NCBI GenBank assembly: GCA_964016885.1
Contig: OZ024745.1
Span: 40,610,001 to 40,674,000, forward strand
DNA length: 64,000 nt
Origin: Eledone cirrhosa
Lineage: Eukaryota
Direction of reading: 5' to 3'
Below the pieces are notes generated by a model. The model saw only the letters and a program-made list of their open reading frames with translations. It was not told the DNA's origin and made no database searches. The position numbers and the translations under genes were made by a program. Every line of letters starts with the position of its first letter. Position 1 is the stretch's first letter. Shown one piece after another: positions 1-64,000 of this stretch.

Positions 1-294
1 CCACCGCCTATGGTTCCTCTAACTAGGCCACCGAGACAGCTACAAAAGTATAATGGAAATTGATACTAATGGCTTTCCTAGAACTATTAGTTATATTCAG
101 AGTCGACTTCTGGTCATTATTGAAAATCTCTGGAATTCGCGAAATACATGATATTTTATTATTGGAGAAGGTAAGATATTTTCCCACAAAAATTTGATTA
201 CACTGTTTTGTTTCCACTTATATGTTTTTCGAAGATGTTATTTATTCATTTTTAAAATTACATGATAGCATTCTATATGTAGGTAGGCCAGTCC

Positions 295-340
<46 letters not shown>

Positions 341-639
341 AATGAAAAAAGAAGGCTGGTTTCCAAATATCATTTTACTGATGCAAAATCATGATATGTA
401 TTCCTATTTTCGAGACCCCCACGCCGTAAATCATGAGACAAGACATGTGGTGATGTATAAGTTTAATTCAAATAAAATATTTTAAGGGTAAGTAATCAAT
501 TAGCGGTATACGGAAAATAAGCGTAGAAGTGATACGGAGCCGGTCCATCAGTCAAAGTGACCTCCGTGAAATATGGACTGAGTATGCCATATAAAACAAT
601 GCAATGTGGGTTCGTAGGTGGTATTTGCTCGACAGCGAG

Positions 640-760
640 ACATTCAACCAATCGTAAAGCCACTCAGTGCCAATTGCGTTATCTATTTAACACTGATTGG
701 GCGCGCCTTATCGTCTATGAAAACCGCGCTAGTTCGTAGCCGAAAACCAGCATAGCGTGA
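640..760. promoter_or_regulatory. CpG-rich patch with three CCAAT boxes (possible element-internal promoter)
   Basis: CCAAT at 648 and 670, ATTGG at 696, local CpG enrichment in an AT-rich background; no transcript evidence. Confidence 0.2.
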
Positions 761-1401
761 CGGTGAATCTCTGCGAGGGTTTGAAATGTTATAAAAAGAA
801 TACAGTTGACCTTGATTGTTCGGTCAGTATTCACAGGGAAATCCCCTAATATTGTCATATTCTGACCTGATACTGCATAGTCATATACTGACTATATAAG
901 ATTGTCATATACTGACCATAGAACCTGAACATTACCCTGTGTAAGTATTTCCCAACTCTATACTGCCTCGTTTTATATTTATGTGGAACTAATAATTTGC
1001 AGCCTGAAGCCAGGTATTCAATCGTCACAACTTGGTCAACACAGAATCGATAATTCGGGTCAGTTCCATTTCTGATCACATTTTGTTTGAACGTCACACG
1101 TTGAAGGACAATGGTCTTGTGCAGCCTAATGAAGCCCTCACTCTCTGACTTCAGCCCGGAAGTTTATATCCGTGAAAATCGGCCGTCGAAATGTATGTAC
1201 GTAATTTCACCCCTCTCAATGATACTCCTTATCAAAATAGGCAAATATTGTCTTACGAGAATAGAATTGGTGTAGAAAATTGCACAATATTCCACGAATG
1301 TAGCAGTTAAAACAGAGCAAGAAAGCATCCTCAGTAAGACATTCATGCTACACTGGTATTGTCGGTAGGAATCGACATTCTACGTACATTTTATTTACTT
1401 G

Positions 1402-1414
1402 AGTCCAATATGAC

Positions 1415-1451
<37 letters not shown>

Positions 1452-2056
1452 AGAGTATTGAAGTTTGCTTGAAGCATTGTGGAACAATAAGTAAATATCT
1501 TTAAGTCGTTTGGAAGCCTCGACAATGCAAATGGGTAAATCTCCGGGTAACAAGGTCCGGTGGTGGAGAGATGTAAGTGGGTGTACGTTGAGATGCGTGG
1601 TGTGTATAAGATGTGTGAGATGTGTAGAATGAAGGGAAGAGTATAAAGGATAAAAATAAAAAATAACAACACAAGAGAGAGTTACCTTGGGAGAGATTTA
1701 ACAGTCCCTATATATTTCGGATTCACATCCATCAACTGGGGTTTTTTCCCCCACCCCGGAAAAAAACCCCAGTTGATGGATGTGAATCCGAAATATATAG
1801 GGACTGTTAAATCTCTCCCAAGGTAACTCTCTCTTGTGTAGTTATTTTTTATTTTTATCCTTTATACTCTTCCCTTCATTCTACACATCTCACACATCTT
1901 ATACACACCACGCATCTCAACGTACACCCACTTACATCTCTCTCTGCACCACCGGACCTTGTTACTCGGAGATTTACCCATTTGCATTGTCGAAGCTTCC
2001 AAACGACTTAAAGATATTTACATATATATATATATATATACATGTCATATTGGACT
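1402..2056. repeat. Fold-back inverted duplication of a Penelope pseudo-LTR-like sequence
   Basis: Arms ~1402-1749 and ~1758-2056 are reverse complements with a few substitutions and a ~40-bp indel; both ends in (TA)n. Confidence 0.9.
1767..1802 (+). ncRNA. Hammerhead-like motif, variant core (CAGUUGA)
   Basis: ccc CAGTTGA t ggat-gtga-atcc GAAA tata TA ggg; mirror copy on the minus strand in the left arm. Confidence 0.4.
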
Positions 2057-2069
2057 ATATATATATATA

Positions 2070-2295
2070 AGCAAAAGGGGTATTCAATATGTTGGTAATT
2101 CAACAAATATAAATGTTTATAAGTGATTAAAAGCACACGACAGATTTTCTAAACATGAACCGTTAAGTTATTTTTACCGGGTTATGTTTGTATTTTATCT
2201 GATAAGAGCGTACCAAACTTTTGCTACCGTTGAAATATATATAATAGAATAAATATGGTTTTATAAATATAGTTTCCATTTATTTAATATCATTG
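2070..2295 (+). mobile_element. Short non-coding hammerhead-bearing element (family A)
   Basis: Homologous to 9770-9972, 12320-12590, 14556-15006 and 21770-21950; hammerhead 2191-2251 with core CTGATAA (G8 mutated). Confidence 0.7.
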
Positions 2296-2377
2296 TTGAT
2301 GACAACATTAATATCCATGTATCTATATGATTGTTCAGTTGAATAGGAAGTTAATTATATGTCCGAACTCTGCTAGC

Positions 2378-2422
2378 GCTCCTATTGTTCCAAACCAAAG
2401 TTTGGAAGAAACGAATGTCAGC
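2378..2422 (+). ncRNA. Degenerate hammerhead (family B)
   Basis: gct CCTATTG ttccaaac-caaa-gtttggaa GAAA cgaatg TC agc then AATAAA; homologous to 7261-7305 and 34544-34590. Confidence 0.45.
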
Positions 2423-2459
2423 AATAAAATGATTTGAACATAATTTTGTTTATTGTGTA

Positions 2460-2564
<105 letters not shown>

Positions 2565-2925
2565 GAGAGTGTGGAGTTAGATATTCGTTTTATCAAGGCT
2601 AATTGGTGAGTCCTGCTTACCCTGGAGATCAGCCTGCTCCTCCGGAACTCCAGAGTAAATCTACTCACGAATTAGCCATAATAACATGAATATTTGAACT
2701 CTACTTCGGTACTCATTTGAACTCGTGACGAAAGTCCAAAATTATTTCAAATGAATGCTATTTTAGTCATTTCCTTATGAAACAAAGTTTTAGTTTTTCT
2801 ACTAAAGCATTCATTACATTATTTAACTGATGTTCCCTTTCGTTCCTCTTCGGAAAACCTTTTTTTACACACACACATACACACACACACGCATATATAT
2901 ATATATGTATGTGTGTGTGTATAAA

Positions 2926-3610
<685 letters not shown>

Positions 3611-4122
3611 TGCATATCTCTGTTTCTGATCGTAGGCATGGGTGATCAGCGGAAAATATGTTTTTGTATTTTTTATTAATATTTTGTCTTTGTCTTCCAA
3701 AATAAAAATCCACTGCAGTAGTAACAAATCATCATAATTACCAAATATATCAAAAGAAATGTCTCTATGCTTTACTAAGTACACAAATGAGGGGATGGAA
3801 TCGATGAAATTAGCAGTCGCTATGAGAGTTTATCATGAATTTCAACGGATATTCAGCGTTCTGTTTGAATCTAAAGAGAGAGATGCAGGAAATGCTAGTT
3901 CCATTAACATATATCACATTGCTAATCCGTAGACACATTACATCAGCTTAGTTTATTGTCAATAGGTAATATCTAATACTGCTATTGTTGTCTCTTATAT
4001 TAATGGATTCTGCCATAATAAATCTAATGTTTTGACTACTGAAATATGCATCGAACTACATTACCTCCTTGATATGGTATATATGGTATGATGTTACCAT
4101 TATGGCATTAACGCAGAATGTG

Positions 4123-4248
<126 letters not shown>

Positions 4249-4405
4249 CTTAGGCTCTTTCATTCGTTTATACTTTTAGTATCTCTCATCATTATACGCT
4301 GGTCATGACGGAACACAGACTTGAAGCTTTTAGTCGATTATTTCGACCCGACCACATATTAAGTTGACATCTTAGTTCGTCAATCTCTAAGATATATAGA
4401 TATAA

Positions 4406-4680
<275 letters not shown>

Positions 4681-4696
4681 AGGTAGATCTATAGCG

Positions 4697-4935
4697 CTAC
4701 TGGTAACATGTAACCCAGTACTGGGCATGTTTGGGTCGTCGCTGACTAAACCGGCAACCCCACCAAGCGTGTTTGGCGAGGAGAGTGATTTTGGACAATC
4801 TGCGGGGTAAAAAACGAAAGCCGTCAAAGGGTGGAAGAGCTACTGAGAGTGAACGGCCATCCAATAAATTTTTTTTTCTAATCTTCATTTAGACGTCTCT
4901 CTAGGAGAAGGTCACTCTGATATAAAGTCTGCGAC
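4697..4935 (+). mobile_element. Possible 5'-UTR fragment of an RTE-type LINE
   Basis: GC-richer block with ctaggagaaggtcactctgatataaa, resembling RTE 5' regions as I recall them; no ORF. Confidence 0.3.
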
Positions 4936-5160
4936 TTTTTTTTTTGGCATCTAATGATGTAGACCAGTTCTTCTTTTTGAGTAAATGCATTCGATTGTTC
5001 AGAGGGCATTACTAGTTATTGGCAGGTTCATGGCGGGACTGAAGCGCCACGTCTGTGACTCTCATGCTTGAGTGTCAGGAGAAGGCATTACTCGAAGTTT
5101 CAGTTGCAGCCATCATGTGTTTAGGTATGTATTTGTGCATGTCCTTATATATATATATAT

Positions 5161-5461
5161 AAACAGACTAATTAAAGATGGCGTAGAAAATACAATGTAA
5201 CGGGAGGAAACAATAGCACCACTGACGATGTTGCAGATGTGCAACGAAAATACTTTGATAAACTATATATATGTGTTTGTGTCTATATTGTATCTGTATT
5301 ATTTTTTACCGTTGGTCAGTCAATGGCAACATTGAGGACCGAATAAATTAGATTACCGATATAAAAGTCACAGAAGCGAAAAGCGAAAACCAACCAAACA
5401 GTGAGTGTGTTCTGTTATTAATTTCTGGCAATATTACACAAATATGACCCTCCCCAAGTAT
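5161..5461 (+). mobile_element. Short hammerhead-bearing element (family C)
   Basis: Reverse-complement copy at 30744-31045; flanked by (TA)n. Confidence 0.75.
5218..5259 (+). ncRNA. Type I hammerhead ribozyme motif
   Basis: acca CTGACGA t gttgca-gatg-tgcaac GAAA atac TT tgat; perfect 6-bp stem II, weak stem I. Confidence 0.6.
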
Positions 5462-5465
5462 AAAA

Positions 5466-5541
<76 letters not shown>

Positions 5542-5548
<7 letters not shown>

Positions 5549-5941
5549 TAAACGGAATAGAAAATGCTGACAAATTGTTCACAGTTGAAAAATGGTTTAA
5601 TTAGGAATAAAAGAGTATTAGTGATTGTATGGGTTAGTATTCAGTTGTGGTTTTAAGTTTTTAAGCTTTTACCGGTTGCGCATTTCTAAATGCTTTTCAA
5701 AAATAATTTTGAGATAGAGTGTCCGTGCTGTTGATAGAGTGTCCGTGCTGTTTGCACGGACACTCTATCTCAAAATTATTTTTGAAAAGCATTTAGAAAT
5801 GCGCAACCGGTAAAAACTTAAAAACTTAAAACCACAACTGAATACTAACCCATACAATCACTAATACTCTTTTATTCCTAATTAAACCATTTTTCAACTG
5901 TGAACAATGTGTCAGCATTTTCTATTCCGTTTACCAATATA
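5542..5941. repeat. Fold-back inverted duplication (~187-bp arms)
   Basis: Arms 5542-5728 and 5754-5941; centre holds a 20-bp direct duplication gatagagtgtccgtgctgtt. Confidence 0.92.
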
Positions 5942-5999
5942 TAATAACTTGTGTGTTACACCTCTATTCTTTTAACTATATATATATATATATATATAC

Positions 6000-6088
<89 letters not shown>

Positions 6089-6092
<4 letters not shown>

Positions 6093-7344
6093 CACAAGAA
6101 TCAAAGCTATGTTCAAAGCATTTATTCACTTACAATTGTTTCATCCAAACCTAGGCTTGGTGTCTTCGGACCATTTTTCAATGTTTGTACACATAATTGA
6201 CCACCTTCCCAACGCAAGACACATACAGATACAGATATATATATATATTGATGTACAGTGGAGTGACATATATTATACTATATTATTACTGTATAGCAAT
6301 TCAAATTCAAAATAAACATTAAAATTAAAATTAAAACAAAATTAAAACAAAATTAAAACAAAATTAAAACAAAATTAAAATACATTCAGCAGTTAACACA
6401 GATAATGCAAGAGGATAGTTTGTTAGTCAGATGTAGTAGTTAGTGTATGCGTTAGTTACACGTGGGGCATGCAAGTGTGTCTCATTTATATATGATTATT
6501 GTGTGGCATAGTGTTACATTTAATACAAGCACTTTAAGCGGGTAGGTAGGAGTATTATGGTGGTTGTAGTGGTAAGGTATTTTTTGTATATAATAAAAAA
6601 GTATTTGTGCAGGAAAATAAAAATAAAAAGGAGAAGCCAAAGAAAGTTATGGTTTTCGTATCCACCACCATTTTCACATTCAGGAAAAGTAATATATAGT
6701 TTTTAAATCCATCACATGTGATGGATATAAAAACTATATAAAAACTATATAAAAACCATATATTACTTTTCCTGAATGTGAAAATGGTGGTGGATACGAG
6801 AACTATAACTTTCTTTTGCTCCTCCTTTTTATTTTTATTTTCCTGCACACATACTTTTTTATTATATACAAAAAATACCTTACCACTACAACCACCATAA
6901 TACTCTTACTTACCCGCTTAAAGTGCTTGTATTAAATGTAACACCATGCCGCACTATAATCATATATAAATGAGACACACTTGCATGCCACACGTGTAAC
7001 TAACGCATACACTAACTACTACATCTGACTAACAAACTATCCTCTTGCATTATCTGTGTAAACTGCCGAATGTATTTTAATTTTGATTTAATTTTGTTTT
7101 AATTTTAATTTTGATTTTGATTTTGAATTTGAATTGCTACACAGTAATAATATAGTATAATATATGTCACTCCACTGTACATCAATATATATATATATAT
7201 GTATCTGTATGTCTCTTGCGTTGGAAAGGAGGTCAATTATGTGTACAAACATTGAAAAATACTCCGAAGACACCAAGCCTAGGTTTGGATGAAACAATCG
7301 TAAGTGAATAAATGCTTTGAACATAGCTTTGATTCTTGTGAATT
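6089..7344. repeat. Large diverged fold-back (~600-bp arms) of a Penelope UTR/pLTR-like sequence
   Basis: Arms ~6089-6698 and ~6755-7344 with many substitutions and indels; spacer has repeated aaaactatata; related pieces at 34540-35140 and 51508-51609. Confidence 0.9.
7261..7305 (+). ncRNA. Type I hammerhead, variant core CCGAAGA (family B)
   Basis: act CCGAAGA ca ccaagc-ctag-gtttgg at GAAA caatcg TA agt then AATAAA; mirror copy 6128-6172 (minus) has palindromic caattg. Confidence 0.6.
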
Positions 7345-7502
7345 CTATATAACTGGTCTGTAGAACAACTGATGTTATTACATTGAGAATTTTATCTTAC
7401 TCGTAATAAGGTAGTAATAAATTACTGACCTCCACTGTTTAAGGTTTAAAATATACATAACTATAAAAAGTTTTAGTATATACATAACCATAAATAGTAT
7501 CC

Positions 7503-7554
<52 letters not shown>

Positions 7555-9405
7555 TATAATATATCTATATATATATATATATATATACGTTGTGCCTGGC
7601 CGAATCGGCCGAGATTGTTAAATTAAAATCAGCCAAACATTTTACATCGGAAATCCTAATAAACTGCAAACACACTAGGAAGAATACATTCCTTGCATTG
7701 ATATTCGGACAAAAGATAAAAACATAAATACATAAATATAACATCTAAATAACTATTTTTATATATCACATTTCTTTACCACTGTTATCCTTGTTAATTT
7801 TATTTTTACTCCTGTAAATATTAGGTTACATATTTTATCATATCCCTCCACCACAAAACATATCACCATGCATACACGACACTCAATCACACCAACACAT
7901 ACCGCATACCCTTGAGGCACACACAAAATACCTGCACCATACACTTCACCACATTTGAGTTCATCACCTCATTTTGTATCACTAATTTTACCACCGTTAT
8001 TTAACATCACTTGTATTATCTAGCATATTCACATATTTTTTCTACCACCATTTAACCCCACACGATATCATTTTTAAATGCAATGCCAACGCACGTACAT
8101 CCAAACCTGTTTCGTGTGTGCATAGTTGTGTGTATATATATATGTATGTGAGTGTGTATGTGGGTACGTGAGAGTGTATGTATATATGTGCATATGTGTT
8201 TGCCTGCTCCCCTGCACAACCATATAGTAGTATGGACCCCTGGACTATGAGCACGCATATCTCGTTAACCTGGACAGATTCGGAGACGCAGACATATGTA
8301 CGATATGTGACGGGACACCGTGTCCGAAAATACCTATAATTCGTATGATATATATGTGAGCTTGTTGTGCCAGTGCGGAAGTGCAGGATGACCAATATGG
8401 GTATTCCATATACCATTCCACGAACAGACGCATCTAGTAATGTATGCCCGTCTGGCTCAGTGTATCTTAAGCGTGTGCCTCCGTGGGTGATGCATGACTG
8501 TATATATATTTATATTGATGCATGTGAGGATGTGCATGCATGTGCATATGTCCCTGCGTGTCTGTGTACACATGTATATTTATTTTTCTGCTTATATTCT
8601 TTCACACACTATGCACTGAACAGGTATCTTGCCTCTATCCACAGTGTTTAGCAACCTCTCCAAACAATTTTCTTTAATAAAAATGTTCTTTATAGTCGTT
8701 TCTATAATCTTTTTAAACACTAAACTCACACCATAAATCTTCATTTCTTTAATTCTTTTCATATATTTTGAAACACTAACCTCATACCATTCTCATCACC
8801 TCATTAATTCTTTATAGTGCAAATACCCCTTTAACGATATCTAAACAGCTTACGAATAAGCACAGTTTAACCTTCCTCCTTTTGTCCACTCACTCTTCCG
8901 TGACAAACTGATGACCAGCAGAAACCATTTCATGTCCTATCAAGCACATCCCTACCACACCGACACCTCTCACAGCACCTCCGCCTCACCACGTACACGC
9001 CGACATGTCTATGGAAAGCCAAAACACCACCCCCGGCAAGACGTCGCTATGCTCGCCTAACTGCCATCTGTCAGAATCTTCATAGCTAAACCACCAATCA
9101 AAACAACATAAATTGACCACTATATGAACGCGAAAGGTTATAGACATTTCTATGCTTTATACGTTCATTCTGTCATTAAAACAGCACAGGTCCGACGAGC
9201 TTTTGTTCCAGAGTCGGGCCAGATCGATACAGATCGAACCTTAATTTGATCAATAGCAAAACGCGCATCACAGATCAATAATGAATGGTTAACAAATCGC
9301 CATTGTATTATTATATTACACTCTGTTTAGCTTTACACCTCGCCACTGACGTGAACCTAAATATTAAGTGTTCACCTGAGTGAGTGATTTCACGTTACAC
9401 TCTCT

Positions 9406-9453
<48 letters not shown>

Positions 9454-9504
9454 AAATAAAATAAAATAAATAAGTCAAATGTTTAAAATTTGGCTTCGTT
9501 TATT

Positions 9505-9559
9505 ACTGGTATATATATTTCGGTGGCAGCCATCTTTGTCTGTGACCTCTTCAGGCAGT
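9505..9559 (-). ncRNA. Type I hammerhead ribozyme motif
   Basis: Minus strand: actgc CTGAAGA ggt...acc GAAA tatata TA ccagt AATAAA. Confidence 0.7.
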
Positions 9560-9688
9560 CCGAATTAGTGTGGTAGAGACGAGTAGACATGTTGTTGAGG
9601 TGTTTAACTTTTTCAATACTCTGATATGCCCAGTTCCTGGTTGGGTTGTTATTCCACTAAGGAACTGGAATCATATATATATATATAA

Positions 9689-9769
<81 letters not shown>

Positions 9770-9771
<2 letters not shown>

Positions 9772-9972
9772 TATCAATGATATTAAATAAATGGAAACTA
9801 TATTTATAAAACCATATGAGAGCGTACCAAAACTTTGGTACGCTCTCATCAGATGAAATACAAAGTCTGTTTTATAAATATTGACATATCCAGGAAGGAG
9901 ATCTTAACGGTTCATGTTTTTCCTGGATAGTATTTTATCTGATGAGAATAAGTTAAATATCCCTTTTGCTTA
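9770..9972 (-). mobile_element. Family A element with rearranged hammerhead
   Basis: Homology to 12320-12590; the GAAA half is replaced by a hairpin (9816-9849) extending stem II. Confidence 0.65.
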
Positions 9973-10010
9973 TATAATCTATCTATCTATCTATCTCTCT
10001 CTATATATAT

Positions 10011-10208
10011 ATAGGAAAAGTAGGACACCGACGGCAGAGCTCAAGCGGTTTCGACGGCTATTTCTGGATATAGGTCCAGAAATAGCCGTCGAAACCGCTT
10101 GAGCTCTGCCGTCGGGGTCATACTTTTTCCTATTACCCACTCCACTACCCTAAGTATCGAGTACTCTGGTGAATTATGGTTCATCTGGATCCTTACCACA
10201 ACTCCTTC
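10011..10208 (+). mobile_element. Short element with terminal fold-back (family D)
   Basis: Hairpin 10011-10133; homologous to 57387-57585 and 61582-61788; retains GAAA-ccgc-TT-gagctc. Confidence 0.8.
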
Positions 10209-10312
10209 TTTATAAATATATATATATATACATATAGGGAGAGGGAGAGAGAGAGTGAAGTAAGATAGAGTGATAGAGAGAGAGAGAGAGAGAGATAGAG
10301 AGAGAGGGAGGG

Positions 10313-10394
<82 letters not shown>

Positions 10395-10689
10395 ACTTTC
10401 TCATCTATGCTAGTTGGAACCTTGCGTAGCTTTTATCTCTGTGCCTTGCTTATGACCAAACGCCTGCTATGTATTGGGGCTATTATATCTCAAATTTTGG
10501 ATTGTATACCCTGATCAGTATTCCGATAGGTAATTCACATGTTTGTCGACATAATTCACTACTGAAATAATTGTTATAGTTGACTACAGTTGCATTTCAA
10601 TAAATCGAAATGATAGTAGAAATGAATGATTATTTAGAACTCAATCTAGTCTTTCATTCATTACTTTAGCTCCTAGAAACAAAAAGAAA

Positions 10690-11200
10690 CAAAGAAAAGG
10701 CCATACATGATATCTAAACCTTTAATCAAAAGAACACAGATATGTACTCAGACATACAATTAACTTACCTATATTACTAAAGGACAGGAACATGAAAATC
10801 ATCATACAAAAATACTCAATCTTAAAAAGTATACAAAAACGAAGATCAATAAAACAGATACTAAGGAATGAGAAACTACAAACCGTTATTAAATAGCCTG
10901 ACTTAAAAAAGATGCAATTGACCTCACTGTGGAGTACACAACTATCTGTTAGAGGGGAACGCATTTAATTTCAAAGAGCGTCGAAACTTTAAAGTTATAA
11001 ATGACTTCTCTTACACCGCGAAGAATCTAATGTAGGCTGCCCTGAACATTATATTAGACAAACTCACTTTACTCCGAAGACGAATGACAGGTCACCGTCA
11101 ACAAATCCAGCCCCGTAACCCAGAAAGATCCCTGTAAGTCAGCATATCGAAGAATGTGAAGAATAAAATCTGTCACATTTCGATGCCTTCCCATTCTACC
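10690..11200 (+). pseudogene. Decayed Penelope-like (Neptune-type) linker and GIY-YIG endonuclease fragment
   Basis: Frameshifted translation gives KDRNMKIIIQKYSILKS...FNFKE..NFKVINDFSYTAKNL...LRRRMTGHRQQIQ..KIPVSQHIEEC. Confidence 0.65.
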
Positions 11201-11322
11201 AGCATAGTGTACATTTCTCTCAGGAAAGACGTATTAATATAGAAAGAATTTTCGTAATAACACACACAAATACGCACACACGCACACACACGCATACACA
11301 CATACACACACACACACGCACA

Positions 11323-12108
<786 letters not shown>

Positions 12109-12260
12109 GTGAAGGCGCATGGCTTAGTGGTTAGAGCATTGGGCTTGCAATCAAAAGGTTGTGAGTTCAATTCTCGGACCGAGTGATGTGTTGTTTCCTT
12201 GAGCAAGACACTTTATTTCACGTTGATCCAGTTTACTCAGCTGTAGAAATGAGTAGCAAA
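12109..12260 (+). mobile_element. tRNA-derived SINE
   Basis: A box tggcttagtgg, B box gagttcaattc, core-like ccttgagcaagacacttt; decayed relatives near 37520-37650 and 40815-40920. Confidence 0.75.
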
Positions 12261-12319
12261 TGAGTGACCAGCGGTCAAGGTGGTTCAATGTGATATATAT
12301 ACATATACATATATATATA

Positions 12320-12590
12320 TCAATGATATTAAATAAATGGGAAATATATTTATAAAACCATATTTATTCTATTATATATAATTCAAAGGGACCAAAACTT
12401 TGGTACGCACTCATCAGATAAAATACAAAGTTTGTTTTATAAATATTGACTTATCCAGGAAGAAGATCTTAACGGTTCAAGTTTTTCCTGTATTTTATCA
12501 AGTATTTTATCAACTGTTGAGTGCTTCTAATCAGTTATAAACATATATATTTTTTGAATTACCAACAAATTAAATATCCCTTTTGATTAT
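12320..12590 (-). mobile_element. Family A element with hammerhead 12365-12425
   Basis: Minus strand: tattttat CTGATGA ... GAAT tatata TA atagaata (GAAA mutated). Confidence 0.7.
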
Positions 12591-12627
12591 TAAAAGAATG
12601 AAACAGTTCTAGTCCTGTAGAATCTCA

Positions 12628-12676
<49 letters not shown>

Positions 12677-13800
12677 TGAAACAGACTATTATATCAGATA
12701 TGACAATATGAATTTAGATTCAATAAATCTTAGATTTTATAACAGCTCCAGGTATTTTAGTTAATGTTAACCAGAATGGAAATTTGAATAGTAATCAATT
12801 TATTGCTTAGGTAATCCGTTTTTACGTAAATCATTTCACAAAGAATTAACTTTAAGATACAAAATAATTTTCTGACGGCTATATATAATTAACAGGAATT
12901 AAAATGTACAATTTTAAGATATTTTTATAAATGTAAATCTTTATCAGAGAATTTAAAATATTAACTGGAGGATTAAATATTTTATAAATACTGGAATGTT
13001 CCGAATTCTATCCTTTCACGAAATTAAAATTATATATACATTTCTCTTTCTTTTCAACCATATATATATGTATATATATATATATTGATATAGTATAAAG
13101 AAACGAAAAATCAGTGATGCATCTGGACTCAATTTATTGCGTGTTACAATTGTTTCGCCGGCAGGTAGCTCGAGACATGGTCCCTGTATGGATCTGGCTG
13201 ATTCTACGGCTGCGGGTTCCTTCCGACACGGGTAGTTCGTTCGGAGCAAATTTTATGGGGTGTTATCATCAAAAAACACCCTAAAAACAACCTCGTCCCC
13301 TCTTTTTATGCCATTGGCTGTTGTTACTCCACGTCATCTTAAGTTCTGGTCACTATTTACCGCCTAACTGGTCATCAGCCATTTTCCGTCCGACACACTT
13401 CAATAGAGTCATGCTGGGTTCAGTATCTCACAGGTCTGTTCACACTCCAGACCAAGCACCCACACATACGAATACACACACACACATATACACACACAGG
13501 CAGACACAGACAGATGCGTTCATACACACACACGCACCCCTACACATACATATATATACATGTATATATAAAAACACACGTTCTCCCTCACTTCCACAGA
13601 CCCAGGCACACCTACTTCTAGATTCATACCGCCACGAGCCTTTTAACTGCTGCTTAAGTGGCGCCATATATCCGATCCGAAGAGCACGGCCCAGGCAAAC
13701 ATACACATATACACACATACGCGCGCACACATACCTACGCACAACCTTATATACATATATATATATATACACTCATACACACATACATATATACATACAC

Positions 13801-13853
<53 letters not shown>

Positions 13854-13898
13854 CACACATGCACACACATACATACACAATTACATACACACATACAT

Positions 13899-13937
<39 letters not shown>

Positions 13938-14470
13938 CAAAAAAACGCTACATGCATTCGAACACCCACACATATGCATGCATATATACATGCAGACATA
14001 TATAAAACTACATATACATATGCACACAGACTGCCACATGCAGACACCTGCACATATGCATATTTGCTTACACACACATATACATATATAAACAAAACCG
14101 TAAATTAAAAATACATTATATAATAAAAAACACAATATACCATAAACTGATGGTAAAATAACATACAATATCAATATTATATACGATATAATATATATAT
14201 ATCTATATATACATGCACACACATTCATATATACATATACGGATATATACAATGGATATATGATAAAATAATTAAAATAATAGTAATAAAATGTATACAT
14301 AGTCCATATATAATCATCCGTACACATTACCGTGAGATGTTCTTAAACATATACATGTAAACACATATACATATATAGAGGCCCATATATGCATACACCC
14401 GCACTCTCATATATATATATACACACATACGCAGCCACATATACACACATACTCATACGTAGCTATACGT

Positions 14471-14556
<86 letters not shown>

Positions 14557-14642
14557 GGAAAGTTATATTTAAATTGTTGGGTTACAACTAGTAAATATTT
14601 ATAACTGATATAAAAGCACTCAACAAGTATTTGGAGTATATT

Positions 14643-15006
14643 TACGATATTAAATAAATGGAAACTATATTTATAAAACCATATTTATTTCATCATATAT
14701 ATTTCAGGGATATCATATTAACAATATGTTATGCCTTCTTCAGACAAAATACAATATAGACAGTTTTATAGATAAATAGATTTGACATACCGTTCAACAT
14801 CGACTTGTATTTGAAAAATGCCAAATCAACTTTTTCAAATACAAGTCGATGTTGAACGGTATGTCAAATCTATTTATCTATAAAACTGTCTATATTGTAT
14901 TTTGTCTGAAGAAGGCATAACATATTGTTAATATGATATCCCTGAAATATATATAATGAAATAAATATGGTTTTATAAATATAGTTTCCATTTATTTAAT
15001 ATCGTA
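14643..15006. repeat. Fold-back of a family A element (~177-bp arms)
   Basis: Arms 14643-14819 and 14831-15006 nearly identical. Confidence 0.92.
14898..14963 (+). ncRNA. Type I hammerhead ribozyme motif
   Basis: tattttgt CTGAAGA agg...cct GAAA tatata TA atgaaata; 8-bp stem I with two G-U pairs, palindromic stem III. Confidence 0.8.
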
Positions 15007-15151
15007 TATATATATATATATATTTATAAATATGTATATACACACATTCTGCCAGATACTTATATATATGTACATTCATGCACAGACACGGGCTTATAAG
15101 CTCATGCATATACGTACACAAGCCCATATACACACCCCCATACACACCCAC

Positions 15152-15202
<51 letters not shown>

Positions 15203-15789
15203 TACATATACCTACGCACAGGTCCACACATAAAAACACCCAAATATAAACACAATGGGATATTCAAATAAAATAAATAAATTTACAATATTTTAGAATG
15301 CATTAAAATCCGTATGTAACTTCACAAATAGATACATAAAAAAGGGGTAAATAAAAAAATGGGGGGGGGGGGGGGCGATACAGGAGAAGATGCGTGTGTC
15401 CATGTGATATACTACACACAGGTAGTATGAGGTGTAAACTTGGGTCCGTATATAGAACATGTAACAGTAACAGAACAATAATATAACAATAATGACAGTA
15501 ATAATCATTGTTCCAAAGTGGAACATGTGGAGATTATATAGTCACGATTGATGGGGTACACATTCAAGGGGACGCCCGGCCCGGTATCCTAGGGTCAGGG
15601 CACCATGGTTGCGGTGTGCTGTTCTATATGTTTGGGGTATCGGACCGGGCGGCCGTGGGCCCCGTGTTACCCGGTAACGGCCGAGGCGATGTATCTTCCA
15701 GGGTTGTATGCTCGGTCAGGTGCGCCCCTGGTTTACATATGTTTGCTTCACGGGTCGGAAACTGTCAACGTGGCATAGCATCAGGCCCC

Positions 15790-16531
15790 CTAATGCAGTA
15801 GGGCCGTTCGGACCTGTGCATACCCGTTCCCATGCCCCGGGCCTGCGCCACCCAGAGGATTCCATGCTGCAAATGTGCATCCCCTCTGGTGTCTGCAGGT
15901 CATGATAATTTCAGACTTTAGGTTGACCGCGTCATCTTTCAGTCTGACTATCACCCAGGCCTCGTGTGGGCATAATCGGCTCTTTCTACTTCCGGCCGAA
16001 TATGCTCTCGCATGGCGAACGATACCAGGGCGTACGGACTGCCTTGGTCTTTCAGGTCCCACACCAGGTCCGCTAACCTAGGGGGTACCTTTTGCTACGG
16101 TCCCTGAAGGAATCCTTGTGATTATACATCCGCGATTTAAAGGTCCTGGATGTTGCGCCGATGTAGGTGCGATGCGCGTTTTGCGTTGTAACCACACATT
16201 TGTATATTAGGTCCTTCATCAGGCATTTTCCCTGTAGGGGGCACCGGGTGCCGGCTCTTCAGTTACAAGTTCTGTTGTCAATTATTATGTATCCGATATC
16301 CGGGCCTCGATCTGTTATTGCCCTCTCAAGGTTCTCAGGGTGTTGTAGCGCCGACACTGTTGTCTCCCCCGTGCCACTATTTTCCTCTCAGCGTTGGACC
16401 ACATCACACTCCGTGGGCGCTGTGGTCGCCTCAGGGGCCGGATTGTCATTTGAAGGCAGTTCCCTGGGTGGTTCTCCGCCCTTCGAAAGACGGTCATTCT
16501 GTCGCCGCGGTTGACGGCCAGTGTGCGCCAT
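15790..16531 (-). pseudogene. RT-less GIY-YIG endonuclease ORF of Hydra-type Penelope origin (two in-frame TGA, frameshifts)
   Basis: MAHTGRQ...(88 aa)...CN*RAGTRCPLQGKCLMKDLIYKCVVTTQNAHRTYIGATSRTFKSRMYNHKDSF...RLADLVWDLKD...ARAYSAGSRKSRLCPHEAWVI...NLKSEIIMTCRH, colinear with the C-terminus of 25819-27213. Confidence 0.8.
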
Positions 16532-16556
16532 CTTCACCGCGTTAGTTTTAGCCATG

Positions 16557-17745
16557 TAATCGGCCATATTAGGTGCCGTGGAGAAAGTATTTCCGTACTG
16601 TTTAAAAGCGAGGCACTCGCCCCAAAACATTCTGTAACACCATTGGTGTCAAAAGCATTCGCCTTTTCGCCTACGTACATGGGAAAAAGAACACAAAAAA
16701 TAAAAATAAAAAATAACATCAAACATTAACATCTGGTGGATCTTGGCTGGCTTCTTAGAGCCAGACACTGATGCGACTCTTTCGATACGGAAGTCTATTA
16801 GACAAAGGTGGGCGGGTACTGATTCGGAGATTCTAATGCAGATGAGGCCGGAGATAATCGCCAAAATACCCGAAAAAATCGTCATCGAGGACAACAACAA
16901 AATAAACATTTCGGTGGAGGGGCGTAAACCTCATTGCTTTCACTGTGGTAGCACAACACACCTAAAAGCATCCTGTCCTTCACAAACACACCACAACAAC
17001 CTCATTAAAAAAACACTATTACCAACACCAACACCAAAACAACCACCACCACAAGTACAACAACAGACGAAACGAGCAAACACACCAAAACAAACAGACA
17101 CTCAACCAACAACAACAGGAAAAACACAGGCAACACCTCTGAAGAACACAACCACACCCCATCCCACTCCATCAATCATTACCACAAACGCACACACCGA
17201 AACAACATCACCACACAACATTCCCCTACCCCAAACTCCTGACGATGATCATTTATCGAGGGATAAGGATGCTTTTCCTTCTTTAAATCACCAGCACCAA
17301 CACAACCACAGACACAAAAAACAACACACACAACACCACAACCAAACCTCCCCTACCAACAAAACAAACACCAACACCACCCCAAACACAAAAAAGAACA
17401 ATCACAGACGAACAACAAACTAAAATAACACAAACAAAACAAAAACAACAATAGACATACATCAACACCAACAATAAACATTTAATGGAAATCATCTCCC
17501 AGGACCCCAAAGTGGAAACAGGGGAAAACATTTGTAAAATCTGACACTGCACCACACCTCAAACTAATAAGGGTTCCGGTAGAAACCTACCAAAAACTAA
17601 AGAACACATTTCCACAGGACGTTGGCAAACCATGCCAAAAACCAATAAAACGTGTCCTGTTGAAATATTTCCCCACCCCACTTAACACCCCCACCAAAAC
17701 TGAAATGGAGATCGAACAACCCGATCTCCAGGAAACGGAAAGGTA
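16557..17745 (+). pseudogene. LINE ORF1 (frameshifted) with CCHC zinc knuckle and low-complexity T/P/N tail
   Basis: VLFKSEALA..FSPTYMGKRTQKIKIKN / VEGRKPHCFHCGSTTHLKASC (Cx2Cx4Hx4C). Confidence 0.75.
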
Positions 17746-17789
17746 AGTGCATCCTTCCGCCCTTGTTTTGCCAACACTTCTACACCAAC

Positions 17790-20700
17790 ATGGCTGATTT
17801 ACGAGTTGGAAGTCTGAATGTGCGTGGCCTAGGGACGCCCTGAAAACAGGGCAAACTCTTAAACGACCTTAGGTCACACGATATAGATGTGATAGCCATC
17901 ACCGAGTCCAGGATCCACAGGAGACAGCAGCTGACCCCCATCTTCGACGACTTTGAGATCTATGCATCTCTCTGTCAGCCAGGAGGTGGAGGGGGAGTAG
18001 CTGTCATGATACGGGAAAACATGGACATCGAAATACAGCAAGTATATTTGGACCCGGAGGGTAGACTGGTAGTCCTAGACGTGAACAGTATTGAAGGTGG
18101 AGCCTTCAGACTGGTGGCGGTTTATGCCCCGACAGGGCCATCGCAATCACGGCCAGAATTCTTTAAGCGTCTAGAGTCTTTTCTGGGAACGTCTGGCTCC
18201 TTACTTTTAGTGGGGGACTGAAATGGTATCCTAGATGCACGATGGGACTATGTGGGAGCATGTCCCAGTAGAGAGTGGTGCAACAGCCTCAAAACTTTAA
18301 TCGACCAATTCCAACTGGCCGATAGGTATCAACTCGATTTACCGACTGCACCACAGTCGACGTGGGCAAACCGCAGCGGGATATCGAGATCGTATTTAGA
18401 TAGGCTCTTCATTAGAGAAAGGGAGAAGGAGATATTAAGCTGTCCACGAATGCATATGGTTTTCTTGTTACGATCAAAAATTAGTTCTCTGCATAGTCAA
18501 CCGTGATAGAACACATAGACAGGGACCAGGATACTGGAAGCTGAACGTGTCGTTGCCGGCACGTAAAGCTTACAGTGAACGGATAAATAAACTAGTCAAG
18601 CAACAATTAACGGGAGCTATCGTCAAAAATAGATGGTGGTACTCTCTCAAGAAAGCAATTAGATTAGAATCGATAGGGTTTAGCAGAGAGTTAGCCTTAG
18701 AGAAAAAAATTAGAAAGAGAACTAGTAGCCAAGGAAGAGGAGGCACTTAGAAGTGGCAACGCGGCTAGAGTATTATGTCGAGAACGGCACTGGACCAGTT
18801 CTTTGATGCGAAACACGAAGGTTGCGTGGTCACAAGCAAAGCACGTGCTCTAGGAAACGAAGGAGCGAAAGCTGTCAGCTGGGCCCGAGTGGCGGAGGCA
18901 AAAAGTGGCAACAAGTCCACGATTCGGTCTTTGAAAGACCAAAACGGACGCGCTTTTCAGCAGCACTCTGCCCGACTGTTTCAGCAGAACGACGGTGAGC
19001 CGAACGAGGCAATGGACTTTAGTCCATACCTCGACGGCCTGCCGCGTCTCTCAGACACGGATGCCGAGTTCTGCGAAAGACCGATTACGGACACTGAGAT
19101 ACGGGACGCTCTGGGCTGCTGCGGGAAACGCAAGTCACCCGGTCTAGATGGTCTACACTATGAGTTTTAGATAGCCATGTCGGAGTGTTCTCTGGCGTCC
19201 TCGAAGCCGTCTACTGCAATTGGCAGCAGAACGGGAGAATTCCCAGTTCTACGCTGATCAGGAAAGACGAGAGCAAGGGTGACGAAATTAACAATTTCAG
19301 GCCCATATCTCTGCTCAACACAGAGTTAAAGATTTTGGCCAAGGTGTTAGCGACGAGGTTGGCGCTTGTCGTCGAGAACCTGGTAGGGAAAGCGAAAACG
19401 TGTGCAATCCCGACCAGGTCCATACACGACAACCTGCACCTCATGCGATACATCATAGAGATGGTGGGTAGCAAACCCGGCTTCGGTGGGGCTCTGATCA
19501 ATTTGGATCAGTCTAAGGCTTTCGATAGTCGACCTTCTATACTTGGAAGCGGTTCCGTTTTCAGAGGCTGCATCGAGGCGATGAACACCAGCATCTGCTC
19601 GAGGGTCAAGGTGAACGGCTACCTATCGGAGCTGTTCGCAATCACGCGTTCCATTCGACAGGGATGCCCTCTCTCTTCCATTCTGCATGTATTGACTCTA
19701 GAGCCACTACTGCGTAAGTTGGAGCTATTGCAAGGCATCCCTCTAGAACCGGGACTGCGCAAAGCGGCGTCGGTTTATGCCGACGACATGACGGTAAAGG
19801 TGCCGAGCAACTCCAAAATCGGGGTGATCAGCAACTTACTGAAAGAATACTAAACGCAAACGGGAGCAAAACTAAACCCCGAAAAGTCTGTCGGTTTGCA
19901 ACTCGGTACGTGGAGAGGCAAACCGATGACGTTCGATAGCGTCGTTGTAGGTTGGACGGGTGGACTGGTGAAATCGCTCGGGGTATGGTTCGGTCCAGAC
20001 CTCCAGGTGGAGAAAAACTGGAATGAGGTTACAGTCAAGTTGTTTGCGTCACCCAGAAGTGGGCAGAGTGAAAACTGTCCTTGAAAGGTCGAGTGGAGGT
20101 GGCGAACGCTTTCATAGCCTCCGTCATCTACTACCGCTTGACTGTCGTGCCTTGTCCCCGTGAACACCTCGCCAAGATGGAACGCATGCTCTTCCAGTTT
20201 CTGTGGAAGAAGCAGGCTCCGCTGGTGAGGAGACACGTCTGCTGTCAGCACCCTTTCATCGGAGGGCTATAAATGCCGTGGCCGATGATGCCCAAACATG
20301 CGCTGAGTCTTCGGCATCTCCAGGTATTCCTCACCGACCCCCAACCGTTGTGGGCTTTGTTTGTGAGACAGGCTTTCCCGCAGCTCATCTCGCTGACGGA
20401 GCTGCAGTCCTGGGTCAAGAAAAGACCGAAAACGCTGGGCGCCTGGCACATTTAATGTGCTTAGGCGCTCACAGTCCTCTGGCAAGCGGGCACAGCAATC
20501 AGTGGAGACTCCACTTCGACATTCTATAGAGGGTTAGTACTTCACAAGGGCGTCGACGTGCTCGGAGAGACTCTAGGCGTCGAATACGACGAACTCACCA
20601 CTCTGTTTGAGGGACTTTCCTCCCGGGACTCATTGACAACTTCCAGAGGTCCCTGGCTTGGCAGTGCTACCGAGGAGCTCTACCAGTTCCTGACAATATC

Positions 20701-21160
20701 TACAGGCACGGACGCCCCCTCAGGGATCCTTCCTAGAGGACGTGTCCAAGATGCGCGCAGGACATTGAAACCGTCCTGCACGCAATTTGACACTACCAGG
20801 GCGTAACCGACCTGTGGAACTTCGCGGAACAACTGCTGTCGCGTATGGGACAAATCCAATTGACTGCCGAGTCCATAGTAAGAATCAACCCGCCAACTTC
20901 TTTCAAAAACGAAAGAGAGGCGGTTTTCCTCTGTAGAGTGGCTATGGGGAAAGAGGTTATATGCTGGACGAGATTGTGAAGACTGAGGACAGATGCCTTT
21001 CTCTCCGGCCAACAACTCATTCCCTTCTTTAGATACCACTTTAGAAGGAGAATCAGAGTGGAGTGAGAGGCACTGCACCCCAGTAAATTTACTGAGAGGT
21101 GGGTGAATGTGGCAAAAAATGGCCCGAGTCATTGGGCTTTCTCTGTATATAAACCTGTAG
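17790..21160 (+). pseudogene. LINE ORF2: apurinic-like endonuclease and reverse transcriptase, many stops and frameshifts
   Basis: MADLRVGSLNVRGL, AITES, VAVYAP, LVGD, SYLDR, KSPGLDG, FRPISLLN, DQSKAFD, RQGCPLS, YADD, CPRC...ETVLHA. Confidence 0.92.
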
Positions 21161-21403
21161 GTTGAAGAAGTGAGCAAAAGGAAGAAAGGATCACTTTCTC
21201 AACACGCTCCTGAAGTTGAGGGTTGTTCTATCGACGGGGTATTAAACAACCCATTTGTGGAGCCTCCGCCATATTGGGGATTTCGATTGTTATCATTGTT
21301 TGTTTTATATTTTTTTACAGGATTGTATGTAAAATACCCGGCAGGTCTTTGTTTTGTCCACTTTTCTTGTGCGCCATTGTGGCTAATAAGGAAATCTATC
21401 TAC

Positions 21404-21459
<56 letters not shown>

Positions 21460-21844
21460 TTATATATCTATCTATGAGTCTGTCTGCCTGTCTGTATGTT
21501 TCTCTTTATTCTTTCTTTCTATTGCCATTGTTGCACGTATGTTACAGTTTTCTTCTCGCAAGTAAAATACATTGGTGCATACACATTAGCTGATAACTAG
21601 AGAATGGCATCAAGGGCATAAACAGAGAAATGTAGGTAGAAACCCAGATAGAATATTGTTTGATAGATATATCCAGATCAACCAATCTCTAGTTCTTTCT
21701 CTCTCTGATTCGCCCTTTCTCTCTTTCTCTCTCTCACTACATATATGTATATATATATATATATATATATGCAAAAGTTCTATTTAAAATTGTTGGGATA
21801 CAACAAGTAAATATTTTTATAACTGATATAAAGCACTCGACAAG

Positions 21845-21908
21845 TATTTGTCTGATGAAGGCATACCATAATTTAATTTGGTATCCCTGAAATATGTATA
21901 ATGAAATA
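21845..21908 (+). ncRNA. Type I hammerhead ribozyme motif (family A element 21770-21950)
   Basis: tatttgt CTGATGA aggcatacca-loop-tggtatccct GAAA tatgta TA atgaaata. Confidence 0.8.
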
Positions 21909-21969
21909 AATATGGCTTTATAAATATAGTTTCCATTTATTAATATCGTATATATATATATATATATAT

Positions 21970-23433
21970 ATGAAAGACATAAAATAAGAAAATTATAAAA
22001 ATGAACTTACTTACTAAAATTTCACTAAACTAATTAGTTTCTGCAAGGGAATAAACATGGTTTCCGAATGGAACACATGGAAAATGCCTTTCGTCATCAG
22101 GAAGTCAATTCGAAGCTAAGTTCCCAGGTGATGCGTGGACACAGGAAACTTATACAAAAATAATTCAGTGGATGGAAAAAAGCAAGCGAGGACTAAATTC
22201 CAAGACATTGAAAAATTCACTGCCTACTTGGTCGGTGGCAAATTCAAAAGAATCAATCACGTGAAATCGAGGTTAATCAGTGTGGAGTGGGATGTTAAGA
22301 AGACAGTAGCCGAACTATTACTATGATCTATAGTAGCAGTTTTGGCAAATTTTTGCTCAACGAAATAATTTGGAGATAATTATAAAGAATTAGTATATCT
22401 ACCAACATATATATACAGATGCATACCTATGCTAGCAAATATATAGGTGTTGTCTTAGTAACTTTGTGGTTCAATGCAAGGGGATGCAGAGCAATTATAT
22501 GAAAGACGTAAAATAAGAAATTTATAAAAATTAACTTACTTACTAAAATTTCACTCCAACTAATTAGTTTCTGAAAGGGAATAAACATGGTTTCCGAATG
22601 GAACACATGGAGAATGCCTTTCGTCTTCAGGAATTCCATTCTCAGCTAAGTTCCCAGGCGATGCGTGGACACAGGGAACTTATACAAAAATAATTCAGTG
22701 GATGGAAAAAAGCAAGCGAGGACTAAATGTCAAGACATTGAAAAAATGTTAGTAAGTTAATTTTTATAATTTTCTTATTTTACGTCTTTCATATAATTGC
22801 TCTGCATCTCCTTGCATTGAACCACAAAGTTACTAAGACAAAACCTATATATTTGCTAGCATACGTATGCATCTGTATATATATATTGGTAGATATACTA
22901 ATTCTTTATAATTATCTCCAAATTATTTTGTTGAGCAAAAATTTGCCAAAACTGCTACTATAGTCCATAGTAATAGCTCCGCTACTGTCTTCTTAACACC
23001 CCACTCCTTACTGATTAACCTCGATGTCACGTGATTGATTATTTTGAATTTGCCACCGACCAAGTAGGCAGTGATTTTTTCAATGTCTTGGAATTTAGTC
23101 CTCGCTTGCTTTTTTCCATCCACCTAATTATTTTTGTATAAGTGCCCTGTGTCCACGCATCGCTTGGGAACTTAGCTGAGGATTGACTTCCTGATGACGA
23201 AAGGCATTTTCCATGTGTTCCATTCGGAAACCATGTTTTTCCTTTTCAGAAACTAATTAGTTGGAGTGAAATTTAAGTAAGTTAATTTTTATAATTTTCT
23301 TATTTTACGTCTTTCATATAATTGCTCTGCATCCCCTTGCAATGAACCACAAAATTACTAAGACAAAACCTATATATTTGCTAGCATAGGTATGCATCTG
23401 TATATATATGTTGGTAGATATACAAATTCTTTA
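21970..23433. mobile_element. 530-bp hammerhead-bearing unit in tandem plus inverted array (retrozyme-like, family E)
   Basis: ~1.45 head-to-tail units (21970-22746) then ~1.3 inverted units (22749-23433); hammerheads at 22023-22105 (-), 22553-22635 (-), 23186-23267 (+); no coding signal. Confidence 0.8.
23186..23267 (+). ncRNA. Type I hammerhead with extended stem II
   Basis: acttc CTGATGA c gaaagg...cctttt ca GAAA ctaattag TT ggagt; palindromic stem III; N7 varies T/A between copies. Confidence 0.75.
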
Positions 23434-23470
23434 TATATATATATACTTATATATATATACGTACATATAT

Positions 23471-23584
<114 letters not shown>

Positions 23585-23763
23585 GTATATATATATATAA
23601 TAATGGTTCACGGACCCACCATATTTATCAATGCCGGTACCGGTTGAATCACAGCTCACTCAACGGCAATGTATTTGACTCAACACGACACACGTAAAAC
23701 GGGTGCCTATAAGGTTCTCGGACTCGAGTTTCTGCCCCACTAATATAGCAGTAAGCTTATTTG

Positions 23764-23815
<52 letters not shown>

Positions 23816-23927
23816 AGTTGGAATAGAATGAAACGAAATTTCATTTCTCACTCTTAGTACGGCACTTACTTAAATGTAAGTATGTATGTATACGTACATA
23901 CATATATGTATACAGACGTACAGTAGC

Positions 23928-24397
<470 letters not shown>

Positions 24398-24443
24398 ACT
24401 TTTTTTGTTTAATATAAGGAATTGTTTATTCATTATTTGTTTA

Positions 24444-24495
<52 letters not shown>

Positions 24496-24751
24496 CAGGC
24501 ACACATATATATATGTACGTATCAGTTTAGCGAATATTTATTATAACATTCGCTTTGTTCGTTTGTAAACAAACGGACAGCCTGATTTATGCCGTACGGT
24601 GTTAAGGAAACCACGTCACCTTTTTGTTCAACACTGACACAGGAACGATGTACTAGTTTCAAGCTTGTTAGCATGTATATATATATATATATATATATAT
24701 ACATGCTACTGTACGTCTGTATACATATATGTATGTACGTATACATACATA

Positions 24752-24823
<72 letters not shown>

Positions 24824-24834
24824 TAACAGATTAA

Positions 24835-24885
24835 AGTTTAAGCAAAGAATCGCTGCTTTCACCCTTAACGGGATCTTCTGAAACT
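24835..24885 (-). ncRNA. Type I hammerhead, variant core CAGAAGA
   Basis: Minus strand: agttt CAGAAGA t ccc-gttaa-ggg t GAAA gca-gcgattctt-tgc TT aaact. Confidence 0.6.
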
Positions 24886-25818
24886 AACAAAGTCAATCTG
24901 TAAACGCAGAAGTGGATATTTCAAGAAACGTTGCAACAGGAGGAACACGGGAAGACGATACTCTGGTTCGTGGAAACGTTCGCTAGCAAAGAACGGGAAA
25001 AACGAATATAATACCGTCATTAATAGGAGCGGTGAAAAACAATTACGCGCAAAGACAGAACCACGTTTATGGTATAAAAGAGGTCGTAGACTAATGTTCT
25101 CTTAGGTGGTTCATAGAGACGTTCTCTGGCAATGAACGAAAAAAACGAAGATAATACGTCATATGTGGAACGTGGAGAACAATAGCACTCAAAGACAAAA
25201 CCACGTAAATGGTATAGCAGAAATCGTAGACTAAAATTCTAACTAAGAGACCGAATGAATCTCCGCTACAGAGTTAAGAACAAAGTAAATAAATACAATA
25301 CAGAAGTAATAGAAAGAAAGAAATACATACACGCAAACAAATACGTACATACACATGCATACGCAGAACACTTACCATCGGTATACAAAACCACGCACAT
25401 ATAAATATGTGTTTGTGTATGCGTGTATACAAATAAATAAATAATTATATAAACGTATATAAATAAATAAATACGTATATAACAAGCGCACACACATACC
25501 TACATGGAAATACACGAATGTTCGGAGACGTAAGTCAACCAAAACATGAAATACACATATACACATACCCAACATACGTACGAACCTGCATACTCACACA
25601 GACGCAAAACTCCCGTATACACATAGCCAAACCATATGTACCAGAATATATAAAATTATACGCCATAACATAAACAATCAAATATACGTACGAGAAGGTA
25701 TACGTACCTTCACCAAGCATACGGGTAAAATATACTTACCTATGCAAATAAGTAATGGTATAAACAAAACATACTTAGCTCCCACATCAAGACGTAAAAT
25801 ATCCACGTATAAATCGTA

Positions 25819-27960
25819 CTATCCGTTAGGGTATAACGTGGGGCTGTAATACAGGAAAGTGTTGTGCAATTTATGTTTACAAGCCGAAATTGCCTCAGAT
25901 TTTTTGTTTAAGATGTGGTCTGTGGCGTAGAGTATTTCCAGGGCCTCAGCAGCGCAGAGGTCACATGGTCTTTTATTTCCGTTATACGATCTAGCCCTAG
26001 CTAGGATCTCCCAGTGTAACTTATATTGGGTGTGGTTGTCTTTTAGACTCCAGATATAAGCTGAAAGTGACGTCATATTCCTTCTTAGAGGGTATCGAAA
26101 AGAATGGGTATGCATGTAAAGACGCTGCTTGAATCTATTGGCGGTTAACCCTATGTAGGCCCTACGGGACGTGGGTGTTACAACCTTACATTTGTAGACA
26201 ATGTTACTAGAGAGGCATTTCCCGGATAGGGGGCAATCAACCCGATTCCTACAATTACAGTTAGTACTAACTACAGGGTGGCACGTGTTCCTACGGCTAG
26301 GTAGTTTAGCTAAATTTGAAGCTGTGATGTTATGTGCAATGTTAGGAGTCGTAGAGTAAGAAATGTTAATAGTATTTCTATTAAAAATTTTACTATACTT
26401 ATGTGTAGGGGGAAAATGCTTCGTAATAAGGGAAAGAAAGATCTTAGCTAATGGTGTGGCCACCTCCATATTATATGGTGGGTTATACCAACAAATGCGA
26501 CGGGATCTATTTCTTCTAGGTCTATTTTCGTACTCTGTATATGCTACCTTATCGACAAATCCACTTCGAGCAAGAGCTTCATTGTAATAAGTGGAATGGT
26601 CGTTGAAAATACGCTCGTTGGTGGAAAGACGGGAAAGCCTCAACGAAACGTTTCTTACCAGGTTCTTGGTTATGCTGGCAGGATGGTTGGAATGCTTACT
26701 TATATAATTAAGCGTATCATTCGGCTTTCTATACTGGTAATACAACCCATTCATTAAATTGAGGGTAACGTCGAGGTAATTAACGACCGAGGGATTGGCC
26801 TCAACCTGTATAGAGAGGTTGAAGCCTTTAAAGAAGACTGTGAGTTCTTTTCTGAACCTGTCGCAAGCACGAGGTCCGCACTTAGTCATGGTCAAAAGAC
26901 CATCGTCACGGTACAAACCACCACCCGCGTTGGGGAATCCGTCTTTGATAGAGAAAAGAAGGAAAAGGCCTATAAGATCAGTAACCTCCGCAGAATCACT
27001 GGCGCCCATACTCACGTCGAATGGAGTACTATTGGATTTTTTAATCCAAATAGAGTCGTCGAAATTAATCACCGACTTTCGGGCATTGAGGATGACATCA
27101 ACTTCGAAATCCTTAACCACTGTGAGTGTTTTAGCGAAATTGATAGCTCTAAGGAGAAGTGGTAAAGTGAGGAGGACTAGTAATTGTTGATGTCGAATTG
27201 GATAAAACGGCAATGTTCCTTGTTACATATGCCGTTGAACCAATCAATCACCGCGAAAGAATTGTTCCACAGTGCAAGAGGGGCCAAACTTCTAATTTCA
27301 GGTATCATTCTAACAAGAATCGTTTTACTAAGTCTACCTAAATCGGACTTCGTAGGGTTAATAAGCCGAATAGAGGGGTTGTTCGGAAAATTGGATTTGT
27401 GATCCTTCAGGGTAAAGTGGGGAGAAATATGGTCCAGAGGTTCGGTCCGGTCCAGGATGTTGAGATCAGATGTGATTTAAACCCAGCATCGTTGATTTCA
27501 TTGATGACGCACCGATTTACGGTAATCCGATTTACGGTAATCCTTAGTTACAGCATTATGTAGTAGTTGATGGTAAGTACTGCGCTCCACTTGATATAGG
27601 TTGCCAGTTTTGTCGGAATGGACGTGCACGGCATTAGAATCCTTAATAGAACGAATTCTATTCTTCAGGTCTTGCTGGAATAAATTGCTCCTATTCCGAA
27701 ATTTGATACTCTGAATGAGTTCCAAGACATCATTTTCGAAGGGTAGCAATGCTGGTTTACACGGGGGGTTATTATAGGTTTTAAATCCAAATTTATCCTG
27801 TTTGTTGTCTGCTTTTCGCGGATTATCGAAATAAAAGGCACGCCAACGCAACCTTTTAATGAACGCGTGTTTTCTGTATCAGGAGTTTTAGATATTTTTT
27901 CCTGCTTGGTACGTATATGTTCTTTGTAGAAATATTCAGATGTCCAAAATTAAGATAAAT
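25819..27960 (-). pseudogene. Penelope-type reverse transcriptase and C-terminal GIY-YIG endonuclease
   Basis: STKNI, RLRWRAFYF, MGASDSAE, GLYRDDGL, VNYLDVTLNL, CNCRNRVDCPLSGKC (CxCx5Cx5C), IVY...YIG, CDLC, LNKKSE..CKH; frameshifts upstream of 27213. Confidence 0.92.
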
Positions 27961-28068
27961 CAAATGAATTTAATCTAAATCAAAATTATGGGTGTCATGC
28001 CAGAAAGACATGCGCCATATCACCCGCAAAATAAGCTCTAAGATTCTAACGAGTAGGTCCGAGCATTT

Positions 28069-28305
28069 TATAATAACTAGAGATTGATTAACATATAAAT
28101 AAAGATGAATAATCACAGGAGATAATTTTTTACAAGTGTATAACCATACATAGCTAGGTAGGTAACTAAATAAAGTAGACCAGAACTTTAAAAATATATA
28201 CCTTATAATATGATTAATCATATTATAGCTATGTGTGGTTACACACTTGTAATAATTATCTCCTGTGATTATTCAAGTTTATTTATATGTTAATCAATCT
28301 CTAGT

Positions 28306-28312
<7 letters not shown>
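28069..28312. repeat. Diverged fold-back (~87-bp arms)
   Basis: 28069-28156 vs 28226-28312; same family as 51100-51215. Confidence 0.8.
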
Positions 28313-28402
<90 letters not shown>

Positions 28403-28542
28403 GTGAGAGGGAAAAGGAGAGAGAAATAGATAGATACATAGAGAGAGTGGCAGGGGGATAGAGTGAAAAGTGAATTCTTCGTTTACTATATTTCTAATCA
28501 TACTAATTTTTAATGCAGATTACTTGAATATTTAGAAGGGAA

Positions 28543-28711
28543 AATTGTTGATAACTTAAGCTCTATTACTTAAAAACGTTCCACGTGTCGATCTGGTAGT
28601 GATGCGAATTTCATGACATTATGTTTTATCCAATGTCATGAAATTCGCATCACTACCAGATCGACACGTGGAACGTTTTTTAAGTAATTTGAGCTTAAGT
28701 TATCAACAATT
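28543..28711. repeat. Fold-back of unique flank immediately 5' of a SINE
   Basis: Arms 28543-28620 and 28632-28711. Confidence 0.9.
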
Positions 28712-28725
28712 ATGTTTTATCCAAT

Positions 28726-28911
28726 GGCGGTGGATTGGCAGTATCAGTAGAGAGTCGGACACCATGCTTTGAAGCATAGAGTTACGTACCTTTATGATCT
28801 GAGTTCAAGTCCCACCGAGGTTAACTTTGCCTTTCATCCTTACGGGGTCGATAAAATAAAGTACCTGTAATGTACCTGTAATTGCTGGCCTTGTGCCTAA
28901 AATAGAAACAG
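28726..28911 (+). mobile_element. Octopus-type tRNA-derived SINE with 13-bp TSD
   Basis: A box tggcagtatcag, B box gagttcaagtcc, ctttgcctttcatcc core; TSD ttatgttttatcc at 28710 and 28912. Confidence 0.9.
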
Positions 28912-29760
28912 TTATGTTTTATCCTAAGACCCACATTCATTGCAATCACCAACAACACAATTTACATTACACATATTCAATGACAAGTGCTAAAATAACT
29001 ACCCATAGCAGAAATTTCGTGGCAACGGTTTTGCTTTGAGATTATTTCGCAATTATATATTTTCGAATCATCACAGGAATTTGACCATAGTCACGCGTAG
29101 ACTGAAATATGTTGTGTAATGTTCCGTACGAGAACTTTGTGTGCATTCCAGTTCCAGTTTTGATGTGTTTGGCCTAATCAGCTAGTTACGCTAACACCAT
29201 CATCTAAGGAGTGGCTTCCACACTTATACAGGCATTCGAACATGCTTCCTCCATACATATTTCAGAACCCTAATCCTATTCCGGAGAAAGATCGAGTCAG
29301 TTCAAGATGACATAGAAAATATTTTTAAGCAAGATCCTCTAAAAGAAACTAGTAAAATTTCATTAAAAATAGTTTGAACCTGTCTGATTTGTGCGCCTGC
29401 TTCAAGCATAGCAACGATAGAATTACATTCAGATGTCAATTTTTTGTAAGAATAAATATGCTAATAATAAGAGCAAGATAAAAATTGCCTAATATGAGAT
29501 TGCAGCTATGCAGTGTACATATTTACAAAGTGCAAGAGATTTACTCCGTCAAATTAAATCAAATAAGTTACCATTTTCAGGGAGCTTAAATTCAACGGTA
29601 ATTCTTTCTCATTTTAGTCATTTTATTTCTTTATTTCTCACTCTTCTGCCCTGTTGTTAATTTATCATACATTTATTAACTATTTTCATTTTCTCATTTC
29701 ATTTCCTTCGTGGTCGTCATACGAGAGCAAGTATTCACATATTATTGGTATAATTAAAAT

Positions 29761-29823
<63 letters not shown>

Positions 29824-30417
29824 AGGGGCTGGTGTTGACACGATAACCACAACATCTGACACTATTGTCCTCGCTTTTGACGTAAAGAAATCACTACAGA
29901 TTTGACCAACGAGGAAAAGAGCGATATATTTAGGTAACATAGATTGATAAATCGTATTTTTTTACGATTCGATGGAGATGCTAGGAACATATCGATATAC
30001 ATGTTAAACGATTTGTCTTTGATAAATAAATTCGGAAGTGAAATGGAATAGTAAACATCAGTAACGAATGAACAAACATGGATTAGATTGTAGCAATGAG
30101 AGGAAATAATAGGTATAGATATGGCTAAAGGGAAATGGTAAATGATGTGTAATATGAGATCAGACCAACGCACATGCATACACACACACACGCAAATATA
30201 TATAGGTAGATTCAAGAGGGGGATCGGGTGGTGAGCGTAGATAAAGAAGGTACGCAATAGTCAACAGGTGAAAATTAACTTCGTTTATTCATTTTCGCTG
30301 CAAGATATATTTCAGTGTTATATGTATATATATATATATATACATATCCGTATGTAGTTGACGGGTGACGGAAAAGAGTACTCAATACCGAACTTATTAA
30401 ACCTACACACATACACA

Positions 30418-30545
<128 letters not shown>

Positions 30546-30615
30546 AATATATATATATGTGTGTGTGATTGTGTGTGCGTGTGTCTGTGTGTATACAGAT
30601 ATTTATGCATATATG

Positions 30616-30733
<118 letters not shown>

Positions 30734-30947
30734 TATATATTGATATACTTGGGGACGGTCATATTTGTGTAATATTGCCTGAATTAATAACAGAACACAC
30801 TCACTGTTTGGTTGGTTTTCGCTTTTCGCTTCTGTGTCTTTTATATCGGTAATCTAATTTACTCGGTCCTCAATGTTGCCATTGACTGACCGACGGTCAA
30901 AAATAATACAGATACAATATAGACACAAACACACATATATATAGTTT

Positions 30948-30989
30948 ATCATAAATCTTTCGTTGCACATCTGCAACATCGTCAGTGGT
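30948..30989 (-). ncRNA. Type I hammerhead (family C element 30744-31045)
   Basis: Minus strand: acca CTGACGA t gttgca-gatg-tgcaac GAAA gatt TA tgat. Confidence 0.65.
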
Positions 30990-31491
30990 GCTATTGTTTC
31001 CTCCCGTTGCATTGTATGTCTATGCCATTTTTATTCAGTCTGTCTATATATTTATTTATTTATTTGCTTGTTTGTTTATTTTATTTTGTCTTCTTTGCGC
31101 ATGCGTTTGCGTGTGTGTATAGTGTTTTGTTTGATTTGTGATGTGTGTTCGTAATTGGGTGACTAGTGTGTGTTTGTTGTTACTGTGCTTGTGTATGTAT
31201 TTATTTAATTAATAAATACATTCTGTGACGAAAGAACTTTGACAATATATGAACATTTCGTCTGGTTGTGGAACCAACCAACCAACCGGAAATTTATAAA
31301 TTCCTAAATTTATATATTTAATTTATAATAAATTGATGTGAAAGCAACTGGTGCGTGTGTTTCTTATTGGCAACATGACGCTCCCAAAGTATATATATAT
31401 ATATATATATATATAGGTAGGTATTATGATTGGGGCTCTGAAATAACGATGTATACATGTATAGTATATTTGGCAATATACCGTATGTATA

Positions 31492-31576
<85 letters not shown>

Positions 31577-31589
31577 CATATATATAGAG

Positions 31590-32370
31590 AGAATAGTTAA
31601 GTATTGAGAGAGAGAAGAAGAGATAAGCGATACATATATTTAGTTACCAATAGCTTGGGCATATGTGCTCAATACTTGTGTCTACTGGGTTAAATATTAG
31701 AATCGTCAATACCTAGTGGGCGAGAATATAAGCAGAGAGGTTACAAGTGGAAGGATTACAAAGGAGAATATACCGTTAAAACATGTTTATATATAAAAAA
31801 CACCTACGTACGTTTCGCCCGAAAAGGGCTTCTCAGGGGTATAGAAAAAATGTTCAGTACATGACCCAGGAGGGGTTTTAAGGTTAAAGTTACATGAGAG
31901 TTCATTCTTAGTTGAAGCATATGTGTTGTTTTTTGCCACAGAGCAAGGGGAGTAACTCTGGCCGATGTTTGAATAATCGTCCCCATACTGCTTTTTACCC
32001 GTTCACATGATGGTGTTTTCCCATTACTATTTTGTGGGTGCTGCTCTACTATTGCCGATTCGAGCAGGGTCTGGGATGCATAGTTCGTTTACAGATGTTT
32101 ATTTGCGCCACCTGCCTACCGGAGTGTTATGGTTTGGGCAGGGGAACCCAGTTTATCGTTTTCATGCCTCAGTCGATTTCCATCCGAAGTAAGACACTTG
32201 TATTCGGTGCCTGCATTTTTCACCGATTCTGCTCTGCTGTTTATGAGTTCAAGGGGAATTCATATGATGTAGTAAAGCTCCATGAGGCAAAGCTCGCACT
32301 TCCTCTAGAAATTTTAGGGTGCAGCCATGCCGACAATATCCCAGTGTGTGGAGAAGCTGATGTTGGCGTC
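31590..32370 (-). mobile_element. 5'-truncated Hydra-type Penelope fragment (endonuclease C-terminus, 3' UTR, hammerhead 31801-31845)
   Basis: WDIVGMAAP*NF*RKCELCLMELYYII*IPLELINSRAES..KCRHR; hammerhead ccc CTGAGAA gccc-ttttc-gggc GAAA cgtacg TA ggtg. Confidence 0.75.
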
Positions 32371-33450
32371 ATCAGATATAAAGAAACGCATCACACGCAC
32401 AAAGTGATACATACACATAATCATTTGTACACACTTATACACTCGCATTCACAGGAACATATAAGCACACATAACTTCACGCACAAACGCATGGAAATAA
32501 AAGCAGACATGCAGTAGCACATCACCCTCCCTTGCACATTTGAAATTATACACACATATACAGAAAACACCACTTTTCATTTACGTATAAACATATGAAA
32601 ACCAGCATACGTGTACGTTCACATATGGCAGGACATATTGAAAAGCTGCTAAATCAGAGAAAGTTAAATAACATAATAATATAATTTGCAAAGATGACCA
32701 TGAATGACAAGTATATTATAGTGCTGCTGTCCGCTATTCTTTCATCTTGGTTTGCTTACACGTATCGATCAACTGTCACTGTGGACATTCTCATTGGCAT
32801 CTATTCGTAGTAGACATCCTGAAAAGCTGCTCTACTTTAGTACAATCTACTAAGTAGATTTATAGTGGCCAGTATTAAGAGGATGAAATGGACGACGAAA
32901 AAATAGAAAAAATGTATGAGAAGACGAGGAGAAAGAGGGGGTGAAAAGAGTGATGTAGAGGAGGAGGAAGAGTATACGTCAGAGTCGGAGAGGAGATAAA
33001 GATATAAATGGAAGACAAAAGGAGAAGTAAGACGAAGAAGAAAAAGATGGAGTAGAAAAATAAATAGAAGTCAATAGAAAAGAAAAAAAGTATGAAGCAG
33101 AGGAATGAAAAGATGAATGAAGGAGGAAAGGGTTAAATAGCAGAAGGTGAAAGAGAAAGTAGAGAATAGAAACGAGGACAAGTAAAAGAAGGAAAATGAA
33201 ATATATCAAGATGATCACAAATAATATTAATAAGAAGGAAGAGACAAAAGATAAGGAGAAATGGGTATGCTTAACACAAATATGTAGCGAAAATACGACG
33301 TTGTCGCTTACAAATTAAGCTTTCCACTTATCATCAGCGGTTTTAGTTACACATTTACACACACAACCACAACGTACACTTATATATATATATTGAATTA
33401 TTTTGCTGAAATAATTGATTTATCAATCACATACAATTGATGAAGATTCA

Positions 33451-33491
<41 letters not shown>

Positions 33492-33594
33492 GTTATATAT
33501 TTATGGGTTTAGTTGAGTGAGATTGGTAAATCAATTATATCAGCCAAGTAAATCAGTATATATACATACACACACGCACGCACATACACGCAAG

Positions 33595-33683
<89 letters not shown>

Positions 33684-33709
33684 ACACATACACACACACA
33701 CACATACAC

Positions 33710-33750
<41 letters not shown>

Positions 33751-33857
33751 AGTGTCTGTCGGTGTGTGTGTGTAGGTGTGTTTGTTAAACATTCATTCTG
33801 GAAATATATAAAATAAAGGTAAACTCCATATAAAAAAAGAAGGGTCTTATTGAATAT

Positions 33858-34047
33858 AATTGTTTTCTATTTTGGCATAAAGCCACCAATTATACCAGTG
33901 TATTACTGGTATTTTATTTTATCGAACCCGAAAGCATGAAAGACAAAGTTAACTTCGGCGGGATTTGAACTAAGATCCTAACGGGCCGTAACTCTTTGCT
34001 GCAAAGAATGGCGTCCGACGCTCTACCGATACTGCCAATCCACCACC
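33858..34047 (-). mobile_element. Octopus-type SINE
   Basis: Reverse-complement homology to 28726-28911. Confidence 0.85.
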
Positions 34048-34198
34048 CTAAATATAATATTGTCTCCCCTATAGACGCCGACCTCGTTCTGGTTTTCAAC
34101 CAACAATAAAAAGTTATATCCGGCTCGGAATGGGGTATCCGTATTGATTTCATTAAATGATTATATAATGTACACACACACACACACTCACATATCTA

Positions 34199-34244
<46 letters not shown>

Positions 34245-34268
34245 TGTGTGTGTGTGTCTGTGTGTGTT

Positions 34269-34300
<32 letters not shown>

Positions 34301-34409
34301 AATATATATACATAAAGTGATTGTTGGTGGTTCATTAATATAACTATTAAGAAGGTTGCGAAGCTGCCGAAGTGTACAATATATATATATAGTATATATA
34401 TATATATAC

Positions 34410-34515
<106 letters not shown>

Positions 34516-34543
34516 AATTACAAAATAACAAAAATCACCTTAT

Positions 34544-34590
34544 TGTTGACAATCGTTTCTTCCAGACTATAGTTTGAATTCATCGGAGCA
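34544..34590 (-). ncRNA. Type I hammerhead, variant core CCGAUGA (family B)
   Basis: Minus strand: tgct CCGATGA a ttcaaac-tata-gtctggaa GAAA cgattg TC aaca. Confidence 0.55.
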
Positions 34591-35429
34591 GTATCAATGT
34601 TTGTACATATAATTAACCTCCTATCCAACTGAACAATCATATAGATACATGGATATTAATGTTGAAAACAGTTTCGTATTTACAAGGTGAAACGGATGCG
34701 ACATAGATTTTACAAGAGAATTGTACGATAATTAAATTAAAAAATTAAAAATTACAAAATTAAAAATTAAAAATTATAAAGGTACAGAGTGGAATGCAAA
34801 CGACAGAGATTATAAGGGAATTGTATAACAATTAAAGAGGCATTAAGGTAGAAAGTTACTCGTAAAACGAGGACACTAGCAGTACATATGTAAGCGTTAA
34901 GTGAGTGCAAATGCATTAATCATATATAGGAAGAAAACAAGCAATGGTATTAGGTATATATAATTGTTTGCAAGGAAAAGGTATCACATGAAAATAGCAT
35001 TTTTTGTATTAAAACTATGGCTTTAAAACATCTCATGAATTTACATTGAGCTACTTTTTTTACTGATAATATGGTAGTAATAAATTACTGACCTTTCCTG
35101 TTTATCGTTGTATATAGTCTATACATAACTATAAATAATATGGAATTACAGAAACCCAAGAAGCTAGATTTAACACCCTTTTAGCGGGTCCGGGTAAGTT
35201 TTTTACATTCATTTAAATTATTGATTTATTGATATTTTATTTGAGTGACCCGAATTTTCCTGGTCGTTCTTTTTCGGCTGCACGGGTGATTTTAGGCATA
35301 ATCTTTATGTGTTGGTAATTTAACGATAGTTATAGCTCTGATTTATCCAAATTATTGAGCCCTCTGCCACTCATATCGGATATTGTTTATCGTTAATTCG
35401 TGAGCTGATTTTCCGATACTCGATTATTC

Positions 35430-35502
<73 letters not shown>

Positions 35503-35628
35503 GATAAATCTACCAAGAATATGCATGCCAATTCTAACACATATATATCCTAGAAACGATCGTTAAATAATGAACTTTTTTTGTTTAATATAAGGAACTG
35601 TTTCATTGTTTTATTCATTATTTTTTTA

Positions 35629-35679
<51 letters not shown>

Positions 35680-35761
35680 TTATCCCGGGTTGAATCGGGG
35701 TTAACCACAGTAAGTAAGTTACTCAATACATAGCAGAGTATTAATATTTATTATAGAAATG

Positions 35762-35857
35762 GCTCCTACAGGACTAGAACTGGTTCATTCGGGAGAAAAC
35801 ATCATGAAGCCCTTGATGATGTCTCCCGAATGGAACAGTTCTAGTCCTGTAGAGAGC
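35762..35857. repeat. Short diverged fold-back
   Basis: ctacaggactagaactg...cagttctagtcctgtag. Confidence 0.8.
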
Positions 35858-36749
35858 TATATGTATGTTTGTATGTATATACTTCCATTTGTTTGGAAGA
35901 TTTCTCATGCGAAAACTGTTGAAACAAATATTGTTATAGTTTGGGGTATCATGCTGCCAATGACAACACATGCACCAATCGGTTAGTTTAATTACCGGAT
36001 GGTTGTTTAGTTGTTTATTTTCAAACACTTTCGTCACACATTCTGTGACGTCCTCGTTGAATATTTTGTGTTATTTTGTATCTCATCTTGTCTTTACCAA
36101 AGTAACTAAAGTAGTCATTGAGGAGATCACAAACTGTATGATAAAAGGGCTTATTCTCTTTCTTTCTTCTTTTCTTCCCCTTCTTTGTCTTCACGTACAT
36201 CTTCTTCCCCATCCATTCTTCACATTTTCTCTCTCCTCTCCTAATCCTTGTTAATCTAGATATATTTTACCTTTCATGAAAACCGAACAGGAAATCTATT
36301 TATACGAATATTAATAGCTTCGAGAATTTTGGTACCTTAGATTATTTACAATATAAATCTGTAGAAATAATTTCATTCTATATTTGGTTATACATATATA
36401 TGTCAATCCCGCATGTCTGTTAACCAGGCAATTACATATTGCACATGTTTGAGTTACCTCATTTTCAACATAGAAATAACTGCAAATTTACATTTAGGGA
36501 AGTGCTGGTTCTCAGAATTATTGGTGAGATGTTGATATCCTTTCCGTTTTCATGCACATTCACATGGGCAAATACTACCTCCTCTGTTTCGACGTTTGAT
36601 AAATTTACACACCACTATTCTCTCCAGCTATTTCTTTGTTTTTTATATATCCTCTCAGTCATTACTGTTTATGGTGGGGTATTCTAAATAATCTATAAAT
36701 TTCTCTTCATACTGTAGTTATGATATACTAACATTACATCCTGAATATT

Positions 36750-37470
36750 CTAGTTGTCAACAAAAGACTAGCTTTGGAGCTCTATCCTCATTCATTCAAA
36801 TAACCTACACTGCTATCACAGTTGTGTCCTATGCCAGGGATAAATCTGAACATGCTTTGCTTATACATGTTTCAATTCCGGTATCAGGCGTATCATCGTT
36901 TGGCAAAGCAGAGAATGAGGGTTCAAAGAGCTGGTCGGTTTTAAAGCTTTTCCTTCTAGAAGCCCTCTAACCATAACTTTGCTATTATTGCTGCAAGAGG
37001 CTGAAAGGAAAGTTATGTATGTTTAATGTCCATTAACAGAATTATAGACCTGGCAACTGCAGGGAATGTATTCATTTTCTGTTAGATATTATCAATAGAC
37101 CGGGCAAGCTGTTCAGATTTATCTCTGCAGAGCAATTCTCTCACGGTTAGGAATGGTATTATTGTTATAACCTCAATGCCTTGCTGGTTGTAACGGCCGT
37201 CACTGATACGATATTCCGCAAGGAGTTATGTTACCTCCGCAATGATAGAAACTCTCATCTTTGCAAAGAAAAATGATCAAATAACATCAGTACTAGCAAA
37301 CATTAGGTTCTGTGCAATTTGTCACCCCAAATAACTGCTATCCATCCCCATGTTAGATTACAATAGCTTTGCTAATAAGGAAAATAATTTGAAATCGGTT
37401 CAGCTTGTGCAAATTAATATCTTTCTATCAATACTATTTGTGAGAATTGCCATAAATGAAATGCTGAGGT
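36750..37470 (-). pseudogene. Possible heavily decayed hAT-type transposase C-terminus
   Basis: Order of weak motifs LLAEYR, SNNSKVMVRG..ALKPTS, IPGIGHNCDSSV (cf. IPVSSASCERSFS), MNEDR. Confidence 0.3.
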
Positions 37471-37540
37471 TATTGCAATGTAAAGCTAAATATATAACGA
37501 CAAGATACATTACATGTCTTTCTAGTGGTTAGTATCTCGG

Positions 37541-37915
37541 ATTTACGATCGTAAGGTCCTGAGTTTGTTTCCAAGGCATAGAAGAGCGTGATGGTCTTAA
37601 ACAAGCGCCTTGGCTTGCATTGCCCTTGTGGACTAAACAGAAAATGAGTGATTATCAGCAGTTTGAACTTGCAAAGACTTATATTTCCCTCTAAAAGTAT
37701 GCCTTGTATTCTGAGTCACCTAACGCCATTTGAAACAGGATCATTGATGAGGCTCTAGACTCAAAATATAATTTAAGTTTGCCACTCGAGAAAATTTCGA
37801 AGATTACATAATCATCAAAATTAAACAGAAAGTATCGCAATAGAAGTAAAGGTTTTGAATTGCTACTCAACTGGCAATAAATAAAATCTAAACTTCAAAT
37901 GTTATTATAAGTGAA

Positions 37916-37946
<31 letters not shown>

Positions 37947-38267
37947 TATTTAATTCAAAACCTTTACTTCTATTGCGATACTTTCTGTTTAATTTTGATG
38001 ATTATGTAATCTTCGAAATTTTCTCGAGTGGCAAACTTAAATTATATTTTGAGTCTAGAGCCTCATCAATGATCCTGTTTCAAATGGCGTTAGGTGACTC
38101 AGAATACAAGGCATACTTTTAGAGGGAAATATAAGTCTTTGCAAGTTCAAACTGCTGATAATCACTCATTTTCTGTTTAGTCCACAAGGGCAATGCAAGC
38201 CAAGGCGCTTGTTTAAGACCATCACGCTCTTCTATGCCTTGGAAACAAACTCAGGACCTTTCGATCG

Positions 38268-38272
<5 letters not shown>
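37541..38272. repeat. Near-perfect inverted duplication (~321-bp arms) with 90-bp spacer
   Basis: 37541-37861 vs 37952-38272, one mismatch seen; second arm bounded by (TA)n on both sides. Confidence 0.92.
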
Positions 38273-38315
<43 letters not shown>

Positions 38316-39102
38316 AATATGTGTGGGGGGGGGGGGTTATTAAAATAAAATGGACAGTTCAAAACCAGGCAATTACTCTTGTCTCAATTTGTATTTGCAT
38401 GTACGAACATTTTGATTACATGCTTCTTGAAGCAAAATCTATTTTGTATTCTATAAACCCCAGCAAATAGAACATTGCTAATTTTAAGCGATAAGTATCC
38501 TTCTATAAAAAAAAAAACGATTGTCGCTAAAGCATCTCCCATAATGACAGAAATTCTGTTTCCCTTATTAAAAATCTCCAAACTTAAAGACATTTTAGTT
38601 TCATGTGTTGTTGTTATTAATAGGAAAATTCGTGAACAACTGCATTATTATTTGTTACTTAGGATCTATCATTGGTGTATTGTATTTCTGGTGACCTGAA
38701 TTTCTCTGTAATGTTGTGTAGAAAGAATATCACAAAATGTATACACACATGTATACATACATACATACATGCATACATACATATATACATACACAATCAA
38801 ACATCTTAGCTGAAATCCATACTCCTACTGTACACACAGAACACTGAAAGATTTTCGATGTCTTTCAAATGATCGTGGGAAGATGTTTCAACATATTCAC
38901 AACCTTAATATGAGTGACAAATCATACAACACAATTTTAAATGAAGAACCCACTAAATTAGAACTAGAGGCAGCAATTAATATAATAACAGGTAATTATC
39001 TGAAAGCTGTTGGGGGTCAGATGTATGAAAATAGCCAGTAACATTTTCAACATCAGATTGCGTGTGTATTGTAAAGAGCGGAATCAACGAATTGGAGATA
39101 CA

Positions 39103-39698
39103 ACCGACACTTTGTAGCCGCAACCTGGTGCAGTCTGCGACTGATCCAGGTTCTGCTGCACGTCGAGTTGAGGGGGCCAAACTCTTCAAATACCAGTCGC
39201 TCTCCGACAGGTTTGCGGTCGTACCCCTGGCAGTGGAGACTTATGGTGTCCTCGCCCCAGGGCTACCTCCTTACTCACCACCATAGCCGCTGAGTTGGCC
39301 AGCCGCAGGTGGTAACCCCGCGAGATGGAGTGGCTTTTCCAGCGCGTCTCCCTTGCCGTCCTCCGGGGAAACGCCTTCTCCATTCTGTCCGCCGGGGCTG
39401 TGGGTGGGCCCCATCGCGTACCGTTGTAGTTGTTGTATACAGATATTAACTCATCAAAGATAGGCATCTGTGCCTGGTATCACATTTTAACAATATCACA
39501 ACATAAACAGCAGATTCGTCAACGATTGACATGGCTGTACCATATGTTGACTTAGCACTTTCCTGTAAACAAGTGCTATTATGCCTCATATCATGTTACA
39601 TTATTTTTTCTGATGAGGACACAATATTTGTCCCAGGATGATTTTGTATTCGAAATGCGCATAATAAAGTATATGGAACTCTTTTAAAAAAAAAAAAA
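39103..39698 (+). mobile_element. 5'-truncated CRE-like non-LTR element (restriction-like endonuclease tail, 3' UTR, poly-A)
   Basis: GSAARRVEGAKLFKYQSL..VVPLAVETYG / EMEWLFQRVSLAVLRGNAFSIL; AATAAA at 39663, A13 at 39686-39698. Confidence 0.7.
39602..39671 (+). ncRNA. Type I hammerhead ribozyme motif
   Basis: tatttttt CTGATGA ggacacaa...ttgtattc GAAA tgcgca TA ataaagta; palindromic stem III. Confidence 0.7.
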
Positions 39699-42683
39699 GC
39701 AGAAAGTTTTAAGCTGTTGGTCGAATAAGTATCTAACAGATAGTTGTTGTTATGAAATGCAACATCTTTACAATATATAAGGAAAACCTAAAAATAAATG
39801 ATATATGATAGTGACTTAAAGATTTTATTTGAATATATCTATGTCGTCATTGATGGAAGACATCTCAATCATGCAAATCCCAGATATAGCATTTGCTTTT
39901 TCTAGTTACTTGAGTGATTATCTATCCGTTGGATTCCTGTATATATTTTTCCCGCAGCCCACAAATGTGCGTGGTTCAAGAGAAATATCACCCACGTAAT
40001 TCACATTTTCAAGGGTGTGGTATAGACATTAATGTTTCTTTTTATGTTAAAGGTTTTTCTTTTGTAAACTTTCACTAAATTTTATAGATGCTATAGGCAC
40101 AATAACTTTTCTTAAAACTAATTCAATGAAAAACCTTCTACTAATTAACATGTTTTCATTTCCGGCGGCCACTTTCATATCTGTATGATATGGTTATGTA
40201 TACAATGCATGCTGATGTTCTGTGTTGGCAAAATTTAATCCATAAACTTTCATGGGAATAAATATATTAAGATGAGTTAATTTGGTTTGTAGATTGAAAA
40301 CTGTCGTTTCAGACAATTGTTAATTTTTAAATAGAATGATTACACAGTCTGATAAAAGGATTCTACGAAATGTTGATGATCCAATCCACTCTAACATATT
40401 TATATTTTGCGAACGTTTATGTAACTAATAATTGGCTATGATATTTCAATGTGCCCCTTACGACCATGGGCCAAATTCCCTAACCACAAGGCCACGCGGC
40501 TTCCATTGTAGATGATGTTGATATTATACGTATGTCTACATAACTCATCTTATTATAATTGCTATATGGTTATATAAATCATAAACAATTTATGTAGGTA
40601 ATATATATGCCTGTACCCCTTATACGTTTATTCAAGTTGTGTATTCGAATGTAGCATATATAGATTTATGTAACTTAGTTTTGGCTATGTAATTATTATA
40701 TAAGTGTATCTAATATGCTCATGCAACTGTTATAATGTCAGAAGACTATAAGTAAATTTAACTTCTACCTGTTTATGTAACCGCTATATGTGTAACGGCT
40801 ATATGTTAATGAAAGCCAGTGGTCTAGCAGTTAGGTAGTTCAGCTCGTGATGAGGATGTTCATGGACAGATTGTTGCGGGGTGTTTTCTTAAGCTGTACA
40901 CTTTACTTCGCGCTGCTGTTCAAAAGATTGAATGGCAAGAAACTTGAGATTCCTCCTTTGCTATTCAACCTCGTGTGATGTCAACTAAACATTGCTGGCT
41001 TTGAGCGGTAATTTTCGTTTCATATTTCATTTCATATATTACTTAACTTTTATATGGGCACGTGAGAACGATATGTTTATACAGCCGATATACGCCTATA
41101 TAAAACAACTACTTTTATTTATCCCGTATATAATATGTATCACATATGGCCTAGCGATATGACTGATAGTTACTTGTGTAACGAGCATTTGGGAAAACGG
41201 GTGCGCCGTGTTTGGTTTTCCGAATTTAGAGTGTGAGTACAGTCTGGTTTATTTGGAATCATGAGTGCCAGTTGGCGTTCGGTTTAGGATGTTTGCTGAC
41301 TGTTTGTGGAATGATTGGAGCAATGAGGGTCTATTCACGTTTATGGTTATGTAAGAGCTATATCGTTATGCAAATCACTGAGTCATAAGCAGAGATACTC
41401 CTGAGTCAAACGAAACAATTACAATATATTTATCTATCTAATGTTATTATATATTTATGAGACACATATAGGAACATTTATTATCCTATATGTTACTGTA
41501 AACGGGATATACGTTATAGTAACTGCTAGGTGACCACATAACTCCTACATAATTATGTAATTGGTATAAGTTTATGTAACTCGCATGTCGTTCCGTAACC
41601 ATGATGTGTTTATATAACAGTATATTTCCATAGGTACTATATGTTAAAGTAACTCATGTGAAGTTACATAACTATTATATCGTTATGTAAATCACTAATT
41701 CAAAAAGAGGATGCTGCACGTAAGACAAACGAAACATTTAAATACGGATGAAAGGAAGAATCTAGAATTTATAGGCCGATATGCTTTGAAATGTGCCTAA
41801 ATTGTTATTACATTAGTGAGTATATAACTATATCTATTGTGCAAACTGATCGATATCCTTTCTTATTACAACGAAACAAAATGCACTCATTCTCCCTATC
41901 TGTCTCATTATTCTTTATTTCTTTCTTACTACATCTTTCGTTATATAATTTCTTTCACGCTCACATGTTCTCTACTCACTTCTCTCTCTTTATGTATTCC
42001 TCTCTATAAATGTGCTCTATCTAAACCCATCCCCCCTCTATGTCTCTCCCCTCTCTCAACATCTCTAAGATGTATCTAACTCCTATCATTTTCCCCTCTC
42101 ACATTCTATTTATTCATTTCTACTCATCTATCTCTACCTGCTATCACTCTATCTCTCCATTTCCTCATTCGCTCTTTCAATCTCTCCCATCTCTACTTCT
42201 TTATACCCTTATCTCTATCCTCAATATATTTCTCCTCTTCTTCTACCTAGCTCTACCTCCATCTACTCCTATTTCACTCACATATCTAACTGGCTGCTCC
42301 ATTCTCTGTCTCTCTCCTCCATATCATGCTCACTCACATTTTCTCCTCTCCATTTGTATTTTTCTCTTCGTCCACCATCACTCCCCACTCGCCATCTCTA
42401 CATGTTGTTTACATGCGGGTTTTCTCCGTCTGTTTGAAGTTTTCTACTAAATAAAAAACCCTTCTTGTGTAAGCCTGCTTACTTCCCCTGCAATAGCTCT
42501 TTTTTGTTACAACCTGAGCTCTCTGTTTATCCTGATATCTTAATGTATAACGTTAAACCTAAGTTTTCTGTGTTTATTGATGCCATTAAATATATATTTA
42601 TCCTCTGATGCAGCAACTGATGATTTGAATGGTGATGATAGTTGGAAAAATAGGATAAGTAAATGATGATGACAGTGACGATC

Positions 42684-42755
<72 letters not shown>

Positions 42756-42820
42756 TTCCTGCTGCTGCTGCTACTACTCCTGCTGCTACCACTACTATTA
42801 ATACTGCTGTTGCTGCTAAT
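42684..42820. repeat. (CTA)n/(CTG)n trinucleotide repeat
   Basis: Direct reading; degenerate (CAT)n follows at ~43150-43770. Confidence 0.95.
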
Positions 42821-43282
42821 GCGACATGCATTTCAACGGCTACTACATTTTATATTGTTTTCTTTTTTTCTTGATGCTAAGTTTGCTGTTGATGTCAAGC
42901 TCATTATCACTATTTTATGAAAATCATCGAGACAACGTAATAACGTGGTCTTCCAGAAATGACAACCAAAACCCTATTAAAATACATTCCACAACCATAG
43001 GAAATAAATCATTGGTTAATATTGGTATGGGGTCCACGAAGGAAAATTGAGGAGCGTCACGGCCTTTGATTACATGTGCTCGTTTAAAGCTAAATAACAA
43101 CAATTATCGCAATTGTATCTTAGTCATCACCATCGTTATTATTGTCATCACAATTAACATGATAAACAAACATCATCATCATCGCAATAATTAACACTGC
43201 CTCTGATATGTTTCCTCCATCTCATCATCATCCTTATCACAACACCGCCTTCATCATCATCTGTAACATTATTGGTATTATC

Positions 43283-43463
43283 GGTGGATTGGCAGTATCG
43301 GTAGAGGGTCGGACGCCATGCTTTCCAGCATAGTTACGTCCCTTTACGATCTGAGTTCAAATCCCGCCGAGGTTGACTTTGCCTTTCATCCTTATGGGGT
43401 CGTTAAAATAAAGTACCAGTAATGCACTGGGTAATTGCTGGCCTTGTGCCTAAAGTAGAAACA
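43283..43463 (+). mobile_element. Octopus-type SINE with 15-bp TSD
   Basis: TSD attattggtattatc at 43268-43282 and 43464-43478. Confidence 0.92.
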
Positions 43464-44437
43464 ATTATTGGTATTATCATCGTCCTTACCGTTCATTTCG
43501 TGAGCGTCATCGCAAACGTCATCGTCATGATCAACAGCACCATCATTATCATCATTATATGCATCTACTTCTAAGTGTTCATTTTTTCTTTTCTTCTTCA
43601 TCATCATCACCTCGGCATCATGATAAATAAGACATCATCATCATCGCAACTACTACCTGAGAGATTATCAAATCTACGTCGTTCCCATTATCATCACTCT
43701 TATCACCATCCCAATCATCATCAATTATCATCATCAACAACACCGCCATCATCATCATAATCATCATAATAATCACCGCCTTGCAATTTTATATGTATCT
43801 CTTCTCTAGTTATTTACTTAGAGCTATCTTGACAATGGATACCTAATTACATAGCAAATGTAAAACAGAAAAAAAAAATCACTTTATCCTATGTAGCCGT
43901 GAGTGTACCACAACACTCGCAGCATCATTATTGAACAACAAAAATGATATGAAATTGCCACATGGAATAAAAACTACAACAATAACAACAACCGCAATAT
44001 TATCAGAAGAGAAGCACAATAACACTGGCATCACAAATGCAGAGCACTAGCAGAAGCAAGAACATTAACGGCAAAACCATGGAGAAGCAAACACAATGGA
44101 TATACCTAGAATAAAAGCGACTAAAACTTTATTAGCATCAACAACCACGGCACATGTATTGAATGAAACAGTGTATCAGCATCAGCATCTAAAATAAAGA
44201 CATCGACTATTACAGCAATATAAATGTAATAGCAATAAGGATATCATCAACGCCATCTAACCATGTATATCGTAACTGCCATGACCTATGTCATCAATAT
44301 CTACTATAAAGTTACCTGTTCAGAATCAACATGTCAAAGTTCATTTTTATACAATTTTAAAAGAATTCATAACGTTGAAGTTATTACACGCTAAATAGAT
44401 TGTTCGGTATATGTTTAGCTAAGGCGGAAAAGAGTGG

Positions 44438-44486
<49 letters not shown>

Positions 44487-44491
<5 letters not shown>

Positions 44492-44646
44492 GTTTCTACT
44501 TTAGGCACAAGGCCAGCAATTTCCCAGTACTTTATTTTATCGACCCCGTAAGGATGAAAGGCAAAGTGAACCTCGGCGGGATTTGAACTCAGATCGTTAA
44601 GGGACGTAACTATGCTGGAAAGCATGGCGTCCGACCCTCTACCGAT
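44487..44646 (-). mobile_element. Octopus-type SINE, 5'-truncated, inside (TA)n
   Basis: Reverse-complement homology to 43298-43467. Confidence 0.9.
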
Positions 44647-44707
44647 ATATATATATATAATATATATATATATATATGTATATGTGTGTGTATATATATA
44701 TATATAT

Positions 44708-44747
<40 letters not shown>

Positions 44748-45999
44748 GGGGATAGAACACTGGAAGGTAATATCCATCTATACATACATACATACATACA
44801 TACATACATACATACATACATACATACATACATACACACATACATACATACATATATATATATATACTGTATATACATACCCGGTTAACAAAAGGACGTT
44901 GATATCCACAGTGATTAATATTTTCAAGTTCAATGTGTTATGTCATTATAGATAGAAAAAAGAATGGTATAAGAAACAATTAATACATATTGTACAACTT
45001 CAGAAACACTATAAATGATTAGCAAATGGCGTGGTTATCATATCCTACCTTGTTTGATATACGAGTATTGTACTAACATGATCATTAGTATTGTAACATT
45101 TTAAAGGCTATTAAACGATTAAAACAAATCTATTTATCGTCGTAATTTTATATAAATATATATATACAGTATATGTGTGTATGTATGTGTGTATGTGTGT
45201 GCGCGCGCGTATGCGTGTTTGCGTGTGTATGTATGTACCTGTGTGTGTATATATATACACATATGACCACACACACACACACATATATATATGTATATAA
45301 ACCAACTACATACACATTTAATGTTCTCACAAGCTCACCTATGGTCACCTGTACACAAGAATTAGACACGTTTCACCAGATGGTATAATGCAAACAATGA
45401 GCAGATTCTGCGACAATTATATACAGTGGAATGATGATAACATTTTAAAGTAAATGTTAGCGACGAATATTTGCCTACGCTGATGATAATCGTACAATTT
45501 TAAATAATATTTAATCATATTATTATCATTACCGCATTAAACATTAACATATGTATTTCGCTAGTTTTATCTTAAATATCCCAGACATTGGAAACGACAT
45601 TATGAAATAAGACCGAAAAAATATTTGTAACTTCATATCTCTAAATAGATATCTAACTTTTCATCACTAGGACACATTCAATATGTTTTCATCTTCTGAG
45701 TATACACTTAGGTATCAACAAAATTTGATAATATATGAGCAAACTACAGGAATATATATAAATATTATTTGCACTCACACTAACAAGTGACCCTTAAATT
45801 TGAACATTGAATTTAAATATGTACCATATCCGTACACCATAAACATTTTTAAAGCATATACTATCCAGGTATAATTATTTTCAATCAGCTAAAATGAATC
45901 TATTGAAATAACAGCAAAAACAATGACACGTTAATTTGTGCCATTATTTAGGATATATATTATAATTACACAATACAGATAAAGTCAAATATCGTAGAG

Positions 46000-46760
46000 G
46001 AGCTGTTTTATTTGGAGGTTTATAGAAGAGTGTTTATAGGTATGGTAACAAATTAACCAGGAGACAGCGTTGCAGCGAAGGTGTTGGGAACGTTTCTGGT
46101 TTTTGTAATATTGATATAGTGACATGTAAGAATTATAAGGCGAGCGAAACTGAATGTATCTGGTGGGATTTGACTGGAAAATAGAGAAGTGTGAGACGTT
46201 TATTTGAAAGGCCAGAGATGTTATGTATCTGAGAGTTGGATTTAGATTCTGAAGAATGCGTGGGAGATGCAGGGCAATGTAATGCTCTCGTTTGCTCACG
46301 ACATTGAATATAAAGGAGTGGTATTATGGTTGATGATATTAGCAGGTCGGTTACAGCACCCAACATTATCTAGTGTACCCTTGATTCAATAAAAAGGGAT
46401 GCATGATTTCAGATTTAGTGTTCAAGTTCAAATTGCTGATGTCTAAATTTTAACTTCTGAGAAATTGACAGAATGGGATGAAATATTTTGTGTTTCTGGA
46501 AGATAAGAGGAATATTTTGTAGAAATATCAATCAGCAGACTCGTAGTGGTTTGAGGTGACTAGCTGAATAGTGTTGTTAGTGATGGAAATAACCAGAAAA
46601 TTAACGGATGTCTCCAATACAAAAGAGGAAAATTCCACATATATTTGGGGTAACTTACTTATAGTTATATTCATAAATTCCTGATGATATTTGGTGCTGA
46701 AGAGAAGGTAGCAAATTTGGAGTGATCAGCTGCTACTGTACCACATTGTAATCCGGCAGG
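46000..46760 (-). pseudogene. Decayed Penelope-like (Neptune/Poseidon-type) RT C-terminal fragment
   Basis: SVNFLVISITNNTIQLVTSNHYESAD*YFY...NTKYFIPFCQFLR (cf. FLD..YKPTD..IPYSQFLR). Confidence 0.55.
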
Positions 46761-47555
46761 ATTATATTTTAACTATTATGTAGTTTCAGGAGAATATCAT
46801 GTTCTGATAGCCGAATATAGAATCACATCTATCTATTTGCCCATAATTGGTGACATCTATGTCAACGAAATGAAGCATGAGCAGATATGATGTCTAGTTT
46901 TACTTATGCCGATTGGGTTTAGTAAAATCGTGATTCATGTCCTGCTTTAGCCTGTTATAGAAGACATCAAGTTAGGTAAGACGGAAGAAATTACTTTTCT
47001 TGGTGTGTAAGTTAAACCAACCTAGCTTCTATTACGGTGGTAACAAGTTTCGGCTCATCTCAAGGAGATGTTGTTTGGCATCTTGTAAATGTCGTAGGCG
47101 TCAGGGTGATGTTTGTGGATGGAGTGCTATGGTCTTCGTTATAACTATTGCATGAAGACATATATACTCAGTGGAGAATGACGGGAAATTGCAAAGAAGT
47201 ATTTGTTATGTATGTATATGAGGGTGTGGTGATAGGGGAAGAAGTGATTAAACGTAAAAAACGAGAGAGAAGAGGAGAAGAAATAAAAAGTTGGATAAGG
47301 TCATGCTGAAGATGGAGAAATATTAAGAGTAATGGGTAAAAGGCGAGGCAATGGAAGGAATAATGCTCAATTTATGATAAGGCGTTTTTCATTTACAGGC
47401 CCCAAACTATAAGAAATTGGTAATATCTTTATTGATACATTCGTTGTCATTAGACTTTCTGATGAGAACGATTTAAATCAGGTTATGCTTATACACTCAC
47501 ACGCGGGGTGGAAAAGCTCAGAAACGCGTGAACACACACAACACATACGCATATG

Positions 47556-47599
<44 letters not shown>

Positions 47600-47602
<3 letters not shown>

Positions 47603-47918
47603 AAAAAAGGAAAAGAATGACTTCACTTGTAATTCTTAAAAGTTTCATTTAATTTTATAATTTCGTTTTGTAGATCTAGTAAGTTCTTCGGTGGGGAGAT
47701 TTTTAAAGACTCCTAGTTAATTTTCCTGGAGAATTTTCTCGCATTCATCGGTGGCCGTTGTCGAGAAAGTTGTGCAGGAAAGTTACCTGGGAATCTTTTA
47801 AAATCTCCCTACCGACATTAACAAAGATCTACAAAACCAAATTCTAAAATTAAAACATAAAATTAAATTAAATTCTTTAGAACTACAATTTAAGTCATTC
47901 TTTTCCTTTTTTTAAATA
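47600..47918. repeat. Old, strongly diverged fold-back (~140-bp arms)
   Basis: aaaaaaggaaaagaatgactt...aagtcattcttttcctttttt with colinear internal blocks; flanked by (TA)n. Confidence 0.85.
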
Positions 47919-47945
47919 TACCTAACTGTACCAAGGATTTCACAC

Positions 47946-48010
<65 letters not shown>

Positions 48011-49065
48011 CATACATACATACATGTGAAGTCACTCATTACATGGACAGTAAACACAATGTTTCACTTACATGCAAATACACACGCACATATGTGCGCG
48101 GAGAGGCTGCAAACAAAAAAATATATATAGCAGACTATGTTCGTCTCGCCATCTTCGAAATTATCGTCTCGGCATCACTTTTCTTTCGTCCAACGGTTTA
48201 TTCATATACTTTCCTCACCAAGCACTTAAATCTGAGAATGTTCTGTATCAATAAACTCATGGAATATGAACGAAGAAATACGTTTTTGACTCTTCCATGT
48301 AAAATTTATCCAGAACATCATTGTTTCTTTTCCTCTTGGCAAACAGAATCTTACTGGTTGTTAATAAATAAAATTATGTTGAAACAAGTCACCACAAGTC
48401 TCTTAACATTTGCGATTGCTTCTGTCTCTACTTAATAATGTTTCAATTGATATTATATCTTTTTTACTTTGATGACATTTACAATGTTTTCGACAATGTT
48501 TTGAATGTAAAGAAATTGTGTCTAATAGATTTGCCCAGGGAAAACTAATGCATATAAACTTAATGAATGTTGTTATCTTGAAATTAATCCGAAGTCATGA
48601 GAGATAATACTCCACCTCTATTAGTAAAATATTGTTAATCTAATTTAATATTTTATAAAGGATATTTAAACACTGAACGACAGAAAAAGAAACAATGTCT
48701 CACTTTCTTGTCAGCATTTTAAATTGCTGAATATTATAATTCTTCTCTCATATCTGCTTCCACTACCAAATGCCATAACACTAATTATATTCATTTTCTG
48801 CGCTTAGTGCGTTCGAGTAATAATAATAATAATTGCATAATTAAACGGTAGACACTAAGATCCAATGAAAACGGCAGTCAGAGACACCGATCAAATAATG
48901 TGACCTCCAAAGAAAACATTGTTAGTTTTGTTATATCGAGACATATGTAAGGAACCTTGAAAAGAGCAGCTTACAGCATTTCCTTTGTTCCTATTCAATA
49001 CCCACACACAGACACCCACACACACATACACATACACACACTTATACACGCACAGACACCCACAC

Positions 49066-49098
<33 letters not shown>

Positions 49099-49400
49099 TG
49101 TATATATATATACTTCATACTGTGTCACATTGTGTATTTGCGGCCCTGCTGCCCCTGTAGTAGTGCAGCTGAATTTGAATCTATCCAGGATATATATGAT
49201 TACACATAGATGCCCATATATGTATATATATATATATATACTCTCGCGTGCTCGTGCGTGCGTGTATGTGTGTTTGTGTATCGCTCTTATTGAGATCATA
49301 ATTGGTTGCTATAAATATCAACTCAGATGAGGTGAATATAAAAACATATTCAAACATATATTCATAATGGTATGTGTATGTTTGTATGTATGCGTACATG

Positions 49401-49473
<73 letters not shown>

Positions 49474-50988
49474 GTTTGTCTTATGATTTAATTGTGATAT
49501 GTCGGTCCAATCATTATAGCCAACAGCAAGCAAGATTTATTTCTCTGTCTAATAATTTTCCCCACCCTCTTTTAAGCAGTACTTCTACCACCTCCCATAG
49601 TGAAATACATCTGTGACGGTTACATATTCCAATCTAGATTGTTAAATATACACAGTATATTGTTAAATACACAGACAGAATGAAATAATTTTCTGTATCC
49701 AAATCGATATTTTGTATAGCGGAAGAATAACATTCCGATCAAAATTTATCTTATTTCGTTAATGGAAATAGTCAGCACTTATCAGCATATAATAAGTATG
49801 GTTGGTGTCTACCTTAGAGAAAAAAATACTAAATATTGTAATCGTCTGTTGTTGTTGCTGTTGTTGTTGATATCATTATTGTTGCTGTTCTCTTGTTGTT
49901 GGCAATGTTGGCATTGCTAGTAAAGTGATAGGCATGTTGGTAGGGATTAGATTCTCCTGGGGATATCATACGATTGTTTAGTGAAGTTTATGAAGTTTTA
50001 TGAAGAATGAAAGAATCTAGTGTTTTAATACATTATACAGAAATTATCCCTATTAGTCTTGATTGTGCAGTTGGTTGCTTAGATACATTGTATAAATAAC
50101 TATATGTGAAAATCATCGTGTGTATGTGATATATGCTGAGACTTTATAATAGATTTTATGGTATTAACTAATTATATACATGCTCAATCATTTCTTTTCA
50201 TAATTAGCCTGAAAGGTGCTGCTCTTTTTAATGTTTAGCCTATGATCAGATCAGATTTCACTACCCTTGATCACATATATTTCTATTTATGGTTATATCA
50301 TAATTTCCTCGTACTTATTGTCTCTAGAACAATGGATGATAATGGACCTGCTTTGTATTTGATGAGCAGAGTGACAAATGTTTGATCACTGGAAGAGTCA
50401 TCACATGCAATTAACGTGTAAATATCTGAGAATTCCAGCGACTCGTATATCTTTATCATAATTTTCAGGGACGTGCAGTGGGACATTCTGTCGCATGCTA
50501 TTTCTTTTATGAATATTCAATCTGGTGAGCTTCCAAAATATATCTATCGACCCAATTTCCCTAAAACATATACAGTTTATCAGAGGCTAATGAAATGACA
50601 CTATTGCAAGATATCATGCAGTGTCACTGAACTAACGATATTATGAATGCAATGCAAACTCTCTAAACAATACTATTAATGTGACCCCCTTATTTTGAGA
50701 AGAATATTGTTTGAGTTATTACTCTGTTTTTATGGGGTTTTGACAGAAAAATATTGTCACAATTTTGCTCATAGTCTTGAAAACCTATATTTATGTAAAT
50801 ACTGCAAGTTATATAGCATTAGGTGCTCCCTAACAAAATTCTCGTTGACACCATTCTGATGGAAACATCTGAGCACCCGAGTGGAGTGCATGTTACGATA
50901 TTTATATATAAATATTTTTGCATAGAAAAATATATAGTACATACATGTGCTTATACATATATACATACATATATGCATACATACACAC

Positions 50989-51064
<76 letters not shown>

Positions 51065-51407
51065 ACTAGAAATTGATTGACATATATATATATATATATT
51101 TAAAATAAACACATGAAACAATCACAGGGGATAATTTGTAAAGTGTGTAATCACACACAGCTAGGTAGGTAACTAATTAAAGTTTAACTAGATCTTCAAA
51201 TATTACCTTTTAAAAAATGATAAATCCTCCTTGTATATTAAAGAAATATATTTCACTAAAAATCCGTAAAGTCACAGTAGTTAAATCTTAGATCATCAGC
51301 AAGGAGTATTAAATAACTGTCTGTGTTTACGCATCAAATACAAATCTCCGAGTGACCCGTCGCACGTGCAGCAATTCTACAACTACTAACAACATGCTAA
51401 CGTCCTC

Positions 51408-51448
51408 CTATTGGCGTGAATAGGGTGGTCGACAGCTATAAATAGCAG
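51408..51448 (+). promoter_or_regulatory. ATTGG plus TATAAATA within a repeat-derived segment
   Basis: ATTGG at 51410, TATAAATA at 51437; motif only. Confidence 0.25.
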
Positions 51449-51609
51449 CCAAGTCCTTTCAACCGATTTAGCTCTACAGATAAGGAGCCGTTTATATAAG
51501 CAAGATTATTATGGTGGTTGTAGTAGTAAGGTATTTTTGTATAGAACAAAAAAGTATGTGTGCAGAAAAATAAAAATAAAAATAAAAAGAAGAAGCAAAA
51601 GAAAGTTAT

Positions 51610-51816
51610 GTCCGCAAGGAAGAAATAGCAGGTGATGTGTTGTTATGGAGTCCATCTCATGGAGCAAGAAACGCTGGTCGTCCCAAGAAGACATACGTCA
51701 AGCAACGTGAGGACGATACTGGATGCACTGCGGAAGAACTGGCAAACGCAATGAGAGGCAGAGATGTATGGAGGAAGCGTGTCGTAGAAAGTCGAGTAAG
51801 CTCGACCTGATGATTA

Positions 51817-51820
<4 letters not shown>
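51610..51820 (+). mobile_element. 3' fragment of an RTE/RTEX-type LINE
   Basis: VLLWSPSHGARNAGRPKKTYVKQREDDTGCTAEELANAMRGRDVWRKRVVESR* followed by a (TGA)n-like tail. Confidence 0.75.
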
Positions 51821-51866
<46 letters not shown>

Positions 51867-51956
51867 ATAATAATAAATTTGAAGACTAAAATCCAAAGAG
51901 GGCTCGATGAAGATAAATATATATCAAATATATAAGAACCGTAAAGCAAATATTTA

Positions 51957-52488
51957 TTAAAATAACAGATTAAAGTTTAAGCAAAGAATCGCTGCTTATA
52001 CCCTTAACAGGATCTTCTGAAACTAACAAAGTCAATCTGTAAACGCAGAAGTGGATATTTCAAAAAACGTTGCAACCGGAGGAAGACATGAAGACGATAT
52101 TTTGGTTCGTGGAAACGTTCCCTGGCAAAGAACGGGAAAAAACGAATATAATACGTCATTAATAGGAGCGGTGAAAAACAATTACGCGCAAAGACAGAAG
52201 CACGTTTATGGTATAAAAGAAGTCGTAGACTAATGTTCTCTTAGGGTGGTTCATAGAGACGTTCTGTGTCAATGAACGGGAAAAAACGAAGATAATACGT
52301 CGTATGTGGATCGTGGAGAACAATTGCACGCAAAGACAAAACCACGTAAATGGTATAGCTGAAGTCGTAGACTAAAATTCTAACTAGGAAACCGAATGAA
52401 TCTCCGCTTCAGAGTTAAGAATGAAGTAAATAAAATACAATACAGAGGTAATAGAAATTAAATAAATACATACCCGCATGCAAATACA

Positions 52489-52490
<2 letters not shown>
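51957..52490 (-). mobile_element. Solo 3' end/pLTR of the Penelope-like element at 24819-27990
   Basis: High identity to 24819-25345, including an internal ~140-bp imperfect direct repeat and the CAGAAGA core. Confidence 0.9.
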
Positions 52491-52562
<72 letters not shown>

Positions 52563-52706
52563 TTTTTTTTCGGTCGCTGGCTTCAAATTTTCATAGCTGC
52601 CTAAACGTAATGTTATAACTCTAAGGTAAATTCCTTATTAAGTGCTTTTGGCTGTCTTTCCCGACAGCATTCGTTAGCTTGCCCGCAAACAGAGCTGTAC
52701 TATTTT

Positions 52707-52750
<44 letters not shown>

Positions 52751-53085
52751 TTTTTATGTAATTATATATATGGATAGTACGATAGATATCGGTAGATGAA
52801 TAGTTAAATCAGTGTGTTAGCAGCTTTTAACTAGTAAGGAAATTCAGGAGTTATTGGCTACCCCTGATGGTTGAGTGTAAATATATGCAAGAGTCGGTGA
52901 TGCCAAAGGCTAAGTTCCTGCCGTATCGATAGGAAATTCCAGTCTTGAGGAGCAACTGAATAGTTTTCCCCCTCTCTCAGGAAAACAATAGATACGCGAA
53001 GGAAAATTTGTCTGTGAATTCTGCGACAGGTGTTTACAGTGATAAACAGGTTTCATGGTCTAAACGCTTTGTATTACTTTTCGCA

Positions 53086-53435
53086 ATAACCATGGACGAG
53101 ACCCGGGACCAGCATTACCAACCTAAAACAAAAGAGCACTAAAAGGAGTGGCAACACCATCCTCATCCACTCCTGAAAGTCCATTGTCACCCCATAAGCA
53201 GGAACATTCATGGCTACCATTTTCTGGTATGCACAAAGAGTCTTGTGAGTGGATTATCTCCAAAAGCACCAAGCCATCATCGGAAAATACTACTCCAAAC
53301 TGGTTAAACGTATGTGAGAACATCAAGAAAAAGAGCACAAGATTCCTTACCAAGGGAACTTGTTCTATCATGATAATGCTCCAGCCCATCGGTGGCGGCA
53401 ATCGCATCAGTCCCTAACTGTTCATCCCCCACGAG
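53086..53435 (+). pseudogene. Mariner transposase fragment
   Basis: ITMDETRDQHYQPKTKEH*KEW, AGTFMATIFW, VDYL, IIGKYYSKL, LFYHDNAPAH. Confidence 0.85.
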
Positions 53436-54550
53436 TTTGTAAAAATCACTCATGGTAGTTTAAAATCCTGAAACACCTGTCTGACATTCTCATATATGTA
53501 CGCAGATAGCAGTGAAATGTCCCCAACTTAACACATTCACAGAGAGAGGAAAAATACTGAAAGAGAGAGACAGAGAGAGAGATGAACAGAACAGTGCTTA
53601 TTAAGAAGCATTAGAAATATTTGAAATATGTGAACACAATGCAAATACCACAATAGTAGTCGGTCATAATAAACAATAGTTTAGCAAAATGTGTTAATGT
53701 AGCGGAATATACACTGTATCAAACACCGCATTCTTGAGATGTAGTTGATTGGGTTAGCCATTAGGCTAAACATCCACCGGACACCAGTTATGTCCTTTTA
53801 GAAGAATTGATACATGTACTAATAAGTGGCGGATTAAAAGGTCATTGTAAAAATCTAAAATGTGAGCGTCCCAACGCGAATATCTTTAAGAATATATATA
53901 ATAGGAGACATGGGGAAGAATAAAATTACATGGGAAGAGAACTAAGAACAAATATCATTCCGGTTGTTACATTAATTTAATATTGAATATTTAACATTTA
54001 AAATATCGTAAATAAATGAATAAAGGACAAACAAAAACAAACAAAAGCAGCTTAACCCAGTAATTTGTAAACCTTTATAAACATCGATGTTTGTATAATA
54101 ACGTTATTTTCTCTCGGGGCCTAACCATGGATGCCTTCTGCCGCTGTTCTAGATATTTTCTATAAATTCAGTGTCTCCAGCGGGAGCTTATGATTGGATG
54201 ATTTCTACTTGGTATAAGCTGGAGAATTTTACCAATATATTGAGACCACTTGATAGGTGGGAAAATCTTGAGTTGAAAGTCACAATCAAACATCTGCTTG
54301 CTTTCAAATATTGATGCTTCTGTAGAAGTTTAAACACTTACAACTTGCTGGTCATATAGGAATACATAGTCATAGCCGACGATTTACTTGTTCTAGTGTG
54401 ATTTAATTATTGATCTCAGTGAATATGTTTACCACAGATTCTTCTTCCTTGCATTAGATTTGTCGGTTGTCCATCGAGGTAAAACAGAATTAGTCGATAC
54501 ACACATATATATATATATGTATAGACTAATTCTGTTTATATATATTTTTT

Positions 54551-54653
<103 letters not shown>

Positions 54654-56856
54654 CATATATATATATACACATATATATATATATATATATATGTTGGTAA
54701 CTTGTTTGGCATTAATAATAGTCATAGTAATTATAACACTTACTATACAGACGTGTCTGCGTTGGCATGTATGTACTTATAGTTATGTCTATGGGACGTA
54801 TGTGTGTGTGTATATATATATGTATAGAGAGGGAGAGATATAGACATACATATGTATGTCTATATGTATAAATATATATATATATATATATAAATACTTA
54901 CATAGAAAAATACATGATACGTATATCAAAACCGAGGGGCGCCCACATTTTATGGAAAACCTCTCATGAAATTGTAGTCACATGTCAATAAAAATAATTT
55001 CATTGTTTGTACAAAACTATGGTGGTATGCTTCATTAAATCAACATAATTACTTGATCACTACTTACATTTTTGTACAGTCTTGCCTTCGTTTCTCTGCA
55101 CTGTTCGTTCAAATGCATATGAGATCTCGTTTGCTATTCATCCTCTCGGCGTCAGTGTAGAAATCCCCAGCCTAGTACTGATAAAACGATATTCTTCTAG
55201 ATATAGGATCCTGGTTATTTTATTGTGTTATGTGTGAAAATGTTGAGAACGTGTAAATATCTCCCCGGGACTGCACTGGTAGCTAATGCCAGTCGCAGCA
55301 CAATGATATAAAACATATTAAGTCCAAGTGGTGAATGGTTGTGTTAGTAAGTCGGTTGACGCAATAATTTCTCATCCAAGAGAAACCAGAGTCATTCCGC
55401 TTGGCTTTCATGCAGCTTCTGTCCTCCAAATTATATGCAAACGTGCTAAAATGTAACATGCATACTTTTTCTGACAAGCAATGCGATCCGTTTCGTTTAC
55501 AATCGAATACAATTATTTTCACATATTCTATCTAATCGTTTATATATATAATATATAAATATACGAAGAATCATTTGAGAAGTCAACGATCAAATATAGA
55601 GATGTCAAGGATCTGACTTTTGTTTAACAGCTACATCTATGTAGACGTGGAGCATTCGGAACGAAGATCTAATTAACTGGATGTCATTATTTCGGACATT
55701 GATAAAAAAACATAGATTTTAACAGTAGAATCAGACTCCTCCGTGGCTGCAGTGATGTTCAATCCTCACCGGAAGGTTGAAGCGCAAATTTGACTGCGAC
55801 ATATTTTGAAATCTAAACGTAAAATTAAAATCCTGGCCTCGATGCCTAGTCTCCATTTTCATATGTTGATTATGATCTGCACACTCTGATAACAAATATG
55901 ATGCACTTCGCTGTGCATAACAATAGAACAAGTACTAACACTCAATTATATGATATGTTGTCATAATTCATGTGCAACATTACCATATATGATGTTATTG
56001 AGCATAACACTTTTTATGTGATGTTAAAATATTTTACTAACATATTATTTATAATAAAATACCTATATTTACTAAGGTAGTTTTCTTTCCTGAGCGTTCC
56101 TGGCAGTCATTATTTATCTTTCAGACATATCTAAGATACATATCGAAATATACAACCGTTTTTGTCTACCTTCCGTAGGAAACATCAGTCATAAATTTTA
56201 TTTCATGTATTTTCCAGCATATTCGTGATATTGTTGCCTATTGGTGATGATTTATATTCAGTTATGAATAAGATTTCAGAATCAAATTCAATATTCATGG
56301 TTTGTTTATCACGCATATGAATCCAATTCTGTTATAAATTGCTGAAATTCATCTCAGTATGATGCATTTTAGATACAGATTTCAATGAATAGATTGTGAT
56401 AATACTTCATTGATGATAGCATAGACATTTATTCGGAAGTTTTATTATTTTACTCCTTGATAACGTTGAAGAAAATGTGATAATTTCATAAGTTATTCTC
56501 AATACCTTGGCGTCTGGAAAACATATATTATAGGAACTCTTATAAATCGATATATTTTGACAAGTTACTCATACACTATTGGGCCACGGCATGGCATGCC
56601 GCCATTGTCTGGTTATCTAATACAATTACAGCGGTTTAGTAGATAAATTGAGATTTCAATGATTCACATTTATCTAAACCCGTGTTTTATATGATCAGTG
56701 AATATCAGTCTACCTACGTATCTATCAATTTCTCTATTTGTCTCGCACTCTCTCTCCTTCTCTCTCTCTCTCTCTCTCTCCCTCTCTCGTTATATACATA
56801 CGAACACACACATTCATACGAACACACACATTCATACGAACACACGCATATATACG

Positions 56857-56916
<60 letters not shown>

Positions 56917-56984
56917 TAATGGTAGCTAAGATACTGCCATAGGCGGTACGCCGGTTGAGCACTCTATGCTCCTACACACACACG

Positions 56985-57089
<105 letters not shown>

Positions 57090-57263
57090 ATATATATATA
57101 TATTTATATATATACTTAGTACATGTGTATCTATCATCTATTTCCTTATGGAAACGTTGTCCTGAGTTCAGTCACGCTGTGCGCGGTTGCTTGAGCAATT
57201 GTCCTCTCATGTAGCAATGGTGTCTAAGTAGAATTTTTTCGTGGAAGATTTAAAAGAACAGTC

Positions 57264-57337
<74 letters not shown>

Positions 57338-57386
57338 TATATATGCATATATATACATATTTATATCTATGTATATATATATATAT

Positions 57387-57585
57387 ATAGGAAAATGTTT
57401 AACCCCGACGGAAGAGCTCAAGCAGTTTCGACGGCTAATTCTCGACTAGTCCAGAAATAGCTGTCGAAACGGCTTGAGCTCTGCCCTCAGGGTTAAACCT
57501 TTTTCCTATTGCCAACTCTACTACCCTAAATATTGAGTACTCTGGTACGTTATGATCCATCTGGTTCCTTACCACACCTCCTTCG
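57387..57585 (+). mobile_element. Family D short element with fold-back 57387-57509
   Basis: Homologous to 10011-10208. Confidence 0.8.
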
Positions 57586-57728
57586 TTATATATATAGTTA
57601 GGGAAGCAGAAAATTGCTTATTGTGATCCAGTTCTTGGTTAAGAAAGCCAGTTTCATGGATGGTTTCAACGTACGGTTAGGGGTGACTCCACAAGGTTAT
57701 AAGAAATCCGTTCAATCTTGGAGTATAA

Positions 57729-57838
57729 AGTATAAAAGAGAAAACACAGGTAAGCATTAAGAGAAGGATTTTATCCAGGTATTTACGACAGGATAAAATC
57801 CTTCTCTTAATGCTAACCTGTGTTTTCTCTTTTATACT
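57729..57838. repeat. Short fold-back (48-bp arms)
   Basis: 57729-57776 vs 57791-57838, one mismatch. Confidence 0.88.
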
Positions 57839-57962
57839 ATATATATATATAAATAAAATTTCAGGTTATCAATAATGTAGTGATAATATATCGTTACGTT
57901 AGAGATGAACAGCGTACGTGCAGGTTTGCTCAACGAGTATAAATTATATTCCGGAGAAAATG

Positions 57963-60900
57963 TAGAAAGGATGAATATAAAATGAAAGTGCTTTTTTTAA
58001 AAAAGGAATTTATTAGGTATTGACATATGTTTCTGTAACAGACTGAATACCTATGTATCGCTGCTTGCGTAATGATATAATGTTAGCAAGTATTCGATAG
58101 CAAATGTATAATCAGTTGTCACTTCTTCAGAGATTTTGGATAAATTGGATAAAATCAGAAAAATTGAAGTATTTATATTAGTAATAGAGGAAGAAACAGA
58201 GGGGATAGTACATGACAGATGGTAAATTAATTTACTGCTAAACAAGTATATAATGGGTTTCTAATGAGAATAGCATGAGTAAATCTAAATAAGAATTTTG
58301 GGAGTGCCAATTTTAATCTCTACTTGACCAACTGGACAGTGGACAGGGCTGGTCATTTGGTGCAGTAGTATTAATTATAAGGTGTCAATTGGGGAAGGGG
58401 GAGATTTCGATTGCTACTAAATAACATCAATGCTAGTAGTCAGCTGGTATATGCATTAGGGAATTGAATCAAGAAATCAGAAATCTCATTCTATCTATAG
58501 CAGTTTGTATTAAAAGGTAAATAATAGAGGAGTTGATAGAATTAAGACTAATAAAGAATGTTAATATCTATTTTGACGATAGAACGCAACCCTTAACACC
58601 AGCTATACCATCCTTCAACCTGAAGGACCACAAGGTAAACTTCGATACTAACCCTAATATTAGACTTATATGCCCCTCTAAATCTGATATAGGCAAAATT
58701 AGCAAATATATACTAGTCAGAATTATCCCCCAAGTTAAGGTTAAAGTAGAGATTAAACTATGGGGTAACACTCATGAAGCAATAAGATGGTTTAATAACA
58801 TTACTGATAAGAAACAATCAAAATTTATTCAGTTTGATATTGATGAATATTATTCCTCAATTTCACCTGATACTCTACATGAAGCTCTTTCGTTCGCTAA
58901 GGATAATTCCGACCTTACGGATGCTGAAATTAAAATTATTATGGAAGCGAGGAAAACTATAGTTAAATTCGATGATAGCTACTGGGTTCGCAAAGATAGA
59001 CCTTCTAATTTTGATATCACTATGGGTTCTAATGATTCGGCGGAAGTAACAGATCTTGTGGGAATTTATATCACCCACAGATTACAAGGAAAATTCAAGG
59101 ATCTCCACGGTGGAATCTACCGTGACGATGCGCTCCTATTAGTTAAGCATATGAATAACCAGAATTTAGAAAGGATGCGTAAAAATATCAGAAAGCTTTT
59201 TAAGGAACTAGGATTAAATATTACATTTGAATATAACCTCAAAGAGGTCAATTTCCTTGATGTTACTTTCAATCTCAATACAGATACGATTAAACCGTTC
59301 CATAAACTAAATGAGAACCTTAAATATGTAAATACGAGTTCTAACCATCCACTCTCTATAATTAAATCCATCCCTAGAAATGTTTCTCTTAGAATCTCCC
59401 GCCTGTCGTCCAGCCAACAAACCTTCAAAGAACATGCCGAATATTATGATGATGCACTTAGGAAAGCCGGTCACCTAGATAATATAGAGTATATAGTCAA
59501 AGATCACCAAAACACCCAAAATAAATCCCATAGGAGTAGAAATAGCACAGAATCACCACCGCAATAGACACAATAATAGTCTCACACCACCAAACAGAAG
59601 GCGATGTAAGGAGTATATTTGGTACAACCCGGTCTATAACAACTCTATTAAAACCAATCTACCCTCAAAATTCTTTCGATTAGTTAAAAAACACTTTCCA
59701 ACATCACATAAATATAATAAAATCTTAAACCCTAACACTATTCGACTTTCATATTCAACCGCCCCTAATATTGAACAACATATAAAAAAGCTTAACACAA
59801 AACGGTTGTATAAACGCCTTCCAACACATAACAATACACGTAAAACATTAGCTATAACATCACAAAACAACAAACAACATCCTGTCCTACATAAGCAACC
59901 TCATCAACCCATCCATGGCAATACAACAACGCAAAATTATAATTGCAACTGTGTCCAACCAGGAATGTGTCCGTTGAACAATCAGTGTCTTGAACGTAAC
60001 ATCGTATACAAATGTACTATCGAATCGGATAGACAGAAGTGGTACTATGTGGGATCTACAGCCACCTCCTTCAAATCACGCCTTTATAGACATCGTTACT
60101 CGATAAAACATGAAAACCAGCGTTATGTAACAACACTCGCAGACAAGGCTTGGCAGCTGCGTGAAAATAACCAACAATTTCACCTAAAATGGGATATAAT
60201 AGCGGCTGCCCCCCCCCCCCCCCCCCCTATCCCATGGACAGGAATTTTGTAAATTATGTAATGTAGAATGATTTTGTATTATGAAATCCAAAAACATTTT
60301 ATTAAATAACAGAATAGAGCGATCGTTATACTGTAACCATCGCTTAAAATCTACATTTTCATATAAATACTACCAGGATTGAACGCCTGTCTCTATCCCC
60401 GTTTGATTGTCAAAATAGATATTAACATTCTTTATTAGTCTTAATTCTATCAACTCCTCTATTATTTACCTTTTAATACAAACTGCTATGGATAGAATGA
60501 GATTTCTGATTTCTTGATTCAATTCCCTAATGCATATACCAGCTGACTACTAGCATTGATGTTATTTAGTAGCAATCGAAATCTCCCCCTTCCCCAATTG
60601 ACACCTTATAATTAATACTACTGCACCAAATGACCAGCCCTGTCCACTGTCCAGTTGGTCAGGTAGAGATTAAAATTGGCACTCCCAAAATTCTTATTTA
60701 GATTTACTCATGCTATTCTCATTAGAAACCCATTATATACTTGTTTAGCAGTAAATTAATTTACCATCTGTCTTGTACTATCCCCTCTGTTTCTTCCTCT
60801 ATTACTAATATAAATACTTCAATTTTTCTGATTTTATCCAATTTATCCAAAATCTCTGAAGAAGTGACAACTGATTATACATTTGCTATCGAATACTTGC

Positions 60901-61023
60901 TAACATTATATCATTACGCAAGCAGCGATACATAGGTATTCAGTCTGTTACAGAAACATATGTCAATACCTAATAAATTCCTTTTTTAAAAAAAGCACTT
61001 TCATTTTATATTCATCCTTTCTA
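57963..61023 (+). mobile_element. 5'-truncated Hydra-type Penelope-like element with inverted copy of its 3' end
   Basis: 57963-58577 is the reverse complement of 60409-61023; coding remnant between; ends in (TA)n. Confidence 0.92.
58578..60382 (+). pseudogene. Penelope-type RT and GIY-YIG endonuclease (stop at 59567, frameshifts)
   Basis: LKDHK, RLICPSKSDIG, QFDIDEYY, MGSNDSAE, GIYRDD, VNFLDVTF, CNCVQPGMCPLNNQC, IVY...YVG. Confidence 0.92.
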
Positions 61024-61405
61024 TATATATATATATATGTTTATACACTAGATATGGCTTTCTATAATAATAGTACTAAACACTGTTTTTCTGGACCCCT
61101 TTAGAAATAACCTGCTACTATAATAGCCCTAATAACTTGTATGTGACACTGTACTACTTTGACCCCTCTAACTAAATTTTGTCCGAACAACACCACTAGA
61201 AGAATCTACTTCCCAGCCAACCTTTGCACGCCTCATTAAGCTAACTGCTGCCAAAACATTCTCTCTTCACAATCTCTACTATTCTGACAGTCTTAAACCC
61301 TAAGACTCCCTCCACCTTACTCACTTCCCTCTTCCCCTTCTCTTCCTACCTCCTTCTTTATCTTTTATCTAGTGTATAAAATATTTTCATATCATTCTAA
61401 TACAA

Positions 61406-61522
61406 AGGTCTGATGACATGGTGTGTTGGCTTACAGTGTACTTTCGGTTTTTGATAATATTTGTGTATTATTCAAGTAGCGAGGTATTGGTAACTCATAC
61501 ACTATTGAAACAATTGTTACCT
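61406..61522 (+). ncRNA. Type I hammerhead with ~90-nt stem II domain
   Basis: aggt CTGATGA c atggtgtg...tacactat t GAAA caattg TT acct AATAAA. Confidence 0.7.
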
Positions 61523-61581
61523 AATAAATTCTATATACCCGCATTTCCATTTCGTAAATTTTTTCTCCATATATATATATA

Positions 61582-61783
61582 GCGAAGGAAAAGTTGTAAG
61601 GAACCAGGTGGACAATAACGCACCAAAGTACTCAATACTTAGGGTAGTAGAGTGGGTAATAGGAGTAAGTAAGACCCCGACGGCTGAGCTCAAGCCGTTT
61701 CGACGGCTAATTCTGTACGGCTAATTCAGTACAGAATTAGCCGTCGAAACGGCTTGAGCTCAGCCGTCGGGGTCTTACTTACT

Positions 61784-61788
<5 letters not shown>
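61582..61788 (-). mobile_element. Family D short element with perfect fold-back 61659-61788
   Basis: Reverse-complement homology to 10011-10208; ~60-bp arms identical by eye. Confidence 0.82.
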
Positions 61789-61829
<41 letters not shown>

Positions 61830-62262
61830 CGACTGTTGTTTTAAATGTACCTCGAAAAAATTCCACTCAGTCCTATATATAGAGAGAGATATAGGGAAAA
61901 AAGATGAAATCGAAAATGCAACTGGAGTATTTTCTTTTTTAAATATATATTTATTTGGTTTCTTCTCCTTTTCAAAATTAGAATTGAGACGGAGGGTTTT
62001 CTCACATCTGCGATGTGAAAAAAACCACAGGATAGAATCAGTTTTAAACTAGTTAGAGCATTACTCAACAGAGGACTCGATACTTCGGTTTGTAGAATAT
62101 CGATATATTATAAAGAATCGGAACTCAACGGCTGATCTCTAGCTATTTTGGAACTCTCTCTTGAAACGGCAAGAACTCAACCGTTTGGTCCCGACCCATA
62201 ATAATATATATATGTGTGTGCGTGTGTGTGTGTGTCCGCGCATGCGTTTGTGTGAAGTGTTG

Positions 62263-62294
<32 letters not shown>

Positions 62295-62461
62295 TGTATG
62301 TATGTATGTATGTATGTATGTATGTATGTATGTATGTATCACTCGTACAGCGCATCGGTAGGCGTTCTCCTACATGGATATAAAGTAGTGGCCGTACTCG
62401 AAAACGAGTTGGCAGCCACCATGTATGTATGTATGTATGTATCTATGTATGTATCTATTGT

Positions 62462-63739
62462 GTTTACATCCGATATCGAACCTCATGCAGCGTATTTAAC
62501 ATCAGGCGCTTTGCTGCGAAGACAAAAGTATTTACATCAATCATAAGAGACCTCTTGTATGCAGATGATTGCGATCTTGTAGCGCACACAGAGAGTGATA
62601 TGCAGCACATTTTGAATGCATTTTCTGATGCTTGCACTGCCCTAGGTCTGACTGTCAGTCTCAAGAAAACCGTCGTCATGTACCAACCTGCCCCTGGTAA
62701 GCAGTACACTGAACCAAACATCCATGTGTATGGCAAACGACTTGGAGTGGTTGATCAGTTTGTCTACCTGGGAAGCACTGTCAATCGATACAGCAACCTT
62801 GACAGTGAAATCTCACTTAGGATTAGGAAAGCAAGTGATGCTTTCGGAAAGCTAGAAAGGCGACTCTGGGGTCGGCGAGACATATGCAGGAGGACAAAGG
62901 TAAAGGTGTACAGGGCATGTTTGCTCTCTTGTCTTCTTTATGCTTGCGAGACCTGGGTCACATATCGACACCACCTTAAGCAATTGGAGCGTTTCCATCA
63001 GATGTGTCTCAGACGGATCCATGGCGTTCGCTGGAGGGACCACATCAGTGATGTCGAGATTTTGGAAAGCTCTATGTGTGACAGTATAGAAGCTCTTGTG
63101 CTGAAGCAACGACTCCGTTGGAGTGGTCACCTTGCCAGGATGAAGGATTCTAGAATACCAAAACAACTCTTTTATGGAGAGTTGGTTAAAGGAAAACGAC
63201 CGCCACATAAAACAAAAAAGAGGTATAAGGATTCCTTGAAAGCCTCTCTGAAAGACGCTAACATCTCTGCTGATACATGGGAGAATATTGCTGCTGATCG
63301 TAATACATGGAGAAAGACTGTATATGAGGGAAAAAATGCCTTTGAGGCATCTCGAATCGCATACGAGAAAGTAAAGCGGGATGTGAGGAAGGGCATTGCT
63401 GATGCACTTCCAGACGGCGAGGGTCCTCCTATGGTGCTGACATGCAGCGTATGTGCGAGACTCTGCCTAAGCAAAGCTGGACTCGAAAGTCATCTTCGCA
63501 GTCATAAAGTAAGACCAGTGGTTGACTACCAGGCTGCTGTTGGAGATGCTACTCATCATGCTTGCCAAACATGTGGTAGAGAATGTAAATCAGCAGGAGG
63601 GCTCAAGCGACATGCAAAAGTACACGAACTCCAACCACAGCCGACTATTCCCAGTAAATGTTTTGGTTGCCGACTCTGTGCAAGACATTTCAGATCATTG
63701 GCTGGGCTAAAAAGCCACATTCGATCGCAGCGCTGTTAG
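62462..63739 (+). mobile_element. 5'-truncated RTE-clade LINE ORF (RT C-terminal half and three zinc fingers), uninterrupted
   Basis: IRYRT..VFNIRRF.AKTKV, LLYADDC, FVYLGS, LLYACETW, RLRWSGH, RIPKQLFYGEL; Cx2C-x12-H fingers at the C-terminus; ends in (TG)n. Confidence 0.9.
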
Positions 63740-63880
63740 TTGCTATCGTGTGTGTGTGTGTGTGTAGGTATGCTTATGTGTGTGCGTGTGTGTGTATATA
63801 TATATGTATATGTATATTATTATTGTTGTTGTCGTTATTATTATTGTTGTTATTATTATTATTATTATTATTGTTATTAA

Positions 63881-63911
<31 letters not shown>

Positions 63912-63942
63912 GTGAGTGTGTGTGTGTGTGTATATGTGTATG

Positions 63943-63979
<37 letters not shown>

Positions 63980-64000
63980 CTTTTTTTTTCTTTTTTTATT

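What the first reader, a model, noticed from the sequence alone, without database searches (positions are those of the whole stretch)
21970..23433. Retrozyme-like 530-bp unit: greater-than-unit tandem plus inverted multimer with three hammerheads
Seen: a non-coding unit repeated head-to-tail 1.45 times, then 1.3 times inverted with different endpoints. Hammerheads lie 530 bp apart, with palindromic stem III (ctaattag), extended stem II and variable N7. Established: animal non-LTR retrozymes are tandem hammerhead repeats that yield circular RNAs, and palindromic stem III supports dimeric cleavage. Inference: reverse transcription around a circular ~530-nt RNA, probably by a Penelope RT.
Basis: partly seen in the sequence, partly recalled or inferred. 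Interest (0 to 1): 0.75.

Follow-up and report, generated by a model that had tools for sequence, protein, structure and literature searches.

The report
Penelope-copied hammerhead repeat, two fixed ends
This is one copy of an abundant 530-base non-coding jumping repeat that carries a conserved, probably self-cutting RNA fold and lands in TA microsatellites as two back-to-back arms ending at two fixed points, a footprint shared with this genome's Penelope-type retrotransposons, which likely copy it.

Summary
In detail: a 530-bp non-coding unit, 1.47 copies on the minus strand joined back-to-back to 1.31 copies on the plus strand, with three type I hammerheads, inside (TA)n. It belongs to a large dispersed family. 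The hammerhead is real as a fold: stems I and II covary across subfamilies. Ends are not circularly permuted: 176 of 195 arms end at two sites 115 nt apart, and inverted insertions pair one of each (53 of 56; 18 of 18 in two other subfamilies). An ORF-bearing Penelope-like family with the Hydra-clade motif shows the same footprint (5 of 5). No copy was attached to an RT ORF. All arms of one insertion share one haplotype. So it is a non-autonomous Penelope-type retrozyme, likely primed from both target strands at two internal RNA sites. Circle versus partly cut linear multimer stays open (about even); no RNA data were available. Ends often carry expanded repeats of the start-site dinucleotide, a possible telomerase-like slippage mark with a known rival cause. 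This scan reported the same architecture before for other families in this and other genomes.

The parts
21949..21970 (.). (TA)n target microsatellite, left side (shared with the end of the neighbouring second hammerhead family)
   Evidence: sequence
21971..22745 (-). Arm A: 1.47 units in hammerhead sense, 5'-truncated at u343, 3' end at start site A (u58, then TA)
22023..22106 (-). Hammerhead 1 (C3 22100, G12 22041, predicted cut 22028/22027); stem I 3 of 5 and stem II 5 of 6 pairs, probably decayed
22553..22636 (-). Hammerhead 2 (C3 22630, N7 = A, G12 22571, predicted cut 22558/22557); stem I 4 of 5 pairs
22746..22747 (.). Head-to-head junction of the two truncated 5' ends (2 unassigned bases)
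22748..23431 (+). Arm B: 1.31 units, 5' end at u15 just downstream of the predicted cut site, 3' end at start site B (u172-173, then TA)
23186..23267 (+). Hammerhead 3, intact type I: 5-bp stem I, core CUGAUGA, one extra base on each side of the G-C that opens stem II, long stem II, 2-bp stem III with palindromic loop, GUU triplet, predicted cut 23262/23263
23317..23431 (+). 115-nt 'tail' between start sites A and B, present only at the B end; holds a long hairpin (about 23370-23422) that is also predicted in older subfamilies
23432..23599 (.). (TA)n target microsatellite, right side

Best explanation
The locus is a probably dead copy of a non-coding hammerhead repeat (non-LTR retrozyme) that was likely inserted by the RT-endonuclease of a (TA)n-targeting Penelope-like element, which would prime from both strands of a cut TA microsatellite on one RNA at two fixed internal sites. 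Shown by sequence: 530-bp unit without RT ORF, dispersed family with several subfamilies, covarying type I hammerhead, 3' ends fixed at sites A (u58) and B (u172), both followed in the unit by UAUAAU, variable 5' ends, inverted arms joined 5'-to-5' with one A and one B end, one haplotype per insertion, and the same A/B footprint in an ORF-bearing PLE family of this genome. Inferred: transcription gives multimeric RNA; the weak, palindromic-stem-III hammerhead cuts only some junctions (as a dimer); the PLE protein nicks both strands of (TA)n; each DNA 3' end pairs with UAUA at A or B and is extended through one or more hammerhead junctions; the two cDNA ends are joined and filled in. The template is one continuous RNA across the cut site: a ligated 530-nt circle (about 0.45) or a partly cut linear multimer from one source locus (about 0.45); the data here do not separate them.
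For: Ends: 97 A + 79 B of 195 arms in 115 places; 159 of 176 run into pure (TA)n, 8 into (CT)n(TA)n, 9 other. Inverted pairs: A+B 53, A+A 2, B+B 1, 14 with an unclassified end, of 70 (one duplicated locus counted twice), in all four searches; replicate in two other subfamilies 9 of 13 and 9 of 11 pairs A+B, none A+A or B+B. Hammerhead: 97.9% of 286 cells paired, one stem II pair occurs as AU, UA, GC and CG, another as GC/UA, 0 of 500 shuffles reach the covariation score, slid controls 33-57% paired. ORF-bearing PLE family (window 25819-27222, open frames up to 769 aa, 78,208 first-look candidates): 20 A-type, 13 B-type, 1 other end, about 88 nt apart, in (TA)n; 5 of 5 two-ended loci pair B with A (read by eye); it has the CxCX5C linker that defines the (TA)n-targeting Hydra clade (sequence; PMC8557442 section 11). 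One haplotype per insertion: 86 of 86 within-locus comparisons agree at three subfamily sites chosen after the fact, against 11-31% between loci. 44 of 132 arms not selected for length exceed one unit. Two internal RT start sites bounding a tail, and extension of both strands, are shown in vitro for a Poseidon PLE (PMC11167929).
Against: No sequence link to a specific helper: tail similarity to the PLE family is not significant (103 of 1000 shuffles score as high) and no ORF-linked relative was found. No cleavage, RNA or protein-RNA data. The hammerhead departs from the canonical form (GUU triplet, extra base on both sides of stem II, no recognised loop 1-2 contact), and 8 of 9 predicted Xenopus retrozyme dimers did not cleave in vitro (10.64898/2026.07.22.740005). 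Over all 26 candidate variant sites within-locus agreement is only 69 of 125 and 80 of 155 (between loci 5175 of 48913), as many of those sites are recurrent or query-selected. Haplotype agreement would also arise if one source dominated at any time. In the in vitro PLE the start site was not homologous to the target, unlike the UAUA pairing inferred here. All samples are top-scoring hits, not random copies.
Confidence: 0.8

Rival explanations
1. Sub-case favoured by the first reader: the template is a covalently closed ~530-nt circle, copied by rolling, strand-displacing reverse transcription from A and B.
For: One haplotype in all laps and both arms; a variant private to this window's locus (u67) is in all three laps that cover it; arms above one unit are common although 5' truncation should shrink them each generation; no array above 4 units among the young-family hits; monomer folds better than shuffles, linear z -3.1, circular 0 of 60 shuffles as stable; animal retrozymes are expressed as circles (PMC7229834).
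Against: Rare variants at sites covered three times are shared 2-of-3 in 11 cases and 3-of-3 in only 2; sharing is 16% within an arm, 17% between arms in register but 3% between arms out of register, where a circle predicts equal values (later gene conversion could explain this). 5' ends pile up at u1-21 (22 of 121 against 6.3% exposure, P 6e-6), as if the RNA had a free end or a strong block there. Ends are not permuted.
Confidence: 0.45
2. Sub-case: the template is a linear multimer read from a tandem array or multi-unit copy and cut at only some hammerheads; no circle is involved.
For: 5'-end pile-up next to the cut site; long arrays exist for two subfamilies (525-bp period in all sampled stretches from C4:18.610 to 18.685 Mb; L225/L226); uncleaved RNA was the dominant substrate for the in vitro PLE and hammerhead mutants did not affect insertion (PMC11167929).
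Against: The pile-up was not significant in the two replicate sets (4 of 35, P 0.19; 4 of 32, P 0.11; those queries exclude short arms) and could be a folding block or microhomology at the AAATTT palindrome (u7-12). The one dispersed copy closest to the C4 array (L127) does not show the array's unit-to-unit differences between its laps. At least six young haplotypes would each need their own homogeneous source.
Confidence: 0.42
3. The unit is only the terminal repeat (pLTR) of an ordinary autonomous Penelope element, seen here as 5'-truncated ends.
For: Hammerhead, tail, (TA)n target and tandem/inverted form are all PLE traits (PMC8557442); the unit probably descends from a pLTR, as proposed for Xenopus retrozymes.
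Against: Arms pass from hammerhead to hammerhead at 513-538 bp with no ORF; none of 54 free 5' flanks continues into a shared element or PLE ORF (three nearby ORFs inspected are separate insertions); none in 45 more loci; unit has no similarity to the window's PLE proteins.
Confidence: 0.05
4. DNA-level satellite or fold-back repeat, spread by recombination or hairpin formation at (TA)n, with the hammerhead a chance motif.
For: Long satellite-like arrays exist; some multi-unit arms show later local duplication (L008, L035, L026).
Against: Strand-specific fixed 3' ends with variable 5' ends, A+B pairing, arms that are not mirror images, and covarying hammerhead stems.
Confidence: 0.03

Closest known systems
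Metazoan non-LTR retrozymes (Cervera and de la Pena 2020, PMC7229834, parts 2-4 of 6 read; Li, Clavereau and Pollet 2026, 10.64898/2026.07.22.740005, parts 1-3 of 5 read)
   Same: Non-coding, AT-rich tandem unit with one type I hammerhead per unit, short palindromic helix III, many dispersed copies, co-occurrence with PLEs; 530 bp lies within the 51-972 bp range of the 2026 preprint.
   Different: Longer than the 170-400 nt circles shown by northern; GUU triplet and long bulged stem II; fixed two-site ends and A+B inverted arms are not described for retrozymes in the parts read; expression and circularity untested here.
Hydra-clade (TA)n-targeting Penelope-like elements and PLE insertion anatomy (Craig et al. 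2021, PMC8557442, passages and section 11 read)
   Same: (TA)n target, 5' truncation, partial tandems, inverted truncated copy, tail often at one end only, hammerhead near the 3' end.
   Different: No RT-EN ORF; tail is 115 nt (88-89 nt in two other families of this genome) rather than 30-40 bp; the one-tail rule is nearly absolute here (71 of 74 classifiable pairs).
Poseidon PLE of Anolis, internal initiation in vitro (Frangieh et al. 2024, PMC11167929, parts 1-2 of 4 read)
   Same: Two internal RT start sites that bound the tail; both target strands cut and extended; AT-rich target.
   Different: There the start site is not homologous to the target and both strands use the same sites; here both sites read UAUA against a (TA)n target and the two strands use different sites.
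PLE-type hammerheads (Cervera and de la Pena 2014, PMC4209133, passages read)
   Same: Large helix II, short helix I, extra base between positions 9 and 10.1, G10.1-C11.1, palindromic helix III suited to dimer cleavage.
   Different: A second extra base between 11.1 and G12, and U at position 17.

Membership tests
Metazoan non-LTR retrozyme | Type I hammerhead in each tandem unit | tested here: met
   86 of 128 young copies keep core and all stems
Metazoan non-LTR retrozyme | Short non-coding tandem unit without RT ORF | tested here: met
Metazoan non-LTR retrozyme | At least two consecutive complete hammerheads (criterion of the 2026 preprint) | tested here: met
   37 of 195 arms, 14 of 132 not selected for length; long arrays. 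In this window both tandem hammerheads have damaged stem I.
Metazoan non-LTR retrozyme | Self-cleavage of the RNA | not testable with these tools
   only covariation and a 5'-end pile-up of mixed strength
Metazoan non-LTR retrozyme | Expressed as monomeric linear and circular RNA | not testable with these tools
   needs raw RNA reads or northern blot
Metazoan non-LTR retrozyme | Target-site duplication when present | tested here: inconclusive
   both flanks are (TA)n, so a duplication cannot be measured
Penelope-like element, autonomous | RT plus GIY-YIG ORF between terminal repeats | tested here: not met
Penelope-like element insertion anatomy | 5' truncation, partial tandem, inverted truncated copy, tail at one end | tested here: met
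   tail longer than published 30-40 bp
Non-autonomous derivative of a Hydra-clade PLE | (TA)n target and shared end pattern with a CxCX5C-bearing PLE of the same genome | tested here: met
   clade assigned by motif and domain order only, no tree built
Non-autonomous derivative of a Hydra-clade PLE | Sequence homology to the pLTR of a specific autonomous partner | tested here: inconclusive
   not significant for the one family compared; other PLE families not surveyed

The most novel reading that the evidence does not exclude
A PLE protein dimer copies a single ribozyme-made 530-nt RNA circle from two fixed sites at once, and each start involves telomerase-like realignment on a 2-4 nt template, so that the element writes new (TA)n, (CT)n(TA)n and (TCTA)n tracts at its ends. 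Sign: where start site B holds a C, ends often carry 5-20 TC repeats copied from one or two template units (8 loci; 5 of 17 ends in another subfamily, plus three with 2-3 repeats), never internal copies (0 of 31) and never ends of subfamilies without the C (0 of 19).
Probability: 0.2. Interest if true: 0.8.

Novelty: new member of a known kind. Interest (0 to 1): 0.48.

Why it matters
That animal retrozymes are moved by Penelope-like elements has been proposed from co-occurrence and pLTR similarity but not shown mechanistically in the papers read. This family gives a quantitative footprint: two exact RNA start sites, a near-absolute one-of-each rule for the two target strands, one template haplotype per event, and an abundant, young, ORF-bearing PLE family in the same genome with the same footprint. 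It names the RNA, the two start nucleotides and a candidate enzyme type for an in vitro test, and would let one ask whether a circle is the substrate. If the end repeats come from RT realignment, it links PLE initiation to telomerase-style repeat synthesis and to microsatellite growth in such genomes.

Tried and rejected
RNA evidence: no RNA holder listed; three runs of unknown kind, contigs only, one sample, show related sequence but say nothing on expression, ends or circles. Rfam: 0 hits. Pfam and PDB sequence searches with the window's PLE-like ORFs: 0 hits; their PLE assignment rests on recalled RT/GIY-YIG motifs and the CxCX5C motif from PMC8557442. Circular permutation of ends: rejected. 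L1-type twin priming on one linear pass (one arm stopping at the other's start site): not seen; 5' ends do not cluster at u58 or u172. Simple fold-back: rejected for most loci, since arms are not mirror images. A-to-I editing scars: none (A>G 72 vs T>C 107, P 0.88; no hyper-edited lap). An apparent 11% lap difference in L117 was an alignment artefact (19 differences). Shared motifs between this tail and the PLE tail: not significant. Tail hairpin: 10 of 200 shuffles as stable, so only suggestive; no covariation test run on it. The C4 array as master of dispersed copies: not shown (one locus). My automatic end classes mis-binned PLE B ends and TC-expanded ends; those counts were read by eye. 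The end-repeat sign has a published rival, duplication of an imperfection at a microsatellite edge after insertion (PMC2644718, abstract only); A ends show such CA or CATA repeats less often (6 of 89, 0 of 13, 1 of 13). The guess that the host is a cephalopod was used once as a search word and was not tested.

Full report
1. Observation. The region holds a 530-bp unit. Numbered in hammerhead sense from the first base after the predicted GUU cut (u1), the window has a minus arm u343..u62 (1.47 units) and a plus arm u15..u177 (1.31 units), joined at their truncated 5' ends, with both 3' ends pointing outward into (TA)n. Three hammerhead motifs have C3 at 22100, 22630 and 23191. No other copy lies in the window. 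The variable N7 is a single substitution (108 of 109 T). Only the third hammerhead has all stems intact, so this locus is probably a dead copy.

2. The hammerhead. Rfam finds nothing and the isolated motifs fold no better than shuffles. Relatives settle the fold. In 23 hand-picked copies spanning subfamilies of 76-97% identity (22 distinct), 97.9% of 286 cells pair; one stem II pair occurs as AU 11, UA 6, GC 4, CG 1 and another as GC 14, UA 7, GU 1; stem I also varies on both sides; no shuffle of 500 reaches the covariation score, and slid structures pair 33-57% (relatedness inflates the shuffle test, and the two measures that count pairs or pair types did not exceed the shuffles, 337 and 186 of 500). 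RNAalifold predicts the same three helices unprompted. The core, the palindrome and GUU stay fixed while loop II changes freely. Large helix II, an extra base after A9, G10.1-C11.1 and a palindromic helix III match PLE-type hammerheads, which cleave weakly and as dimers (PMC4209133, passages). Cleavage is not shown.

3. The family. The 3.0-Gb genome gives 2,674 first-look candidates for the unit (not a copy number). Four searches and two fetches gave 115 distinct places with 203 arms, of which 195 (at least 40 nt, not at a locus edge) were kept. 97 end at site A (u56-66), 79 at site B (u170-184), 19 elsewhere. 159 of these 176 run into pure (TA)n. 5' ends are spread round the unit. Of 70 back-to-back pairs 53 are A+B, 2 A+A, 1 B+B and 14 include an unclassified end (one duplicated locus counts twice). 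Two further searches with diverged subfamilies (50 loci, 5 dropped as repeats or merged, 45 left) gave 18 A, 17 B, 7 other and 13 A, 19 B, 3 other, with 9 of 13 and 9 of 11 pairs A+B and none A+A or B+B. All samples are best-scoring hits; favours long arms and favour arms that hold the tail.

4. No ORF, but a matching autonomous family. None of 54 free 5' flanks continues into a shared element or PLE frame; three nearby PLE frames inspected are separate insertions. The window's own PLE-like ORF (25819-27222) belongs to a young, very abundant family with open frames up to 769 aa. Its 3' ends fall at two sites about 88 nt apart in (TA)n (20 A, 13 B, 1 other) and 5 of 5 two-ended loci pair B with A (by eye). 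It carries CxCX5C before a C-terminal endonuclease, the mark of the (TA)n-targeting Hydra clade (PMC8557442 section 11). A second hammerhead family next to the finding (21772-21948) has the same two ends 89 nt apart (13 A, 12 B, 2 other). The footprint is thus a property of this genome's PLE machinery. No sequence homology ties the unit to this particular PLE.

5. One template per insertion. At three subfamily sites (u369, u472, u473; chosen after seeing the table) all 86 within-locus comparisons agree, against 31%, 11% and 12% between loci; over all 26 candidate sites agreement is 69 of 125 within arms, 80 of 155 between arms, 5175 of 48913 between loci. At least six haplotypes occur. In this window a private variant (u67) sits in all three laps that cover it. 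Both arms therefore come from one RNA or one source locus, or from a time when one source dominated.

6. Circle or linear multimer. Every arm longer than 58 or 172 nt crosses a hammerhead junction, and 44 of 132 arms not selected for length exceed one unit, so the template was continuous across cut sites. For a circle: point 5, the persistence of long arms despite truncation, and precedent (PMC7229834). Against: rare variants are shared 2-of-3 in 11 cases and 3-of-3 in 2, and sharing is 16%, 17% and 3% for same arm, opposite arm in register and opposite arm out of register; neither pure model fits, and later gene conversion may blur it. 5' ends pile up at u1-21 (22 of 121, exposure 6.3%, P 6e-6; B arms 13 of 60, P 1.4e-5), but not significantly in the replicates (4 of 35, 4 of 32). 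Long arrays exist for two subfamilies. In vitro a PLE used uncut RNA (PMC11167929). I rate the two about even.

7. Start-site repeats. Both sites read UAUAAU in the unit, complementary to a (TA)n primer. Where site B holds a C, ends often carry expanded TC: 8 loci in the first set (4 of 4 internal copies in those loci unexpanded), and in a replicate subfamily with a single TC, 5 of 17 ends have 5-20 repeats, one has 2, two repeat TCTA, 8 are plain and one lost the C, while 0 of 31 internal copies are expanded (by eye). Subfamilies without the C show none (0 of 19). Realignment of the RT at initiation would explain this; so would later duplication of an imperfection at the edge of a long TA tract (PMC2644718, abstract). 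A ends rarely show the analogous CA repeats. A search for Penelope, reiterative, microsatellite, telomerase and retrotransposon together found 0 papers.

8. Mechanism and comparison. Most likely a (TA)n-targeting PLE RT-endonuclease nicks both strands, pairs each 3' end with site A or B of one RNA, extends both, and joins the cDNA ends, giving the inverted form; single-arm insertions would be events with one productive start. PLE tandem/inverted insertions with a 30-40 bp tail at one end are published (PMC8557442), as are two internal start sites (PMC11167929) and the proposal that animal retrozymes are non-autonomous PLEs (10.64898/2026.07.22.740005; PMC7229834). In the parts read and the listings I did not find the one-of-each rule quantified, tails near 100 nt, or haplotype tests for retrozymes; subscription papers and supplements were not covered. 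After forming this reading I found that the scan had reported the same two-arm architecture for other families in this and other genomes; those notes are not independent support.

9. Verdict. Interest 0.48.

Noticed in passing
window 21772-21948 (also 14906 +): A second hammerhead family, small inverted insertion in the same (TA)n tract, with its own two 3' ends 89 nt apart; 490 first-look candidates; no RT ORF attached in 20 loci.
   Followed up: partly
window 24819-27222 (-): 5'-truncated copy of a very abundant young PLE family with CxCX5C linker. About 40 nt before end A it has a hammerhead-like motif whose core reads CAGAAGA (A in place of U4), conserved in nearly all of 34 ends shown; fold and activity untested.
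   Followed up: partly
G000:C4:18610000-18685000 (L139, L140, L199-L204) and L225/L226: Satellite-like arrays of older subfamilies of this unit, 525-bp period, units about 3% apart, most with the hammerhead motif; only stretches were sampled.
   Followed up: partly
window 58521-60252 (+): Second, frameshifted PLE-like RT plus endonuclease with a CxCX5C linker.
   Followed up: no
window 51299 (-): Another type I hammerhead candidate with 7-bp stem I and an extra T on each side of stem II.
   Followed up: no
window 24072-24397: Perfect 164-bp tandem duplication between TA tracts.
   Followed up: no
window 16710-21200 and 62384-63739: Broken LINE-like frames (Gag-like and RT motifs, recalled) and an RTE-like RT C-terminal frame.
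   Followed up: no
L090, L108, L211: Two different subfamilies inserted side by side in the same microsatellite, showing repeated use of one TA tract.
   Followed up: partly
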